A stretch of 64,000 nucleotides of DNA, taken from the IMG/VR virus record IMGVR_UViG_3300031963_000063, positions 21,487 to 85,486 of that record. One strand, given 5' to 3'. This stretch comes from a virus. Under the pieces are notes generated by a model. It was not told where the DNA came from, searched no databases, and saw only the letters and a list, made by a program, of their open reading frames with translations. Positions 1 through 64,000 of the stretch are shown here, piece by piece. Made by a program: the position numbers and the translations under genes. Within the stretch, counting starts at the first letter, position 1. Every line of letters starts with the position of its first letter.

Positions 1-39
1 GCCAAGTTTAGATTGCTTCTTAAGGTCAGCAAAAGACAT
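1..39 (-). CDS. gp32: Single-stranded DNA-binding protein gp32 (5' end only, runs off window)
   Basis: Reverse strand reads MSFADLKKQSKLG, the typical cyanophage gp32 N-terminus; GAGG RBS upstream; follows gp59 as in T4-like gene order. Confidence 0.85.
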   Translation of the reverse strand, partial: MSFADLKKQSKLG

Positions 40-82
40 TTGGATTACCTCGGATTAATTGGATTCGGGGGATTACTCGGAT

Positions 83-111
83 AGTATAACAGGGTTTCTC
101 TCAACGGTCAA
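83..111 (-). promoter_or_regulatory. Sigma70-type promoter for gp32
   Basis: TTGACC-N17-TATACT on minus strand. Confidence 0.7.
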
Positions 112-433
112 TGTATTTCTTGAGAGATTCAATTGTCTTGTTCATACTATTGAATAAAAATTGCATATCGGTCTCTGGTGGGAATCCCATCAGCGCCACC
201 GACTTGCGTAGTTGCTCTTTCATTTCAACCGCTTCTGGATCGTCTGAAAGGGACAACCTAGTATACATCACTCTCTGCTTTTCTAGCAAGAGCTCAAGTT
301 TCTCAATGTGTTCCAGTTTGGTCTCACGGGGCATTCCACCAAAAGTAAGAATACTTCCGTAAATTTCTTCCTGTAACTTATTGATTTCTTTCAGTTCATC
401 TTGAATAATATCGGAGTCAAAAAAGCTACTCAT
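101..433 (-). CDS. Conserved cyanophage protein (DUF1825-like)
   Basis: FFDSDIIQDEL...LLEKQRVMYTRLSLSDDPEA motif; position between gp59 and gp32. Confidence 0.7.
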   Translation of the reverse strand: MSSFFDSDIIQDELKEINKLQEEIYGSILTFGGMPRETKLEHIEKLELLLEKQRVMYTRLSLSDDPEAVEMKEQLRKSVALMGFPPETDMQFLFNSMNKTIESLKKYIDR

Positions 434-1016
434 CTATGATTTCCCGTAAAATCTTTTTAAATTGGAACACATCAATATTTAGAAACGGATTATATTTCTT
501 GATTTTTAGACTGACGATTTCCCACACCGGGTCCAGCAGTTTCTTATCAAACTTATTCCCGAACAGGAATATTTTATCATAGATCACTAGGGTTTCTAGG
601 CTAATCTTCCCGCTCAGGAACTTCTTAAGAACGGGTGGATGACCTTTGGAACAGTTCAAGGCATCGTCTAATTTTGTCTCCGAGAAGAATTCGTTGCTTT
701 GTTCTTTGAACAAGTATGTCAAACTCTGTTGTCTTCGCATCCAATCTGCGTAAGTCCTTTCTCCAGAATTGATAATTTCTCCAATCCATATTTGATTTAC
801 ACTAGTAGATTCTACAAAATTTGCAACTAAAAAATCAACAACTTCTTTATCAGAATATTTTCTCGACGTTTTTTCGAAAAAATATTTATCACGACGACGA
901 TTAAAAGATGTAATAGTTGCTCTTACTTTTTTGTTATATTTGAAGTAATCATATTTTGGATTTGTGAAATGCGACTTTAATGCGAGATACTCACAATAGA
1001 CTTCAAACGGTGCCAT
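426..1016 (-). CDS. gp59: Helicase loader gp59
   Basis: YLALKSHFT...YDYFKYN N-terminus, ISLETLVI motif, synteny with gp33/gp32. Confidence 0.9.
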   Translation of the reverse strand: MAPFEVYCEYLALKSHFTNPKYDYFKYNKKVRATITSFNRRRDKYFFEKTSRKYSDKEVVDFLVANFVESTSVNQIWIGEIINSGERTYADWMRRQQSLTYLFKEQSNEFFSETKLDDALNCSKGHPPVLKKFLSGKISLETLVIYDKIFLFGNKFDKKLLDPVWEIVSLKIKKYNPFLNIDVFQFKKILREIIDE

Positions 1017-1018
1017 AA

Positions 1019-1495
1019 CTATTTTTTCTTTTCTCTGTGGTATTTTTCCCTCTTATATTTTAGCACATCATCTCTATTTTGTTCATACCATTTTTTATAA
1101 GTTTCTTTTCTTTGTTCTTTTCTTTTTTCTCTATATTGTTTTTGTTTATCTGGATTATCTTTATAATACTGTCTATGATATTTTCTATTCCACTCTTGAA
1201 TATGTTTTTCTCTTTCAGCAAGGTCTCTGGATATTATGTTTCCATCTACACCACCATCCCTTAAATTAATTAGAATGCCTCCGTCACTTTTTCTACCATA
1301 AAGAGAAATAAGCCACTTTTCATATTCGTAACTTTCTTCTTCATTTTCAAATTCTTTAACGATTACTATTCTATCTTTTGGGGGACAGATATTTGCCCCG
1401 CCTCTAATATGAGGTTTATAGCACCTTCTACCAATACCTTTACCAACATAGTAAGGAGTCCTGTCTTCTCTCAAATAGAGATAAACGTAATACAT
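1019..1495 (-). CDS. Free-standing GIY-YIG-type homing endonuclease (start may be 1519)
   Basis: YYVYLYLREDRTPYYVGKG nuclease motif, later E...LIN motif, basic helical C-terminus; inserted between gp33 and gp59 with its own late promoter. Confidence 0.75.
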   Translation of the reverse strand: MYYVYLYLREDRTPYYVGKGIGRRCYKPHIRGGANICPPKDRIVIVKEFENEEESYEYEKWLISLYGRKSDGGILINLRDGGVDGNIISRDLAEREKHIQEWNRKYHRQYYKDNPDKQKQYREKRKEQRKETYKKWYEQNRDDVLKYKREKYHREKKK

Positions 1496-1522
1496 TTCTG
1501 CTCTTAACTTAGGTGACATAAG

Positions 1523-1530
1523 TATTTATA
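1523..1530 (-). promoter_or_regulatory. T4-type late promoter for the GIY-YIG gene
   Basis: TATAAATA on minus strand. Confidence 0.7.
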
Positions 1531-1605
1531 CAAGAAAAGGGCAGCAAGTGCCCCCTTCTCACCTGAAAAGTGTCACCTAAGTCAGGCACTATTATTTATC
1601 TCCCA

Positions 1606-1866
1606 TTATAGAGGCAATCTTGCTCGGGAAGTTTTCTTCATGAAATTGAGACGAGTTGCATCCCACTTAAGTCTTTCTTTTAAAGGTTTTGAAATGAGTT
1701 TAGTAACTGATTCTACCTCAAGACTATTGATTTCACAGTAATGACAAATAGCATCAATATAATTCATATTTTCTGCTGCCACAATATGTTCAATCTCAAG
1801 AGCAAACTTGGAAGGTGTTAAAAACTTATTCTCGATTGCCTGTTCTAGTTCTTTATTTGGTTCCAT
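1606..1866 (-). CDS. gp33: Late promoter transcription co-activator gp33
   Basis: FALEIE...YIDAICHYCEIN...KLISKPLKERLKWDATRLNF; start moved to MEPNKE to limit overlap with the exonuclease. Confidence 0.85.
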   Translation of the reverse strand: MEPNKELEQAIENKFLTPSKFALEIEHIVAAENMNYIDAICHYCEINSLEVESVTKLISKPLKERLKWDATRLNFMKKTSRARLPL

Positions 1867-2533
1867 ATAGTTCCAGTCTATCTCTAACAAACTCTCTAAT
1901 GTATTGGGTGAGGAGTTTGATGTACTTTGATTTGTCTCTTTCTTCATAAACGACGCATTCTCCATTTTCACAAGCCATGATGATTACAAGTTTTTTGACT
2001 GGAATACCAGTCAGTTCGTATAGCATACAACCATATGCCATACACTGAACAAAATAATGTTCAATCCACTCTCGTGGTTTAGGTTTTTTAGAAGTTTTAA
2101 AGTCGATTATTGATAGTTCGCCATCAAACTCGGCAATACAATCTACGGTTCCAGCAATACCTAACTGCTTGCTATAAAGAGAACCTTCAAGAGCATGAAT
2201 ATTATTTATACGACTAAAAGTTGACTTAGAAATCTTGAATAAGAAATCTGAAAGAGGTTGAACTTCTGGAAGATCTTCATTTCTAAGATGATGTTCTGCA
2301 AGAGTGTGCATATCAGTTCCACGACTAGTTGCCTGTCGTGTAATTTTATCTGCTTCTTCCTCTCCAACTTTTTTACGCCAGTTTGCAAAGAATTGACGAT
2401 TTTTGTGACTGGTTACAGACGTAATCGATACGAGTTTTAAGAGTTGATCTTCGTCAGGAACTTTATAATAACGAACACCATCTATAGTTTCTCTCTCAAG
2501 TTGAGGGAGATTCAAATCAACATGATTAAACAT
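1853..2533 (-). CDS. PD-(D/E)XK RecB/Cas4-like exonuclease
   Basis: SITSV, RGTDMH, GIAGTVDC, IIDFKTS, QCMAY motifs; normal neighbour of phoH in cyanomyophages. Confidence 0.85.
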   Translation of the reverse strand: MFNHVDLNLPQLERETIDGVRYYKVPDEDQLLKLVSITSVTSHKNRQFFANWRKKVGEEEADKITRQATSRGTDMHTLAEHHLRNEDLPEVQPLSDFLFKISKSTFSRINNIHALEGSLYSKQLGIAGTVDCIAEFDGELSIIDFKTSKKPKPREWIEHYFVQCMAYGCMLYELTGIPVKKLVIIMACENGECVVYEERDKSKYIKLLTQYIREFVRDRLELYGTK

Positions 2534-3291
2534 CAAAAACCTGCTTCCATTTTTGCCATAATGTATTCTTTAACAAGTCCAGAACGAACAATGTCTTCTA
2601 CACCAAATTCAATTATATCAAAAGATGGCATTTTACGCAATACAGTCATAAAATCTACAATACCATTTCGTTCGTTAGTCTTCTGTAAGTCTGACTGAGA
2701 TGCATCACCACAGAAGCAAATTTTGGTATTTTCACCAACACGAGTGATAATAGAATCCAATTCGTGGAAGTTTAGGTTTTGAAACTCATCTACAATAATA
2801 ATTGCATTATCAAGAGTTGTACCACGCAAAAATGAAGTGGACCAGAACTTGATGGTTTCTTGTGATTTGAGATTTCCATAGAGCATCTCGAAGTCTGCAT
2901 CAGAGGGCATCTGGAACATATACTTCACCATATTCTTATAAGGAATCTGGTAAATATCTGCCTTATCATCGTGAGTACCAGGCAGGAATCCAATCTCTCT
3001 TGTGGCGACTAAAGAACGAACAAGATAGATTCTCTCGTAAGGTGATTGCTCATCAAGAACATCTTGAAGTGCATTATAAAGTGTAATAAATGTTTTACCT
3101 GTTCCCGCACAACCATAAGCAACAATATGCTTGTCGTCATTATAAGATTCAAAAAACTTTTTTTGATTTTCAGTAATTGGTTCAATATCAATTAGATATT
3201 CTGCACTCAGAGGTTTTCTCCTCTTCATTTGTTTTGCTGTCAGACCAACTCCGATTGGTTGGTCAATAGATCCTCTTTTCCGTCTTGCCAT
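2533..3291 (-). CDS. phoH: PhoH-family ATPase
   Basis: GCAGTGKT Walker A, IGFLPG, FLRGTT, IVDEFQN, GDASQSD. Confidence 0.95.
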   Translation of the reverse strand: MARRKRGSIDQPIGVGLTAKQMKRRKPLSAEYLIDIEPITENQKKFFESYNDDKHIVAYGCAGTGKTFITLYNALQDVLDEQSPYERIYLVRSLVATREIGFLPGTHDDKADIYQIPYKNMVKYMFQMPSDADFEMLYGNLKSQETIKFWSTSFLRGTTLDNAIIIVDEFQNLNFHELDSIITRVGENTKICFCGDASQSDLQKTNERNGIVDFMTVLRKMPSFDIIEFGVEDIVRSGLVKEYIMAKMEAGF

Positions 3292-3539
3292 TAGATTTTC
3301 TTTACTCGTGAACCAGGTGCTTTTGATGCTTTTCCAAGAACATCATTCCAACCAGGATGTTTAGAAATTAATTTGTTTTGCCATTCACCAACCTCTCCAG
3401 GAGAAGGACAAGTTGATGGATCGGACCAATCACGGATCCAATCTGGGTTATCTTTTTTCCACTGGTCCCAATCGTGGATGCTCATTTCCACTTCTTTTTG
3501 TTCACCAGTTTTTGTATTCACTACGGGGTACGTTGGCAT
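3291..3539 (-). CDS. Conserved cyanophage hypothetical protein
   Basis: MPTYPV...GWNDVL; translationally coupled to phoH. Confidence 0.7.
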   Translation of the reverse strand: MPTYPVVNTKTGEQKEVEMSIHDWDQWKKDNPDWIRDWSDPSTCPSPGEVGEWQNKLISKHPGWNDVLGKASKAPGSRVKKI

Positions 3540-3563
3540 TGTTAGAAATTCAAGATAATTTAT

Positions 3564-4199
3564 TTAGATCCACTCAAGGGCGTCTGATACCGTTGGAAAT
3601 TGTTCGATAAACACTTTCTTACAATCAAGTGCAATATCCATATGCTCTCTCTGAGTTCCATTTGCAGAACGAAGATTGATATAATGTATCCATGACCTGC
3701 ATGATCCACTCATATAGATGCGTGTGGGGGTCGCCAAGGGCAATACAAATCTTGCACACTCCTTTGCCACCTCAGCATCTAGAAGTTGCTTGTAGAGTTC
3801 CATACCTGCCTTAAAATGGTCATTGATCTTCAACCACAAGTCTGCTTTTAGTTCTTCAGGAAGATCATTAGTGGAATTCTGACGATTCTTGGTGTCCTGA
3901 CGACGAAGTTCTGGTACAGGAATTTCCTCACCTAGCAAAGAAGAATCTGCATAACGTTGTGAAAATTCTTGGTATGTAAAACTCCTGTGTCGTAAAATTT
4001 GTGCTGCGATGCCACGATTTGTTTCGATCTCAAGAGTCATAAAAGACTGCTCAAAAACAGACCAATGATTATGCTTAATACAATAAGCAAGCAACTTGGC
4101 ATAGTTTTCGTTGTCTTGATTCGCAGGGTTGCTAACTCTAGCAACATACGCCATTGTTTTTTCTGCATCGGGTGTCACACTGATGAGTTTTACTGTCAT
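3564..4199 (-). CDS. thyX: FAD-dependent thymidylate synthase
   Basis: HWSVFE, RHRSFTYQEFSQRY, ECARFVLP motifs. Confidence 0.95.
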   Translation of the reverse strand: MTVKLISVTPDAEKTMAYVARVSNPANQDNENYAKLLAYCIKHNHWSVFEQSFMTLEIETNRGIAAQILRHRSFTYQEFSQRYADSSLLGEEIPVPELRRQDTKNRQNSTNDLPEELKADLWLKINDHFKAGMELYKQLLDAEVAKECARFVLPLATPTRIYMSGSCRSWIHYINLRSANGTQREHMDIALDCKKVFIEQFPTVSDALEWI

Positions 4200-4363
4200 T
4201 TCTTTCCAAATCCTTTTGATGTTTTTGCTTCCAGTTCTGCAAGTTCTTTCTTTACTGCTTGCAGTTGTTGTTTCATTTCTACAATTCTTTCTTCAGTATA
4301 AAGGTGATCTTGCTTGACAAGTCTTTCAAGCAATTTCACGAGTTCTCGTGCTCTACTAGTCAT
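4196..4363 (-). CDS. Small hypothetical protein (55 aa, MTSRARELVK...KGFGKK)
   Basis: Translated by hand; ATGA overlap with thyX; below the ORF-track cutoff. Confidence 0.65.
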   Translation of the reverse strand: MTSRARELVKLLERLVKQDHLYTEERIVEMKQQLQAVKKELAELEAKTSKGFGKK

Positions 4364-4532
4364 CTAAATCAGAATCCTCAAAAATTTCATCGTAATCTAA
4401 AATTGGTCTGTTTCTGACTTCTGGTTCAGTATATTTACTGTATGCAGAAACATCAGAATACACTTCTGCTTTGAGAGAATCAACTAAGAGTTCTAGATTA
4501 CGAACAATGAGTTTTAGTTTGTCTTTATCCAT
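4356..4532 (-). CDS. Small hypothetical protein (58 aa, MDKDKLKLIVRNLELLVDSLKAEVYSD...)
   Basis: Translated by hand; overlaps the next ORF; acidic tail. Confidence 0.65.
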   Translation of the reverse strand: MDKDKLKLIVRNLELLVDSLKAEVYSDVSAYSKYTEPEVRNRPILDYDEIFEDSDLDD

Positions 4533-4562
4533 AAGATATCATTCTCTCAAAGCATTTTATCA

Positions 4563-4590
4563 TAAAAAAAGGAGGGGATCAACCCCTCCT
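4563..4590 (-). terminator. Rho-independent terminator of the riboswitch operon
   Basis: GGAGGGG/CCCCTCC hairpin followed by T7 on minus strand. Confidence 0.8.
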
Positions 4591-4597
4591 TAAAAAT

Positions 4598-4684
4598 TTA
4601 CTTATAAATCCACTGAATGTACGTTGATAACAATATCGTCATTAACGCAATTGCAGCAGTTGAAGAAATTAGAAATTGTACCAT
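4598..4684 (-). CDS. 28-aa hydrophobic peptide (MVQFLISSTAAIALMTILLSTYIQWIYK)
   Basis: TGATG coupling to upstream ORF; single TM-like segment. Confidence 0.5.
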   Translation of the reverse strand: MVQFLISSTAAIALMTILLSTYIQWIYK

Positions 4685-4782
4685 CACTTTGCTCCAACTA
4701 GTTGTGCTAGTTGTGCTTGATGACGACGATCTTCTTTTTGTTTTTGTTCTTTAATAAGTTGTAGGAAGTTAAGTTTTTTCAC
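4684..4782 (-). CDS. 32-aa basic helical peptide (MKKLNFLQLIKEQKQKEDRRHQAQLAQLVGAK)
   Basis: GTG start overlapping the stop of the DUF4278-like ORF (GTGA), GGAGG RBS. Confidence 0.6.
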   Translation of the reverse strand: MKKLNFLQLIKEQKQKEDRRHQAQLAQLVGAK

Positions 4783-4937
4783 TTCTGCACCTCCGCATTT
4801 CTGCAAGGACGGTATGCTACTCCACGATATGTGTTTTGTGGATGAGCAGGAGCGTGTGTTTGGTTATACCATGACACATACTCTTTCTTTGCATTTTCGG
4901 TGTCGTACTGACAACCTCTATAAACGACTTTAGACAT
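4779..4937 (-). CDS. DUF4278-like (YRG-motif) small protein, 52 aa
   Basis: MSKVVYRGCQYD...NTYRGVAYRP: two YRGxxY motifs; AAGGAG RBS; directly downstream of glutamine-aptamer-like RNA. Confidence 0.75.
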   Translation of the reverse strand: MSKVVYRGCQYDTENAKKEYVSWYNQTHAPAHPQNTYRGVAYRPCRNAEVQK

Positions 4938-4968
4938 TAGGTTTTCTCCTTAATTTTGAGGCTAAAGA

Positions 4969-5138
4969 GCGTTCCTTCAGTCGGCTTTTGCGTCTATGGG
5001 ACAAGTTTTTGGAGAGACTTGTTTAATCTCCCAAATTAAATCATTCTTTGCTTGTTTGGGAATATCTACTGTGTAAATTCTCCCAACCATTAATTGTGCC
5101 TGTAAGCAAGTTAAAATGATTGCTTCCATAGATGAACG
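4969..5138 (-). ncRNA. glnA-type glutamine riboswitch aptamer 2 (P2 loop expanded by an ORF)
   Basis: CGTTCA-TCTATGG...CCATAGA-CGCAAAAGCCGACTGAAGGAACGC; P1 CGTTC/GAACG and 7-bp P2 pair. Confidence 0.7.
4977..5129 (-). CDS. 50-aa two-Cys protein nested in aptamer 2 (MEAIILTCLQAQLM...KTCPIDAKAD)
   Basis: Translated by hand; ATG lies in P2 5' strand, and the C-terminal codons and stop are the aptamer core. Confidence 0.65.
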   Translation of the reverse strand: MEAIILTCLQAQLMVGRIYTVDIPKQAKNDLIWEIKQVSPKTCPIDAKAD

Positions 5139-5394
5139 TTCCGTTCCGAGTCGGCTTACTTCCGTCCTATTTAATTTTTAGCACTTTATAATTACGTCTT
5201 TTCGCAATTCTAATAGCAATCGGTCTTCAATCTTTTGGTGAACAACATCGTCGTTTTTAACGATGTCCATTAGTTCCCACGCTGCATTACAACTTATTGT
5301 GACTGGATATTCAGTTTTGATAAGTTGTGGTGAAGCAACAGAAAGAAGTGGAACCCATGCTAAAAGCAAAAGTGCTTTAGTCATAGGATGAACG
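5137..5394 (-). ncRNA. glnA-type glutamine riboswitch aptamer 1 (P2 loop expanded by an ORF)
   Basis: CGTTCA-TCCTAT...ATAGGA-CGGAAGTAAGCCGACTCGGAACGGAACG; conserved GGAAGTAAG junction, P1 and P2 pairing. Confidence 0.7.
5178..5384 (-). CDS. 68-aa two-Cys protein with signal-peptide-like N-terminus, nested in aptamer 1
   Basis: ORF track; hydrophobic N-terminus; resembles the 4977-5129 product. Confidence 0.7.
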   Translation of the reverse strand: MTKALLLLAWVPLLSVASPQLIKTEYPVTISCNAAWELMDIVKNDDVVHQKIEDRLLLELRKDVIIKC

Positions 5395-5441
5395 TTAGGG
5401 GATTATTATACCCCTATTCATAGTATATAGGTAGTTTTGTG

Positions 5442-5457
5442 TGTATTTCCTGATACA
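5442..5457. promoter_or_regulatory. NtcA binding site
   Basis: TGTA-TTTCCTGA-TACA = TGTA-N8-TACA, 15 nt upstream of a minus-strand TATACT -10 (5422-5427). Confidence 0.7.
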
Positions 5458-5517
5458 ATTTTAAAAAACTTTAGAAACCAAAAATTTTGCCGGAAAAATT
5501 TCCCCCTATTTGGGGAA

Positions 5518-5871
5518 TCACTTCCTCTTTTTGGTTTTCGGTGCTTGATAACCCCACAGTTTAGGATTGATTCTACCATAACCAAAGTCAATACTCTTCA
5601 AATTCTCACGAAACTTATCCCAGTACATATCAAACAATTTAGATCTCGTACCTCTTGTGAGATCAAAACAAATATTTTCTTCTACAAAATACTTGACAAT
5701 ATAAGCATCATTTGGTGCTTCTTTAGTGCAAACTTCAGCATACGAACCATTTTCAATCAGAACATCACACCCATAACGTGCTTTGCAATTCTCTTTTTCT
5801 GCTGGTGTCCAATAATCCATATGCTTTTCCGTATTGTGGGGTTTTTCAACTACATCACGAACTTGACTCAT
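5518..5871 (-). CDS. Conserved cyanophage hypothetical protein
   Basis: ORF track (start trimmed to MSQVRD); FDMYWDKF...GRINPKLW. Confidence 0.65.
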   Translation of the reverse strand: MSQVRDVVEKPHNTEKHMDYWTPAEKENCKARYGCDVLIENGSYAEVCTKEAPNDAYIVKYFVEENICFDLTRGTRSKLFDMYWDKFRENLKSIDFGYGRINPKLWGYQAPKTKKRK

Positions 5872-6467
5872 GAACGACCTCCCCACCTAATTTGAGGAAA
5901 TGCTTCTGAAACAATTTCTTTTGTAATTTTATATTTTTCTTGCAGTTTTTTGTCTTTAACCAGGCAAATAATTTCTGCTTCAAGAGGATGAAGACCTTGT
6001 AAAAGATTAATAAACATTGACTCACGCCGAATAGCACTCATACTATCGTTACCACCTTTGATAAAATGATAGAAGTGCTTGAACTCTTTACGAATTGTGG
6101 TTCTTGCTTGAGTATCAGATACTCCTAGAGAGAAAGAACCTGATTCATACATGGCACGAATCTCTTCTGTAATCTTAGTTGAAAGAGTTCCACTATGAAC
6201 GGTCTGATCATCATAACTTGAATAAGGAACTGGTCCATCAGGAAGCATCGTGATGATAGATTCATCAAAATTCCAAATCAAAAGAGCCCGAATTGAATCG
6301 TGGTTATATTTCTGAAGTAATTCTACTTTCTTTTCTTTAGATCTTTGTTTTGAGATTAAATCAAAAATTTCAAAAGCAAGAGGATTATTGGGAAGTTCTA
6401 CAATAGGAGTTTCTTTTACTGCCTTTGTTTTACTCGTCGTTGTCTTCTTCTGTGTCGTCGTAGTCAT
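5868..6467 (-). CDS. Conserved T4-like hypothetical protein
   Basis: LPDGPVPY...RRESMFINLLQGLHPLEAE motif; start trimmed to MTTTTQKK. Confidence 0.7.
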   Translation of the reverse strand: MTTTTQKKTTTSKTKAVKETPIVELPNNPLAFEIFDLISKQRSKEKKVELLQKYNHDSIRALLIWNFDESIITMLPDGPVPYSSYDDQTVHSGTLSTKITEEIRAMYESGSFSLGVSDTQARTTIRKEFKHFYHFIKGGNDSMSAIRRESMFINLLQGLHPLEAEIICLVKDKKLQEKYKITKEIVSEAFPQIRWGGRS

Positions 6468-6660
6468 GATAGTTCTCAAAATTAAATGCAATCACCTCAT
6501 CTGGAATCAGGTTACCCTGGTTATCAAACATCTCGGGGTGAGGTCTTGGAATTTCCCGATAGTTCATCATATATTCTCGTGCTACCCAACCCGCCATTAC
6601 TCCCACTATAAGAAACAAAACGGTTAGAAAGGAACCGAAAACTAAACTAACTGCGAGCAT
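6430..6660 (-). CDS. Small membrane protein
   Basis: N-terminal TM, HPEMFD motif, acidic tail. Confidence 0.65.
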   Translation of the reverse strand: MLAVSLVFGSFLTVLFLIVGVMAGWVAREYMMNYREIPRPHPEMFDNQGNLIPDEVIAFNFENYHDYDDTEEDNDE

Positions 6661-6901
6661 TTCTTTTACCTCGGGAAACTACTTTTCTTTTCCTGGACTT
6701 AAAGGAAAATTCAAAATAGATGGTTACTTCCCGATTGAGAAAGCAAACCATCTTCTCAAAGATGAAGATGATGTGGAACGGTTGAGTCTGCTTTCTTTTG
6801 CCTCCATGAAGAATAAGTTCAACACCACGATTTCTATGGTTGGAATTATTTATGTCACTGTTTAATGATTTGTTGTTCTTTGAGGAATTTGATTGTGTCA
6901 A
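6647..6901 (-). CDS. Hypothetical protein (start uncertain)
   Basis: ORF track; fills the gap between glutaredoxin and the next gene. Confidence 0.4.
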   Translation of the reverse strand: MTQSNSSKNNKSLNSDINNSNHRNRGVELILHGGKRKQTQPFHIIFIFEKMVCFLNREVTIYFEFSFKSRKRKVVSRGKRNARS

Positions 6902-7097
6902 CGGATCCTCCTAATTTTTTATCATCACAAATAACTTGTGGAAATGTAGAACCTTCACCAAATTCAGAATAAAATTCTTCTTTAGTAAAGTGTTCATTAA
7001 GATTATATACCACAAAGCTACTTCCTGTCAATTCCAATACTTGCTTAACTTTATAGCAATATGGACAATCTTCTTTTGAATAGACTGTAAAATTCAT
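6855..7097 (-). CDS. nrdC: Glutaredoxin
   Basis: CPYC active site, TFPQV, GG motif. Confidence 0.9.
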   Translation of the reverse strand: MNFTVYSKEDCPYCYKVKQVLELTGSSFVVYNLNEHFTKEEFYSEFGEGSTFPQVICDDKKLGGSVDTIKFLKEQQIIKQ

Positions 7098-7130
7098 AAT
7101 TTTTTGACGACTTATATTAATTTATAAGAG

Positions 7131-7155
7131 AAAAAAGGAGGGTTTAAACCCTCCT
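7131..7155 (-). terminator. Rho-independent terminator
   Basis: AGGAGGG-TTTAAA-CCCTCCT followed by a T run. Confidence 0.8.
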
Positions 7156-7227
7156 ACTAACCACCAACTCACCTCTCCCACCACAGAGAGGGTCTTCATT
7201 CCCAAAGATACAAGGATGTTGAAGACT
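7131..7227 (-). ncRNA. Candidate ~95-nt small RNA
   Basis: Between a consensus promoter and a terminator; hairpins GTCTTCA/TGAAGAC and CCTCTC/GAGAGG; no convincing ORF. Confidence 0.55.
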
Positions 7228-7232
7228 TGATT

Positions 7233-7261
7233 ATTATAAAGGGTTTTATTGTGGTTGTCAA
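7233..7261 (-). promoter_or_regulatory. Consensus sigma70 promoter
   Basis: TTGACA-N17-TATAAT. Confidence 0.85.
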
Positions 7262-7455
7262 CCCTCTTCCGAAGATTCGGGAGTAATATCAGGCACTGGA
7301 TGAGTGATAGTTATTTCTATTTTATGTTCTGGTCCATGCTCTTCTAACATTTGTGTCACTTGTTCGATTGTATAACCAGTATCATTTGCTGGGTCTGCAG
7401 TCAAATGATAAACATGCATCAAAGGCATGGTAAGTGTTTCAGTTCTTGTTGCCAT
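7258..7455 (-). CDS. Hypothetical protein
   Basis: ORF track; GGAGG RBS; last gene of the GT cassette. Confidence 0.6.
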   Translation of the reverse strand: MATRTETLTMPLMHVYHLTADPANDTGYTIEQVTQMLEEHGPEHKIEITITHPVPDITPESSEEG

Positions 7456-7456
7456 T

Positions 7457-8485
7457 TTAATTTTTCCTCCAAAGTTCTTTTGAAAACTGGACCCAATCTT
7501 CTATTCGGGTATCCCAGCTGTACTGTTTATTTATTACTTCAACTTGATATTGTGAATCAAATTGACCAGTTCGGTATTCCGTAAGTGTTCTTTTTAGTTC
7601 TCTAGTAAATCTTTCAATATGTTTTTTTCTGTCTGGAATAAACCCATAATGACGAGAAAATCCCATTCCAGTTTCTGGAAGAGCACCAAGATTACTGGTG
7701 AGAACAGAACATCCAGCAGAAAGTGCTTCGATCATGCAAATGCATGATGTTTCTAGAAAATAAGTTGGGTACGCAAAGATATGCGTATTCATAAGTTGCT
7801 CTCTAATTTTTGAGTTATTTGTTCTAGTGTGGCGAACAACTCTTTTATCAGCATTGGCAAGTCTTAAACAATAACGAAGAAACTCTTCCTCTTGAGGAAG
7901 AACATGAGAATACTCATAAGTCTGAAGTCCTTGCTGATATTGTTTTTTACGTTCATCTGGATCAAGTTCATGAAAAATATGAAGTTCAAAATCTTCCTCT
8001 GGAATAAGTTTAATTGATTCAAGAAGAATATCTAAACCACGAATTGGATTCGGATGAAATATTAACTGCAATTTACCATCGGGTTTTTTGTGAGGTTCAA
8101 AAGGTTTAATCGCATTTTTCAAAACATAACATTTTTCCATTGGCATTTTGAAAGCTTCCATGAACCTTTCATATTGCCAATTAGAAACGAAGACAAATGC
8201 TTTGAAATATTTTACAAATTGAGGATCCATTAGATTCTCAAGATCTTGCTCTACATGATGAGGATGCAACCAGACAATATTTGAATTGTCTGGTGCGATT
8301 ACATTATCTCCAGGTATGACACACCAATGCCAATCAGCAAGATCTGGTGCTGCTGGAAGAACAAGGTCTTGCCATGCACGACCCATGATTTCTGTCCCAC
8401 CAACCCCATCAGGGTTGAGCACTGCCTCAAGAAGAGGTGGCATATTGTTATGCAGATATTCTGGTTTTGTATTAACTTCAGTCAT
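7457..8485 (-). CDS. Glycosyltransferase (GT-B, GT4-like)
   Basis: GVGGTE N-terminal motif, FVSNWQ, RGLDIL, ETSCICMIEA (EX7E), GALPET. Confidence 0.85.
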   Translation of the reverse strand: MTEVNTKPEYLHNNMPPLLEAVLNPDGVGGTEIMGRAWQDLVLPAAPDLADWHWCVIPGDNVIAPDNSNIVWLHPHHVEQDLENLMDPQFVKYFKAFVFVSNWQYERFMEAFKMPMEKCYVLKNAIKPFEPHKKPDGKLQLIFHPNPIRGLDILLESIKLIPEEDFELHIFHELDPDERKKQYQQGLQTYEYSHVLPQEEEFLRYCLRLANADKRVVRHTRTNNSKIREQLMNTHIFAYPTYFLETSCICMIEALSAGCSVLTSNLGALPETGMGFSRHYGFIPDRKKHIERFTRELKRTLTEYRTGQFDSQYQVEVINKQYSWDTRIEDWVQFSKELWRKN

Positions 8486-9324
8486 AGTACCTCCTCAATA
8501 AATTTAGACATTGGCGATTTCTTAAAGATTTCAAGACCCCTTTCTGCCTGAGCATCAAGTTCTTCTGGTTTTTTAAGAAGTTTGTATGCTGTATCAACAA
8601 AACGATTGTAAGTTGATGTAAATACTGTACCCTCCATGTACTCAGGGAAATCAGTGTCATGATTTCTTTCAGAAAGAACGGGAACTTTATTTTGAATAAG
8701 ATGTGTCACTCTTACCATCTCAAAGATTTGATTATCCATATTATGGAGATTGATAACTAACTTTGCTCTTTTAATAAGTTCATCTCTTTCATCTCCATAG
8801 GTACTTTGAATATGCATAAAATTTATTTTTTTATTTGATGCAAATTGATCTAAAATATGAGTTCTTCTTGGAGTTGGACACCCATAAAAAAGAATGTCAA
8901 TATCACGATCTTCTGGTTTGTTTCTTTCAAAGTAGGAAATTTCAGGAACGTAACCGATCTTACAGTGCTTAATATTTTCTACACCTACTTTACGTAATAT
9001 CTCAACATTTCGCATTGAATAATCCCACACTTCAAGACCACGATATTTGCGGCACCAACGTAAACATTCTGGTCCGTCTTTCATCTGTTCAAGAGAATAG
9101 ACGATTGTATCTTTTGGAATATCATGCCTCACCACATCTACTGGACAGTGGTGCATTCCAAAGACAATATTTTTCTTATCGGTAGCAAAATCATTTACAC
9201 TATTTGTAACATCATGTCCCAACTCTTGTAAAGAAAAGAACATTGCTGCTTCAATCTCATGAAAGACTTGAGAGTGAACATAAAAACCATTATCAGGTAC
9301 AATTCTTACTAAATTAAATTTCAT
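8482..9324 (-). CDS. Putative glycosyltransferase (GT-B, YkvP/CgeB-like)
   Basis: DIDILFYG...RR, AKLVINLH, FEMVRV, PVLSE. Confidence 0.65.
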   Translation of the reverse strand: MKFNLVRIVPDNGFYVHSQVFHEIEAAMFFSLQELGHDVTNSVNDFATDKKNIVFGMHHCPVDVVRHDIPKDTIVYSLEQMKDGPECLRWCRKYRGLEVWDYSMRNVEILRKVGVENIKHCKIGYVPEISYFERNKPEDRDIDILFYGCPTPRRTHILDQFASNKKINFMHIQSTYGDERDELIKRAKLVINLHNMDNQIFEMVRVTHLIQNKVPVLSERNHDTDFPEYMEGTVFTSTYNRFVDTAYKLLKKPEELDAQAERGLEIFKKSPMSKFIEEVL

Positions 9325-10741
9325 GAATAAACTCTCCAAAATTCTTTTTAATTTCATCAATTAAATTTATATCCGCACAAATAACACCCAATCCATTACA
9401 ATGACCAAAATTTGTTTTTGGTATATTGATTTCTTTAAAAAACTCACCTACACCAAAATCTTTGACCATAGTATCATGCATTATTATTATGCCATTTTTC
9501 TTTACAAATTTTGTCCATTTTTCAAAATCATTTTTAACTGCTTCATAAGTATGCAGTCCATCAATATGAAGGACATCAATTTGCTTATCCCAGTTTTTAA
9601 CTACATCATCAAAGAATCCTTTAATAAAAGTAATATTATTCAGTTCAAGTTCTTTTTGCTTCTCTAAAACATAATCATAGGTATTTCTAATTCCCGCATG
9701 TTGATCTCCTTCAAAACTATCAATACCATAAATGTGTCCAATCTCTGGAAGTGCGAAGCAAAATGTAGAATAACCATAATCAACACCTAAGTCTACCACA
9801 ACTTCTGGTTGAACTCTACGAATTAACCAGTCAGCAAAAAGTCTGTGATCTCTCCAGTTAAAATTGCCCATAGAACCAATTTCTGTGAGAGTATGAACTT
9901 TGCTATATCGACGATTTTCTTCATCACTCTTTATACTTTCATCATACATCTCTCTCGGATAATAAATGAAATATCTTTCCAGACCTTGATTATCATACTG
10001 ATGATGACGACGATAATGAAAGCAATGTTGTTTTGGAATACCAGTTGCCATCCAAAGTTCAAAACAATAACGATAGTTTTGTAGCTCTCTCATCATTGCT
10101 TCAACATCCATGTACTCTTCAATCTTAAGTGGATGCTTCAGTTTGCGGATGTAATCATTTCGTGCCCACCAGAAGTTTCCTGCATAGTGTTGAACAACAA
10201 AATCAAGTTTAATATCGTGCCGTTCTACCCAATCAACACCACAACAATCATATCCCTCATCTAATTTAGCAATACAGTCCTCCCACTTTTCAATGTTGTA
10301 ATACTGCATATAGTGTCTCCAGTCCTTAATCGCACCAGGAATATGGGTTGAATAAGAAACCATTCCTTTATTATGGAAGTAAAAAACATATCCATCATCT
10401 TCTTGGCAGTGATCATAAATTTTTGCAAGAGTCTGACCCTCATAAAAATTTGGTTGTTCACCTACAGACCTCATATCAATAATATTAACAAATGGATATC
10501 TATCTTTTATATAACCAGTTACCATCTGGTCATAGGAATGTCCAGTTTTAGAATTATAAAGACCTAAAGGTAGAGTAATACACATATTAATGATTGCCTT
10601 CTCAGAAAGACCAACCGTTTTTAGTAAACTCATTTGTTCATCAACCCACCAGATCCACATATTATTAGTGTCTGGTATATAAAGATGGTAAAATACCGTG
10701 ATAGTTTTTGGTATCTGCTTTTCGTTCTTATAATTTAACAT
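9314..10741 (-). CDS. Fusion of putative glycosyltransferase-like domain and class I SAM methyltransferase
   Basis: N-half YFHNKG / HYAGNFWWA; C-half DLGVDYGYS, LHIDGLHTYEAVKND, IIMHD. Confidence 0.75.
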   Translation of the reverse strand: MLNYKNEKQIPKTITVFYHLYIPDTNNMWIWWVDEQMSLLKTVGLSEKAIINMCITLPLGLYNSKTGHSYDQMVTGYIKDRYPFVNIIDMRSVGEQPNFYEGQTLAKIYDHCQEDDGYVFYFHNKGMVSYSTHIPGAIKDWRHYMQYYNIEKWEDCIAKLDEGYDCCGVDWVERHDIKLDFVVQHYAGNFWWARNDYIRKLKHPLKIEEYMDVEAMMRELQNYRYCFELWMATGIPKQHCFHYRRHHQYDNQGLERYFIYYPREMYDESIKSDEENRRYSKVHTLTEIGSMGNFNWRDHRLFADWLIRRVQPEVVVDLGVDYGYSTFCFALPEIGHIYGIDSFEGDQHAGIRNTYDYVLEKQKELELNNITFIKGFFDDVVKNWDKQIDVLHIDGLHTYEAVKNDFEKWTKFVKKNGIIIMHDTMVKDFGVGEFFKEINIPKTNFGHCNGLGVICADINLIDEIKKNFGEFIHEI

Positions 10742-11427
10742 ACAATAGCACTCTTAACGTGACCAACAATTACTGAAGGATCTACATAAACATTATAACC
10801 ACTTTCGGTTACTCTTTCACAAAAATATAAATCTTCTCCTAGTGGAAGTTCATAATTAACACCATCAACCTCTTGAATAACTTTTCCAAGTCCAAACCAA
10901 GGTCTTTTAAGTGATTCGAAAACACCAAATTTTACACACATGAAACCCAATCCAACACCATAGACTGGTATTGGAGTTTCATTTTTTTGCAATTCTTTTA
11001 ATTCTTCTCTTGTCATTGGTCGAAAATCATTCTTTTTACGATGGACCATAGCATCCATTCCTCTAGATTCAAAATATATTCCAGAAATTAAATCTTTATC
11101 CGAAACAAGAAGTTTTAAAAAATGTTCTGGATTCCAAACGATATCACTATCAATCATAAAAAGTTTATCGTAAGTGTATAGATGCTTTCCAGGAGAAGAA
11201 TTGAAAACTTCTAAGTTACGACTTCCAGTGATAGTAGCCTCTCTTGCATTTGTAACTAGAGAGGCGTGTTCACTTTGATAAAACCAAGAAATTTTATTTT
11301 CTTGAAGGGTTTGAATTGTTGCCATTAAACATTTTACATATTCGGCACACATTTTATCCCCAGGTGTTGTAATAACCACATTATAATGTGGTTTCTGTTG
11401 CTTTACTTGATTAGAATAATTTAACAT
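10735..11427 (-). CDS. Glycosyltransferase (GT-A fold)
   Basis: MIDSD (DxD), GLGFMCVK, GEDLYFC, VGHVK. Confidence 0.8.
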   Translation of the reverse strand: MLNYSNQVKQQKPHYNVVITTPGDKMCAEYVKCLMATIQTLQENKISWFYQSEHASLVTNAREATITGSRNLEVFNSSPGKHLYTYDKLFMIDSDIVWNPEHFLKLLVSDKDLISGIYFESRGMDAMVHRKKNDFRPMTREELKELQKNETPIPVYGVGLGFMCVKFGVFESLKRPWFGLGKVIQEVDGVNYELPLGEDLYFCERVTESGYNVYVDPSVIVGHVKSAIVC

Positions 11428-11431
11428 GTTT

Positions 11432-12151
11432 TTAAATAATTATCATTTTTTGATGTCCAACACGTACTTTTGGATTAACCCAAATATCAAATCCGTGCTT
11501 TCTAAATTCTTCACACATAGAAATGTCCTCAGACCCAACATCTTGTAAAATTACACCATCTGGTCTTTTTAATTCAACAACACGAGGAACAAACCAAGGA
11601 TAAGGAATTTTTTCATATACACCTTTTTTAATTAAAATCCAACCAAATCCACAATAATCAACCTTAAAGGGTTCGGATCGTCTTGCCATATCTTCTGCTG
11701 TTTCATATCTATTTGATCCTTTTTCGTAAAGTTCTTGATCATCTTCATGCTCTACAACGGTCGTTTTATTAGTTACTAATCCACCATTTGACTGCAAATA
11801 CCATCCAGAAGCAACATCTTTATTCATTTTGATAAGTTCAAGAAGGTCCTCTGTTGTAAAAATAATATCACTATCGATCCACATAATATAGTCATATGGA
11901 ATTTTTCCCCTAAAAGGCGTTAACATTGTTCCAGCATAATTATCTGCTTCCAGACAATCACTCCTTGCATGATTGACCATTGAGCTATATTTTTGAGAAA
12001 TATAAAAATTAATACCCAATTGATTTAGATCAAAAATTAATTTTATAAATTGCGTCATGAAAGTTCCAGAGTACATTAGACCTGGAAGACAAAATGCTAT
12101 TGTCTTTCCTTTCAAACTATTATTCGATTGATTTGTATAATTTAGAGGCAT
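11432..12151 (-). CDS. Glycosyltransferase (GT-A fold), paralog of 10735-11427
   Basis: WIDSD, GFGWILIK, SEDISMC, VGHQK. Confidence 0.8.
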   Translation of the reverse strand: MPLNYTNQSNNSLKGKTIAFCLPGLMYSGTFMTQFIKLIFDLNQLGINFYISQKYSSMVNHARSDCLEADNYAGTMLTPFRGKIPYDYIMWIDSDIIFTTEDLLELIKMNKDVASGWYLQSNGGLVTNKTTVVEHEDDQELYEKGSNRYETAEDMARRSEPFKVDYCGFGWILIKKGVYEKIPYPWFVPRVVELKRPDGVILQDVGSEDISMCEEFRKHGFDIWVNPKVRVGHQKMIII

Positions 12152-12197
12152 ACAATAAAGTCAATATAGAATTCATTATAACATAGTTATACAAGTT

Positions 12198-15100
12198 TTA
12201 CCACCATGTAATTCGAATATATCCATCACCACCATTACCACCGAGTCCAAAAAAATCTTCCTCAGGTGCATAACCTCCGCCACCACCTCCGCCGCCTCCA
12301 GTGCCGCTTCCACCATTTCCTGCACCATAGGCAGGTGATGTGTCTGCAAATGAATAAAAACCAGATAATCCAACCGCATATAATTTATTATTAGCCATTG
12401 CAGTATCCATTATGTCATTAAAAGTATTATTCCAAATTCCTCTCCAAACAATCAAATCTGTAGAGACTCTCAATACTCCCGAAGCCGCAGTAAGAGCATA
12501 ATATCCACTCATATAATTAATAGAATATATTGGCTGTACTGTTGCTGCAGTTCTAAGTTGCCAATGTATAGTATCAGTTGAAGATGCTAAAAATCCATTA
12601 CCACCTCCAGTTATAAAAATATTACTAGACTCATTAATAACCAAAGATCTCAATTCATTCGTGGTAGGAATTCCTGAAGTTCTCAGTACCCAATGAATTG
12701 CATCACTAGAAACAGACACTCTGGCGGCAGTGCCAGCAGTGATATATCTATGAGCAGTGCCTACAGATGCCCGAACTTTATAGTATGGGGGAGTATGTGC
12801 GCCAGTTCTTAAAGTCCAATGAATCGTATCTGTTGATGATGCCAGACGATTTGAACCAGTGAGTGCTGCAACCCATTTTTCTGTTACCAAATTATTGTAA
12901 GCTACAGAATAGATGATCAGACCAGCCGAGGGAACTGTTCTTACACTCCAATTTACTCCAGAATTAGTAGATACTGCAAGACCACCAGCATTATTAAATG
13001 CCACTATATCAAAAGGTGCTCCTGCTGGAGGCGCATATAATAAAACGTCTCCGCCGCCAAAGACATAGGTAAGAGTCCAATCTGAACTTTGAACAGGTGA
13101 AGAATTAACAGCATAATAATATCCCCCATTAATACTACCAACAAAGTATCTTCCCGAAGTATTAGATATCTCAATAGAACCATGACTATTGAAACTTAAC
13201 GTTCTTGTATGCCAAGTATGAGGTCCTCTAGACTCTGCTCCGCCGCCACCTCCTCCACTACCAATATACATTACAGATGATAATGAGATCGCTGATGGTG
13301 CATTTAATGTTTGGGATAACTGCGCTTTTTGATTTATAGATAGATCAGCAGTTCCACCAAGACTAACACGACTAGTTTGATCATTATATGCTATTATACC
13401 AGCAGATCCACCTCTAGCAGATCCCCATCCACCACCCGCACCACCAGTTGATATATAAGAAAATGTACCAGCAATATTACTACCAGCACCGGCACTAGAA
13501 CTTGGACTAACTCCACCTTGACCACTTCTTGAAATTAAAAATCCTTTTTTTCCTGTAGGAGTAATGATTGCTCCAGCTCCTCCTCCGCCAGCTGCCGCAA
13601 CACCACCAGATCCAGATGTTATAATAATTGATGCAGTGGTTGTTCCTAATTGAGAATGCTTATATACAAAATTTATCGAGGTATTACCACCAGATCCACC
13701 ATTGCCATTGATACCACCAACAGCTGCAATTGTGGTTCCATCCGAATCAATTGATGTAATTGATTTAGTTGCAAATAATGCAGTTCTATTAGACCAGTGA
13801 ATTGTATCTGTTGAAGTAGCCAATTGCCCTAGACTATTTCCTGCAATATAAAGATTTGAACTAATAGAATTTACAATATTAGTAACGCCAGTAAATCCAG
13901 GAACAGTTCTTAAAGACCATTGAATTCCATCTGTAGAAACTATGAATTGATTAGTAGTTTGTGTAAAAGATGCAAAATATTTAAATGCAGATGTAAAAGA
14001 ACTGGCGGTAATATTATTAATAGTATTAATAGTTCCGGATGTTCTTGCAGTCCAGTGAATTGCATCAGTTGAAGATCGTATAAGACTTGAATTTCCTAAA
14101 ATAAAGAGAGAATCTTTAAAAGCAAGAAATGTACTATTAACACCGATAGATGCACCTACAGTTCTATTAGTCCAGTGAATTGTGTTCGTCGAAGTAACAT
14201 ATCCACCAGAAGTAGTAGCGACCAGATATACTGTTCCTGTTGTATTTGTACCCTCAGATATAGAAGTAACATTGCCAGAAACATTTGATCCAAGAGTTCT
14301 TAAAGACCATTGAATTCCATTTGTGGAGGTAGCAAGATGTCTATTTAGAAATGACGTACTTAGCATAGATATTGAACTCAATTTTGAATTAAAAACCTTA
14401 CTGACTTCATTACCTGCTAAAGTTCTTAAGGACCAATTAATACCATTTGTGGATGTAATTGGACCAAAGGGTCCACCAATGATAAATTTCATATTAGAAC
14501 TATATGAAATGGCAGAAAGTGTTGCACTATTAGTCGCAAGACCAGATCTTCCTTGAGTCCAAATGATACCATCTGTGCTGATGGATACACCTCGATTATT
14601 GCCACCCACACCACCAGATCCAACAGTTAGATTTAACCAATCCAATCCATATAAATCACGATCTATAATATAAGATTCATAAGCACCCGAACCGCCGCCA
14701 GCACCAGCATAAGATCCAAAGAAAGAAGCCCCAACTGATGCAGATGCACCACCACCTCCTGCACCCATTGCTTCAATATACAAAGTAGAAGCTGATCGTG
14801 GAATATTAAATGTATATGAACCAGGTATATCATAAAGCACTGAACCTCTTGCACTTTCCGTAGTTCCTTTTTTAGGAACCCATTTTTTAGAAGCTATATT
14901 AGAAGTTACAATTTTTCCGGTTTGTAAAGGTGTACTACTACCATTTAAAAGTAGAATGTTTTTACTATTTGAATAATGTAAATCAGAAAAATAAGTAAAA
15001 GTTCCTATATTAATAGTTGTTTTCAAACCCCAATGAATTGTATCTGTTGAACTATGTACAGATGTTGTATTAAAACTCGATAGAGCAAAAGCCTGATTGT

Positions 15101-16028
15101 TAGCACTAACAACGTCAACAAAACTACTAGAACTAGGTATACCACCAGTTCTCATTACCCAATTAATTGTGTCAGTTGATACTATAACAGAACCAATAGT
15201 ACCGACAAGTAAGTATAAATTATCGACATACGTTTGGTCATAATAGATATAATCTGTTGGAATAGTTCTAAGTTCCCAATGAATTGAATTAGTGGAAACT
15301 GAAACTCTACCAACATTACCAATATCATTTTCTTCTGTTGTCATTATATAAAGGCTATTTACATAATTAATACTTCTAATAGTAGAATTTGCTGAGAAAG
15401 CAGCACTTGATCTAGATTGCCAAAAAATTCCATTGGTAGATGTTACATACGCATTTAGTGGTCCAAATAAATGGTGAGATCCATTAAGATATGAGTAATC
15501 ATAATAATAGTAATTTATACTAGGTGGAGGTTGTAAAGTTCTTAAAGTCCAATGAATTGTATCTGTTGAAGTTACTGCAAAATTTCCACCACTAACGGTA
15601 TATCTACCAGTTGCAACATATACTCCACCACCAGCTCCAACGACGTAAACACCTTGAACTATTGTGGGGTCAACACCAGGATATCCTGGGACTGGATCAG
15701 ATGGAAAAGGTAAGGTGCGTATAGACCAAGTAATTGCATCAGTAGAAGCTAATAATAATCCAGAAAGAGAGTATACACCCAAATCCTGTTGCAAATATCC
15801 AGTGATAAAATAATCATTGGTAGATGCAATATTTGCAACATCTGTAAAACGTGGAGGAATCGTTCTTATTATCCATTGTTCTCCATCATAATTTGTGACG
15901 GATAAAACCAATTCTGAACCACTGGGATTCGGATAAGAGTTATTATCCAAATATGCTTTATTGACAGCATCATCTGGATTATCTACTACATATACTTCTG
16001 TGACTTTATTAGAATCTAGTCTAGCCAT
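12198..16028 (-). CDS. Large virion/fibre protein with Asp-box-like STDxIHWTLRT repeats and Gly-rich domain
   Basis: DAVNKAYLD neck motif, >20 STxxIxWxxRT repeats, C-terminal GGNGGDGYIRITWW. Confidence 0.7.
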   Translation of the reverse strand: MARLDSNKVTEVYVVDNPDDAVNKAYLDNNSYPNPSGSELVLSVTNYDGEQWIIRTIPPRFTDVANIASTNDYFITGYLQQDLGVYSLSGLLLASTDAITWSIRTLPFPSDPVPGYPGVDPTIVQGVYVVGAGGGVYVATGRYTVSGGNFAVTSTDTIHWTLRTLQPPPSINYYYYDYSYLNGSHHLFGPLNAYVTSTNGIFWQSRSSAAFSANSTIRSINYVNSLYIMTTEENDIGNVGRVSVSTNSIHWELRTIPTDYIYYDQTYVDNLYLLVGTIGSVIVSTDTINWVMRTGGIPSSSSFVDVVSANNQAFALSSFNTTSVHSSTDTIHWGLKTTINIGTFTYFSDLHYSNSKNILLLNGSSTPLQTGKIVTSNIASKKWVPKKGTTESARGSVLYDIPGSYTFNIPRSASTLYIEAMGAGGGGASASVGASFFGSYAGAGGGSGAYESYIIDRDLYGLDWLNLTVGSGGVGGNNRGVSISTDGIIWTQGRSGLATNSATLSAISYSSNMKFIIGGPFGPITSTNGINWSLRTLAGNEVSKVFNSKLSSISMLSTSFLNRHLATSTNGIQWSLRTLGSNVSGNVTSISEGTNTTGTVYLVATTSGGYVTSTNTIHWTNRTVGASIGVNSTFLAFKDSLFILGNSSLIRSSTDAIHWTARTSGTINTINNITASSFTSAFKYFASFTQTTNQFIVSTDGIQWSLRTVPGFTGVTNIVNSISSNLYIAGNSLGQLATSTDTIHWSNRTALFATKSITSIDSDGTTIAAVGGINGNGGSGGNTSINFVYKHSQLGTTTASIIITSGSGGVAAAGGGGAGAIITPTGKKGFLISRSGQGGVSPSSSAGAGSNIAGTFSYISTGGAGGGWGSARGGSAGIIAYNDQTSRVSLGGTADLSINQKAQLSQTLNAPSAISLSSVMYIGSGGGGGGAESRGPHTWHTRTLSFNSHGSIEISNTSGRYFVGSINGGYYYAVNSSPVQSSDWTLTYVFGGGDVLLYAPPAGAPFDIVAFNNAGGLAVSTNSGVNWSVRTVPSAGLIIYSVAYNNLVTEKWVAALTGSNRLASSTDTIHWTLRTGAHTPPYYKVRASVGTAHRYITAGTAARVSVSSDAIHWVLRTSGIPTTNELRSLVINESSNIFITGGGNGFLASSTDTIHWQLRTAATVQPIYSINYMSGYYALTAASGVLRVSTDLIVWRGIWNNTFNDIMDTAMANNKLYAVGLSGFYSFADTSPAYGAGNGGSGTGGGGGGGGGYAPEEDFFGLGGNGGDGYIRITWW

Positions 16029-16054
16029 TTATGTTTATCCATATAAAATATTTA

Positions 16055-18874
16055 TTACCACCAGGTAATTTTTACATATCCATCACCACCTTTCCCACCA
16101 ATACCAACTGTCTCTCGATTAGCAGCGCCACCTCCTCCACCACCACCTCGAATACCATCAGCACCTCTTCCTGCTGAAAGTTTTAATTGACCGATAGAGG
16201 GAAAACCTCCTCCAGAATCAGAAGCATACACAACATCATTAAATTTATATCCATATGTAAGTCCATAAATTCCAGTTGAAGTATTAGATGTCCTCAATGT
16301 CCACACAATACTATTCGTTGAAGTGATTATTCTACCATCACTATCACCTATAATAAATAATGAATTTCCATATGAAATTGCACGAACATCACCAGTTAAT
16401 CCAGGAGTTGTTCTAAGTTCCCACCAAATTGAATTAGTGGAAACCGAAACTCTACCGGCATTGCCACCAATAAACAAAAGATTACTAGTAGTATTGCTTA
16501 CAGTAGAAATAATATTAGTATAATAAACTGTGTATATTGCTGTAGAAAAAGTTCCAATAGTTCTTAATGACCATTGAATAAGATTTGTAGACGCTCGTAG
16601 TCCCCCATTTGCGCCTGCAATCATATATCTAGCACCATCAGTAAATGCACCAGTACCAAGAGAAATAACAGAAGATTCACCACCACCAGATGTTCTAAGA
16701 GTCCAATGAATTGTATCTGTTGAGGTTGTTGTTGCTGAAAGACCAGTGGCAATAAAAGTATTGAGTGCAGAGTTATAATCAATACTATTTAATGCTCCAA
16801 GAGCCCCAGTTCTGTATGTCCAAGTAATTGTGTCTGTTGAAGTTAGTATATATCCACCAATGGCACTTGGAACAAAAGATCCTACTGCAACATATTTACC
16901 TTGACCAAAAGTTATACCTTCTGTTTTAACTGCCGCAGAAGGCACTGTTCTCAAAATCCAAGTAATTGTGTTTGTTGAAGACGCTATATATTTACCACCA
17001 ACTAAATAAATGTTACTAAAATCAAAATATTTAATAGTCAACATTGTATCATTAGAACCAAAACCAGAAGTTCTTAAAGTCCAAGACCAAGTATGTGTAT
17101 CATATGAGACTCCACCTCCACCTCCACCTGGACCATAAGGAATACCTGGATAAGCATATATGATATCTGGATTATTTTGCAAAGGTGTTCCACCAGATGA
17201 TGATGTTGTCATACCGTACATATTAATAGATCCTCCAGCACCTCCAGAGAAAGATGTACCTGCAGCACCATTTCCACCAGGAGTGGGTTGAAATCTTAAT
17301 GATTGGGTTGTTGCGGTATTACCAACACCATGACTATTAAATTGAACACTTGCACTAAGTCCTGATTGGTTTAAAAAAACAAAATTTCCTTCAAGTAGAC
17401 TACTTAAAGAAGCACCCGCAGAAACAGATGGATAATTGAAATTCGATTGAACAGTCCCTTTCGCAGAAATTTGACAATTAATATTACCTGGACCAGTCCA
17501 GGAAACAATTGTTGATCCTCCGTTACTACCAACAATAGTATTAAATGAAGCCCCAGTTCCACCTGCACCAACTTGAACAAATATATTTTCTGAAGTTATA
17601 AGTCCCGCGGGAACATACCAAGAAGTATATGCACCACTAGCACCACCCAATCCAGAAAGTAAACCATAAGATACAAGAACAGTTGTCGCAGATGCAAGAT
17701 ATACATTACCATTAACTATTACAGAATCAGAAATATTCTCAGCTGTTCTACTAGTTCTTCTAGTCCAAACAATACTGTCAGTTGAACAAGATATAACACC
17801 ATTCGCACCTGCGATACCAATATATTTTCCATTATAAAAAGAAGTATTCAAAAATTGAGCAGAACTGGTTCTTAAAGTCCAATGAATCGAATCTGTAGAT
17901 ACATCGGTCTCAACGGGACCTCCACCTCCAGTAAGAGCAAAGTATAAATTCGGGCCCTCAAGATAATTAATATCGGAGTAATTTCCAAAACTAATGGCTC
18001 CCGTTCTAGATGACCAGTGTATGGTATCTGTTGATGCACTTATGAGTTTTGAATTCCCTACAATGAAAAATGTATTATTGGCATAATATGTTTTACTAAT
18101 AGTATTTTGATTACCTGCAGTTCTTAAAGTCCATTGAATTGCATTTGTTGATACAGCTACTCCACTGGTAGTTGCAGTGCTAACATGGGCTAGATAATAA
18201 TTAGTTCCACCAACATTTCCAAAAGCAAACTCAAGAGCACCATCTGACGTTGGAATAGTTCTTAGTGTCCATACAATTCCATTAGTAGAAGTTTGAGTAT
18301 AAGGAAGAGATGTAGCTTTGGAGCTCAATAAATAAAGACCATTAAAATATCTTAAATGACGAACTGAATGATTAACTCCACCAGTAAGTTGTGTTCTTCG
18401 ATTCCAAATAATACCATCAGTTGATTGTACTACATACGCAGGAAATCCAAGAGCTGCTGTTAGGATATTATTTTCATCTTTCACAATAGAATATTTGTCA
18501 GCAGAAGATCCAGATGTAGTGGTTGTTCTTAAATACCAAGTAAAAGTTGATTCATCTAGATTTTGCCCAGCACCACCGCCTCCACCAGCACCATAAAGTT
18601 CAAAATAAAATAAGTTTGCATTTTTTGGTTTTGGAAAACCTACGGCTGCGGGTGGTGGTACAGGAGATCCAAATTCTGCAGTACCAGAAAGTTCTTCCCA
18701 TGATGTTGATACTCCATCAGTGCTAACAAGAAATTTTCCAGAATTTCCAGTTTGTGTGGGTAAACTTACTCCACCCGTTAGGTTAGCATCAACATATTGC
18801 TTATTTAAAACATCATAGGTATCAAAAATTGTAGTTGTAATTCCAGAAATAAAATTAGATCCTGCTGTTGTCAT
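16055..18874 (-). CDS. Large virion/fibre protein, paralog 2
   Basis: DVLNKQYVD, STxxIxWTLRT repeats, C-terminal GGKGGDGYVKITWW. Confidence 0.7.
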   Translation of the reverse strand: MTTAGSNFISGITTTIFDTYDVLNKQYVDANLTGGVSLPTQTGNSGKFLVSTDGVSTSWEELSGTAEFGSPVPPPAAVGFPKPKNANLFYFELYGAGGGGGAGQNLDESTFTWYLRTTTTSGSSADKYSIVKDENNILTAALGFPAYVVQSTDGIIWNRRTQLTGGVNHSVRHLRYFNGLYLLSSKATSLPYTQTSTNGIVWTLRTIPTSDGALEFAFGNVGGTNYYLAHVSTATTSGVAVSTNAIQWTLRTAGNQNTISKTYYANNTFFIVGNSKLISASTDTIHWSSRTGAISFGNYSDINYLEGPNLYFALTGGGGPVETDVSTDSIHWTLRTSSAQFLNTSFYNGKYIGIAGANGVISCSTDSIVWTRRTSRTAENISDSVIVNGNVYLASATTVLVSYGLLSGLGGASGAYTSWYVPAGLITSENIFVQVGAGGTGASFNTIVGSNGGSTIVSWTGPGNINCQISAKGTVQSNFNYPSVSAGASLSSLLEGNFVFLNQSGLSASVQFNSHGVGNTATTQSLRFQPTPGGNGAAGTSFSGGAGGSINMYGMTTSSSGGTPLQNNPDIIYAYPGIPYGPGGGGGGVSYDTHTWSWTLRTSGFGSNDTMLTIKYFDFSNIYLVGGKYIASSTNTITWILRTVPSAAVKTEGITFGQGKYVAVGSFVPSAIGGYILTSTDTITWTYRTGALGALNSIDYNSALNTFIATGLSATTTSTDTIHWTLRTSGGGESSVISLGTGAFTDGARYMIAGANGGLRASTNLIQWSLRTIGTFSTAIYTVYYTNIISTVSNTTSNLLFIGGNAGRVSVSTNSIWWELRTTPGLTGDVRAISYGNSLFIIGDSDGRIITSTNSIVWTLRTSNTSTGIYGLTYGYKFNDVVYASDSGGGFPSIGQLKLSAGRGADGIRGGGGGGGAANRETVGIGGKGGDGYVKITWW

Positions 18875-18890
18875 TTTTTACTTTTCCTCC

Positions 18891-21689
18891 TTATACCCAA
18901 CTGATACGAACATATCCATCACCACCTTTTCCACCAATACCAAAAAGAGTAGAACCACCATTATAACCACCCCCTCCTCCACCAGAACCACGTTTTCCAT
19001 CTCCACCATCACCAACAAGTCCCCTTTTTGGTGATGTTAATAATACATTTGAATTTGCACTTAGAAAAAGATCTTGAGAGAATAACAAAGAACTACATGA
19101 ATTAACAGTTCCAGACGTCCTTCGTATCCAATGAATTGTATCTGTTGAAATACATAAAAACCCACCCCCACCTCCGATTAAATGAGTAATATTTCCAAAA
19201 GTATATCTAATAGGTCCAGAAGTAATGGTAGTGGTTCTTAACCTCCATTCAATTCCATTCGTAGAACTAAAGAGTTGTTGTCCAACAGTGGTCCCAATAT
19301 TAAAAATTCCGTTACCAATATTAATGTCTTCGAGAGTATTTAGTGTTCCAACCGTTCTTAGTGTCCAATGTATTGTATTTGTTGAAACAATTAATACTCC
19401 ATTTGCACCAATAACATAATAATTTGAATTATGATATAATATCTCTTTAAGAGAACCAACAAAATTAGATGTTGTTCTAAAAGTCCAATGTATACTATCC
19501 GTAGAGTGATTTAAAATAAACGGTGATCCTCCCCCATATATGAATTCATTATTACCATATTTGATAGTAACTGCAATGCGACTGTCTGCTGTACCAACTG
19601 TCCTTCTTTCCCAAGTAATTAAATCTGTAGATGCTAGTATTCCAGTTTGGGATGTACCAGCAGATATAACATATATACCATTTCCATAAGCAATATCGTG
19701 GATTAAATTACTAGTGCTTATGTTAGAAAGTGGTAAAGGTAAAAGAGTCCACGATATTCCATTAGTGGAACTATGTAGCATTCCATTCTGTGTACAAATA
19801 AAATAATTATCATTTAAATATCTCATTTTACTTACTGAGGTTGATCGAAGTCCAACTGTTCTGAGAATCCAATAAGATGCATCAATAAGAGTAGCCCCGC
19901 CACCATTTGCCCCAGAAGAAACAGGATAACCATTAACTATAGGAGAATTAGCATTAGTGTAATTTCGAGAAGCAGTATTAATGTTACTGCCATAAAGAGA
20001 TGATACTCCACCAGTACAACCAAAAAATCTAAATTCATCAATAGTAGAACTTAGAGGTAACACAATTGGGGGAGATGCATATCCACCACCACCTCCTGTA
20101 GACATTGATTGATAATGATCTAAAGATGATGGGGCAGTCCATTCTGTATTATTAAATAGTTCTCCAAGAGTTGTTCCTGGTATGGGTATTAATCCTGGTC
20201 CTCCTCCACCTCCTGGGGCTGCATATAAATAACCAGTATTTGCGGAAGGTTCAATACCTCCCGCACCTCCGAGCAAATCACCGTTGGTAGATCCACCTTT
20301 TCCACCATTTAATGTTAAAATACTAGTATCACCATTCCAAGAAACTGTAGTATTACCACCATCTGTTGCAGCAGTGCCACCAGATCCAACCGTTACTGTT
20401 AAATCAGTTTGAATAAAACTACTTGGAATTTTCCAGGTGGCAGTTGCTCCACCTCCTCCACCTCCGCCAGCAAATCCAGAAATCAATGTATATGATGGTG
20501 AGTAACCAATCAATTGCCCTGTATTAGCAAAAAAACTTCCATTTAAGTATCTAATACTACCAGCACTACTATTGGTTCCAACAATACCTCTTTGAAACCA
20601 AACAATACCATCAGTTGAAGTTCTCACTCGACTATAGCTTGAATCAGCAGTAGTCGCAGCAAATATATTTTCTCCAAAATCAACACCACTAAGAACTACT
20701 GCTGTTCCAATAGTTCTTAGAGACCATATTACAGAATTAGTTGAAGTATGTAACCCATTAGACCCGACAACTACGTATATTCCATTTCCATATGCAACAT
20801 CATACAATGATGGTGATCCAGAAAGAATATTATTAGTCCAATTAATACTATCTGTAGATGTTGCAACTTGACCAAGATTTGCTATTAAAATAAGACCTGT
20901 TGCAAATTCACTTGGATAATATCTAATCCTAAGGATATTCTGAGCACCAGATATACCACTAGTTCTGGATCTCCAATGAATCGCATCAGTAGAGACAGAA
21001 ACAGCACCAGCAGAACCAGATATGACATATAAATTTGGAGATGGTGTACCAAATTCTGTGGCAGAAAATATAGTAGTAGAAATTAATCCAACTGTTCTTG
21101 CAGTCCAATTAATTGTGTCAGTTGAACTTGAAAGGATTCCATTGCCGCCAACGCCACCAATAATATATTTTTGTGCAATTGTTGGTATAGATGCAAGACC
21201 AACAGCATTACCTAAAAGAGAATTACCTACGGTTCTTGCTATCCATTGAATACCATTTGTTGACACACGCAACATTCTTGTACTCCCAGCAAACATATAA
21301 ATTCCACCATTTTGAATGTACAAAAATTCCCAAATTGTACTGCCCGCACCAGAAGTCCTAAAAGACCAGACAGAACCAATCTTATAATTACTTGGATTAG
21401 AACTGCCACTGGCACCGCCACCCCCAGCACCAGTAGCCGAAATTGTTACGAGTTCCGCATTTGATGGTATAGTAAAATTGTAAGTTCCTGCGGCATCATA
21501 TTCCACATAACCAGAAAGTGGTTCCCAAGAAACTACACTACCATTTGTAAATAAAGACTCATTTTCATTTGATATTACCCCAGGAATTACAGTTGCTCTG
21601 TCATCAACATATTGTTTATAGACAGCATCAGTTGATGAAGTTGCTGTCGTAATTCCCGTAATCTGATCTGATTTTATTTCGACTGCCAT
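18891..21689 (-). CDS. Large virion/fibre protein, paralog 3
   Basis: DAVYKQYVD, STxxIxWxxRT repeats, C-terminal GGKGGDGYVRISWV. Confidence 0.7.
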   Translation of the reverse strand: MAVEIKSDQITGITTATSSTDAVYKQYVDDRATVIPGVISNENESLFTNGSVVSWEPLSGYVEYDAAGTYNFTIPSNAELVTISATGAGGGGASGSSNPSNYKIGSVWSFRTSGAGSTIWEFLYIQNGGIYMFAGSTRMLRVSTNGIQWIARTVGNSLLGNAVGLASIPTIAQKYIIGGVGGNGILSSSTDTINWTARTVGLISTTIFSATEFGTPSPNLYVISGSAGAVSVSTDAIHWRSRTSGISGAQNILRIRYYPSEFATGLILIANLGQVATSTDSINWTNNILSGSPSLYDVAYGNGIYVVVGSNGLHTSTNSVIWSLRTIGTAVVLSGVDFGENIFAATTADSSYSRVRTSTDGIVWFQRGIVGTNSSAGSIRYLNGSFFANTGQLIGYSPSYTLISGFAGGGGGGGATATWKIPSSFIQTDLTVTVGSGGTAATDGGNTTVSWNGDTSILTLNGGKGGSTNGDLLGGAGGIEPSANTGYLYAAPGGGGGPGLIPIPGTTLGELFNNTEWTAPSSLDHYQSMSTGGGGGYASPPIVLPLSSTIDEFRFFGCTGGVSSLYGSNINTASRNYTNANSPIVNGYPVSSGANGGGATLIDASYWILRTVGLRSTSVSKMRYLNDNYFICTQNGMLHSSTNGISWTLLPLPLSNISTSNLIHDIAYGNGIYVISAGTSQTGILASTDLITWERRTVGTADSRIAVTIKYGNNEFIYGGGSPFILNHSTDSIHWTFRTTSNFVGSLKEILYHNSNYYVIGANGVLIVSTNTIHWTLRTVGTLNTLEDINIGNGIFNIGTTVGQQLFSSTNGIEWRLRTTTITSGPIRYTFGNITHLIGGGGGFLCISTDTIHWIRRTSGTVNSCSSLLFSQDLFLSANSNVLLTSPKRGLVGDGGDGKRGSGGGGGGYNGGSTLFGIGGKGGDGYVRISWV

Positions 21690-21690
21690 T

Positions 21691-22434
21691 TCAGATCTCC
21701 TTCAATTTTTTCTCTAACTCATCTATTCTTAAATTTTGTTCTTTAATAGCTTCGATTAAAAGTGCAACTAGGTTACCATAAGCAACTGATTTTACTTCGT
21801 AGTCAGGTGCTGGTCCTTTAGGATAAACAATATCTGGTATTACTTTTTCTACTTCTTGTGCAATAACACCGATTTGATGCTCCCCATTATCAATACGATC
21901 ATATTCAACACCACGTAAAGATAAAACTTTTCCAAGAGCATCTGAAATTGTTTCAATATTAGTTTTTAATTTTTCATCAGAGTTTGCAGTTACAGTTCCT
22001 GCCGCGACAAGATTTCCGGTTGATGGATTAAATGTAAGTTTTGTTGATGAAACATATAAAGAAGAGGCAGTTCCTGAAGTAGTATCTTGAAATGCTATGA
22101 AACGAGATGCATTTGTGGTTGTATCATCAGAAATTGTAACAGATCCTCCACCGCCACCACCGGTAGCACTTATAGAAATATTTGCCGTACCTCCAGCAAG
22201 AGTTGCCGTTACACCCGATCCTATAAAATTAAGCACGGTAGCAGTCCCTAAAGAAGATCCTTCTTCTTGCACTGTGAGAGAACCGCCACCGCCAGATATA
22301 CCCGTTAATTGAGAACCATCTCCTCTGTAAGAAGAAGCAGTAATAATTCCAGAAGCATTTATAGATGCTATGGTAAGTCCTGCATCAACAGTAGCAGACC
22401 CATAAATTCTTGTTCCAGATTTAAGTTTTGCCAT
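21691..22434 (-). CDS. Short tail fibre protein with C-terminal peptidase S74 intramolecular chaperone
   Basis: SDEKLKTNI...LRGVEY...GVIAQEVE...LLIEAIKE coiled coil. Confidence 0.85.
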   Translation of the reverse strand: MAKLKSGTRIYGSATVDAGLTIASINASGIITASSYRGDGSQLTGISGGGGSLTVQEEGSSLGTATVLNFIGSGVTATLAGGTANISISATGGGGGGSVTISDDTTTNASRFIAFQDTTSGTASSLYVSSTKLTFNPSTGNLVAAGTVTANSDEKLKTNIETISDALGKVLSLRGVEYDRIDNGEHQIGVIAQEVEKVIPDIVYPKGPAPDYEVKSVAYGNLVALLIEAIKEQNLRIDELEKKLKEI

Positions 22435-22437
22435 TTT

Positions 22438-25400
22438 TTATGCCTGTGCCTCCGTCCAGGAAATTCTACATGCAAGGTTCTTACTACCATTAGGTTCCAA
22501 GTTAGTGGCCGCAATAAGAAGAATATCTGGTCCAACTGGATAACCAGGATTTACTGATCCTACGTCACCATTACCACTAAGAATTGAAGTTCCAAGATCA
22601 CGAACTTTTTCTAGGTTAAATGAAGTTGCCGAAAAGTTGCTACCACCGGAGTTTTCTGTATAGAAACCAAAAATTCTATCTCCACCGGTAAATGCACCGG
22701 TGGCATTTACCGCAGTAGCTGCATACGATTGAGTGCCATTGAAATAAACTACTTGAGCAAGAGAACCCGAACCAACAGGAACCGTTTGCCAATCTGAAGG
22801 TAATGTTAAATCACCACCAGTCATGGTTTGAGGATTCAAAATTCCCTGTATAAGAAACTGTCCTTGAGAATAAACTCCCATACCAGATAATGTTAATTGC
22901 ATTCTATTTACAATTTCTCTAACACCAAAATTCTTTCCGACACCAAAATCAACAGAAGGTGCGATACGAATTGCTAGAAGTGGTTTAGTAGTACCAGCAT
23001 CAACTCTCAAATATCTATTCATACCAGCAGTGAATAAGATCGCCTTATCATCATCATATCTACCATCCATAATAACCGAAACACCCCAATGACTAACAAC
23101 TGGAGCACATGTACAATGCAAATATTGAACATTAACTTGTGCTGTTCCCGAAGCAGATGATTGCACACCAGGATCTGGAGTAAACGTATAGTTTGCTGTT
23201 CCTCCAGAAAGTGTATATGCGGATGAACTAAAATTACCTTGTGTGGAAATACCAGCAACACTATAACTAGTCCTTCTAGTTAGTCCAGTAAGTGGGTAAC
23301 CACGGACACTAGCATTATATGCACCAATTCCAGTATATTGAACAAGTTCAGAATTGGTAGAGTCCTGAATCATTACAAATCCAGCTGTGGGCCAATTCAA
23401 AGCGTTGTCAATGAACAATGTTGTATCATTGGAATTTAAAGCAGATCCTCTAGATGCACCGCTACCAGAAACTAATCTACTAAAAGGTCCTTGATTGATT
23501 GCTTCAAATCTACCAGGAATATTTCCAGAACGCATATACGCAGCAGTATTTACGTTATTATTTGGCATCTTATGGCAGTAAATAATATCCCCATTTACAG
23601 CACGAAATCCAAAACGAATAAAACCAGCTCCATACCAGGTATAATCAATGTATGCCATCTGCATCTTGGAAATTTGCAGATTATACCCACTTGGTCCAGA
23701 TCCATCCATCTTATCCATGTTCCACTGGTTTTGTGGTACACGATAATTTTGTGTTTTTAAATATTTTACAGGTCTTGATGGATTAGGACCGATGTATGCT
23801 GGGTTGATTCTAAGTGTAACATCATCTGTAATTTGTGCTATTTCATAAGATTGACCTTTAATAATAATTTTTTCCCCAACAACTAATTGCTCTCTAAATT
23901 TTGTATTAGTTCCTGTAACAGATCCACTATTTTGAGTTACTGTGAGAAGACCAAATAATTCTTTAACAGAATCTCTTCTACAAGCGTATAAAGTTGCTCC
24001 ATCAAATTCAAAAAAGAATCCATTCTGTTCATCAAATAAACCAGTTCTAACAGATGCACCCCTCCATGCAGTAACAGTAACTAAAGCATTTACTCCACCA
24101 GGAGATGTATCTGTTGGTACTCCAGATGCGGTATAGGTAAATGTTTTTTCACCAGTGACGGTTTGTACGGTAAAACTTCCATTATATAAATTGCTATCCG
24201 TAGATCCATTAGAAGATTCAATACCTTCGATTAAAACAGTAACTCCGACTTGAACATTATGTGGTTGTATAGTTGTTAATGTGATAGTATTTCCAGATGC
24301 AGATATCGCAGCAATATCATAGGTTGGAGTAAATTTTGCCCCAGTAGAAAATTGCATTGCCTTACCAGACTGATAACGAAAATATCTTCTGGTCTGACGA
24401 ATTTGTTGAACTCCAGTTACATTATTGCCAGTGGTTATTAATACTCCACCATCTGTTGCTCTATGCTGTTGATATCCTTCTGGTGCAGTATATAATAAGG
24501 CGTTTGCAAAATTTGTACCTGATGCAAGAGACCCCGTTGGAGCAACATTAACTGGAAATACAAATGTTGTTGGTGATTCTACAGTTTTGATAACCCATGA
24601 TCCATTTGGTGCGTTAGTTGTTGCAGTTACTCCAGAAATCATAATTGGTGTGCCGGGGTATAAACCATGGGCTGCTGCAGTAGTGACTGTAATATCAGTC
24701 CCATTATAAGTCATAGCAGAAGCAGAAACCGCAAGTGGAATTCTTGCTCCAGGAAATATACCACCAGCTGCAACTACAGTATAACCAGTATCTAAAACAG
24801 ATCCATTTACTTGACCTTTTGCATAATAATTAAATTCTGTTGCGTTAGCTGAAGCAGTAATCAAATATGTTCCATCTGCACGTTCATTCAAAGAATCTTG
24901 TACAGACACAACGTCTCCCACTACTAATCCATGATTAGTAGAAGTAGTTACAGTCATTAAAGATTTTGTGGCATTATTACCAACAATTGAAACAATATCA
25001 AGTGCTACTCCACCACTCCCCTTTGCATAAAAAGATGGATAATTTTGTACAAGTGCCAAGGATTCCCACTTTGATGGTTGCACAGAATACTCAAAGTCAG
25101 TATCAATCAATGTTTGAGGAGTTGATACCCTCATTTTTGATACTGGATCCGTAAAAGTCTCTGAAGGAGTAAATTTCTCATCATATTCATCTACGATAAT
25201 TTGAAGTTTATCATTGGCACTCATCGATGTTGTATTATAAACTAAATCAATCGTAGTTGTATCTCTTGCTCCAGTTACAACTTTACTATCCGCATCCTGA
25301 GTAACTCCCTGTGCATAGTTAGATGAGTTTACTGAATAAGCAGTTGCCCCCAAATTAGAATCTGAAAAATTATAAATTACTGTATTGGTCGTGACATTTG

Positions 25401-25503
25401 TAATCAGAATCAATCTTTCACGAAGAATAGCACGAGGAATAGTTATTCTTCTACTGATAGGAACAAATGTATATGCGGTTTCCAGTATTGCCTTTCTTGC
25501 CAT
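22438..25503 (-). CDS. Virion structural protein
   Basis: Repeated TVTT..HGL..G beta modules; LIDTDFEY..QP.KWE and QTRRYFRYQSGK motifs seen in cyanophage structural proteins. Confidence 0.65.
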   Translation of the reverse strand: MARKAILETAYTFVPISRRITIPRAILRERLILITNVTTNTVIYNFSDSNLGATAYSVNSSNYAQGVTQDADSKVVTGARDTTTIDLVYNTTSMSANDKLQIIVDEYDEKFTPSETFTDPVSKMRVSTPQTLIDTDFEYSVQPSKWESLALVQNYPSFYAKGSGGVALDIVSIVGNNATKSLMTVTTSTNHGLVVGDVVSVQDSLNERADGTYLITASANATEFNYYAKGQVNGSVLDTGYTVVAAGGIFPGARIPLAVSASAMTYNGTDITVTTAAAHGLYPGTPIMISGVTATTNAPNGSWVIKTVESPTTFVFPVNVAPTGSLASGTNFANALLYTAPEGYQQHRATDGGVLITTGNNVTGVQQIRQTRRYFRYQSGKAMQFSTGAKFTPTYDIAAISASGNTITLTTIQPHNVQVGVTVLIEGIESSNGSTDSNLYNGSFTVQTVTGEKTFTYTASGVPTDTSPGGVNALVTVTAWRGASVRTGLFDEQNGFFFEFDGATLYACRRDSVKELFGLLTVTQNSGSVTGTNTKFREQLVVGEKIIIKGQSYEIAQITDDVTLRINPAYIGPNPSRPVKYLKTQNYRVPQNQWNMDKMDGSGPSGYNLQISKMQMAYIDYTWYGAGFIRFGFRAVNGDIIYCHKMPNNNVNTAAYMRSGNIPGRFEAINQGPFSRLVSGSGASRGSALNSNDTTLFIDNALNWPTAGFVMIQDSTNSELVQYTGIGAYNASVRGYPLTGLTRRTSYSVAGISTQGNFSSSAYTLSGGTANYTFTPDPGVQSSASGTAQVNVQYLHCTCAPVVSHWGVSVIMDGRYDDDKAILFTAGMNRYLRVDAGTTKPLLAIRIAPSVDFGVGKNFGVREIVNRMQLTLSGMGVYSQGQFLIQGILNPQTMTGGDLTLPSDWQTVPVGSGSLAQVVYFNGTQSYAATAVNATGAFTGGDRIFGFYTENSGGSNFSATSFNLEKVRDLGTSILSGNGDVGSVNPGYPVGPDILLIAATNLEPNGSKNLACRISWTEAQA

Positions 25504-25538
25504 GATTAATGAGTACCTTTTTTATATTTATGTGTTAG

Positions 25539-25829
25539 TTAAATAGTAGTAATTTCATCAATCTCATTATAAACAATCACAGACATATCAGTATTTTGCC
25601 TCATAAATGTTCCTTGCCCTGGACCATACAAGACCCCAGCAAAGTCATCATATACAATATCATAAGGAGCAAAGACATTTGCAGTAATTGTTGTAACACC
25701 AACATTTTCGGCAAATTCTGAGGCATAAAAAGTTCCAAGACCAGTTATACTTGGATTATTTGCTGTGGTCTCATCAAACTCCCCAGCAAGCATTGAACCG
25801 TATTGATCTAATCTTCCTACGACTGGCAT
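25539..25829 (-). CDS. Hypothetical (likely structural) protein
   Basis: ORF track; lies within the fibre cluster. Confidence 0.55.
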   Translation of the reverse strand: MPVVGRLDQYGSMLAGEFDETTANNPSITGLGTFYASEFAENVGVTTITANVFAPYDIVYDDFAGVLYGPGQGTFMRQNTDMSVIVYNEIDEITTI

Positions 25830-25833
25830 AATC

Positions 25834-27213
25834 TTATCCTGCTACAAAGTCCAAACTATTTGCAGTTGAGTTATACTGTATGTAGAAGTTCGTGGTGCCT
25901 GCAGTTCCACCAAATCTCATTTTGTTTTGTGATCGAACTCTTACATCTCCATTTACATCAATTTTAAATAATGCATTTGTCGTTCCAATACCAACATTTG
26001 ATGTTGTCGTAACACCTGTGGCAGTTGTAATCCACTGTGTACCAATTCCACTACCACCACCTCCAGCAGATCCAGTTACAGTAACAATACCAGAAGACGG
26101 AGCAGATACACTTAAGTTGGCACCAAAATCAATAATAGTTGCAATTCCAAGTGGTGCGGTATCATCCCTAATACTAACTCCAGAAGAACCTCCACCACCA
26201 GTGGCAGAAATTGTGATTGATTTTGGAGTAGAGGAATTATTTGCAGTAATTGTAACTCCTGTACCCGCAATAAGGTTTAATGGTTCTTCACCAGTTGCGG
26301 TTACTCCAGTATTGCCATTAATTTGTATAGGGTTAAATGATGATTCTGAATTGATTAAAATTTCACCATTACCAAGATCAGTTACACTAAAAGGTGCTTT
26401 AGCGAATCTAATTGCCTTTACATTAGAAACTGCATCACTGGAGTTAATTCCAGCAATTCGTGTGCTGACAGTTAATGCTAAACCAGCAGATGCCCCAGAA
26501 ATTGCAATAGTGGCAACACCATTAGAGAATGTTGCCGTCGCCCCTGCACCGACAAAGTTAATTGTTGCCGCGGTCCCTACAGTAGATCCTTCTTCTTGAA
26601 CAACAACACCAGATCCAACAGCTGTAATTCCAGTAAGACCAGAACCATCCCCAACAAATGATTGTGCAGTTATAATTCCAGTGGTATTAATGCTGCCACT
26701 AGACCCAATTCCAACTCCACTGCCAGAACCAACACCCTTTGTACCAACATACTTATAAAAAGAAACTCTTGGTAATTGTGCTGCACTAACATTAGCTGGG
26801 TTACCAGCATAGAAAAATACTGTTCCTCCAGAATAATTTAAAATCCAATCATTTGTTCCAAAAGGAATTTCTGTAGTTCCATTACTTTGATATAACTTTG
26901 GATTATAAGTAGCATCAAATCCATAAGGAATACAATCTACTAAATCGGATAAGTAGTATGCACTAGCGGCACCAGATACCGCGGTCATAGTTCTTTTTTC
27001 AAAAAATCTAATGACCCCGCTTGTAGCACCATTAGCCAAGGCAGGAGCAGTTGCTGGAATTTGATCTGCTTGTTGCCACACTTGAGAAGGTAAAACAATA
27101 TCTCTCGCACTAATACTTTCATTAAAGAAATCTCTAGGTAAAGCAGTTTCTGCTACCTGTGCAACTGCCTTTTTATATACAAAACTAGTTTTTTGTGCGT
27201 CTGTTAATGCCAT
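25834..27213 (-). CDS. Tail fibre-related structural protein
   Basis: Gly/Thr-rich; shares QEEG..VGTA.TINFVGAG and AVSNVKAIRFAK modules with neighbours. Confidence 0.65.
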   Translation of the reverse strand: MALTDAQKTSFVYKKAVAQVAETALPRDFFNESISARDIVLPSQVWQQADQIPATAPALANGATSGVIRFFEKRTMTAVSGAASAYYLSDLVDCIPYGFDATYNPKLYQSNGTTEIPFGTNDWILNYSGGTVFFYAGNPANVSAAQLPRVSFYKYVGTKGVGSGSGVGIGSSGSINTTGIITAQSFVGDGSGLTGITAVGSGVVVQEEGSTVGTAATINFVGAGATATFSNGVATIAISGASAGLALTVSTRIAGINSSDAVSNVKAIRFAKAPFSVTDLGNGEILINSESSFNPIQINGNTGVTATGEEPLNLIAGTGVTITANNSSTPKSITISATGGGGSSGVSIRDDTAPLGIATIIDFGANLSVSAPSSGIVTVTGSAGGGGSGIGTQWITTATGVTTTSNVGIGTTNALFKIDVNGDVRVRSQNKMRFGGTAGTTNFYIQYNSTANSLDFVAG

Positions 27214-27227
27214 TTATTTACTCAGTA

Positions 27228-29039
27228 TTAAGATACGTTACTAATTGTTATATTATTAAAAGTTTTATTACTTGAAGCTGGAAGACCTATACGTATGTAT
27301 AGTTGACCAGTTCTAGTAGTTGCACCGAAAGTAATTCTTTTCACAGTGGCAGTGCTATTACCAACTACCAGTGCAGCTGCTCCATCTGCAGATGGACTTG
27401 TTCCAGGTGAGAATGCTGCATTACCGTCAATCCACCCAGTAACTCCTTCAATTTTTGCATAGATTTTAATACCACTCATAAGTGCACTACTACCAAAGTT
27501 AGAAGAACCAGTAAAAGTTAAATCAAAACTACTACATGCGGTAACAGATTGTGGATTAAACGTTACCCACCGATCACCAGCGCCCATACCAGTAGCATAG
27601 TCTGGTCCCACTACTGGAAGATTATTGGTATAAGTACCACTAGGCCATTGGAATTTTCCATTTAGAAACTGAAGTTCATTAGTATATGTTGTTTTTAAAT
27701 CAGCATTAGAATCATAAGTAGAAGTATATCCAGTTGTTGGATACTGACCTGTTCCAGAGGGTTTTCTACTATTTTCGTTAGTGGCAGATAATGTATCAAC
27801 TCTTACTCTAAGTGAATGTGTCGCTGTTCCTGAGGATCCTTGTGAGTTATAACTCGTTATTGTTATAGTATTTGTTTCTGAATACTTGTTACTTCCAACA
27901 GTAAGTGGCAAATCTGAAACAGTTACTGCTGCACTGGGGGTTTGAGTTCCAGTGAGAACTCTTGTTGCACTTGTACTTAAAATTGTGGATGCACTAACTT
28001 CTGCGATTCTGGTGGTATTATAAAAACTTTTTATTGCATTGTTAACAGTAAAATTGACAGAAAATGTTGATCCAAAACTCACTGTTGGAACACCACTAAT
28101 ATAGTGTGAGGTCGTATTTGGATAAGTTGTACTAATTCCAGTAACAGTTGTGGCTACTGGATCATCCACATAAAATGTCAAATTTGGGGTGCTTCCAGTT
28201 CCACTATGCGTAAGGTTATATGTATGAATACCAACAGACAATGAAGAAGCTGGAACTATTCTTGCGGTCATTTGTTTCCAGAATCCTTCTTTTCCAGCTT
28301 GACCAGAATAAGGATCTGATTCTGAAACAACATTTAAAGAACCGAAAGTTCCGGTATTAGTTGCAGTTGTCAATGCAGTTGTTCCTACACCAACATTATC
28401 AATAAATGCTGTTAGAGTTCCAGAATCAGCATCATAAAAATTAGAAGTAGTATTTGTCGCAGGAGATGCACTGTTAGTAACAATAGTTCTTACTGTTCCG
28501 GTGCTTGTTTGTGTTGCAGAATAAGATGATGCAAGAGAAAGAGTTAAAGTTGATAAATTAGCTGGTTTTGATGGTGCAAGTTTATTTAAAATCTCATTAA
28601 CTTCATCAATAGCATCAGTAACTGTAGTGGTTGGAGTAAAAGATAATAGACCATCGGCAAAAGAAGTGTCAGTGGGTGTCCCAAGTGTAATTCCTGTACC
28701 CACACTAGAACCACCACCACCACCACCTTCACCACCAGAGATCGTAATAGTGGCAACACCATTAGAGAATACTGCAGTGGCACCTGCACCAACAAAATTA
28801 ATAGTTGTTGCTGTTCCTACATTAGCACCTTCTTCTTGAACAACAACGCCAGATCCTGTTGCAGTAACTCCAGTAAGACCAGAACCATCCCCAACAAATG
28901 ATTGTGCGGTTATAATTCCAGTATTAATACGAATTCCACTAGATGAAATAGTGGCACCAGATCCAACAGTAAGAGTACTTGCATTGATAATATTTCTACT
29001 ATCATCAATAATAGTTGATCCTGATATCTTAATTGCCAT
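27228..29039 (-). CDS. Tail fibre-related structural protein
   Basis: MAIKISGSTIIDDSRN N-terminus typical of cyanophage fibres; shared QEEG module. Confidence 0.65.
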   Translation of the reverse strand: MAIKISGSTIIDDSRNIINASTLTVGSGATISSSGIRINTGIITAQSFVGDGSGLTGVTATGSGVVVQEEGANVGTATTINFVGAGATAVFSNGVATITISGGEGGGGGGSSVGTGITLGTPTDTSFADGLLSFTPTTTVTDAIDEVNEILNKLAPSKPANLSTLTLSLASSYSATQTSTGTVRTIVTNSASPATNTTSNFYDADSGTLTAFIDNVGVGTTALTTATNTGTFGSLNVVSESDPYSGQAGKEGFWKQMTARIVPASSLSVGIHTYNLTHSGTGSTPNLTFYVDDPVATTVTGISTTYPNTTSHYISGVPTVSFGSTFSVNFTVNNAIKSFYNTTRIAEVSASTILSTSATRVLTGTQTPSAAVTVSDLPLTVGSNKYSETNTITITSYNSQGSSGTATHSLRVRVDTLSATNENSRKPSGTGQYPTTGYTSTYDSNADLKTTYTNELQFLNGKFQWPSGTYTNNLPVVGPDYATGMGAGDRWVTFNPQSVTACSSFDLTFTGSSNFGSSALMSGIKIYAKIEGVTGWIDGNAAFSPGTSPSADGAAALVVGNSTATVKRITFGATTRTGQLYIRIGLPASSNKTFNNITISNVS

Positions 29040-29083
29040 TTACGTTACCGTCGTCGTGTTTCCACTGGGTATGTTATTATTAT

Positions 29084-32000
29084 TTATGATAGTTTTGACT
29101 TCAATTCATTTATTTGATTTTGCTGTTCTTTGACAACCTCAATGAGAAGACCAATCAAACCATTATAGTTAACAGACTTGATATTATCTGTTGAATTTCT
29201 AACTAGTTCTGGCATAATTTTTTCAATCTCTTGTGCAAGTACACCAGCAGAAGACTGACCATTTTCTTTCCATTCAAAATTAACACCACGAATTGACATC
29301 ACTTTTGCAAGTGGATCTTCAATCGTGCGTACATTATTCTTTAATGCAGCATCAGAACTTGAGTTAAAGTCTGTTGCAGTTACGACACCAGTTACAATAA
29401 TGCCACCAGCAACAGTCAAGGTATCAGTTGTCTTATTATAAGTTAATCCACTATCACCACCGAAGGTGGATCCACCATCGTTAAATTGAATTTGAGTATC
29501 AGAACCACCAGGTGTTCCTCCACCCCCGCCTCCACCACCAGAAATAGTAATCGTAGCAGTTCCACCAGAATAAGTGGCAGTGACACCAGAACCGACAAAG
29601 TTAAGTGTTGTCGCAGCAGTGCCTACATTAGATCCTTCTTCTTGAACCGTAAGAGAAGAACCACCACCTCCACTAGCATTAATAGTTACTTTACCAGTAG
29701 AACCAGAGATGGTGACATTAGTACCAGCAACAATACTGGTAACAATACCTGTTAGATTTACTCCATTACCAGTTGTAGTTAGATAAGTGTTAGCATCAGT
29801 AGAACCATCTCCCTTCAAGAATTCTGATGATGTGGATCCAGGTTTGACAAAAGAATTTGCTGTAATAATTCCTGTCGTATTAATATTTTCATCGATAGCA
29901 ACAGAAGTATTGCCAATAACCATGTCTCCATTTATTGCAGGAAGAACAACAACGGCATTGCCACCATATTGATTATGAGGTGCAGCTTGAAGTCTGGTAT
30001 AATGAGCATTTCCAATTTCACAGAATAGATCAATTCTTCCTGGATTTGAATCAGAACTTTGAATTTTTATCTGATTTGCTGCTGTTATAATTCCAACAGA
30101 AATACCATTAGTAGTGGTTCTTCCTCTAGTCGTTACACTATCTAAAGTATCAGTTTCGGTATAAGAAGTCAGATAAGTGCTAGAATCAACTGAACCATCT
30201 GCCTTTAAGAACTGTGATGAGGTACCACCAGATCTTACGAATTGAGATGCCGTTACAATACCAGTGTTTATTCTGATTCCACTAGGTAAAATTGTAACTC
30301 CAGTACCAACATTAACTCCACCAGTGACACTTAAAGTATCAGTGGTCTTATTATAAGTTAATCCACTATCGCCACCAAAAGTTGATCCACCATCGTTAAA
30401 CTGAACCTGAGTATCAGAACCACCAGGGTTAGTGGATCCTCCACCACCTCCACCAGAAATAGTAATAGTTGTAATCCCAGCATTGTAGGTTGCAGTAACT
30501 CCAGCACCAACAAAATTAAGAACTGTTGCTGCGGTGCCAACTTGACTACCTTCATCCTGAACAGCAATATTTGAACCACCACCTCCAGCATTAATTGTAA
30601 CTTGACCAGTAGAACCAGAAATGGTTACATTAGTTCCAGCAACAATACTAGTAACAATACCTGTTAGGTTTATTCCATTACCAGTCGTAGTCAGATAGGT
30701 ACTAGAGTCAACAGAACCATCTGCCTTTAAGAACTGAGATGAGGTACCACCAGACTTAACAATTGATGTTGCCGTTAAAAGACCAACAGAAATACCATTA
30801 GTAGTGGTTCTTCCTCTAGTCGTTACACTATCTAAAGTATCAGTTTCGGCATAAGAAGTTATATAGGCACTAGAGTCAACAGAACCATCTGCCTTTAAGA
30901 ACTGTGATGAAGTACCACCAGACTTAACGAAAGATGATGCCGTTACGATACCAGTATTCGTTCTTAAACCACTAGGGAGAATAGTAACTCCAGTACCAAC
31001 ATTAACCCCACCAGTGACACTTAAAATATCAGTTGTCTTATTATAAGTAAGTCCAGAGTCACCACCGAAGGTTGATCCACCATCATTAAATTGAATTTGA
31101 GTATCAGAACCAGAAGGCACCGAATTAAATGTAATTGCCTTAGAGAAGGTGGTTCCAATACCAGCAGATGCAACTTCTTTTGTCGTAATTGCAATGCCAG
31201 GTCCAGCAATAAATTCAATTGGCTCTTCACCAGTTGCCTTTAGTGTTCCTTGCCCATTAACATACCATGGGTTAAAGGTTGATTCAGACTGAATCAATAC
31301 CTCTCCACTACCAAGATCAGTTACGCTGAATGGTGTCTTAGCAAATCTAATTGCTTTAACATTTGATACTGCATCATTATTGTTTACTCCCGCAGTTCTT
31401 GTTCCGACTGTTAGGGCAAAACCAACTCCAGTAAGTCCAGAACCATCACCGACAAATGATTGTGCCGTTACAATACCAGTGTTTATTCTGATTCCACTAG
31501 GCAGAATCGTAACTCCAGTACCGACATTAACACCACCAGTAACTGATAAGGTATCAGTTGTCTTATTATAAGTAAGTCCAGAATCACCACCTAGAGTTGA
31601 ACCACCATCATTGAATTGAACCTGAGTATCAGATCCACCAGGAGCACCACTACCTCCTCCACCACCAGAAATAGTGATAGTTGTAATACCTGCATTATAA
31701 GTAGCAGTAACTCCAGCACCAACAAAATTAAATGTTGTTGCGGCAGTACCAATTTGAGTTCCTTCTTCTCTTACTTCAATTTGTCCTGAATATGTTGAAG
31801 AGTCAACTGAACCATCTGCCTTTAAGAACTGAGATGAGGTACCACCAGACTTAATAAGTGATGTTGCAGTTAGAACTCCAACCGAAATACCGTTAGAAGT
31901 TGTTCTTCCTCTTGTGGTTACAGAATCTAGAGTATCAGTTTCGGTATAAGAAGTCAGATAAGTGCTAGAATCAACTGAACCATCTGCCTTTAAGAACTGA

Positions 32001-35000
32001 GATGAGGTACCACCAGATCTTACGAATTGAGATGCCGTTACGATACCAGAGTTTATTCTTAAACCACCAGAAGTAAGAGTTACACCTGTACCAATGACAA
32101 GTTGAGTTACAGTTACTAAACCTACTGAAATACCATTACTGGTAACATTACCTCTAGTTGTAACACTATTGAGTGTGTCAGTCTCAGTATAAGAAGTCAG
32201 ATAAGTGCTAGAATCAACTGAACCATCTGCCTTTAAGAACTGAGATGAGGTACCACCAGACTTAACAAAAGATGATGCGGTTACGATACCAACAATTTTA
32301 ACATTGCCACCAACATCAAGTTTTGATGTTGGATCTGCAGATCCAATGCCGACTAATCCTGTTCCACGAATAGTTATAGCATTTAACTCACTAAGCCCAG
32401 TATAAAAAGCACCTAAAACAATAGCAGTTCTATTCGATCCACCGACATTTCCATCTGCATGAATCCTTATTCCACCAGTATATGAGTCATTTGAATCTAC
32501 AACTCCTAGATCCAGCAATGAATAAGTATTTGAAGGCCAAGGAGTGATATTTAATTTGTTAATTATATTAAAAGTATTGGTATTATTTGTTCTCAGGTCC
32601 TCAGATCTAATGCCGTCAGCACTAACATTTAGTTTTAATTGTGGAATATCTGTTGAGAAAATTGTAATTGGTGCAGTTGGATTTGTGGTTCCAATACCAA
32701 TAGATCCAGCAGCACCTACACGAATACCGCCTGTTGCTGTAACAATACCAGTTACATTTAGTTGTGGTGACTGTAAGGTTCCAAAGACAGTAGCACCATA
32801 TCCTGTGGTTTCAAACTTCTTGGAGGCATCATAATAAAGTTCCACTGCTCCGTTAGTAATAAATCTTGCTTTATACTCTGAAGCAGCAGTATTTCCAATC
32901 CATACCTCATTATCACCAAGAATAGCTAAATTTCCAGTCCCTTGATCTGTAATATAACTATTTGATCCATCATGAACAATTCTTAAATCATTTCCATCAC
33001 CAAAATACAGATTATTATTATCACCAAGTTTTACATCACTCTGGAATGTGGCAACACCAGAAACATTCAGTTGTCCTAATGTTCCAACCGAAGTCAGTGA
33101 AGAATTAACAACACCACTTCCAAGAGTAGTAGATGAAAGAACATTAGTACCATCAATCTCATAAACTTTACCAGAAGCAAGATTAAAATTCTCACTTGAC
33201 TTTAATGCTGTATTGGCATGATCATATAATAAGGTATTATTTGGTCCAATTTTAATACCAGCACCATCTGCTAATAAATCAGTAGTAGCAGTTGAGGCAA
33301 TACCAACAATAAAATCAGCAATTTCTAAAGAAGTGGAATTGATTTGTGTTGTAGTGCCATCAACATATAAGTCACCTTTAATTCTTACTGATCCAGTGTT
33401 ATCACCAACACCAGCGGGATCAATAATAACTTCAGAAGGACCACTAATAGTATTCTGAGTAATATTAATACCAACTCCAGAAGCACCAGTAGAAAGTCTT
33501 GTGGTTGCTGTAGCAATGCCAGAAATAAAATTAGTACTATTTAAAGTTGTGATAGTACCAACACCACTATAATTTAAAGTAGTACCAGAAATAGTAGTAA
33601 CTAATCCAGTAACAATATTACCAGTAGTGGCATTAAGAGTATCAATATTTCCAGTCGTATAAGTTGCTGTTGTACCAGAAATAGTGGTAACTAAACCAGT
33701 AACAATATTACCAGTTGTAGCATTGAGAGTTGCAATCGTAGCAATACCAGATGTAGTTAAGTTGGTTATAATGCCAGTCTTAACATAACCAAGATCAACT
33801 GAAGCAGTAGCAATTGTACCAATACCAGTTGTAGTCAGATTGGTTACAATACCAGACTTAATGTATGCTAAGTCAATTGATGCCGTATTGATAGTGCCAA
33901 TACCCGAAGTTATTAGATTGGTGACAACACCAGTTGCAATCGAAGCAATACCAGTTGTAGTCAGATTGGTTACAATACCAGTCTTAACATAACCAAGATC
34001 AACTGAAGCAGTAGCAATTGTACCAATACCCGAAGTTATTAGATTGGTTACAATACCAGTTACAATATTACCAGTCGTATAAGTTGCGGTAGAACCACTT
34101 AAATCAGTTATAACCCCAGTAACAATATTACCAGTGGTTGCATTAAGAGTGGTTATCGTACCAATACCAGTTGTAGTCAGATTAGTTACGATACCAGAAT
34201 TAACGTATGCTAAGTCAACTGAAGCAGTATTAATAGTTGCAATACCACTTGCAGTTAAGTTGGTTATAATACCAGACTTAACGTATGCTAAGTCAACTGA
34301 TGCAGTAGCAATAGTAGCAATTCCACTAGTGGAAAGGTTGGTTACGATACCTGTGTTAACATAAGCAAGATCAACTGATGCAGTATTGATAGTACCAATA
34401 CCAGTTGTGGTTAAATTGGTTACGATACCAGACTTAACGTATGCTAAGTCAACCGAAGCAGTATTGATAGTACCAATACCAGTTGTGGTTAAATTGGTTA
34501 CGATACCAGACTTAACGTATGCTAAGTCAACCGAAGCAGTATTAATAGTTGCAATGCCAGTGGTCGTTAAGTTAGTGACAATACCAGACTTAACATAAGC
34601 AAGATCAACTGATGCTATTGCAATCGTAGCAATTCCAGTTGTTGTTAAGTTGGTTACAATACCAGTCTTAACGTAAGCAAGATCAACTGATGCTATTGCA
34701 ATCGTAGCAATTCCAGTTGTTGTTAAGTTGGTTACAATACCAGTCTTAACATAACCAAGATCAACTGATGCAGTATTGATAGTACCAATACCAGTGGTTG
34801 TTAGGTTAGTAACAATACCAGACTTAACGTATGCTAAATCAACCGAAGCAGTATTGATAGTGCCAATACCCGAAGTTATTAGATTGGTGACAATACCAGT
34901 TGAGATTGTAGCAATACCAGAATTTAATTGACCATCAAATTTTAAAGCAGTTATAATACCAGTAAATCTAGAATCACCAAATACATCAAGCCTTGCAGTT

Positions 35001-37615
35001 GGATTTGTGGTTCCTATACCAATATTTTGAGAATTATTAATTCTAAATGCTTCTATATTATCAGTATTGAATCTGATTGTTCCATTAGAACCAGTATCAT
35101 CAATTGCAATAGAAGAATCTCCTATTTGTAAGGCACTGGTTTGAAGAACAGATGCTGTCAGAATACCACTGACATTTAGGTTACCATCAATATTAGTTTC
35201 GGAATTTCCCGATGGATTGATATTGATATCACCAGAAGTTGATGTGATCTCATTTCCAGATATCTGAATATTACCAACTGTCAGATAAGTTGGTGTTAAA
35301 GTATTTGTATTTGTCCCGTCCGTAACATTTAGATCAGAAAGACTATTAAGTGTAAAGTTCTGTCCACCAAAGTTTACAGTACCTGCTTCCTGATTGACAT
35401 AAAATGCCTCACCAACTCTAAAGTCTCCAGACTGGTCAATAGAAACAAAATAAACATTTGCATTATTAGAAGTTACAACCTCATCTGCTTGATTGACTAA
35501 AGATATGTCTTGACTAAAATCTTTTCCTGATCCAATGTGTCCGAAGTTAAATGCAAACAATCGGAGACCAACACCTGGTCCATCAGCACTAATACCAGTA
35601 TTACCAAAGACTACAGCAGATCCGATAGATCTCATTTCAGCACCAAACTGCTGATAGTCTGCTAATGTAATTTTAGTTGCCGTTGCAATTCCTACACCAG
35701 AACGAACCCAACGAATGTCTTGTGCTGGAATTGAACTATCAATAAAAGAAGTACTGGCAGATGCACCATCAAGATGGAGAAGAAGTTTATCACTACCATC
35801 AGAATTAAATTGAGTTGTTGATGGAGTGAAAGTTCCAGTATATCTTGCAGTATTTGAAATTCTAACTTCATCAATATAACCAACAAAAACATTGGATGAA
35901 GAACTATCAGCACCAATTGTCAGTTGTCCAGTGTTACCAATGGATGAAGAATTTGTTTCTGTCGTACCAAGTGCAGTTCCATTAACATAAGCAGTAATTG
36001 TTGATCCAGAACGAACTAATGCAATGTGTGTCCAGGTATTGATCGAAATCGAACCACCAAACGTTGTAGAAGCACTGCCAAAGAAATTACCAGTTACAAC
36101 TCCACTTTCCAATGAAAGGTGATATCTACCAGTTGTTTCGGTTCCTAATGAGAAAAGATAACGACTTCCAGTTACACTTGTTGGATAAATCCATGTTTCT
36201 GCTGTAAAGTTTCCAGAGAATGCAAAGTCTGATCCACCTTCACATCTCGCATAGTCTCCTGTACCATCAAGATATAAAGATGCAGTTCCAATCTTTTTCT
36301 GCAGTGTCGATAACTGGGCATCACCATAAGCAGTTACAGTCTTGCCAAGTCTCGATGTTGGGAGTTCAAATAGTCCCTCACCCTTACCAGTAATTGAAGA
36401 AAGACCAGTTGCTGAGGTATAACTCCTAACCGTACCAAATCCAAGTGCTTCTTTGTAAGATATATTACCACTGGTGGTTGCAGAACCTGCCATGGTAACA
36501 GAGAATGTATTAACTCCAACGTATCCAGTAACACGATAGAATCCATCTGTTGCCGTACCAGAAGTAAAGTCAGCAAAAACTCTATCTCCAACAGTCAAAC
36601 CATGGCCGACTCTGGTGATTGTAAGTGCAGTTCCTACTTGAGAATAAGTACCAGACCTATAGTTTGCTTCAAGGTAATAAAGTTCGTCATTCGTGGTTGG
36701 ATATCCAGAACCACCGGTAATAATTCCAGAAGTTTTAATTCTTACATAACCAGTACTTGCTACACCAACAGTTCCATCATATGCATGAATTCCTTTATCA
36801 GCAAGATAAGAGAAACAGTTGACCCATTCGGTTCTTGCACCGTTGGTCATCTCTAGTGCAGTGTTGTTAGGAGTGATAAATGTACACTCATTGAACAACA
36901 TTGCTGGTTCAAGTGTGTCTGTAGTAACGACACTACCATCAATTAATGCACCACGACCTGCTTTGTAAGTAGATGGTGGCGAATGTGGAGTATCAAATCC
37001 ATATGGATCTGTAGAGGAAGTGACTGATCCTCTGTTTAATACTGTTACTCTCTGAATGTATGGTGAACGAGTTGTGGTCTTACTGTTGTTTGCGAATCTA
37101 AAACCATAACCAGGTTCATAAAAATTACCAATACTTAAATCTTCAACTGTCGTTTCACCATTAAGCAAGAATCCATCATTCTGCTTTGTTCCTTCTGTTG
37201 GTTGAATGAATGTACCACGAAGACCAACACCTCTAATAGTTACACCAACTGGAACTGTTAGTGGAAAAATTTCAGTGAATGTACCTGACTGAACAAAAAT
37301 CGTATCACCAGACGTTGCAACACTCAGAGCATGTTTAAGTGTGGCATATGGTTCGTTTAAATTATTTCCAGTATTACCATCACTTCCATTTGTCGCAACA
37401 TAATATGTCTTACCTGGTGCATTTATACTTCCATCAAATCTAGTAGCACTAATGATTCCACTAGCACCATACATTGTAATTGCGGCACCTACTTGAAATG
37501 TACCTAATGGATTTGTTATCCCTACACCAACATTTCCTAACGGTGTTGCAATTAAAACTGTACCACCTACACCTACTTCTAGCCCGCGCTTTACCCTAAA
37601 GTTCTGTTCTGCCAA
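29084..37615 (-). CDS. Giant tail fibre (2843 aa) with LamG/concanavalin-like domain, tandem repeats and C-terminal S74 chaperone
   Basis: TTG start with GGGGA RBS; YYVATNGSD; FTAETWIYP...WTHIALVR...GYIDEVRIS (LamG); SDAALKNNV...GVLAQEIE (S74). Confidence 0.8.
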   Translation of the reverse strand: MAEQNFRVKRGLEVGVGGTVLIATPLGNVGVGITNPLGTFQVGAAITMYGASGIISATRFDGSINAPGKTYYVATNGSDGNTGNNLNEPYATLKHALSVATSGDTIFVQSGTFTEIFPLTVPVGVTIRGVGLRGTFIQPTEGTKQNDGFLLNGETTVEDLSIGNFYEPGYGFRFANNSKTTTRSPYIQRVTVLNRGSVTSSTDPYGFDTPHSPPSTYKAGRGALIDGSVVTTDTLEPAMLFNECTFITPNNTALEMTNGARTEWVNCFSYLADKGIHAYDGTVGVASTGYVRIKTSGIITGGSGYPTTNDELYYLEANYRSGTYSQVGTALTITRVGHGLTVGDRVFADFTSGTATDGFYRVTGYVGVNTFSVTMAGSATTSGNISYKEALGFGTVRSYTSATGLSSITGKGEGLFELPTSRLGKTVTAYGDAQLSTLQKKIGTASLYLDGTGDYARCEGGSDFAFSGNFTAETWIYPTSVTGSRYLFSLGTETTGRYHLSLESGVVTGNFFGSASTTFGGSISINTWTHIALVRSGSTITAYVNGTALGTTETNSSSIGNTGQLTIGADSSSSNVFVGYIDEVRISNTARYTGTFTPSTTQFNSDGSDKLLLHLDGASASTSFIDSSIPAQDIRWVRSGVGIATATKITLADYQQFGAEMRSIGSAVVFGNTGISADGPGVGLRLFAFNFGHIGSGKDFSQDISLVNQADEVVTSNNANVYFVSIDQSGDFRVGEAFYVNQEAGTVNFGGQNFTLNSLSDLNVTDGTNTNTLTPTYLTVGNIQISGNEITSTSGDININPSGNSETNIDGNLNVSGILTASVLQTSALQIGDSSIAIDDTGSNGTIRFNTDNIEAFRINNSQNIGIGTTNPTARLDVFGDSRFTGIITALKFDGQLNSGIATISTGIVTNLITSGIGTINTASVDLAYVKSGIVTNLTTTGIGTINTASVDLGYVKTGIVTNLTTTGIATIAIASVDLAYVKTGIVTNLTTTGIATIAIASVDLAYVKSGIVTNLTTTGIATINTASVDLAYVKSGIVTNLTTTGIGTINTASVDLAYVKSGIVTNLTTTGIGTINTASVDLAYVNTGIVTNLSTSGIATIATASVDLAYVKSGIITNLTASGIATINTASVDLAYVNSGIVTNLTTTGIGTITTLNATTGNIVTGVITDLSGSTATYTTGNIVTGIVTNLITSGIGTIATASVDLGYVKTGIVTNLTTTGIASIATGVVTNLITSGIGTINTASIDLAYIKSGIVTNLTTTGIGTIATASVDLGYVKTGIITNLTTSGIATIATLNATTGNIVTGLVTTISGTTATYTTGNIDTLNATTGNIVTGLVTTISGTTLNYSGVGTITTLNSTNFISGIATATTRLSTGASGVGINITQNTISGPSEVIIDPAGVGDNTGSVRIKGDLYVDGTTTQINSTSLEIADFIVGIASTATTDLLADGAGIKIGPNNTLLYDHANTALKSSENFNLASGKVYEIDGTNVLSSTTLGSGVVNSSLTSVGTLGQLNVSGVATFQSDVKLGDNNNLYFGDGNDLRIVHDGSNSYITDQGTGNLAILGDNEVWIGNTAASEYKARFITNGAVELYYDASKKFETTGYGATVFGTLQSPQLNVTGIVTATGGIRVGAAGSIGIGTTNPTAPITIFSTDIPQLKLNVSADGIRSEDLRTNNTNTFNIINKLNITPWPSNTYSLLDLGVVDSNDSYTGGIRIHADGNVGGSNRTAIVLGAFYTGLSELNAITIRGTGLVGIGSADPTSKLDVGGNVKIVGIVTASSFVKSGGTSSQFLKADGSVDSSTYLTSYTETDTLNSVTTRGNVTSNGISVGLVTVTQLVIGTGVTLTSGGLRINSGIVTASQFVRSGGTSSQFLKADGSVDSSTYLTSYTETDTLDSVTTRGRTTSNGISVGVLTATSLIKSGGTSSQFLKADGSVDSSTYSGQIEVREEGTQIGTAATTFNFVGAGVTATYNAGITTITISGGGGGSGAPGGSDTQVQFNDGGSTLGGDSGLTYNKTTDTLSVTGGVNVGTGVTILPSGIRINTGIVTAQSFVGDGSGLTGVGFALTVGTRTAGVNNNDAVSNVKAIRFAKTPFSVTDLGSGEVLIQSESTFNPWYVNGQGTLKATGEEPIEFIAGPGIAITTKEVASAGIGTTFSKAITFNSVPSGSDTQIQFNDGGSTFGGDSGLTYNKTTDILSVTGGVNVGTGVTILPSGLRTNTGIVTASSFVKSGGTSSQFLKADGSVDSSAYITSYAETDTLDSVTTRGRTTTNGISVGLLTATSIVKSGGTSSQFLKADGSVDSSTYLTTTGNGINLTGIVTSIVAGTNVTISGSTGQVTINAGGGGSNIAVQDEGSQVGTAATVLNFVGAGVTATYNAGITTITISGGGGGGSTNPGGSDTQVQFNDGGSTFGGDSGLTYNKTTDTLSVTGGVNVGTGVTILPSGIRINTGIVTASQFVRSGGTSSQFLKADGSVDSSTYLTSYTETDTLDSVTTRGRTTTNGISVGIITAANQIKIQSSDSNPGRIDLFCEIGNAHYTRLQAAPHNQYGGNAVVVLPAINGDMVIGNTSVAIDENINTTGIITANSFVKPGSTSSEFLKGDGSTDANTYLTTTGNGVNLTGIVTSIVAGTNVTISGSTGKVTINASGGGGSSLTVQEEGSNVGTAATTLNFVGSGVTATYSGGTATITISGGGGGGGGTPGGSDTQIQFNDGGSTFGGDSGLTYNKTTDTLTVAGGIIVTGVVTATDFNSSSDAALKNNVRTIEDPLAKVMSIRGVNFEWKENGQSSAGVLAQEIEKIMPELVRNSTDNIKSVNYNGLIGLLIEVVKEQQNQINELKSKLS
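33600..34900 (-). repeat. Coding tandem repeat, ~75 nt (25 aa ASVDLAYVKSGIVTNLTTTGIGTINT-like)
   Basis: More than 10 degenerate copies visible in DNA and protein. Confidence 0.85.
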
Positions 37616-37651
37616 GGTTCACTATCCCCTATGGTTCTTTTTATCTATTTA

Positions 37652-40600
37652 TCAAACTACGATAGAAGTAAAACTAATCTTAAATGTTGTTGAAGAAGAA
37701 CTTGCAGGGGTTGCCAGTAACCTTATATTTGCACCAGAAATATCCACATCATAACTAGCAACAGTTCCATTATTATAGACAGTTCCATATTCAGTCAAAT
37801 ATGCATTTGTACTATCATGAACTACAAGTATCTTTGTAGTATGGAAATTAGTTCCTTCAACTGCCTGAACAAGGTATTCGACAGAACGATACTGGTTTCT
37901 TGAAATAGTATGAATAGATGTTTGTGATGTTGTAGTTGTTGTTGCAGTTGCTGATCCTGTTCTGGTTGAAGTTGTATCATGAGTTGGTGCAGTTATTATA
38001 CCAGAAACATTTGCATTGGTGTAAGTTAAGTCAGTACCAGAGATTGTGGTAACAACACCAGTTACAATGTTTCCAGTAGTAGCATTAGCAGTCGTAAAGT
38101 TACCAGTAGTATAAGTAGCATTAGAACCACTAAGTGTGGTAACAACACCTGTTACAATGTTACCTGTGGTAGCATTAGCAGTCCCAAAATTACCAGTCGT
38201 ATAAGTTGCTGTTGTACCGGAAAGAGTTGTAACGACACCCGTAACGATATTACCAGTTGTCGCATTAGCAGTTGTAAAGTTACCAGTGGTGTAAGTTGCA
38301 TTGGTGCCACTTAAGGTTGTGACCAAACCAGTAACAATGTTACCAGTAGTAGCATTAGCAGTTGTAAAGTTACCAGTGGTGTAAGTTGCATTGGTGCCAC
38401 TTAAGGTTGTTACGACACCAGTGACAATGTTACCAGTGGTGGCATTAGCAGTTGTAAAGTTACCTGTAGTGTAAGTTGCCGTGGTTCCAGAAAGAGTTGT
38501 TACGACACCAGTTACAATGTTACCAGTGGTGGCATTAAGAGTCGTGATAGTACCAATGCCACTGGTGATTAAGTTGGTAACAACACCAGTAACAATGTTA
38601 CCGATATTGGTATTAGCAGTTGTAAAGTTACCTGTAGTGTAAGTTGCCGTGGTTCCAGAAAGAGTTGTTACGACACCAGTAACAATGTTACCAGTAGTTG
38701 CATTAGCAGTTCCGAAGTTACCGGTCGTATAAGTTGCCGTGGTTCCAGAAAGAGTTGTTACGACACCAGTTACAATGTTTCCAGTAGTAGCATTAGCAGT
38801 CGTAAAGTTACCAGTAGTATAAGTAGCATTAGAACCACTAAGTGTGGTAACAACACCTGTTACAATGTTACCTGTGGTAGCATTAGCAGTTCCGAAGTTA
38901 CCAGTGGTGTAGGTAGCAGTAGTACCACTGAGTGTGGTAACAACACCAGTGACAATGTTACCAGTGGTGGCATTAAGAGTCGTGATAGTACCAATACCAC
39001 TGGTGGTTAAGTTGGTTACAATTCCAGTCCTAATATTTGCTCTATCAATTGAAGCATTAGTATAGGTAGCAGTAGTACCTGATAAAGTTGTTACGATTCC
39101 AGTAACGATGTTACCTGTTGTAGCATTAAGAGTCGTGATAGTACCAATGCCATTTGTGATTAAGTTGGTAACAATACCTGTTACAATGTTGCCATTCGTA
39201 ACATTGATATTTGTAATGGTACCAATTCCAGAAGCACTGATATTTGCTACTGTTAATAGAGTCGAACTTAAAACTTCAGTGCCATTAATCTCATAAGATT
39301 TACCAACAGCAAGATTAAAGTTCTCACTAGACTTTAAAGCAGTATTAGCATGATCATATGTTAATGTATTATCAGGACCAATTTTAATTCCAGCCCCATC
39401 TGCTAATAAATCAGTTGTTGCTGTAGAAGCAATTCCAACGATAAAATCAGCAAGTTCGATTGTTGCAGAATTGATGATGGTTTGTGTTCCATCAACGAAT
39501 AGATCTCCTTTAATTCTTACGGCACCAGTATTATCTCCAACTGCTGCCGGATCAATAATAAGTTCTGAAGGGCCTTGAATTTGACCAGTTAATTTAATAT
39601 TACCAACTACATCTAATTTTGATGTTGGATTTGTGGTTCCAACTCCAAGATTACCAGAAACATAAGCACCACCAGTGACTTGAAGTTGTTGTGCCGTTAA
39701 ATTAGTTGTTGAAGTAATACCAAGAGTGCTTATTCCAGTATAATTTAAATTTGTACCACTTAGAGTTGTGACTACACCAGTAACAATGTTACCAGTGGTG
39801 GCATTAAGAGTCGTGATAGTACCAATGCCACTGGTGATTAAGTTGGTAACAACACCAGTAACAATGTTACCAGTGGTGGCATTAAGAGTCGTGATAGTAC
39901 CAATGCCACTGGTGATTAAGTTGGTAACAACACCAGTAACAATGTTACCAATATTAGTATTAGCAGTTACAAAATTACCAGTCGTATAAGTTGCTGTTGT
40001 ACCAGAAAGAGTTGTTACTAAACCAGTAACAATATTACCAGTGGTAGCATTAAGAGTGGTGATAGTACCAATACCACTTGTGATTAAGTTGGTTACGACA
40101 CCAGTGACAATGTTACCAGTGGTGGCATTAGCAGTTGTAAAATTACCGGTCGTATAAGTAGCAGTAGTACCTGATAAAGTTGTTACGACACCAGTTACAA
40201 TATTACCAGTGGTGGCATTAAGAGTCGTGATAGTACCAATGCCACTGGTGATTAAGTTGGTAACAACACCAGTAACAATGTTACCAATATTAGTATTAGC
40301 AGTTACAAAATTACCGGTCGTATAAGTAGCAGTAGTACCTGATAAAGTTGTTACGACACCAGTTACAATATTACCAGTGGTAGCATTAGCAGTTCCGAAG
40401 TTACCGGTCGTATAAGTTGCCGTGGTTCCAGAAAGAGTTGTTACTAAACCAGTAACAATATTACCAGTGATGGCATTAAGAGTTGTGATAGTGCCAATGC
40501 CACTTGTGGTTAAGTTGGTTACAATACCAGTCTTAACATATGCTAGATCAATTGATGCGGTAGATACGGTAGCAATACCAGATACAATAAAATTAGTAAC

Positions 40601-43258
40601 AATACCAGTTCTAATATTTGCAGTATTAATTGATGCATCAGTGTAGGTAGCAGTGGTACCAGATAAAGTAGTTACAACACCAGTTACAATGTTACCTGTT
40701 GTGGCATTAAGAGTCGTGATAGTACCAATGCCACTTGTGCGTAAATTAGTTACGATTCCAGTAACGACATTACCGATATTAGTATTAACAGTTGTAAAAT
40801 TACCTGTAATATAAGTTGCTCCTACACCAGAAAGAGTTGTAATAACACCAATATCTACAATAGCGTTAGTTACATTAGCAGTGTCAAAATTACCGGTCGT
40901 ATAAGTAGCAGTAGTACCTGATAAAGTTGTTACGACACCAGTTACAATGTTACCAGTGGTGGCATTAAGAGTCGTGATAGTACCAATGCCACTTGTGCGT
41001 AAATTAGTTACGATTCCAGTAACGATGTTACCTGTTGTGGCATTAAGATTTGTGATAGTGCCAATGCCACTTGTGGTTAAGTTGGTTACAACACCAGTTA
41101 CAATATTACCAATGTTAGTATTAATAGTTGTGAACGTAGATATTCCTATTACATTCAGTTGGGATGTGTTTAATATTCCATAAACAGTTGCCCCAGCACC
41201 TGTAGTTTCAAATTTTGTGCTACTGCCATGATAAAGTTGTACAGATCCATTCTCAGTAGCAACAACCATTGGTTGACTATTAAGAATTAAACTAATATTT
41301 CCACCATTAGATCTAAGATTTAAAGTTCCAGGTCCTTGTTCATAAATCCAACTATCAGTTCCATCATGATAAATTTTTAAATCATCATCATCACCTAAAA
41401 TTATTTGATCATTATCTCCCAATCTTATATTGCTTTGGAATGTAGCAACACCAGATACAGTTAGATTAGTTACAATACCAGAAGTAATGCTGGCAATACC
41501 AGTGGTTATTAAGTTAGTTGTAATACCAGTCTTAACATATGCTAGATCAATTGATGCTGTAGCAATAGTACCAATACCAGAGGTGGTTAAGTTGGTTACA
41601 ATACCAGTAACAATATTAGCATTTGTAATATTGGTAGTAGTACTATTAAGTGTTGCAATAGTACCAACACCAGTTACATTCAGGTTATTGGTTGTCGTTA
41701 AACCACTAGAGTTAATATTTGCTACGGTTAGAAGAGTTGAACTTAAAACCTCAGTACCATCAATCTCATAAACCTTTCCAACAGCAAGATTAAAGTTTTC
41801 ACTAGACTTTAATGCCGTATTAGCATGATCATATGTTAATGTATTATTAGGACCAATTTTAATTCCAGCACCATCGGCAAGTACATCTGTTGTTGCCGTT
41901 GAAGCAATACCAACGATGAAATCTGCAATTTCTACTGTTGTTGAATTGATAACAGTCTGAACACCATCAACGAATAGATCTCCTTTGATTCTAACTGATC
42001 CAGTATTATCACCAACACCAGCAGGATCAATAGTAATTTCAGAAGGACCACTGATTGTATTTTGAGTAATATTAATTCCTGTACCAAAATTACCAGTAGA
42101 AAATCTGTCGAAGGATGTTACTACTCCAGTTGAGATTATATTTTCATTTACTTCTACGTTACCAATGAACTTAGCATTCGTATTAAAAGTAGAAATACCA
42201 GAAACAATTAATCTATCGTCAATGAGTATAGTACCATCTGCAGAATCAATAGTTAGATTTCCGACAGTAGTATCAATTTCATTATCACCACTAATTCCTA
42301 TTTGAACATTATCAATTGTGACACCATTATTTGCATCTAAAAGTTGACTAAAAGTTGCTATGCCAGAAACAATTAATGATGAATCAATGTTAACAAGATT
42401 ATTATCCGAATCTAGGATTAAATCCCCAGTGTTGGTGTAAATTTTATTAATATCCCCAACACCAATTAAAATATTATCAATAAATGCACCCTTTTCTGCA
42501 AAAATAGTTTCGGCAAATGTTACTACCCCTACAAAATTTGAGTGCCCATCGATTGCGGCATTACGATTTACTTTTAAATCACCAAAAGTAGATATACCAG
42601 TTACAAAGGTATTACCAACAACATGAAGTTTTGACGTTGGGGTTGTTGTACCTATGCCAACATCATTATTGAGATTAATTCTTATTGCGTTTTGATTATT
42701 AGCACCTAATCCAAGTTGAATATTATCAGCAGCATTAATATTAGAAACTAAATTTTGATGCGAAAAAACTAAATCACCTTGTCCACCTGTTACAAATCTT
42801 ATATTACCACCATCAACTTCAAGAGCATATGCTCCAATTTCACCTTGAGTAAGACCGATCCCAACTTTTCCAGCAGAAGTTACAACAAATGGTGTTATAT
42901 CAGGATTTAAGCTATCTTCAACTACCAATGCTGGACCCGATCCAGTTTGAGTAATTCTTACAAGTTCAGAGCTGTTATTTCCACTAAAAATAGCGCCCCC
43001 AGAAACATGTAGTGGTGCTAAAGATAATGTTGTTCCTATACCAACCGAATTCAAATAATAAATCGACCCTGCACCAAAGTTCTCTGTCCAAGGTGTTAAC
43101 AGGGCAATGGTTGTACCTATTGCGACACCACCAGTGTCTCTCTTCCCCCATAGGTAACCATCATAAAAGTTAAAAGCTAATTCACCTAACTGTAAATCAT
43201 TTACTACAGGTCTCTTACCAGGTACAGCAGACCTTTTTAGTCTAATTGGAGTTGCCAT
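37652..43258 (-). CDS. Giant tail fibre (1868 aa) with Thr-rich tandem repeats
   Basis: MATPIRLKRSAVPGKRP...LQLGELAFN fibre N-terminus; YRSVEYLVQ...YLTEYG C-terminal domain. Confidence 0.8.
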   Translation of the reverse strand: MATPIRLKRSAVPGKRPVVNDLQLGELAFNFYDGYLWGKRDTGGVAIGTTIALLTPWTENFGAGSIYYLNSVGIGTTLSLAPLHVSGGAIFSGNNSSELVRITQTGSGPALVVEDSLNPDITPFVVTSAGKVGIGLTQGEIGAYALEVDGGNIRFVTGGQGDLVFSHQNLVSNINAADNIQLGLGANNQNAIRINLNNDVGIGTTTPTSKLHVVGNTFVTGISTFGDLKVNRNAAIDGHSNFVGVVTFAETIFAEKGAFIDNILIGVGDINKIYTNTGDLILDSDNNLVNIDSSLIVSGIATFSQLLDANNGVTIDNVQIGISGDNEIDTTVGNLTIDSADGTILIDDRLIVSGISTFNTNAKFIGNVEVNENIISTGVVTSFDRFSTGNFGTGINITQNTISGPSEITIDPAGVGDNTGSVRIKGDLFVDGVQTVINSTTVEIADFIVGIASTATTDVLADGAGIKIGPNNTLTYDHANTALKSSENFNLAVGKVYEIDGTEVLSSTLLTVANINSSGLTTTNNLNVTGVGTIATLNSTTTNITNANIVTGIVTNLTTSGIGTIATASIDLAYVKTGITTNLITTGIASITSGIVTNLTVSGVATFQSNIRLGDNDQIILGDDDDLKIYHDGTDSWIYEQGPGTLNLRSNGGNISLILNSQPMVVATENGSVQLYHGSSTKFETTGAGATVYGILNTSQLNVIGISTFTTINTNIGNIVTGVVTNLTTSGIGTITNLNATTGNIVTGIVTNLRTSGIGTITTLNATTGNIVTGVVTTLSGTTATYTTGNFDTANVTNAIVDIGVITTLSGVGATYITGNFTTVNTNIGNVVTGIVTNLRTSGIGTITTLNATTGNIVTGVVTTLSGTTATYTDASINTANIRTGIVTNFIVSGIATVSTASIDLAYVKTGIVTNLTTSGIGTITTLNAITGNIVTGLVTTLSGTTATYTTGNFGTANATTGNIVTGVVTTLSGTTATYTTGNFVTANTNIGNIVTGVVTNLITSGIGTITTLNATTGNIVTGVVTTLSGTTATYTTGNFTTANATTGNIVTGVVTNLITSGIGTITTLNATTGNIVTGLVTTLSGTTATYTTGNFVTANTNIGNIVTGVVTNLITSGIGTITTLNATTGNIVTGVVTNLITSGIGTITTLNATTGNIVTGVVTTLSGTNLNYTGISTLGITSTTNLTAQQLQVTGGAYVSGNLGVGTTNPTSKLDVVGNIKLTGQIQGPSELIIDPAAVGDNTGAVRIKGDLFVDGTQTIINSATIELADFIVGIASTATTDLLADGAGIKIGPDNTLTYDHANTALKSSENFNLAVGKSYEINGTEVLSSTLLTVANISASGIGTITNINVTNGNIVTGIVTNLITNGIGTITTLNATTGNIVTGIVTTLSGTTATYTNASIDRANIRTGIVTNLTTSGIGTITTLNATTGNIVTGVVTTLSGTTATYTTGNFGTANATTGNIVTGVVTTLSGSNATYTTGNFTTANATTGNIVTGVVTTLSGTTATYTTGNFGTANATTGNIVTGVVTTLSGTTATYTTGNFTTANTNIGNIVTGVVTNLITSGIGTITTLNATTGNIVTGVVTTLSGTTATYTTGNFTTANATTGNIVTGVVTTLSGTNATYTTGNFTTANATTGNIVTGLVTTLSGTNATYTTGNFTTANATTGNIVTGVVTTLSGTTATYTTGNFGTANATTGNIVTGVVTTLSGSNATYTTGNFTTANATTGNIVTGVVTTISGTDLTYTNANVSGIITAPTHDTTSTRTGSATATTTTTSQTSIHTISRNQYRSVEYLVQAVEGTNFHTTKILVVHDSTNAYLTEYGTVYNNGTVASYDVDISGANIRLLATPASSSSTTFKISFTSIVV
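38030..41110 (-). repeat. Coding tandem repeats of 25- and 30-aa units (TTGNIVTGVVTTLSGTTATYTTGNFTTANA; TTGNIVTGVVTNLITSGIGTITTLNA-like)
   Basis: Two repeat blocks interrupted by a non-repeat module at ~39240-39740. Confidence 0.85.
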
Positions 43259-43368
43259 TTATCGTAAGACGGTATTTACCTTTTTGCAGTATATACTGCA
43301 TGTCTTAGACTATCCAATTAGGTTCACTATCCCCTATGGTTCGTCTTTTACAAGTATTTATTAAATAC

Positions 43369-43740
43369 TCAACTGGCATTATTTCTTCTAGGACGATATG
43401 CAAATAAATTAGTAGGAGGATCTGGTTTCATCCATTCTTCTATTTTATCAAACCTCTCTTCACTATAAAAATCTTGTTGAACATACCATAGTTTCCAATG
43501 CTCATGTCCCTTTGACTGGTTGCAGTCATGGCAGCAACAGACTACGTTTTTTGTATTATCCATTCCACCTTTAGACTGTGGAACAATGTGGTCAATCGTA
43601 AGGTTCTCTTCTGACCCACAATAAGCACATTGATGATTCCAACTTTCTTTTATCTTTTGCCTCCACATTCGTTTTGCCTCTCCAGAACTTGTTGCGTATA
43701 AATTAAACAAGTATTCTTTTGGAGAGTGTAGAGGTCCCAT
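43369..43740 (-). CDS. HNH endonuclease (McrA-like, Zn-binding)
   Basis: CAYCG...TIDHIVPQSKGG...NVVCCCHDCNQSKG. Confidence 0.85.
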   Translation of the reverse strand: MGPLHSPKEYLFNLYATSSGEAKRMWRQKIKESWNHQCAYCGSEENLTIDHIVPQSKGGMDNTKNVVCCCHDCNQSKGHEHWKLWYVQQDFYSEERFDKIEEWMKPDPPTNLFAYRPRRNNAS

Positions 43741-43743
43741 AAA

Positions 43744-43941
43744 TTACTGCGACTTATAATTATTTATCTTGGCACAAGCACCTCTTGCCCAGGCACGACT
43801 TAGACTATTGACATAAGAACAAGGTTTATTTTTTTGACCACAATGAGGACACACAGCATCTGGTGGATCTTTAATATATCCTTCTGGCGTATACACTTTG
43901 TTTTTCAAATTTTTTACTTGTTTATGTTTGCGGTGATTCAT
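43744..43941 (-). CDS. Small Cys-rich protein
   Basis: CPHCG...C...C; ATGA overlap with upstream gene. Confidence 0.55.
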   Translation of the reverse strand: MNHRKHKQVKNLKNKVYTPEGYIKDPPDAVCPHCGQKNKPCSYVNSLSRAWARGACAKINNYKSQ

Positions 43942-44243
43942 ACTCTCACAGGTTCTGCTTGCCTGTCTGGTAGTTTGATCTGAGGAAGTTTTTCTGGTTC
44001 TTCGACTCTCCAAGACCCACCAACTCCACCATCCATATTCACCACAATCTCATTAGTAGGAAGTGCTTTGGGAGTTTCAATATCCACCACCTGACCCATC
44101 AAAAACTTATTGCGAGTATAAGTGCGGTTCTGTGGGTCCATCGAAACCATATACAGAGCATCTTCTTCTGCTCCACAATCTAATAGTTTCTTTCCAGTTC
44201 TCTTATCAAGAACTGAAAAATACTCTTCATTATACTTTCTCAT
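43938..44243 (-). CDS. Hypothetical protein
   Basis: Start trimmed to MRKYNEE, downstream of TTTACA-N17-TACAAT promoter (44263-44291). Confidence 0.6.
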   Translation of the reverse strand: MRKYNEEYFSVLDKRTGKKLLDCGAEEDALYMVSMDPQNRTYTRNKFLMGQVVDIETPKALPTNEIVVNMDGGVGGSWRVEEPEKLPQIKLPDRQAEPVRV

Positions 44244-44457
44244 TGTCTTGTTTCTTTTCTTTATTGTACGATACTTTGGCAGGTCTGTAAAGGTTAGGCC
44301 AAGTATCACGAATTATTTCTGCTAACTTATAAGGTGTTTCAGAAGTGATCATAGATCTTGTAGTACTGATACTATAAACATAAAAATTCCAAATGCTATG
44401 AATGAGAAGAGCATTAAGAACATAAAAAAAGGAGTTCCGAGAACTCCCTTATTTAGA

Positions 44458-45519
44458 TTAGAGTGCATTGCCACGGGGCAAGACTTCCTCTGGGAACACA
44501 AAGTTCTCATGAGGTTGGTCAACAGGTGCCATCCAAGCACGGAGTCCTTCATTGAGTAGAATGTTCTTAGTATAGAAGGTTTCAAACTCAGGATCCTCTG
44601 CTGCTCTCACTTCCTGGGATACGAAATCATAAGCACGAAGATTGAGTGCGAGACCAATGATCCCAATAGAACTGGTCCAGAGACCCATGACGGGAACAAA
44701 GAGCATAAAGAAATGAAGCCAACGCTTATTGCTAAAAGCAATGCCAAAGATCTGCGACCAATATCGGTTAGCAGTGACCATAGAATAGGTCTCTTCCTCT
44801 TGAGTTGGTTCAAATGCTTTGAACGTGTTTGATTGGTCACTATCTTCATAAAGTGTATTCTCTACAGTTGCTCCGTGAATGGCACAGAGTAGTGCTCCTC
44901 CTAGTATACCAGCAACTCCCATCATATGGAAGGGGTTGAGAGTCCAGTTGTGGAAACCCTGAAGGAACAACAGGAACCTGAAGATAGCAGCAACACCAAA
45001 GGAAGGTGCAAAGAACCAACTGGATTGTCCCAGTGGATACATCAGGAACACAGATACAAATACTGCGATAGGACCAGAGAATGCGATTGCGTTGTAAGGA
45101 CGGATGCCTACAAGACGGGCAATCTCAAACTGACGCAACATGAAACCAATCAGGCTGAAAGCCCCGTGTAGTGCCACAAAAGGCCAGAGTCCCCCAAGTT
45201 GGACCCACCTGACGAAATCTCCCTGAGCTTCTGGACCCCATAGAAGAAGTAGGGAATGACCCATAGAATCTGCAGGGGTGCTTAATGCTGCGGTCAAAAA
45301 ATTACAACCTTCAAGATAAGAACTTGCTAATCCGTGTGTATAAAAACTTGTAACAAATGTAGTTCCAGTCAACCAACCACCAAGAGCAAGATATGCTGTT
45401 GGAAATAAGAGCAAACCACTCCAACCAACGAACACAAACCTATCCCTTTTCAACCAATCATCTAAAAGGTCAAACCAACCTTTTTGTTGGTTTGGAATTG
45501 AAAGTGTAGAAGAAGTCAT
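44458..45519 (-). CDS. psbD: Photosystem II D2 protein
   Basis: [16 protein letters not shown] ... [10 protein letters not shown]. Confidence 0.99.
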
Positions 45520-45544
45520 AACCTCCTATGTATTTCTCATATTT

Positions 45545-45573
45545 AGTTTACAATACTTTACATAAAAGGTCAA
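45545..45573 (-). promoter_or_regulatory. psbD promoter with overlapping HLR1 (RpaB) direct repeat
   Basis: TTGACC-N17-TAAACT; plus strand TTTACAAT-AC-TTTACATA at 45547-45564. Confidence 0.65.
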
Positions 45574-45582
45574 TAGGGACTT

Positions 45583-46161
45583 TTACTTAATGTATCTTGG
45601 GTCAATCGGTTTATCTGGGTCAAGACCTTTTGCCTCTCTATACTTTCTCCACCTTTCTTTTGATGCTTCACTCCTCCTCTTTCTTTCTTCTTCACTAACA
45701 TTTGGATTTGAAGACCACCTCTTATTACCTATGAGTGATTTACTAACCTTTTCTTTGGTTTCTTCTGTATGCTTGTATCCAAGACATCTTTTATTACCTA
45801 AACCTGCCTCACCTATTTTTCTTTTATGTTCCTCACTCAACTTCATACCAGTTCTAAACTGTCTCAACTTCTCTTTACTTTCTTCTGTGTGCTTTGATTT
45901 ACCTTTATGTGCTTCACTCATCTTTTGTTTGGTCTCTTCTGTATGAACTCTTCCAGTTGGGTCCATCAGCAATCTTACAATTTCTTCTTTACCAATAGTT
46001 CCTTCTAAACCTTTCCAAGCACAATAATCTTTGATATTACCATATTGTTCCCACAACTCTCTGTGTGCCTCTGCGTGTTCTTCCACAGTTAGTTCAATAA
46101 GATTAGAAGGGTCGTCAGTTCCACCCATATGTCTTGGAACAATATGATGTTTATGTTTCAT
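45583..46161 (-). CDS. Free-standing HNH homing endonuclease with NUMOD3 repeats
   Basis: HKHHIVPRHMGG...NLIELTVEEHAEAH; HTEETKQKMS-type repeats; own late promoter TATAAATA at 46191-46198. Confidence 0.85.
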   Translation of the reverse strand: MKHKHHIVPRHMGGTDDPSNLIELTVEEHAEAHRELWEQYGNIKDYCAWKGLEGTIGKEEIVRLLMDPTGRVHTEETKQKMSEAHKGKSKHTEESKEKLRQFRTGMKLSEEHKRKIGEAGLGNKRCLGYKHTEETKEKVSKSLIGNKRWSSNPNVSEEERKRRSEASKERWRKYREAKGLDPDKPIDPRYIK

Positions 46162-46255
46162 TCTTACTGCTACTGTGTCTACTACATAAGTATTTATACA
46201 TTATAGCACAAAAAAGAGACCCTTGCGGATCTCTCAAAAAACTATTGAGTTTTTA

Positions 46256-47335
46256 TCAACCGATAGAAGGTGCAGTCAGAGCAACAGGAGTTGCTTCGGC
46301 AGCAGCAAGGTCAAGAGGAAAATTGTGAGCATTCCTTTCATGCATCACCTCCATGCCCAGACCAGCACGGTTAAGAACATCAGCCCAGGTGTTAATAACT
46401 TTACCCTGACTATCAACGATAGACTGGTTGAAGTTAAAACCATTCAGGTTAAATGCCATGGTGCTAACACCAAGAGCAGTGAACCAGATGCCAACTACAG
46501 GCCATGCAGCAAGGAAGAAGTGAAGTGAACGAGAGTTGTTGAACGATGCATACTGGAAGATCAGACGACCAAAGTATCCATGAGCAGCAACAATGTTATA
46601 GGTCTCTTCTTCTTGACCAAACTTGTACCCATAGTTCTGTGACTCATTCTCAGTGGTTTCACGAACCAGTGAGGAAGTAACTAGAGAACCATGCATAGCA
46701 GAGAACAGAGAACCACCAAACACACCAGCAACTCCAAGCATGTGGAAGGGGTGCATCAGGATGTTGTGCTCTGCCTGGAACACAAGCATGTAGTTGAATG
46801 TACCAGAGATACCCAGAGGCATCGCATCAGAGAAAGAACCTTGACCAAAAGGATACACCAGGAACACTGCGCTCGCAGCAGCAACAGGTGCGCTATAAGC
46901 AACACAGATCCAAGGACGCATACCCAAACGGTAGGAAAGTTCCCACTCACGACCCATGTAAGCATAGATGCCAATGAGGAAGTGGAAGACTACCAGTTGG
47001 AAAGGTCCACCGTTGTAAAGCCACTCATCTAGGGAAGCAGCTTCCCAGATGGGGTAGAAGTGAAGTCCAATAGCATTGGACGACGGAATCACAGCACCAG
47101 AGATGATGTTGTTTCCGTACATGAGTGAACCAGCAACGGGTTCACGGATACCATCGATGTCCACAGGAGGAGCAGCGATGAACGCAACGATGAAGCAGAT
47201 TGTTGCGGCAAGCAGACAAGGAATCATCAGAACGCCGAACCAACCCACATAGAGGCGGTTGTCGGTGCTGGTGACCCAGTTGCAGAATTGATCCCAAGTA
47301 TTCAGTTGTCGTTGTTGTGCAATAGAAGCAGCCAT
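46256..47335 (-). CDS. psbA: Photosystem II D1 protein (uninterrupted)
   Basis: [14 protein letters not shown] ... [13 protein letters not shown]. Confidence 0.99.
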
Positions 47336-47349
47336 TTTTTTAAGCAGTT

Positions 47350-47455
47350 AGTAAGACCATCAGGGAAATGGTGGAGATACTATGCTCCCCGCACCCTTAG
47401 CGGGGATATGAGAGACGTTCTTATACACCCATAGGTCTCGGTTAGCGGGTGTTTG
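47350..47455 (-). ncRNA. Structured psbA 5' leader, PhotoRC-II-like motif
   Basis: CCGAGAC...GTCTC, TCCCCGC/GCGGGGA, ACCAT-TTCCCTG-ATGGT hairpin followed by CTTAC, upstream of phage psbA. Confidence 0.65.
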
Positions 47456-47502
47456 ACAATATTACAGAATGTTTAAGTTCCGTAACATTTGTTTACCTAT
47501 TT

Positions 47503-47531
47503 ATCATACTACGGTTTCCCGTCCACGTCAA
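47503..47531 (-). promoter_or_regulatory. psbA sigma70 promoter
   Basis: TTGACG-N17-TATGAT. Confidence 0.7.
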
Positions 47532-47692
47532 GCCCTGTATTCTTCCAATTTATCCAGGACTTTGTTGAGATACTGGTGTGCTAACCACTTTGGATCGTGC
47601 CCAGACTTATCCATCCATTCATTGTTCAAATCTCTTTTTATCTTAAGAACCTCAGACTTAATAATATCTTTGGTCAGGTATCCTCTGGGCAT
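47528..47692 (-). CDS. Small hypothetical protein (54 aa, MPRGYLTKD...YLNKVLDKLEEYRA)
   Basis: Translated by hand. Confidence 0.6.
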   Translation of the reverse strand: MPRGYLTKDIIKSEVLKIKRDLNNEWMDKSGHDPKWLAHQYLNKVLDKLEEYRA

Positions 47693-47749
47693 ATACTAAA
47701 AAACTCTGCTCAATATTTAGAGCAGAGTTTTAATTTATATCTTATTGTT

Positions 47750-48277
47750 TCAAACAAGTTCGAGTTCCAACACAGAAGAACGAAGATAATTCAATACATT
47801 CTCAGGTGTCGATACTTCATATGGGTCGGTGTCCGCATTGTCACGCATACCGTCTTCCACGAAGAGTTTCTCGATGATTCCATTATCCACGACCGCAGCA
47901 TAACGCCAAGAGCGAGCACCGAAACCAAGGTTAGACTTATTGACCAGATATCCCATAGAGCGAGTGAAGTATGCATTTCCGTCTGGAATGAGTTGAACTT
48001 TCTCAATGTTCTGGTCTTGTGCCCAGGCATTCATAACAAACCCATCATTAACAGATAAACAGTAAATAGCATCAATACCAAGAGCAGTAAACTCCTCGTA
48101 CTTTTCTTCAAATCCAGGGAGTTGATAAGCACTGCAAGTAGGAGTGAATGCACCAGGTAGACTGAAAATAACCACACGCTTATTATCAAAGAGATTGGAA
48201 GATGTGCGAGTAATAAATTGTCCATCTTCACGGAATATGAATTCTACCTGGGGAACTTGATATCCTTCTTTACGCAT
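47750..48277 (-). CDS. Peroxiredoxin (type II / Prx5-like)
   Basis: LPGAFTPTCS, SVNDGFVMNAW, RSWRYA; start at MRKEGY with GGAGG RBS. Confidence 0.9.
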   Translation of the reverse strand: MRKEGYQVPQVEFIFREDGQFITRTSSNLFDNKRVVIFSLPGAFTPTCSAYQLPGFEEKYEEFTALGIDAIYCLSVNDGFVMNAWAQDQNIEKVQLIPDGNAYFTRSMGYLVNKSNLGFGARSWRYAAVVDNGIIEKLFVEDGMRDNADTDPYEVSTPENVLNYLRSSVLELELV

Positions 48278-48288
48278 ATTTACCTCCA

Positions 48289-48396
48289 TCACCATACGCC
48301 AGGAATGATTTGTCCAGTAAAGGCATAAGAGCCCATTGCGGCAACAATACCGATCATTGCTGCCCAACCATTAATACGTTCTGCTTTTTCGTTCAT
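48289..48396 (-). CDS. hli: High-light inducible protein (35 aa)
   Basis: [16 protein letters not shown]...TGQIIPGVW. Confidence 0.9.
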   Translation of the reverse strand: MNEKAERINGWAAMIGIVAAMGSYAFTGQIIPGVW

Positions 48397-48671
48397 TGTT
48401 TTTCTCCTTGATAGGGGTGTTGTTGTTTGAGTTCAGGATTGGGTTGGGAGAAGACCATAGGACTTCTGGTTTTATTCTTGATAACAATAAAAGCGTCGTT
48501 CTGATAAGATACGGTTCCAAATGGTTTCGCCCACTTAGCATTTGCGTCTGGGTGAGTAGCAGTTCCCGTGACTGCTACACCACCAATCTCAACGCAGATT
48601 TCATCTTCACCAGTCCATTCTAATTTTTGAAGGGCAATAGAAAGTTGTCCCAACCAGTCAGCACTTCTCAC
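48393..48671 (-). CDS. Hypothetical protein
   Basis: ORF track; coupled to petF and hli. Confidence 0.6.
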
Positions 48672-48958
48672 AGGTTTTCTTCCTGCTCAGTGAGGATCAC
48701 ACAATCGCTAGTAGGGTAGGCAACACAGGTGAGTACCCAACCATCAGCAATTTGGTCATCATCAAGAAAAGACTGTTCTTCATTATCTACAGTACCACTA
48801 ATCAGTTTACCAGCACAGGCAGAGCAAGCACCTGCCTTACAAGAAGAAGGAAGGTCAACACCTGATTCTTCTGCTGCTTCAAGGATATACTGATCACTTT
48901 CACACTGAATAGTGGTTTCAGATCCGTCAGGAGAACGGAGAGTAACATTGTAAGACAT
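48668..48958 (-). CDS. petF: Plant-type [2Fe-2S] ferredoxin
   Basis: [12 protein letters not shown] ... VLTCVAYP. Confidence 0.95.
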
Positions 48959-48961
48959 AAC

Positions 48962-49048
48962 TTAATAAGTTTCTGATAATTGATTTACGGAGTGTGCCAG
49001 TAAAACGAAAAAGGCAACACTAGTAATTGTAAAGATAATTGAAGTCAT
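48962..49048 (-). CDS. 28-aa membrane peptide (MTSIIFTITSVAFFVLLAHSVNQLSETY)
   Basis: Translated by hand; fills the gap between hli and petF. Confidence 0.5.
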   Translation of the reverse strand: MTSIIFTITSVAFFVLLAHSVNQLSETY

Positions 49049-49061
49049 TGTCAATCAATTG

Positions 49062-49256
49062 TCAGAAGATGCCGAAGAAGAGTTTGCCAGTGAGTGCATA
49101 AGAAATAGCACCAGCAACAATGCCGACCATTGCCCAGCGTCCATTGGTTCTCTCCTTTACTTCATTGGGGGTGAGCATCCCATAATTTTCATAATACATT
49201 GTGGGTTCTTTGGCAAACATATTTTGCTGCCCATGCTCATTCGTTGTTACAGTCAT
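49062..49256 (-). CDS. hli: High-light inducible protein (64 aa)
   Basis: MTVTTNEHGQQNMFAKEP N-terminus; ERTNGRWAMVG chlorophyll-binding motif. Confidence 0.9.
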   Translation of the reverse strand: MTVTTNEHGQQNMFAKEPTMYYENYGMLTPNEVKERTNGRWAMVGIVAGAISYALTGKLFFGIF

Positions 49257-49283
49257 TGTACATTCGTTAAGAATTGTTACACA

Positions 49284-49312
49284 ATTATATAGGAAAAATA
49301 AAGAGGTGTCAA
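49284..49312 (-). promoter_or_regulatory. Consensus sigma70 promoter of the hli-petF-hli-prx operon
   Basis: TTGACA-N17-TATAAT. Confidence 0.8.
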
Positions 49313-49352
49313 GCACCCCTTTGTTCGGATATCATAACTTGAGTATAAATGC

Positions 49353-50186
49353 TTACTCTTCTACCTCTTGAACTGACTCTTCTGATTCATTTTTATCTTT
49401 ACTAGATTTAGATATCCGATTTAAATACGGATCATAATTCATCAAATCAGAAATACTCATTTCTGCACCACGATTTTGCCAAAAATTCAATAGTGCGTCA
49501 TGACTTCCTCGATGAAAAATATCAATATGTTCTGGGTGTATTGCAGAACCTAAATCAAGACGATATAGAAAAATAGGAATCGAATATGTTTTACCTGATC
49601 CAAAGATAGTATCCTCAGATACGGCTCTTGGTTTTACATTATTATCAAGTTTAAATTTTTCTTTGCGAATATGATTCTTTATAATCTTTGCTGCATGATG
49701 CCTTGTAATAAGATATGCAGCTGCTGAAAAATCATTGATAAAATAATGGTGTAAAACGACATGAATATCACCTGTACAAATAGTTGTTAATTGTACACAA
49801 TCCCAATCATGTGGAAGTTTGGCAATAAAATCTTTCCAAGTAAAATTCCAAAACTTTGCAAGATCTAAAACAATATCATCTTCAAAAATAAGAGCATAAT
49901 CGTCATTTGTATTTTCATAAAAATGTTTGATTGCTTTTAGATGAGACATACAGCAGCCAATTTCATTCTGAGACATATTATCAGGGGCACGACCACTTAG
50001 GTGCTCACACACATCATCAGTTCTTCCATCAAATCCAGAAATTCGAGTATGATTTTCAATTTGCCAATAAGCAAATTGAGTTTCCATATACTCACGGCGA
50101 TGGGTATCACCATCTAAATTTAACCAATAAATTGGTGGAAGACCTTTTAATTTATATACTGATTTGTTTTTATCTAAGATTTCCAT
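49353..50186 (-). CDS. Glycosyltransferase family 25
   Basis: YWLNLD...RR, RISGFDG, EIGCCMSH, IFEDD, AAYLIT. Confidence 0.85.
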   Translation of the reverse strand: MEILDKNKSVYKLKGLPPIYWLNLDGDTHRREYMETQFAYWQIENHTRISGFDGRTDDVCEHLSGRAPDNMSQNEIGCCMSHLKAIKHFYENTNDDYALIFEDDIVLDLAKFWNFTWKDFIAKLPHDWDCVQLTTICTGDIHVVLHHYFINDFSAAAYLITRHHAAKIIKNHIRKEKFKLDNNVKPRAVSEDTIFGSGKTYSIPIFLYRLDLGSAIHPEHIDIFHRGSHDALLNFWQNRGAEMSISDLMNYDPYLNRISKSSKDKNESEESVQEVEE

Positions 50187-51733
50187 TATTCAAAATATTT
50201 AATAAGTTTTTCTCTATCACCTTTAATATAACTAATACATTCTTGAATATCTTTTGGAAGACTATTCCAGAGATTAGACATTTCTTCAGATGCAGAATTT
50301 TTGCTATAGAAAGTACCTAGAGGATGCTTAGCAGTATGATTGTAATCTCTTATTACAGGTCTTGTCATTAAGAATGAAATGGCATTCATAACAAAATCCC
50401 AACCCCAACCATACTTTAATTTATCTGGAGTCATGTATTGCAATAGTTTTCTATTATAAAATTCTTTTATAATGTCCGAATGAATAAACCAAACAGTTTC
50501 ATCCGTACATGCTACCATCTTAATATTTTGATCTTCAGACTCAATACCATTAATATCAGTATTTTCTGGAGTATACCACACATTTTCTACATTTGGAGCA
50601 TATACACCCCATTCGTATAAGTTATAATATTTTTTAGCATCATTTACTAAAGATTCCCAATTATCATATGTCGCATCACCTTGTACGTGGAAGAATACTT
50701 TTTTATCGGATCTGAATAACTCCAGTGCTTTATTAAATTGTCCACCAAAATAAGCATCATCTCCAATATCAATCCAACCTGGTCTTGTATTTTCTTCATC
50801 ACTATTGATGACAGTAACATCATCAAATATTTTTCTCAATGCATCCTCAGTTGCACAGGTTTTTTTAAATTGATTTCTCCAATTAAAAATAAAAGGTTGA
50901 ATATCTTTTGTACGAATTTGAGGAAATCTTTCCAAATATCCTCTGACATTAAAATCTAAATGATCCCCATGATCATTACTACTGTGCAGATCTTGATATA
51001 GAATTTCAAGAAATGGGTTCAAGATTCTTGCATAGTTTGTAATATTAGAAGATTTACCAATGATAGTTTTACACATTGATAATGTGGTTGCATCAATCAA
51101 AACTTCATCTCCAGCAAGAACTCTTTCTGGACTATTGGGTTGAGCCTGAATCGAATAATGAAGACCAGCAGAACTCATAGTACGTTGATGGTCATAATAA
51201 TAAACTTTAATATTTGAAAAATAATTTTCAAATTCATCAATTATATTTGTCTGGTCTGTTGCTAAAAATATACAATCATATCCACCAGAAGAAAATTCTT
51301 CCTCTGTTGTTTTCAAATACTTTTTAACATCAACAAATTCTGTATGTCCTACACCATCAGTACCCCGATAATGGACACCTAGTGCGTTTTTATATTTTTC
51401 TACAGGTATATCATTTATTTTTTTCTGCATCCTTTCATTATAAGGAATATACTTTCGATACTTATCTAAATCAAAATCTCTAAATGAAGCCCATGGATAA
51501 TCACAATCCCATCCATCTTGAGTATTAAAAGTTCTATCGGCATCATCAGAAACTTTTAGTTCATCAAACCAGTTATTTGGATTTCCATATAACATAAACA
51601 TTGATGGAGATACACATACCTTTTCAAGATCTATACCTCTTTTTTCTAAGGTCCTAAAACTTGTAAGTATTGTCAGATAATTTGAAAGAAAACCTCTATG
51701 CATTCCTTCGATAAGTTTAACTTTAAATGTCAT
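50186..51733 (-). CDS. Two-domain glycosyltransferase (NodZ/alpha-1,6-fucosyltransferase-like plus second domain)
   Basis: GVHYRGTD, IFLATD, SSN motifs in N-half; GWGWD in C-half. Confidence 0.65.
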   Translation of the reverse strand: MTFKVKLIEGMHRGFLSNYLTILTSFRTLEKRGIDLEKVCVSPSMFMLYGNPNNWFDELKVSDDADRTFNTQDGWDCDYPWASFRDFDLDKYRKYIPYNERMQKKINDIPVEKYKNALGVHYRGTDGVGHTEFVDVKKYLKTTEEEFSSGGYDCIFLATDQTNIIDEFENYFSNIKVYYYDHQRTMSSAGLHYSIQAQPNSPERVLAGDEVLIDATTLSMCKTIIGKSSNITNYARILNPFLEILYQDLHSSNDHGDHLDFNVRGYLERFPQIRTKDIQPFIFNWRNQFKKTCATEDALRKIFDDVTVINSDEENTRPGWIDIGDDAYFGGQFNKALELFRSDKKVFFHVQGDATYDNWESLVNDAKKYYNLYEWGVYAPNVENVWYTPENTDINGIESEDQNIKMVACTDETVWFIHSDIIKEFYNRKLLQYMTPDKLKYGWGWDFVMNAISFLMTRPVIRDYNHTAKHPLGTFYSKNSASEEMSNLWNSLPKDIQECISYIKGDREKLIKYFE

Positions 51734-51735
51734 GT

Positions 51736-52092
51736 TTAATCACCTTTAATTAATCGATAGCTATCTTCATCAAAATGCTGTGTTGAAAACTCAAAGAGTT
51801 CAGTATCTTCCAATGCAATCATTTGATGTCTTAACCCACGGTAAATATGGAATTTATCCCCAGGTGTTAATATAATGTCATGGGCAAGTGCAATATCATC
51901 TTCGTGATAGTATTTTAAATGAATCTTTCCTGACTGTATGTAAAAAGTTTCATCTTTGAGTTTATGATAATGCCAAGAACACCTTCCCCCCTTTACAAAA
52001 TAAAGAAGTTTTCCACAGTATTCTTCACAGTTTACAATCCATTTTTCAAATCCCCATCCTTTGGGGACAAACTTAATCTCCGAAGAATTCAT
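51736..52092 (-). CDS. Cupin, sugar isomerase-like
   Basis: KGWGFEKW, SWHYHKLKDETFY, RH, EFST. Confidence 0.75.
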   Translation of the reverse strand: MNSSEIKFVPKGWGFEKWIVNCEEYCGKLLYFVKGGRCSWHYHKLKDETFYIQSGKIHLKYYHEDDIALAHDIILTPGDKFHIYRGLRHQMIALEDTELFEFSTQHFDEDSYRLIKGD

Positions 52093-52405
52093 TAGCATTC
52101 ATCCCTTTGTCGTCAATGTAATAATCACCAGAGGGTTTACCTAAAACTAACTTATGATACTTACAACCCCAACTATCTAATTGATTTTTTGTAAGTTCAT
52201 AAAAAGTTTTTTGTGCTAAGTCAGCACGATTACCATACCTACCCATACCTCTAGCAGTAAGATAAATGATTTGGTGTCCTTCATCATACAATTTATTTAT
52301 TTTAGCAATTCGATCCGATTTTGGAATACTAGTTTCATAGTCACAATCTTCTCGACATTCTGGTTTATCACAGATTGTGCCGTCAATATCAATTACATAT
52401 TTCAT
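52073..52405 (-). CDS. HAD-superfamily phosphatase (capsule biosynthesis type)
   Basis: DIDGT, TARG, KP...YIDDK. Confidence 0.8.
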   Translation of the reverse strand: MKYVIDIDGTICDKPECREDCDYETSIPKSDRIAKINKLYDEGHQIIYLTARGMGRYGNRADLAQKTFYELTKNQLDSWGCKYHKLVLGKPSGDYYIDDKGMNANEFFGD

Positions 52406-53138
52406 AAACATCTTGTTTAGTTAGCACATGAGTTCCAAAGTTTTGAACAGCAATTGATGCTGCTTTATTTGCATAAGGTATTGCTTCTTCTATTCTACCA
52501 TACTTAAGAAAAAAGTAAACTAGTGCTGAAAGAAATGTATCCCCTGCCCCGACAACATCAAATACGTTTACTTTTTTTCCTGGATAATTAACTCCTTCAT
52601 ATTCTGCGCCATTTGATCCTTTTGTAATGATCAAATTAGTATGTTTACTTTGAAGACGTTTTGATTCATCTTCATTAATTTTGATATAACAATTTGATTC
52701 TGGTAAATCAGTTTTTTTACTATCAACAAATACTGGGCATTTTGAATTAAAAACAATCTGAAATAACTTTTCTTTTGTAATAAATCCTTTATCATAATCG
52801 GATATTACGATTGCATCAAAATGATCTTGAGGTAGATCATACTCCATTGGTTTAATCACACCTTCAGTATCAACTCTTAAAATCTGATGATTATACTTTT
52901 CATCAATGTACCTAGTCTTTATAATCTTCTCCTGATTAGTAAGCATATAAACTTCTATACCAAAAGACATGAGATTTTCTCTCACGTTCCAAGCCATGCC
53001 CTGTCGTATTTCTTTTCTATGAAACTTAAGAATTGGAACTGGTGCTTCTGGGTTTAATCGTTCACATACTCCATAGACATATTCGTCTATACAACTATCC
53101 CCTATCAATAATACTTTGAATTGTTTTTGTTGTGGCAT
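52389..53138 (-). CDS. PfkB-family heptose-7-phosphate kinase (RfaE/HldE domain I-like)
   Basis: IGDSCIDEY...RLNPEAPVP, ISDYDKG, DVVGAGDTF. Confidence 0.85.
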   Translation of the reverse strand: MPQQKQFKVLLIGDSCIDEYVYGVCERLNPEAPVPILKFHRKEIRQGMAWNVRENLMSFGIEVYMLTNQEKIIKTRYIDEKYNHQILRVDTEGVIKPMEYDLPQDHFDAIVISDYDKGFITKEKLFQIVFNSKCPVFVDSKKTDLPESNCYIKINEDESKRLQSKHTNLIITKGSNGAEYEGVNYPGKKVNVFDVVGAGDTFLSALVYFFLKYGRIEEAIPYANKAASIAVQNFGTHVLTKQDVYEICN

Positions 53139-53493
53139 AATCACCTATTCTATCAAAGAACATAAGTTTTGTTGCATAGTGTGATCCTATAACAGGTTTT
53201 CCTCTCCAATCGGAGCCTACAATCATTATATCAGGTTTAAAAGATTCTATCATAGATTCCAATTCATTGTCAGTTGAAAAAAACTTTACTTGATCAACTG
53301 CTTTTAAATTTTCTAAAAAAAATTTTCTTTCTTCTTGATTATATATTGGTCTTGTTGGTCCCTTCTTTTCTTTGACTCTTTCATCAGTATCAATTCCAAC
53401 CAACAAAAAATCTCCTAAACTTTTTGCATAATTTAAAAGTTCTAAATGACCTCGATGTAGAATATCAAAGGTTCCGTTTACAAAAATATTCAT
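53095..53493 (-). CDS. Cytidylyl/adenylyltransferase (RfaE/HldE domain II-like)
   Basis: NGTFDILHRGH, KGPTRPI, GSDW. Confidence 0.85.
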   Translation of the reverse strand: MNIFVNGTFDILHRGHLELLNYAKSLGDFLLVGIDTDERVKEKKGPTRPIYNQEERKFFLENLKAVDQVKFFSTDNELESMIESFKPDIMIVGSDWRGKPVIGSHYATKLMFFDRIGDYATTKTIQSIIDRG

Positions 53494-53494
53494 A

Positions 53495-54052
53495 TCAGTG
53501 TTTAAAAATAACCAATAAACCCCTATGGCATCTTTCACCAGGCAAAGTAGATTTATTAAAAAGTTTATGATGAATGCTTTTCTCTTGACACTTTTCCAAA
53601 ATCTCAACTAAGTTTGGAAAACTTCCTTCGATTTCTGGAAAAATATTCACATCATGATAAATTAATATGCCTTCTGGTAGAAGTAAATTTTCATAAACAT
53701 ATTCAAACCATTCATTAGTATGGTGATGATCTGCATCAGACATTATAAAATCATACTTATCTTCTGTAGAAAAAACAAAATCCTTTTCATCAGAAGTTAC
53801 TATATTAATTTTATCAGAATACTTTTCCTTTACCTCATTTGGCATGGAAAATCCAAAGTCATACCAATTATCAACAAGAGTATACTTAGGATTATTTTGA
53901 TTAAACTCGATTGAATTTAAAATTTGATCCGTGACTCTTCCACCACCAATTCCAAGTTCTAAAATATTTTGTGGTTTATGAGCTGCAACTAATCCACCAA
54001 TCGCATATGCATGAACTAAATCAATTTTTACACTTTCATTTTGACCGAACAT
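53495..54052 (-). CDS. Class I SAM methyltransferase
   Basis: ILELGIGGG, DFIMSDADH, LIYHD. Confidence 0.75.
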   Translation of the reverse strand: MFGQNESVKIDLVHAYAIGGLVAAHKPQNILELGIGGGRVTDQILNSIEFNQNNPKYTLVDNWYDFGFSMPNEVKEKYSDKINIVTSDEKDFVFSTEDKYDFIMSDADHHHTNEWFEYVYENLLLPEGILIYHDVNIFPEIEGSFPNLVEILEKCQEKSIHHKLFNKSTLPGERCHRGLLVIFKH

Positions 54053-54053
54053 T

Positions 54054-54932
54054 TTAATCTCCCACGATAGAACGAATATGGTCAGAAACTTCTTCAGAAA
54101 CTATACTATAAATCCACTGATACTGATCACCAACTGGTTTAATAGTCTCCATAGTTCCAACACCAGCACCATGAAGAATACTAGTTCTTAATGGTTGACC
54201 AGTAATGGGATGATCAATAAAAATTTGATCGTCTTTTACATACAAAGTTTTCCAACTTTCACAATGATCAGTTTGTCCCCAAGTATTAACTATACCATAA
54301 GTAACGCCTGATCCCTCCCTATCAATAATTTCACTAGTATACTTATCTTTAGCATGAAAAATATGATTCCAAGTATCTTGCTCATTACGAATTAATGGCC
54401 ATGGTTTAAATGTAAAAGTTCTACAATCACTTTGTTCTGCAATAAACTTATTGAATTCTAACCATTCGTACCAAAACTGTTTGTCATTAGAAGCAACAAA
54501 TCCAGCATTAACAAAATCAGAACCACCAATCATCCCACCATTTCCATATGGTTCATAAAAGGGAACGACACATGGTTGAGATGCTCCTGCTTTACCAAAA
54601 AAATTATTGTTTCTAACACCAATAAGTTCTTTATCAGATTCAATAACTTTGTCAAGACTTCCAATACAGACACAATCAGCATCTAGTAAAATAATCATGT
54701 CATAATCTTCGACATAAGGAAGACAAGTAATTACTTTTATCCAATCTTGATACTTAACTTTTTCTGATAACAACCAAGAATTTTCTTTTTTAATTTTTTC
54801 AGTTTGTTCAGAGTCAACAATATAAAAGTCAATCTCTGGATGGAAATAGTTAATTGATTTTTTTAATTTTTCTGGTTTTAGATACACTGCATAGTCATCA
54901 GTACACCAAGTTACAGCTGCAATCTTTTTCAT
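54054..54932 (-). CDS. Putative GT-A glycosyltransferase (GT8-like)
   Basis: LDAD, VNAGF, EQD motifs. Confidence 0.7.
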   Translation of the reverse strand: MKKIAAVTWCTDDYAVYLKPEKLKKSINYFHPEIDFYIVDSEQTEKIKKENSWLLSEKVKYQDWIKVITCLPYVEDYDMIILLDADCVCIGSLDKVIESDKELIGVRNNNFFGKAGASQPCVVPFYEPYGNGGMIGGSDFVNAGFVASNDKQFWYEWLEFNKFIAEQSDCRTFTFKPWPLIRNEQDTWNHIFHAKDKYTSEIIDREGSGVTYGIVNTWGQTDHCESWKTLYVKDDQIFIDHPITGQPLRTSILHGAGVGTMETIKPVGDQYQWIYSIVSEEVSDHIRSIVGD

Positions 54933-55726
54933 TTTTTAAAAGGGTAATCAACAACTGACCAACGGTTACCACCAGTTGTCCAGCAATTTGTTTGAGTGAT
55001 ATTGTTCATACGAATATCATGATAAAAGAGTTTTGGTTTAATCTTCATACAAACACTATCAACTAAACAGAAGAAACTACTATTAACACAATGTATTTCT
55101 TTTGCGTTCTCAATTAATTTCATATAAGACAACATATTAGTTGTTTGACCAACTTTGATATCGATTACTTTTATATCTGGAACGGAACCTATTTGGTTTC
55201 TTCTCCAGTTCCAAAGATCAATTGGATAATCTTCCTCTGCACTGGAATTCCTATGCACAATAATATAGTCTTTTTCAGATTCTGTCAACTTATCATAAAC
55301 TTCATCAACTCCAGGTATCTCTTTTGGAAGAATAAATTTTTCATATCTTTCTTTAAAAAGAATATTTGCTTGTTCATAAAATTGTCTATCAAAATTAACT
55401 GCAAAAAATTCTGCTGGACTATTTACTCTTTGCAATTTTCTATAATAAACATTTTCAAACCCAATTCTAGTTACTGGCCACTCTTTTTCTTTGGCCCATG
55501 GAAACATTTCTTGTTCTAAAGTTGCCCAATCATCATTAAAAGGATGAACAATTATATTCTCAAAGTCTTGGTAGAGACAACTTATCGTTTCATAGTATCT
55601 TTTATGACATGGAAGATGAAGTCTTTCGCACAGTTGCTCGGCATAAATGTGAACAATTGCATTACAAATAAAATGATCACCTAGAGAAGTATGGTGATGA
55701 AAAACTAGATCAGGAATTTTTTTCAT
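54929..55726 (-). CDS. Putative glycosyltransferase (GT-B-like)
   Basis: SLGDHF, IIVH, AKEIHCVNSSF. Confidence 0.55.
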   Translation of the reverse strand: MKKIPDLVFHHHTSLGDHFICNAIVHIYAEQLCERLHLPCHKRYYETISCLYQDFENIIVHPFNDDWATLEQEMFPWAKEKEWPVTRIGFENVYYRKLQRVNSPAEFFAVNFDRQFYEQANILFKERYEKFILPKEIPGVDEVYDKLTESEKDYIIVHRNSSAEEDYPIDLWNWRRNQIGSVPDIKVIDIKVGQTTNMLSYMKLIENAKEIHCVNSSFFCLVDSVCMKIKPKLFYHDIRMNNITQTNCWTTGGNRWSVVDYPFKK

Positions 55727-56301
55727 TTTACTATGCACGTAGATTGTTCATGAACAGTTCTTGTAATCCATTCATATGAAGTTTTTGTTCTTTCGCAATA
55801 TTCTAACCACGCTTTAATCTCATGATCTCGAAATTCTGGATAATTATAAATCTCATCAAAAGAAATCACCGTTCCAGATACAATTTGATTTTCAAGTTTA
55901 TCTAAAACATATTTTGTAGAAGAATACAAGTCGGCATCCAAATGCAAATAAGCAACTGGTTCAGAATGATTTTCTAAAAATTCTTCTAGAGTATCTTGAA
56001 ATAACCCAACTACCAATTCCACATTGTCACGAACAGTTGGAAGATTTCCATTTGTACTATACATACCCTTTGGTTGATGATTGCCCCAATCTTCAGGTAA
56101 TCCTAAAAAACTATCAAAACCATAAACTATATTTGAAGTTTGTGATGAAATAATATTAATTGTAGTTCCAGAACAAACTCCAAATTCTAACCACAAACCA
56201 TCATTCTTTACATGAGTTAAGGTATTAATAAAGTATTCATGTGTCCATTGTAGGGGAGAAAGTGATTCTATTTTTGCTATTTCGGAATCTATAGTATTCA
56301 T
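55723..56301 (-). CDS. TylF/MycF-like O-methyltransferase
   Basis: LEFGVCSG, GFDSFLGLPE, HLDADLYSST, FDE. Confidence 0.8.
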   Translation of the reverse strand: MNTIDSEIAKIESLSPLQWTHEYFINTLTHVKNDGLWLEFGVCSGTTINIISSQTSNIVYGFDSFLGLPEDWGNHQPKGMYSTNGNLPTVRDNVELVVGLFQDTLEEFLENHSEPVAYLHLDADLYSSTKYVLDKLENQIVSGTVISFDEIYNYPEFRDHEIKAWLEYCERTKTSYEWITRTVHEQSTCIVK

Positions 56302-57158
56302 GTTAAAACTCCATGTTCATTAAATTGATAAACGTTTTCAAGATTTCCTCTATAAAGATTAGTAAACATTGCAACATTGCCAGTATGATTGACAAGATAT
56401 TTACATTTAGATACTACTCTAAATGCGGCATCACACCATTGTTGCCAATCTATAGAGTCTCCACCATTGTTTTCTATTATTTGCCAGATAACAGTATTTG
56501 AAGTTGTTGATGGAGTCTCTTCAAAAAATACTAATTTATCTCCTAATACAGAATGAAAATATTGAATTACTTGAGTTTGATCTGTCTGCAGTAATACTTT
56601 AAAATCTGGATTTTCATTTAAAATATTTTTAACAACAGAAAGATATGCTTCGGGAGAAGCTAAAGTAAGTTCTGTTCCTTTATCTGTTCCTCTATAAGAA
56701 ACAGATATTGTTTTTGATGGATCGATCTGATATTTATTTTCTAAAAATTTTATTCTTTCACTAACAACATCATTAGGATTAAAAAACCTGTTTATAATTT
56801 TGGTATAAGTTTCAAAATCATATATCTCGGGTTGATATTTATTAGAGTCGGGAAGATCTATTTGTTTAAAAAGATCTAAAGATTGATCTGCATTTATTTT
56901 ATGAAAATGAGGATAGATGTCTAGATTTGGATCTTTCTTAAAATGCCTGAACCCCAAAGAATAATCTATTCTATCAGGAACAATACCATGACGCATAAGA
57001 ATAAGTAGAGAATTGAAGACTTGAAATTGATTGGAGTAAAACCCACAATTCCAAAGACAATACAATTCATTAACTTCTGGATGTGCTAATAAATCACACC
57101 CAGCAAATCGACCCGTAGTTCCAGAAGCAACTACATATTTACAATTATGTAACCTCAT
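56298..57158 (-). CDS. NodZ-like fucosyltransferase
   Basis: GFYSN, YRGTDK, LQTD motifs. Confidence 0.6.
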   Translation of the reverse strand: MRLHNCKYVVASGTTGRFAGCDLLAHPEVNELYCLWNCGFYSNQFQVFNSLLILMRHGIVPDRIDYSLGFRHFKKDPNLDIYPHFHKINADQSLDLFKQIDLPDSNKYQPEIYDFETYTKIINRFFNPNDVVSERIKFLENKYQIDPSKTISVSYRGTDKGTELTLASPEAYLSVVKNILNENPDFKVLLQTDQTQVIQYFHSVLGDKLVFFEETPSTTSNTVIWQIIENNGGDSIDWQQWCDAAFRVVSKCKYLVNHTGNVAMFTNLYRGNLENVYQFNEHGVLT

Positions 57159-57817
57159 TATGCTCCAACAATATAATTGCGAAGTTTATCCTGATCAACA
57201 CTAATTGGGAAGCAAATCAAATATCCTTCTTGAAGATATGACTCAACGATGACATGCGTTTCATCTAAAAGTTCATAGACAAAATCTAAACTATCTCCAC
57301 CGTGAAGTGCTTTGTTTTCAAAATTACCATTTTCATATGGTCCTTCTTGATAAATTCTAATATCATCGATAACAATAATATCATTACTTACATCTCTTTT
57401 TTGACAGATGATTCTCAACTCACCTTCTAAAGGTATTTTAATATAGTCTGGATCATCTTTTATAACTTCACGATTATAAGCATCACGATAAGAATCTGGA
57501 AAATGAGCATCTAAGAAGAATAAGGTCGGTTTTTCATCTAGTTCATCAAGCACTTTTGGCAATTCATCATGACTATTACCATGATGCATTAAAACATTAG
57601 TGTTATCTTTGAAATAAGTTACTGCTTCATTATAAATTCTATCTAGAATTTCAATAGAATGCATTTTTAAATTTTCTATCTTAAGACGAGAAACTTGAAG
57701 TAAAGAATTCTGACCGTAAGAATCTAAGATTCCTCCAGTTCCAGTTTCGACATAATTTTGAATTTTGAAATCTTCAAAGGTAGATTGAAGATTGATTGCA
57801 TTTTGTAGTTTTGCCAT
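57158..57817 (-). CDS. Putative methyltransferase-fold protein
   Basis: VETGT, SIEI, GNS, FFLDAH, VIDD. Confidence 0.6.
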   Translation of the reverse strand: MAKLQNAINLQSTFEDFKIQNYVETGTGGILDSYGQNSLLQVSRLKIENLKMHSIEILDRIYNEAVTYFKDNTNVLMHHGNSHDELPKVLDELDEKPTLFFLDAHFPDSYRDAYNREVIKDDPDYIKIPLEGELRIICQKRDVSNDIIVIDDIRIYQEGPYENGNFENKALHGGDSLDFVYELLDETHVIVESYLQEGYLICFPISVDQDKLRNYIVGA

Positions 57818-57824
57818 TTTATTA

Positions 57825-58865
57825 TTAATTAATTTGAGAGTTAATCCAATTGTAAGTCTTGCTAATTCCTTCTTCAAGAGATTGAGAATAATCCCAACCA
57901 AGTTTTTCACGAATCAAATCATTATTTGAGTTACGACCACGGACTCCAAGTGGACCAGGAACATGATTCTTTTCAACTTTCTTGCCAGCAACTTTAGCAG
58001 CAATATCCACAAGTTGATTGATAGTTACCATCTCTTCTGATCCAATATTCACAGGACCAGTGAAGTTGGAATCCATCAATCGACGAGTTGCTTCAATACA
58101 CTCATCAATATAAAGGAATGAACGTGTTTGCTTTCCATCACCCCACACCTCAACAATTCCACCCTCTGAGGGAAGTTCTGCCACCTTACGGCACATTGCA
58201 GCAGGTGATTTTTCTTTACCACCTTTCCAAGTTCCTTCTGGACCAAAAATATTATGATAACGAGCAATTCTAACTGGAATACCATAATTGCGATAGTAAG
58301 CAAAATATAGTCGTTCAGAGAAAAGTTTTTCCCAACCATATTCACTATCAGGTCCTGCAGGATAGGCATCATTTTCTTTCAATCCAGGATTTTCTGGATC
58401 CATTTGAATGTGCTCTGGATACATACAAGCAGATGAAGAGTAGAAAATTTTGGTTATATTTTTGCCACACTTATCATTTATATTTTTCACTGAACGAAGA
58501 ACATTCAAGTTGATTGATGCGGAGTTGTTCATAACATCTGCATCATGATCTCCAGTAAAGATATACCCAGCACCTCCCATATCAGCCGCAAACTGATAGA
58601 TCTCATCAAAGACACCGATATATTTAAAAGGTATAGATTTAAAATAGTTGTTTCCATATCCTTTAAATTCAACAATCTTATCTACAAAGGTTTGATCTGT
58701 TAAATCACCACAAATAAATTCATCTGCTTCTGTGACGGAATACTCTGGGTTTTTAAGATCTACACCACGAACCCAATATCCTTCGGAACGTAATCTGCGG
58801 ACCATATGACTACCAATAAAACCACCAGCACCAAGTACAAGTGCTCTTTTTGTATATTGACTCAT
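57825..58865 (-). CDS. NAD-dependent nucleotide-sugar epimerase (WcaG family, GDP-mannose 3,5-epimerase-like)
   Basis: GAGGFIG, AADMGGAG, SSACMY, YGWEK, REK-like KEKSPAA. Confidence 0.9.
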   Translation of the reverse strand: MSQYTKRALVLGAGGFIGSHMVRRLRSEGYWVRGVDLKNPEYSVTEADEFICGDLTDQTFVDKIVEFKGYGNNYFKSIPFKYIGVFDEIYQFAADMGGAGYIFTGDHDADVMNNSASINLNVLRSVKNINDKCGKNITKIFYSSSACMYPEHIQMDPENPGLKENDAYPAGPDSEYGWEKLFSERLYFAYYRNYGIPVRIARYHNIFGPEGTWKGGKEKSPAAMCRKVAELPSEGGIVEVWGDGKQTRSFLYIDECIEATRRLMDSNFTGPVNIGSEEMVTINQLVDIAAKVAGKKVEKNHVPGPLGVRGRNSNNDLIREKLGWDYSQSLEEGISKTYNWINSQIN

Positions 58866-58897
58866 AAAATCATAAACTCTATATTATGTATTATACT

Positions 58898-58926
58898 AAA
58901 AAAGGTGGGTTTATGCAACCCACCTT
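58898..58926 (-). terminator. Terminator hairpin at 3' end of the wcaG-like RNA
   Basis: AAGGTGGGT/ACCCACCTT stem plus T run. Confidence 0.7.
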
Positions 58927-58928
58927 CA

Positions 58929-59075
58929 CATGCTCAGGCTCGCCACTTGCCCTTTGACTGGAGGCAAGAAACCAGGCGGGAGAGAGTCCCATCCGCACCA
59001 ACTGCCCTTGAGAGAGGCAGTAAACTCAAATAGGGTCATATTTGACTCCACCACTTGGTTTTAAGAAACCAAGAA
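58929..59075 (-). ncRNA. wcaG/manA-type structured RNA (3' modules)
   Basis: Repeated hairpin/pseudoknot units followed by TGGTGG, TGGTGC, TGGCGA; upstream of a WcaG-family epimerase in a cyanophage. Confidence 0.65.
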
Positions 59076-59288
59076 AAGTTGGGTTAACTTTGATATCTCG
59101 GTAATACCAAAGAATGCTATTAGAAATAGCACGTCCCAAAGTTTGAGTTTGATAGCAAAAGGAATGCCGAATAGTCCTCCAACAAACTTTATTATCAAAC
59201 CACTTTTAAAATCTCCCCACAACATAACTTGATAACCAAGTAAAAGGAGGAAGTTCCCAAGATACCTCAGGACACTTGTTTTAGACAT
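59061..59288 (-). CDS. 75-aa multi-pass membrane protein
   Basis: ORF track; about three hydrophobic segments. Confidence 0.65.
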   Translation of the reverse strand: MSKTSVLRYLGNFLLLLGYQVMLWGDFKSGLIIKFVGGLFGIPFAIKLKLWDVLFLIAFFGITEISKLTQLFLVS

Positions 59289-59314
59289 AAGGGGTTTGCT
59301 CCCGACCAGGGTTT

Positions 59315-59584
59315 TTAAAGACTCTCCATGTCTTCAAAATCATCATCTTTTACATAACAAGGAACTCGATCTGGATCTAACCAACAAGTATAATCAAAGT
59401 CTTCCATAGCAGTCATTAATTGCATCTCATTATCACAGAGATACATATCACGATACCTACCAGTATAGGAATCTACTTTTTGAATACGACAATCGGGTTT
59501 GCCGTTGATTTCTAAAGTACCAACCTGAACATAACGATAGGGAAAACGTTCCATAAGAACGGTTGGTTTTCTTACAACTTTCAT
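59315..59584 (-). CDS. Conserved cyanophage hypothetical protein
   Basis: ERFPYRYVQVG...DCRIQK...YLCDNEMQ. Confidence 0.7.
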   Translation of the reverse strand: MKVVRKPTVLMERFPYRYVQVGTLEINGKPDCRIQKVDSYTGRYRDMYLCDNEMQLMTAMEDFDYTCWLDPDRVPCYVKDDDFEDMESL

Positions 59585-59796
59585 CATACTTCGACTGCTT
59601 CAAGATCACTGGCGACATACTCCATAAGCATTTCGTAGTCGTCAAGGGGGTCACCAGAAAATACTACTCCTTCGTTTTCGTAGAAACGACGGACCTTTTT
59701 ATAAAGTTTCGGATTCTTTACATCAAGGTAGATTTCCCCGTTAGCAGCAGATTGAAGAGTGCTAACATCTTTTTTGAACTTTTGAATCAGAGACAT
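59584..59796 (-). CDS. Conserved cyanobacterial/cyanophage hypothetical protein
   Basis: KNPKLYKKVRRFYENEGV; start at MSLIQ downstream of promoter. Confidence 0.7.
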   Translation of the reverse strand: MSLIQKFKKDVSTLQSAANGEIYLDVKNPKLYKKVRRFYENEGVVFSGDPLDDYEMLMEYVASDLEAVEV

Positions 59797-59818
59797 TGTT
59801 TTGAGTGTTGACCTATGT

Positions 59819-59847
59819 ATTATAAGGTGTTGAGACTTTTGTGTCAA
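59819..59847 (-). promoter_or_regulatory. Consensus sigma70 promoter
   Basis: TTGACA-N17-TATAAT. Confidence 0.8.
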
Positions 59848-59871
59848 GTGTGCCAGTGAAGTAACTGGCAA

Positions 59872-59945
59872 TCGGAATGATAGGATTCGAACCTACGGCA
59901 TCCGCCTCCCAAAGACGGCGCTCTACCAAACTGAGCTACATTCCG
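59872..59945 (-). tRNA. tRNA-Pro (TGG)
   Basis: Cloverleaf CGGAATG/CATTCCG, anticodon loop TT-TGG-GA, GGTTCGAATCC T-arm; CCA not encoded. Confidence 0.95.
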
Positions 59946-59958
59946 TTGGTGTACGAAT

Positions 59959-59987
59959 ATTATACTACTTCTTGTGTCCCCTGTCAA
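59959..59987 (-). promoter_or_regulatory. Consensus sigma70 promoter for tRNA-Pro
   Basis: TTGACA-N17-TATAAT. Confidence 0.8.
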
Positions 59988-60117
59988 ATGGTGCCCAGTG
60001 TTGCCAGTTGTATTTATGAATTGCCCAGATACCCATAATAGGTACTACAATCAAAGCATAACTCATAATACCAAGAGTAACAGGATTTTCTAATACCCAT
60101 CTAGAAAAATGCCCCAT
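59965..60117 (-). CDS. 50-aa membrane peptide (MGHFSRWVLENP...)
   Basis: Translated by hand; TGATG coupling. Confidence 0.55.
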   Translation of the reverse strand: MGHFSRWVLENPVTLGIMSYALIVVPIMGIWAIHKYNWQHWAPFDRGHKK

Positions 60118-60314
60118 CAGTATCCTCTCCAAGTTTTAAACTCATAGTAAAAATATTGATCAAGAATTGTATTATCCAATGGTGCATTTTCTTTTCGATA
60201 TGCCCATTCGACACAGAAGTCTACAATTTTGTGATCGTGTAATGAACTATGTCCCCACATTCTTACAAATGCAGAGGCAGCAAAATGATACCTCTGTTTA
60301 GTGTGCGGTTCCAT
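60117..60314 (-). CDS. Hypothetical protein (start uncertain)
   Basis: 3' part of ORF-track 60117..60413. Confidence 0.5.
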   Translation of the reverse strand: MEPHTKQRYHFAASAFVRMWGHSSLHDHKIVDFCVEWAYRKENAPLDNTILDQYFYYEFKTWRGY

Positions 60315-60417
60315 TTCCCTTATAATCTTTGGAGTCATAATATCCTTCTTTTGTCCCGAAGTAAAGTGTTGATAAAACGAAAGGGATTGCGACGAAAGAT
60401 AATGCGATACCAAGCAT
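60298..60417 (-). CDS. 39-aa membrane peptide (MLGIALSFVAIPF...GYYDSKDYKGNGTAH)
   Basis: Translated by hand. Confidence 0.55.
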   Translation of the reverse strand: MLGIALSFVAIPFVLSTLYFGTKEGYYDSKDYKGNGTAH

Positions 60418-60480
60418 AATAGTTTTTCTCGAATGTTTGTTCTGATAATGCTATGAGAGCAATGAGTCTTTGAGTATCAT

Positions 60481-60981
60481 TCATACCATCTCCATTGCTC
60501 TTGTAAGTTCAATATAATGATTCATTTCATCCACTGCGATCTCTCCGATCTTTGTATCCTCTGGATGATCCCAGAAGTAGTCTAGATAGGTCTCTGTAGC
60601 ATGAAACTCAATGCCAGCATTCAGGTGATAAGCAGAAACGGGAGCATTAAAATAATAACCCACCAGAATCCAATAATAGATGAGAACCAAATGATAAGCG
60701 AAAAAGCGATCAACCCAGCGATCTGCTCCACCACGATACTCCATTTCGATGAGGTGTTCGGTTTCATTGATTGTTTGTGCGAAGTGCTCTTTCATCAAAT
60801 AATAGTGTGATAAATCTCGGAGACCTAATGACTCTTTGAGATGTAACACACTGACGAAAGCAAAGTATGGTGCTCTAGCGATTGTTTCTAGAACCCAAAA
60901 TCTTTCAATAGGTAAGTCACGGTATAAAAAGTCAATGATTGCTACCGTGACTGATAGAAATAAATCATTGAGTTTTTTCAT
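60481..60981 (-). CDS. ptox: Plastoquinol terminal oxidase (alternative oxidase family)
   Basis: RFWVLETIARAPYF, NETEH, EFHA.ETY, DEMNH di-iron ligands. Confidence 0.9.
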   Translation of the reverse strand: MKKLNDLFLSVTVAIIDFLYRDLPIERFWVLETIARAPYFAFVSVLHLKESLGLRDLSHYYLMKEHFAQTINETEHLIEMEYRGGADRWVDRFFAYHLVLIYYWILVGYYFNAPVSAYHLNAGIEFHATETYLDYFWDHPEDTKIGEIAVDEMNHYIELTRAMEMV

Positions 60982-61145
60982 GCAAATACTCCTGGAACGT
61001 AGTCTATTCTTTCACGAATCTCATCCAGAATAACTCCATACTCTCTAAACCTTCTGTCTCCTGCGATGAAACGTCTCTGTCTCATCCAAATAGCATCTGC
61101 TAAAAGTTGCAGTTCATAGTCTGAAAAATCTTTAAATCGTTCCAT
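60978..61145 (-). CDS. Small hypothetical protein (55 aa, MERFKDFSDYELQLLADAIW...)
   Basis: Translated by hand; AGGAG RBS; ATGA overlap with ptox. Confidence 0.6.
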   Translation of the reverse strand: MERFKDFSDYELQLLADAIWMRQRRFIAGDRRFREYGVILDEIRERIDYVPGVFA

Positions 61146-61153
61146 ATAATCTC

Positions 61154-61396
61154 CTATGTTGGTAATACTGGTGTCGAACCTGCTGATGATACTAGTGGTG
61201 ACTTCAGTATTTCGTATTTTAAATAAACAACAGTATCAACCATCCACCAAAATGCAATAGTACATAAAAAGATAGTTAAAACTGTCGTAGCAATACTAAA
61301 AGCAATGTGTGTTTTATCTTTTTTGATATGAGTAATTACAGCAATTGCCATAATTAAAACAAGAATCTCATATGTAATAAAGTTGTAATAAGTCAT
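61154..61396 (-). CDS. Small membrane protein
   Basis: ORF track; two hydrophobic segments. Confidence 0.55.
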   Translation of the reverse strand: MTYYNFITYEILVLIMAIAVITHIKKDKTHIAFSIATTVLTIFLCTIAFWWMVDTVVYLKYEILKSPLVSSAGSTPVLPT

Positions 61397-61858
61397 TGTG
61401 GATATGCGTTATTAAGTCCCCATACAATGAAGCATATAATCGCACCAAAAACAGTTAGTGTGCTAAAAACTAAATTACTGTTCATTAAAAATCTCCTCCA
61501 TCTTTACGTCCGTACATATAACCTATGACAATTCCAGATAAAAATACAACAAAAATTAAAAGTTGCTTAGTTAGAAAATCAATAAGTTCCTGCCACTCCA
61601 TAATCATCGTCTTCGTAAGTAGATGGTTCTTCGAAGAGTTCATCCATTTTTTGTTGTAGAACTCTTTCCTGTAGTTCGTGCAAATCTTCTTCCGTTAAAA
61701 CTATCATTTGTCCTTTAATAGTTCCTCTACTCTTTTACGCATATTGGTGCTATCTTGTTTGAGATAATCTCTCAAAGAATATCCACAATGACCACGCATA
61801 ATACAAGTGCCTTGATAAAACATCGTGGCAGCAAAAACCAATAGAAAAGCAATACCTA

Positions 61859-62065
61859 TTATTTCAGGGTAATGTTGAGCCATGGTAGTACTGGTGGAAT
61901 AACACCTATCAACCTTAGAAGTCCTTCAGCAAATAAAGCAAGAACCACCCAACCAACACACATAGAAATAATGGAAGCATTCCGATTGTGCTGTCGTATA
62001 GCAGCATCGATCATCTCCTTTACTTCCGTGCGGGTTAAATAATCGTCGTCAAAAGGCTCCATCAT
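61859..62065 (-). CDS. Small membrane protein conserved in cyanophages
   Basis: EMIDAAIRQHNRNASIISM motif plus TM. Confidence 0.65.
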   Translation of the reverse strand: MMEPFDDDYLTRTEVKEMIDAAIRQHNRNASIISMCVGWVVLALFAEGLLRLIGVIPPVLPWLNITLK

Positions 62066-62211
62066 TTCTCATCTCCAAGAAACTTTGCAAGAGGATCTCT
62101 CCTGTGTTTTACTATTTCAACTGCTCTCTTGTAGAACATATTGTCTGTGTTCCCAGAGGCTTCAAATGTTGCCTTGATCTTCACCCAATTATCGTAGGTG
62201 TGCTGATCCAT
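62062..62211 (-). CDS. Small hypothetical protein (49 aa, MDQHTYDNWVKIKATFEASGNTDNMFYKRA...)
   Basis: Translated by hand. Confidence 0.6.
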   Translation of the reverse strand: MDQHTYDNWVKIKATFEASGNTDNMFYKRAVEIVKHRRDPLAKFLGDEK

Positions 62212-62324
62212 AGGGTTAAAGTTGATTACTACTAGTTATGCTAGTGAGTACTTTTACTTTGTCAACTATGTGTTGGTTTCAAGAAAGTGATTAAGACAAT
62301 CTTAAATTTTGTCATATTTGTAAA

Positions 62325-62411
62325 CGGAAGGTGGGAGAGTCGAACTCCCAAGGGCTTTAACACCTCAACTGTTTTCAAGACAGGTACCGTCGCCAATCGG
62401 TTTGACCTTCC
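62325..62411 (-). tRNA. tRNA-Ser (TGA)
   Basis: GGAAGGT/ACCTTCC acceptor, CT-TGA-AA loop, long variable arm. Confidence 0.92.
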
Positions 62412-62420
62412 AAAAAGTCC

Positions 62421-62678
62421 TCAACGGACTTCAAAATCTAAACGTTTTACTTTACGTTGTCTTCTTGCCTCTTGCCAGGCAATATCTTCAGTAGTAAGGA
62501 CACCAGACTTTGCTTTATTGTAATAGGAGTTTAACATAACAACAGATGATAAGTCAACTGCCGAAATCTTATCACCACGAATAGTTGCCATATTGGGGCA
62601 GCCGCACGTCACAGTTTTATTCTGATGCCCCTCTAATTCCTTGCCACAGGAACGGCATCTGATTCTTAAGTTTTCCAT
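62421..62678 (-). CDS. Small Zn-ribbon protein
   Basis: CRSC...CGCPN. Confidence 0.65.
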   Translation of the reverse strand: MENLRIRCRSCGKELEGHQNKTVTCGCPNMATIRGDKISAVDLSSVVMLNSYYNKAKSGVLTTEDIAWQEARRQRKVKRLDFEVR

Positions 62679-62687
62679 TGTATTAAA

Positions 62688-63122
62688 TTACTCAGTAAAT
62701 GACCTTAACATCCAAATAAACTTTCCGTGTGCTTCATTTAAATCATCAAGAAGGTTAACTGTTCCTCTTGATCTTTGATTTTCTGCTTCTATTGAGGCAG
62801 AATCAAGTATAGTAACAATTTTTTTATGATCATCAAGCAAATCACGAATCATTTCCATTGAAGAAATATTTGTTTTTGCTTCAGAAACTTGAGAAACCTC
62901 TAGCACTCTTGAAAAAGAACTAATTGGTTTAACACCTAAAAATCTCATATGTTCTGATATACGATCAATCTCTTCTTGAACAGCAAGATACTGTTCACCA
63001 AACAAATCATGAATCTGTTTAAAGTCTTCACCAACAACATGCCAGTGATAAACCCACGTTTTCTGAAATAGTAAAAAGAGCGATGCTTGCGTATCACTCA
63101 GAAGTTTATATAAGGATTCCAT
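62688..63122 (-). CDS. dps: Dps / ferritin-like DNA protection protein
   Basis: YHWHVVG..F..IHDLFGEQY....EEIDRISEH, HGKFIWML; late promoter TATAAATA at 63141-63148. Confidence 0.9.
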   Translation of the reverse strand: MESLYKLLSDTQASLFLLFQKTWVYHWHVVGEDFKQIHDLFGEQYLAVQEEIDRISEHMRFLGVKPISSFSRVLEVSQVSEAKTNISSMEMIRDLLDDHKKIVTILDSASIEAENQRSRGTVNLLDDLNEAHGKFIWMLRSFTE

Positions 63123-63150
63123 TATACTTCTTTTTGAAAGTATTTATAAG

Positions 63151-63222
63151 TGGGTGATGACGGGATTGAACCGCCGACCGCCTCGGTGTAAACGAGATGC
63201 TCTACCGCTGAGCTAATCACCC
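63151..63222 (-). tRNA. tRNA-Val (TAC)
   Basis: GGGTGAT/ATCACCC acceptor, TT-TAC-AC loop, GGTTCAATCC. Confidence 0.92.
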
Positions 63223-63229
63223 AATAAAG

Positions 63230-63394
63230 TTAGAATCTTCCCATCATATATTCTACAGTGTTTGCTACATCATTCATAGCATCCCGTAGGTTTTCCCGTT
63301 GACCTGACTCTTGCCTGACTACAGGACGATGGTCATCTGTAAGAGTCCAACGCCACTGCTTCATATCAGCACAATACCACAAATTAATTTTCAT
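63230..63394 (-). CDS. Small hypothetical protein (54 aa, MKINLWYCADMKQWRWTL...)
   Basis: Translated by hand. Confidence 0.6.
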   Translation of the reverse strand: MKINLWYCADMKQWRWTLTDDHRPVVRQESGQRENLRDAMNDVANTVEYMMGRF

Positions 63395-63542
63395 TCTTGA
63401 AATATTCTAGTTCAATCCACCGAAGAAGAGTGTTATAAGCATAGATTGATGCATCTGTGCAGTTGTCTTCTTTTAATCTATGGATATAAAATTCAAGTGC
63501 CTCAATGACCATTTGACGGTCTTGTTGGGAAATAAGAGACAT
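63384..63542 (-). CDS. Small hypothetical protein (52 aa, MSLISQQDRQMVIEALEFY...)
   Basis: Translated by hand; AGGAGG RBS. Confidence 0.6.
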   Translation of the reverse strand: MSLISQQDRQMVIEALEFYIHRLKEDNCTDASIYAYNTLLRWIELEYFKNEN

Positions 63543-63800
63543 AAACCTCCTAACTTGTTATCTATAATACACTAAAAAGGGGGGTCTTGTCAACCCCCCC
63601 CTCTATGTATTAATCTTTTCTTTGTGGTTTATTACAAATATTACAATAATATGAAAAACCAGTTTTAAAGTGCTTTATGACTTGGAAGTGGTCTTTGTCC
63701 AAAGGTTTCTTTTCACCACATTTGGAGCATTCCCGATATTGGATATCCATAAAGTTAAGAATAGGTTAATAAAAATCCCCCTTGCGGGGGATAGGTATTA

Positions 63801-64000
63801 TCAGAATGTAAACTTGGTCTGGATTACGCCACCCCAGTTATCAGAGGCATTCTTGAGTCCCTGATTGTTGGTAACATAAAGCAGAGCAGGAGTCACGCTG
63901 ATGTTATCGCTAACTTTGTAACGATAGAAGATCTCAAGCATCTGAGCCTTCTCAGAGAGACCCTCAGCATTACCAGGTTGACCGAAAGCAACACCAGCGG
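63801..64000 (-). CDS. Cyanobacterial outer-membrane porin (Som/OprB-like), C-terminal part
   Basis: AGVAFGQP...EIFYRYKVSDNISVTPA...GGVIQTKFTF with terminal Phe. Confidence 0.85.
   Translation of the reverse strand, partial: AGVAFGQPGNAEGLSEKAQMLEIFYRYKVSDNISVTPALLYVTNNQGLKNASDNWGGVIQTKFTF

Follow-up and report, generated by a model that had tools for sequence, protein, structure and literature searches.

Can a riboswitch aptamer be assembled around an entire protein-coding gene, and what would this mean for the control of that gene? Riboswitch aptamers are generally regarded as compact modules without coding function, an assumption that also underlies searches with covariance models. The question is raised by a locus in the 64,000-nucleotide stretch of viral DNA analysed here (the window), in which two tandem glnA-type (glutamine-I) aptamers are located on the minus strand from 5394 to 4969 and in which the P2 helix of each aptamer wraps one entire open reading frame (ORF), with 68 codons in unit 1 and 50 codons in unit 2. 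The window is part of an 85-kb record, which represents a piece of a T4-like cyanomyophage and in which Rfam identified PhotoRC-II and wcaG RNAs as well as three tRNAs. A tRNA-Sec call by Rfam at 62326-62411 was rejected, since the respective sequence is an ordinary tRNA-Ser(TGA).

An earlier note, made from the letters of this DNA alone, had described a tandem of glutamine aptamers with a coding gene in each P2 loop. All of its motifs and coordinates were recovered in the minus-strand sequence from 5700 to 4700, and the coding evidence for both ORFs, which is presented below, bears out the described arrangement. The features of the locus are the following.

5398-5414, minus strand: promoter-like hairpin (GGGG/CCCC), found by reading the sequence, with the -10 hexamer TATAAT (5410-5405) in its loop
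5389-5394, minus strand: aptamer 1, P1 5' strand and junction A, CGTTCA (from the sequence)
5383-5388, minus strand: aptamer 1, P2 5' strand TCCTAT, overlapping the ATG of ORF1 at 5384-5382 (from the sequence and the fold)
5178-5384, minus strand: nested ORF1, 68 aa (ORF list, dN/dS, open frame, AF2 model)
5165-5170, minus strand: aptamer 1, P2 3' strand ATAGGA, with its partner at 5388-5383, 212 nt apart
5142-5164, minus strand: aptamer 1, core and P1 3' strand, CGGAAGTAAGCCGACTCGGAACG, with GAACG at 5146-5142
5133-5141, minus strand: spacer gaa (5141-5139) and aptamer 2 P1 5' strand CGTTCA (5138-5133)
5126-5132, minus strand: aptamer 2, P2 5' strand TCTATGG, containing the ATG of ORF2 at 5129-5127
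4977-5129, minus strand: nested ORF2, 50 aa, with the C-terminus ...PIDAKAD* (ORF list, dN/dS, AF2 model)
4993-4999, minus strand: aptamer 2, P2 3' strand CCATAGA, which also codes for Pro-Ile-Asp, with its partner at 5132-5126, 126 nt apart
4970-4992, minus strand: aptamer 2, core and P1 3' strand, CGCAAAAGCCGACTGAAGGAACG, with GAACG at 4974-4970 and the ORF2 stop TGA (4979-4977) inside
4946-4969, minus strand: putative expression platform, in which the anti-SD CTCTTTAG (4969-4962) pairs with TTAAGGAG (4953-4946), which contains the Shine-Dalgarno sequence (SD) of the downstream gene
4779-4937, minus strand: DUF4278/IF17-like gene, 52 aa (Pfam and PHROGs matches)
4569-4591, minus strand: terminator-like hairpin and T-run, the likely end of the transcription unit

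The end of the TATAAT hexamer is separated by 10 nt from P1 of aptamer 1, and the relatives also harbor a -10-like hexamer inside a hairpin loop, located 7-10 nt 5' of CGTTCA, together with TTGACT at -35. The promoter-like hairpin at 5398-5414 was not called by a simple sigma-70 scan. Since the hairpin with the -10 hexamer is located just 5' of P1, the transcript probably begins shortly before aptamer 1. A second terminator-like site (5517-5501) closes the gene upstream. The junction between the two aptamers is 91-97% conserved in the phages P-SSM2, P-SSM3, P-SSM4, P-SSM5 and P-RSM3.

To which class the two units belong is not apparent from a search with the existing models. At the gathering cut-off, Rfam did not assign any part of the window to a glutamine family, nor was such a family matched at E ≤ 10 between 4700 and 5600 or in a search of the 85-kb record. 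The prediction that covariance-model scans would miss such expanded aptamers was thus correct for the window as well as for the whole record. The likely cause for the absence of a match to RF01739 (glnA RNA; gathering cut-off 35 bits) in the window is the insert of 140-224 nt. The proposed check by deletion of the loops was made on natural equivalents that share the P1, the P2 base and the core but have a short loop. Unit 1 of locus L073, which combines the P1 of the window, six P2 pairs and an identical core with a loop of 9 nt, scored 38.1 bits on RF01739, and unit 2 of locus L005, in which core 2 and the 3' flank are identical to those of the window, scored 37.2 bits. Natural short-loop equivalents with identical cores therefore exceed the RF01739 cut-off, which supports the glnA-type identity that had been assigned to both units.

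The structural elements of the two units agree with this assignment to different degrees. The P1 helix CGUUC/GAACG is present with both strands in both units and is placed around the junction. It is invariant, so that it shows no covariation, and since both P1 helices have the same sequence, covariation cannot assign the partners of the P1 strands. P2 comprises 6 bp in unit 1 and 7 bp in unit 2 and is placed between CGUUCA and the ACG(G/C)AA core. Instead of the short terminal loop of a compact aptamer of about 53-61 nt, the P2 loops measure 212 and 126 nt and hold the ORFs. Each unit has only a part of the core consensus, which consists of ACGGAAGUA, a small P3 and GAAGGAACG: in the core of unit 1 CGGAAGUAAG is present, but CUCGGAACG is found, and in the core of unit 2 CGCAAAAG is present, but CUGAAGGAACG is found. 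The core consensus is equally divided in short-loop phage tandems, which score around the RF01739 cut-off. RF01704 (glutamine-II; gathering cut-off 33 bits) had no match in the window, where the pseudoknot with GGAACG in the loop of a second hairpin is lacking, and the relatives showed only sub-threshold overlaps with this model, scoring 20.6-27.2 bits against the cut-off of 33. We conclude that the window carries glnA-type aptamers, for which, judging from their class, L-glutamine is the presumed ligand.

If the two halves of each unit still act together, the P2 strands should have been kept complementary across the ORFs. For unit 2, covariation was analysed on positions 3-7 of the 44 distinct strand pairs among the matches listed, with the partners being shuffled 5000 times. 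Paired bases were found in 170 of the 220 cells, compared to 117.7 ± 8.1 after shuffling, and 0 of the 5000 shuffles reached the observed value. Each of the positions 3-5 shows three or four Watson-Crick or wobble pair types, and the fraction of paired cells is 0.79 in register and 0.35-0.62 if the 3' strand is slid by 1-3 nt. According to a tree based on the interior of ORF2 only (P2 and core codons removed; 45 columns, poorly resolved), position 4 switched its pair state at least 8 times and position 5 at least 14 times, with changes on both strands. The 5' strand of this helix precedes the start codon and is non-coding; its 3' strand codes for Ile, Trp, Lys or Glu, the residue in front of Asp. 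Because this residue covaries with untranslated bases, selection on the protein alone is insufficient to explain the pattern.

The result for unit 1 differs. Its P2 (TCCTAT/ATAGGA) is almost invariant, and with 62 of 80 cells paired versus 60.2 after shuffling the covariation is not significant, since the stem barely varies. Support for this stem comes from the register test (0.79 versus at most 0.52 when slid) and from locus L056, which represents one fully compensated 9-bp variant. The expected P2 covariation across the ORF was thus detected in unit 2 and did not reach significance in unit 1. The minimum free energy (MFE) fold of the 471-nt RNA (-126.4 kcal/mol, z = -6.1) recovered both long-range P2 helices and, in addition, the anti-SD hairpin; in the MFE fold with the gaa spacer of the window, the P1 5' strand of unit 1 pairs with the overlapping GAACGUU, and P1 of unit 2 is unformed. 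Note that the P2 3' strand and core 2 are also coding, and selection on the protein could explain some of their conservation.

The two inserts represent genuine genes. Among the matches listed, each of the 103 long units has an ATG 3-6 nt into its P2 5' strand, the reading frame of which occupies the loop, and in 67 of 70 cases among the matches listed the ORF2 stop, UGA or UAA, lies inside the core. The position of the start codon in the P2 5' strand and the use of the aptamer core as the last codons and stop of ORF2, both of which had been noticed in the window, consequently hold for the relatives as well. In the window, the last five codons of ORF2 and its stop, DAKAD*, are the core of aptamer 2, and one ORF1 subtype uses the UAA of CGCAAGUAAG as its stop. 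Only the ATG frame is open, with 0 stops versus 4-6 in each other frame (31 distinct ORF1 and 66 distinct ORF2 sequences). The median dN/dS amounts to 0.33 in ORF1 and 0.57 in ORF2, and the column entropy increases over the codon positions in the order 2 < 1 < 3. No Shine-Dalgarno sequence was found at either nested AUG in the window.

Each of the two protein families has exactly two invariant cysteines, which are 35-36 residues apart (Cys32 and Cys68 in ORF1, Cys8 and Cys43 in ORF2). A profile comparison aligned ORF1 and ORF2 cysteine to cysteine (probability 75%, E 2.5e-5), which suggests that the families are distant paralogues. The AF2 model of ORF2 is a helical hairpin (pLDDT 84), and that of ORF1 contains the same two helices (32-44 and 50-67), preceded by a low-confidence N-terminus that resembles a signal peptide. 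Neither nested protein matched a Pfam family, and a Foldseek search of the PDB with the ORF2 model returned nothing meaningful. PHROGs contains related families of unknown function, with ORF2 matching phrog_504 weakly, and in a large protein collection the ORF2 family amounts to 691 clusters, nearly all of which are unnamed and a few of which are mislabelled.

The layout is not restricted to the window, as it is repeated in the isolate P-SSM4 and in dozens of IMG/VR contigs. P-SSM4 shows the double-nested layout of the window exactly, around the annotated genes 169.2 and 169.3. A pattern scan of IMG/VR on the inter-aptamer junction, with a pattern that includes P1 and core bases, identified at least 120 loci, which together with the window and three isolate loci gives 124 tandem loci. 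Among the matches listed, short (S) and long (L) P2 are combined in every possible way (unit 1/unit 2: SL 47, SS 33, LL 20, LS 11), and the length of the long inserts ranges from 199 to 225 nt in unit 1 and from 138 to 195 nt in unit 2. The isolate S-CREM1, which has an annotated glnA riboswitch at the equivalent position, carries a canonical tandem with P2 loops of 4 nt and 10 nt before the same YRG-motif gene. CGTTCA is found at the equivalent position in 33 of the 33 long unit-1 loci among the matches listed. When loci were picked by ORF1 protein similarity alone, CGTTCA was present at most 14 nt from the ATG in 77 of 80 cases and the ORF was followed by a glnA-type core in about 76 of the 80, and close ORF2 relatives picked in the same way were nested in 79 of 79 cases. 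From this we conclude that the nesting is independent of how the loci were selected.

Exceptions to the layout are found as well. In locus L198 both cores are lost and both ORFs are kept; ORF2 ends differently in this locus, which indicates that DAKAD is a feature of the RNA rather than of the protein. In the loci L238, L249 and L250, ORF1 is followed by a terminator and the 5' half is mutated to CAGTTCA. Two free-standing ORF1-like copies without aptamer halves are present in one of 301 sampled cyanobacterial genomes (G232), and the ORF2 profile matched 0 of the 301 sampled Cyanobiaceae genomes, with a positive control that worked. Scanning genome contigs with the junction pattern resulted mostly in chance matches in GC-rich genomes and therefore tells little about the hosts; it also yielded one match in Oscillatoriales and, within a single-cell assembly of Prochlorococcus, one phage contig.

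How these observations are best explained depends on whether the aptamer halves function together and whether their function is linked to the genes in between. The nested genes might be cargo only, with P2 being an insertion-tolerant spot in a gene-dense genome and a long P2 being kept only for control of the DUF4278 gene; translation of the nested genes would then be independent of glutamine, and the AUG would lie in P2 merely for compactness. Short and long P2 forms do interchange freely at both units, unit 1 of L073 resembles a clean deletion of ORF1 with the stem kept, and ORFs without aptamers exist in L198, L238, L249 and L250 as well as in the host genome G232. However, an insertion that is simply tolerated does not account well for the fact that, among the matches listed, each of the 103 long units has its AUG at an offset of 3-6 within the P2 5' strand and its stop in the 3' strand or core or adjoining them. 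In addition, a closed P2 necessarily pairs the start codon, and some coupling is hard to avoid. Passive cargo is therefore a plausible reading, which is only partly distinct from a functional linkage, but as an account of the locus we regard it as rather unlikely.

Alternatively, insertion of the ORFs might have destroyed the aptamers, the halves of which would survive as coding sequence, translation signals or recombination sites. The window has no covariance-model match, core 2 is coding (DAKAD*), and the complementarity of the stem halves could be mere descent from a split hairpin, all of which would agree with a relic. Descent alone, however, would not let the non-coding 5' strand upstream of the AUG covary with the coding 3' strand repeatedly within one ORF2 family. 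The non-coding P1 strands are retained, as is AAGGAACG after the stop, short-loop forms above the Rfam cut-off have identical cores, and where the 3' half is truly lost, this goes along with a mutated 5' half (CAGTTCA in L238, L249 and L250). Given the covariation and the kept non-coding strands, dead relic halves are unlikely, and we attribute very little probability to such an origin of the whole pattern. Even less credible is a circularly permuted aptamer formed locally by the 45-nt stretch between the ORFs with the 3' half of unit 1 and the 5' half of unit 2, in which GAACG-gaa-CGUUC would be a capped P1 and the outer halves would be dispensable. The junction is indeed the most conserved piece, with 91-97% in distant phages, and has the two P1 strands on either side of the 3-nt spacer, but a P1 closed by a 3-nt loop is strained and the outer halves are kept in nearly all loci. 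Moreover, the P2 3' strand of unit 1 and the P2 5' strand of unit 2 paired in 113 of 225 cells versus 119 after shuffling, and in 16 of 40 if both units are long; this pairing was rejected, as there is no signal for it.

We consider it likely that the locus is transcribed as a single early-type phage mRNA, which carries two tandem type-1 glutamine aptamers with paralogous genes nested in their P2 loops, followed by the DUF4278/IF17-like gene, and that sensing and translation are coupled on this RNA. The ORF at 4937-4779 matched Pfam DUF4278 with E 1.5e-4 and 22.5 bits, which is under the cut-off of 25.3, and phrog_5049 with E 1e-11; the aptamers are thus located in the 5' leader of a DUF4278/gifB-like gene. 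The CTCTTTAG/TTAAGGAG pairing appears in the MFE fold and is conserved within the locus class of the window, though not in every class, and the respective hairpin presumably masks the SD of the 52-aa DUF4278/IF17-like gene. A DUF4278/IF17-like gene is the usual cargo of glutamine riboswitches, and in the type-1 switch translation rises with glutamine (ON-switch), for which an anti-RBS model was proposed (PMC6212724).

Since P2 is expanded around a gene, formation of the sensor requires that P1 and P2 are closed across 130-215 nt of coding RNA. While transcription proceeds, the 5' halves would at first be unpaired, and ribosomes could start translation at the nested AUGs. As soon as the 3' half has been made and the ORF is free of ribosomes, P1 and P2 would be able to close; glutamine would stabilise the closed form, in which the nested start codon is buried, so that the nested genes might be favoured at low glutamine. 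By analogy with gifB, a closed aptamer 2 would free the SD of the DUF4278 gene and thereby favour the downstream gene at high glutamine. Ribosomes on ORF2, which traverse the core to reach the UGA, would be expected to hold aptamer 2 open, and those terminating at the ORF2 stop may also unmask the downstream SD. Sensing the nitrogen state of the host and translating the nested genes should consequently compete on one mRNA.

As closure would need an untranslated gene and at the same time bury its start codon, control of opposite polarity could result from one RNA. More tentatively, we therefore propose a translation-gated riboswitch as a possible mode of action, in which low glutamine would allow production of the cysteine proteins, whereas the IF17-like protein would be made if glutamine is high or ORF2 has been translated, with ribosome traffic affecting the readout; such a switch might be common among marine cyanophages and escape the riboswitch scans in current use.

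Genes and translated ORFs within structured RNAs are known from other systems. In the Salmonella mgtA leader with mgtL, translation of an embedded ORF decides the RNA structure in a ligand-sensing leader. Leader ORFs such as mgtL encode short regulatory peptides between alternative stems, whereas the phage ORFs encode conserved proteins of 50-68 aa that fill the aptamer loop. Group I introns harbor ORFs in peripheral loops, and their core must fold around the gene. The phage units share with them a protein gene in the loop of a structured RNA, but a group I intron is a self-splicing ribozyme with a mobile homing endonuclease as its ORF, in contrast to a metabolite sensor with small cysteine proteins in the phages.

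The glnA RNA motif was first described in PMC2864571, and the leader of gifB/IF17 in Synechocystis is an example of a type-1 glutamine riboswitch (PMC6212724). With this type (RF01739) the phage units have in common the P1 CGUUC/GAACG, the junction and core sequences, the tandem arrangement and the DUF4278/IF17-like cargo, and their short-loop relatives at the equivalent phage locus pass its cut-off. Unlike type-1 aptamers, which have a loop of 4-20 nt, the phage units form P2 as a long-range helix over a gene of 50 or 68 codons, have the nested start codon placed in P2 and the stop of ORF2 within the core, and are missed by the RF01739 model. The type-2 glutamine riboswitch of marine picocyanobacteria (Downstream-peptide motif, RF01704) resembles the phage units in CGUUCA, CGCA, GGAACG and a DUF4278 cargo, but is a pseudoknot without a three-way junction. 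The hosts carry type 2 only (PMC6212724), which contrasts with the type-1-like tandems of their phages.

The riboswitch class is thus a known one (glnA), and what is new is the presence of whole genes within the P2 loops, by which a validated aptamer class is assembled around entire genes in hundreds of abundant ocean viruses. Provided that the split aptamers bind glutamine, a single RNA can be wired such that ligand sensing and the translation of an internal gene exclude each other, and the locus would offer a natural system for studying long-range co-transcriptional folding of an aptamer against ribosomes; it would also expose a blind spot in riboswitch annotation. The arrangement points to a phage module that reads the nitrogen status of the host and comprises an IF17-like protein and two-cysteine mini-proteins of unknown function, which is likely relevant to the way in which cyanophages handle nitrogen-limited hosts. 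In a search of the full-text literature, no report of a gene located within a glutamine aptamer was found. One paper on structural variants names glutamine riboswitches; it deals with deletions in bacterial genomes, and the layout is a different one.

Several related loci differ from the window in how much of the nested arrangement they carry, namely:

L073 10479-10534, minus strand: short P2 of the first aptamer unit
L198:590-1000: natural variant with ORF1 and ORF2 retained and both aptamer cores absent
L238, L249 and L250, around 590-880: ORF1 without the 3' aptamer half
G232:C1:1257621-1257812 and 1300957-1301148: ORF1b-like gene copies L171 and L174

The short P2 of L073 reads TCCTAT-TTAAAATCA-ATAGGA, and the last bases preceding ATAGGA in the ORF1-bearing loci are also kept in it. 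The first unit of L073 thus has the appearance of a locus from which ORF1 was cleanly deleted and in which the stem was preserved. In L198, both aptamer cores are deleted, yet ORF1 and ORF2 are still adjacent and the 5' half, CGTTCATCCTATG, is retained; the C-terminus of ORF2 is ...KIPSINNDT in this locus, in place of ...IDAKAD. In L238, L249 and L250, a terminator-like hairpin is located directly 3' of ORF1, the 3' aptamer half is absent, and CAGTTCA replaces CGTTCA as the 5' half. The 2.8-Mb cyanobacterial genome G232 harbors two identical chromosomal ORF1b-like genes about 43 kb apart, both of which encode the sequence ...GWHMSCERFQQ..., and a search for the CGTTCA and GGAACG halves beside them revealed none adjoining either copy.

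The annotation of several 50-aa ORF2-family proteins (P0018, P0028, P0029, P0031 and others) as "indole-3-glycerol phosphate synthase" by JGI is almost certainly an error.

Further elements of the window and of P-SSM4 are the following:

window 5398-5414, minus strand: promoter-like hairpin with a -10 hexamer in the loop, read from the sequence
window 4598-4806, minus strand: additional small ORFs, located after the DUF4278-like gene and before the terminator-like hairpin (4591-4569)
L002:1019-1204 (P-SSM4): manA RNA, 184 bits
window 62324-62412, minus strand: tRNA-Ser(TGA), ARAGORN

The hairpin, GGGG-TATAATAAT-CCCC, is located shortly before the aptamer, and its short GC stem encloses the -10 hexamer of the likely promoter; the counterpart in relatives, GGTC-TATAAT-GACC, is built likewise. 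Promoter-early stem-loops have been described in T4-type phages, and the hairpin of the window is similar to these. In P-SSM4, the manA RNA is located directly upstream of the nested glutamine tandem; no manA match was found near window positions 5400-5600. One of the small ORFs, at 4806-4684 (minus strand), begins with TTG, and the stop codon of the DUF4278-like gene falls within its overlap with that gene.

An Rfam tRNA-Sec match within 62324-62412 (47 bits, exactly at the cut-off) was rejected; ARAGORN calls tRNA-Ser(TGA) there, which is an ordinary long-arm tRNA, and tRNA-Pro and tRNA-Val are located nearby.

Follow-up and report, generated by a model that had tools for sequence, protein, structure and literature searches.

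Two-cysteine mini-protein genes nested in putative tandem glutamine-I aptamers of cyanophages

Can the hairpin loop of a riboswitch aptamer house a genuine protein gene? The question arises from a locus in a 64,000-nucleotide stretch of viral DNA (hereafter the window), which is part of an 85-kb IMG/VR record from a freshwater T4-like cyanophage with wcaG and PhotoRC-II RNAs on board. The same virus is seen again in freshwater and lake metagenomes. In a preliminary description, two small ORFs had been noticed at this locus, each nested in a riboswitch aptamer. They were proposed to be paralogs that had been duplicated together with their aptamer, and to encode disulfide-linked helical hairpins that perhaps serve as effectors depending on nitrogen status. 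Their coordinates and residues were all confirmed on the minus strand, as were the shared motifs (S/T)C-x-x-A and L-x-x-E-(L/I)-(R/K) and two cysteines, 36 residues apart in ORF1 (Cys32-Cys68) and 35 in ORF2 (Cys8-Cys43). The flanking of both ORFs by CGTTCA and by 3' aptamer halves is likewise found in the window.

From 5416 to 4779 on the minus strand, the locus comprises an inverted repeat with a TATAAT box, aptamer 1 with ORF1, aptamer 2 with ORF2, an anti-SD/SD hairpin and ORF3 (Table 1). The arms of the inverted repeat covary among relatives (TAGAGG/CCTCTA, TAGGAG/CTCCTA), and the element could serve as a palindrome for protein binding or form a hairpin at the 5' end. In some relatives, such as L131, a -35-like hexamer is present 17 nt upstream. 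In the 5' half of aptamer 1, the hairpin strand takes in the A and U of the ORF1 AUG. The 3' half of aptamer 1, which begins ATAGGACGGAAG (5170-5142), follows ORF1 and is 93-97% identical in many cyanophages; between ORF1 and the CGTTCA of aptamer 2 stands ATAGGACGGAAGTAAGCCGACTCGGAACG, read on the minus strand. The 3' half of aptamer 2, CCATAGACGCAAAAGCCGACTGAAGGAACG as DNA (4999-4970), overlaps the end of ORF2. The UGA stop codon (4979-4977) falls within it, and the last five residues plus stop (DAKAD*) are this half read in frame.

Table 1 Parts of the nested tandem aptamer locus and their positions in the window
Feature	Position	Strand	Basis or remark
Inverted repeat TAGGGG / CCCCTA around TATAAT -10 box (5410-5405)	5396..5416	-	Sequence; abuts aptamer 1 upstream
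Aptamer 1, 5' half: P1 CGUUCA (5394-5389), hairpin strand UCCUAU (5388-5383)	5383..5394	-	
ORF1, 68 aa: signal-like N-terminus and predicted two-cysteine helical hairpin (Cys32, Cys68), family F1	5178..5384	-	
Aptamer 1, 3' half: AUAGGA, junction CGGAAGUA, small hairpin GCCGAC, P1 GGAACG	5142..5170	-	
Aptamer 2, 5' half: CGUUCA (5138-5133), hairpin strand UCUAUGG (5132-5126) with the AUG of ORF2 inside	5126..5138	-	
ORF2, 50 aa: predicted two-cysteine helical hairpin (Cys8, Cys43), tail DAKAD*, family F0	4977..5129	-	
Aptamer 2, 3' half: CCAUAGA, junction CGCAAAA, GCCGAC, P1 strand GAAGGAACG	4970..4999	-	
Predicted expression platform, in which CUCUUUAG (4969-4962) base-pairs with the ORF3 Shine-Dalgarno sequence UUAAGGAG (4953-4946)	4946..4969	-	Minimum-free-energy fold
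ORF3, 52 aa, DUF4278 / IF17-like	4779..4937	-	Pfam and PHROG profile matches

ORF3 matches Pfam DUF4278 (PF14105) with an E-value of 1.5e-4 and 22.5 bits, the gathering cut-off being 25.3, and phrog_5049 with an E-value of 1e-11. Tandem glutamine-I riboswitches (glnA RNA, RF01739) are known to precede DUF4278/IF17-like genes in cyanobacteria and cyanophages (PMC2864571, PMC6212724), and the tandem pair of phage S-CREM1 has been annotated as a glnA riboswitch (PMC9964418). By analogy with the context described in PMC6212724, ORF3 is the conventional gene under control of the tandem riboswitch. The predicted pairing of CUCUUUAG with the ORF3 Shine-Dalgarno sequence is conserved among relatives, as judged by eye. 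A ribosome terminating at the ORF2 stop is close enough to cover this predicted anti-SD.

The Rfam Glutamine model RF01739 consists of a P1 helix (CGUUC/GAACG), a 5-bp hairpin located right behind CGUUCA, the junction CGGAAGUA, a small hairpin and the return strand of P1. Both aptamers of the window have the P1 strands, CGTTCA upstream and GGAACG downstream. The first hairpin is also recognizable, UCCUAU/AUAGGA closing across ORF1 and UCUAUGG/CCAUAGA across ORF2, beside the junction ACG(G/C)AA. Judged by these elements, the locus carries two tandem glutamine-I (glnA-type) aptamers, with ORF1 and ORF2 filling the terminal loops of their respective first hairpins. With known tandem glutamine-I riboswitches, the locus shares the P1 strands, the junction sequences, the tandem arrangement and the class of the downstream gene. 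However, the hairpin loop of the known riboswitches measures 4-20 nt, whereas here it holds a whole gene of 144-228 nt that sets the aptamer halves far apart. In the literature searched, of which the coverage is incomplete, no description of genes inside glutamine aptamers was found.

No glutamine match was returned by Rfam cmscan for window positions 4700-5600 at E <= 10 (gathering threshold 35 bits), and RF01739 and RF01704 gave only chance-level matches elsewhere over the whole 85-kb virus record. The lack of a match at the locus itself is due to the ORFs, which replace both first-hairpin loops. Short-loop orthologs of the aptamers score 33-34 bits against RF01739 in S-CREM1, S-PM2 and DSL-LC03, and two short-loop aptamers on an IMG/VR contig (L073) reach 38-40 bits. 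Genes placed in aptamer loops thus cause standard tools to miss the riboswitch. The nested genes themselves are also missed in some records, as illustrated by the ORF2 homolog of DSL-LC03, which is unannotated.

Across the long inserts of the related loci, the closing-stem pairs include UCUAUGG/CCAUAGA, UCCUUA/UAAGGA, UCUCAU/AUGGGA, UCCCA/UGGGA and UCUUAU/AUAAGA. For ORF2-type inserts, these strands covary: cognate partners form 6.63 bp on average versus 4.22 +/- 0.26 bp for shuffled partners (maximum 5.12). The corresponding values for ORF1-type inserts are 5.06 and 4.85 bp and the covariation is not significant, a test made uninformative because the strands of aptamer 1 hardly vary. Two other registers were rejected for helices far shorter than those of the nested one, namely a permuted local aptamer made of the middle element (the 3' half of aptamer 1 plus the 5' half of aptamer 2) and the pairing of the outer aptamer halves with each other. 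In a plain free-energy fold of the 463-nt leader, which is much more stable than that of shuffled sequences (z = -6.4), both closing stems form, and CGUUC of aptamer 1 pairs with GAACG of aptamer 2 rather than within each aptamer.

The nested layout is widespread. An IMG/VR scan yielded 127 related loci with the conserved middle element, the window and loci of phage isolates included. Among the unique combinations of aptamer 1 and aptamer 2, the loops are short/short in 19, short/long in 48, long/short in 8 and long/long in 17. Double nesting is also observed in P-SSM4, where the pair PSSM4_169.2/169.3 is a nested arrangement like that of the window, and in marine virus AG-345-L05. Nesting affects aptamer 2 only in P-SSM2, DSL-LC02, DSL-LC03 and S-SRM01. 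Ordinary short loops before a DUF4278-like gene are found in the tandem pairs of S-CREM1 and S-PM2, as well as in the first aptamer of DSL-LC03, DSL-LC02 and S-SRM01. In three studies, metatranscriptome contigs span the ORF1, ORF2 and aptamer sequences of close relatives, evidence that by its nature cannot prove transcription, ends or strand. At the ORF2 site (window 4994-5131), three metatranscriptome contigs from two studies are joined exactly across and carry short loops such as GGGAAACC instead; a weaker joint occurs in a third run. Natural variants thus exist with and without the nested gene in the hairpin loop.

Once the tails encoded by the aptamer RNA are trimmed off, BLAST links group the nested ORFs into four families. 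F0, with 67 sequences that all belong to aptamer 2, includes ORF2 and corresponds to phrog_504. F1 (19 sequences, aptamer 1) includes ORF1 and has no Pfam or PHROG match. F2 (10 sequences, aptamer 1, P-SSM4 type) is phrog_6471, and F3 (4 sequences, aptamer 2, with a signal-like N-terminus) is phrog_13397. Taken alone, the ORF2 of the window scores an E-value of 0.041 against phrog_504, and other F0 members 5.7e-16 to 3e-5. These three PHROGs, like T4-GC 429/430 in P-SSM4, are catalogued without function, riboswitch link or relation between families. ORF1 itself has no match in Pfam or PHROG. F1 has no member in 50,697 GenBank phage records; 185,579 species genomes yielded one, on a contig of a lake MAG. 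All known F1 members are from uncultured freshwater phages.

ORF1 and ORF2 are real protein-coding genes and evolve under purifying selection. Every long loop contains an intact ORF (34/34 in aptamer 1 and 78/78 in aptamer 2 of the 127 loci), and all 112 ORFs start 9-12 nt past CGTTCA and end at or in the 3' half. Among unique inserts, the frame in question is open in 30/30 cases for aptamer 1 and 71/71 for aptamer 2, the other two sense frames in none, and antisense frames are rarely open. The median dN/dS is 0.31 for the ORF1 type, and 0.14 and 0.25 for the P-SSM4 aptamer-1 type (F2) and the ORF2 type, from both of which the aptamer-encoded ends were first removed; variation is in excess at third positions. 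Both cysteines are invariant in 67 F0 and 34 F1 sequences. A word-indexed protein search retrieved 251 ORF1 and 106 ORF2 clusters, nearly all of them called hypothetical proteins and a few bearing evidently spurious names, and the ORF2-family profile retrieved 289 representative clusters at 50% identity. One could suppose instead that the inserts are structured, non-coding expansions of the hairpin whose open frames are accidental, as the leader does fold much better than shuffled sequences and Rfam-type models tolerate loop insertions. Yet with 112 of 112 frames intact, none of the alternative sense frames open, dN/dS below 1, an excess of third-position changes and hundreds of protein clusters, this is scarcely credible.

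The RNA nevertheless leaves its mark on the coding sequence. Synonymous variation is almost nil in codons 1-15 of ORF1 (window 5340-5384), and in the predicted fold GCACUUU, at codons 4-6, is paired with AAAGUGC, at the last codons (5178-5190). At either end, the coding sequence is therefore also subject to constraint from the RNA. In most aptamer-2 ORFs the C-terminus is DAKAD, the in-frame translation of GACGCAAAAGCCGACUGA in the aptamer. In others, the same RNA read in another frame gives the tail ...TQKPTKGTE, and some read through (L107 and, among the matches listed, P0273, P0298 and P0349). Since the tail differs with the reading frame of the same RNA, it is dictated by the RNA and not by the protein. 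Some features common to ORF1 and ORF2 could accordingly be imposed by the RNA.

Are the nested ORFs always flanked by aptamer halves, a point raised in the preliminary description? With a protein-only search, made independently of the RNA, both halves flank 75 of the 79 evaluable ORF1-type loci and all 78 evaluable ORF2-type loci, so that the aptamer association is a rule for the nested ORFs but not an absolute one. At three loci (L194, L205 and L206), the promoter and ORF1 are kept, the 5' half has decayed to CAGTTCA and a terminator comes directly after ORF1; neither the aptamer nor a DUF4278 gene is present there. In a codon alignment, the dN/dS between the two lineages formed by these stand-alone ORF1 copies is still 0.40-0.47 at a dS of 0.43-0.51. 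At another locus (L154), where the middle element and the last 3' half are both missing, ORF1 and ORF2 are ordinary neighbors and the tail of ORF2 is altered, with a terminator behind it. In addition, one of the two distant F0 representatives whose context was viewed (L292) is a free-standing homolog that has a GAGG ribosome site of its own and lacks aptamer halves; it matches the F0 profile with an E-value of 3e-8 and phrog_504 with 1.8e-6. Stand-alone copies are kept after loss of the aptamer, and the proteins therefore matter in their own right.

These copies bear on the view that the nested ORFs are mainly cis-acting leader ORFs, the translation of which opens or closes the aptamer and couples it to ORF3, the peptides having no function. 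Such a role would suit a start codon in the stem and a stop codon in or beside the 3' half, as well as an ORF2 stop located 39 nt before the ORF3 AUG, next to the predicted anti-SD. It also has a precedent, which is the nearest one for the nested ORFs as a whole: a translated 16-codon uORF inside the B12 aptamer of Mycobacterium tuberculosis metE (PMC11260477). In both cases the ORF sits within an aptamer, and translation is expected to disturb folding of the switch. However, the metE uORF overlaps the aptamer core and provides no evidence of a conserved peptide, whereas the ORFs of the window fill a loop and encode conserved proteins of 50-68 residues that also survive without the aptamer. 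The dN/dS values of 0.14-0.31, the invariant cysteine and helix residues, the ORFs retained under purifying selection after aptamer loss and the free-standing homolog all speak against peptides without function, and make a purely cis-acting role improbable. A role in cis may still accompany one in trans.

What kind of proteins are these? By inspection, ORF1 begins with an n-region (MTK), followed by a 13-residue hydrophobic core, an invariant Ser15 and Ala or Ser at position 17. This resembles a cleavable signal peptide, removal of which would yield a mature part of about 51 residues. ORF2 begins with Met-Glu and has no signal-like N-terminus, and this feature is thus specific to ORF1, as had been noted. 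AlphaFold2 predicts a helix-turn-helix for both proteins, with helices 8-20 and 25-37 in ORF2 (pLDDT 86) and helices 32-44 and 50-67 in ORF1, the latter model being of low confidence (pLDDT 63.5). The first helix begins at the first cysteine in both models. The models suggest a common plan, in which a hydrophobic N-terminal stretch precedes a cysteine that opens helix 1, followed by a turn, an amphipathic helix 2 and a cysteine near the C-terminus. The two-cysteine helical hairpins of the preliminary description therefore agree well with the prediction for ORF2 and less firmly with that for ORF1.

Database searches with these proteins led to no function. Pfam gave nothing meaningful for any of the 67 F0 members. 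Foldseek against the PDB and a wide VIA-align search found generic helical hairpins only (best E 3.9, best Z 5.1). A BFVD search found only uncharacterized small cyanophage proteins, and the ESM Atlas only unnamed clusters, all < 0.9. Three candidate assignments were rejected: a lipoprotein lipobox at the first cysteine, as too few residues lie ahead of it in F0; an NblA-like function, for which there is no Pfam or fold match and which would have to serve in Prochlorococcus hosts without phycobilisomes; and a CP12-like cysteine pair, the spacing of which differs.

The common plan raises the question of common descent. Profile comparison of F3 with F0 (P 6e-6, probability 85%) shows these two families to be demonstrably homologous. 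F2 aligns with F0 over nearly its full length (P 0.002, the score being matched by 2 of 200 column shuffles). Between F1 and F0, hhalign gives P-values of 0.0012-0.0033 at a probability of 10-20%, with the first cysteine and helix 1 aligned. This alignment sets TISC...ELM of ORF1 against ILTC...QLM of ORF2, as the alignment by eye had done. The score is reached by 0 of 200 column shuffles, a procedure that breaks helical periodicity and may overstate significance. A global alignment of F1 and F0 superimposes both cysteines with P 0.027. From these comparisons, distant paralogy to F0 is probable for both F1 and F2, and the paralogy of ORF1 and ORF2 that had been proposed appears somewhat better than an even bet, its support being weak.

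Alternatively, ORF1 and ORF2 could both be real and non-homologous, their likeness resulting from common constraints: a start codon in a stem, the lack of a Shine-Dalgarno sequence, U-rich hydrophobic first codons, a size limit, and a stapled helical hairpin selected independently. The low hhalign probability, a local alignment limited to helix 1, the lack of any similarity in the profile comparison of F1 with F2, the confinement of each family to one aptamer position and the RNA constraint visible at the ORF ends are what would be expected. On the other hand, no column shuffle matched the F1-F0 score, and both cysteines, their spacing and the second-helix motif come in the same order in both ORFs. 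In most loci, the contiguous stem does not include the second cysteine codon, which is hence not dictated by the RNA. Moreover, F3, which has a signal-like N-terminus as ORF1 does, is clearly homologous to F0. We consequently hold independent origin to be the less probable of the two, though a serious possibility. Whether they carry ORFs or not, aptamers 1 and 2 differ in the same position-specific ways; short-loop tandems exist, all four occupancy states are found and each family keeps to one position. The suggested duplication of aptamer and ORF as one unit is therefore one of several conceivable orders of events.

How would such genes be expressed? In every long-insert case, the closing stem contains the start codon or has it at its edge, and no Shine-Dalgarno-like sequence precedes the nested ORFs, while ORF3 has AAGGAG. 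Hence, the folded, glutamine-bound aptamer should occlude initiation on the nested ORF. Conversely, a ribosome initiating or terminating there would keep the two aptamer halves unpaired. Glutamine is an ON signal for gifB (PMC6212724). Synthesis of the mini-proteins would then take place mainly when glutamine is low, and that of the IF17-like product of ORF3 when it is high. Termination at the ORF2 stop, which lies 39 nt upstream of the ORF3 AUG, could also open the ribosome site of ORF3. The ORF1 product would be located outside the cytoplasm, where a disulfide is feasible, and the ORF2 product inside; both are expected to act in trans.

We favor, with a probability of about 0.6, the reading in which the nested ORFs are selected genes of cyanophage-specific two-cysteine families, encoding mini-proteins that act in trans and are made when the aptamer is unfolded; we further infer that their synthesis is coupled inversely to glutamine, that the two products occupy different compartments and that a disulfide forms. 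A more specific proposal is tentative and, in our view, rather unlikely to hold in full. It pictures the tandem riboswitch as a two-output device whose ligand-bound fold turns on the IF17-like gene and buries the start codons of the loop genes, the two-cysteine mini-proteins being nitrogen-starvation effectors, one exported and the other cytoplasmic, which the phage produces only if its host runs short of glutamine. Loop-housed genes would in that case be a general phage route to inverse regulation by one sensor.

Overall, aptamer loops, in many cyanophages, hold conserved protein genes, although riboswitch aptamers are usually treated as compact non-coding domains. Group I introns carry ORFs in peripheral loops, and dual-function RNAs also exist. 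As an analogy, the intron ORFs resemble the nested ORFs in that a protein gene is housed in the loop of a structured RNA; unlike them, the nested ORFs involve neither a homing endonuclease nor splicing, and the two are unrelated in sequence. If the nested genes are indeed translated inversely to glutamine binding, a single sensor would provide opposite outputs. The mini-proteins form a large phage-restricted family associated with host nitrogen status, which is among the main factors that control how cyanophages are produced in lakes and oceans.

Further elements were observed around the locus and its relatives. Downstream of ORF3, at 4598-4806 on the minus strand, two tiny overlapping ORFs encode a basic peptide of 40 residues and a hydrophobic one of 29 residues, and a terminator-like hairpin follows them at about 4560-4595. 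Elsewhere in the window, at 62326-62411 on the minus strand, a tRNA-Sec model matches at exactly its gathering score (47 bits) within a phage tRNA cluster. Finally, P-SSM4 (L008, 219-404) and one IMG/VR contig (L073, 1299-1496) carry a manA RNA (RF01745, 176-184 bits) about 100 nt ahead of the nested tandem riboswitch on its upstream side.
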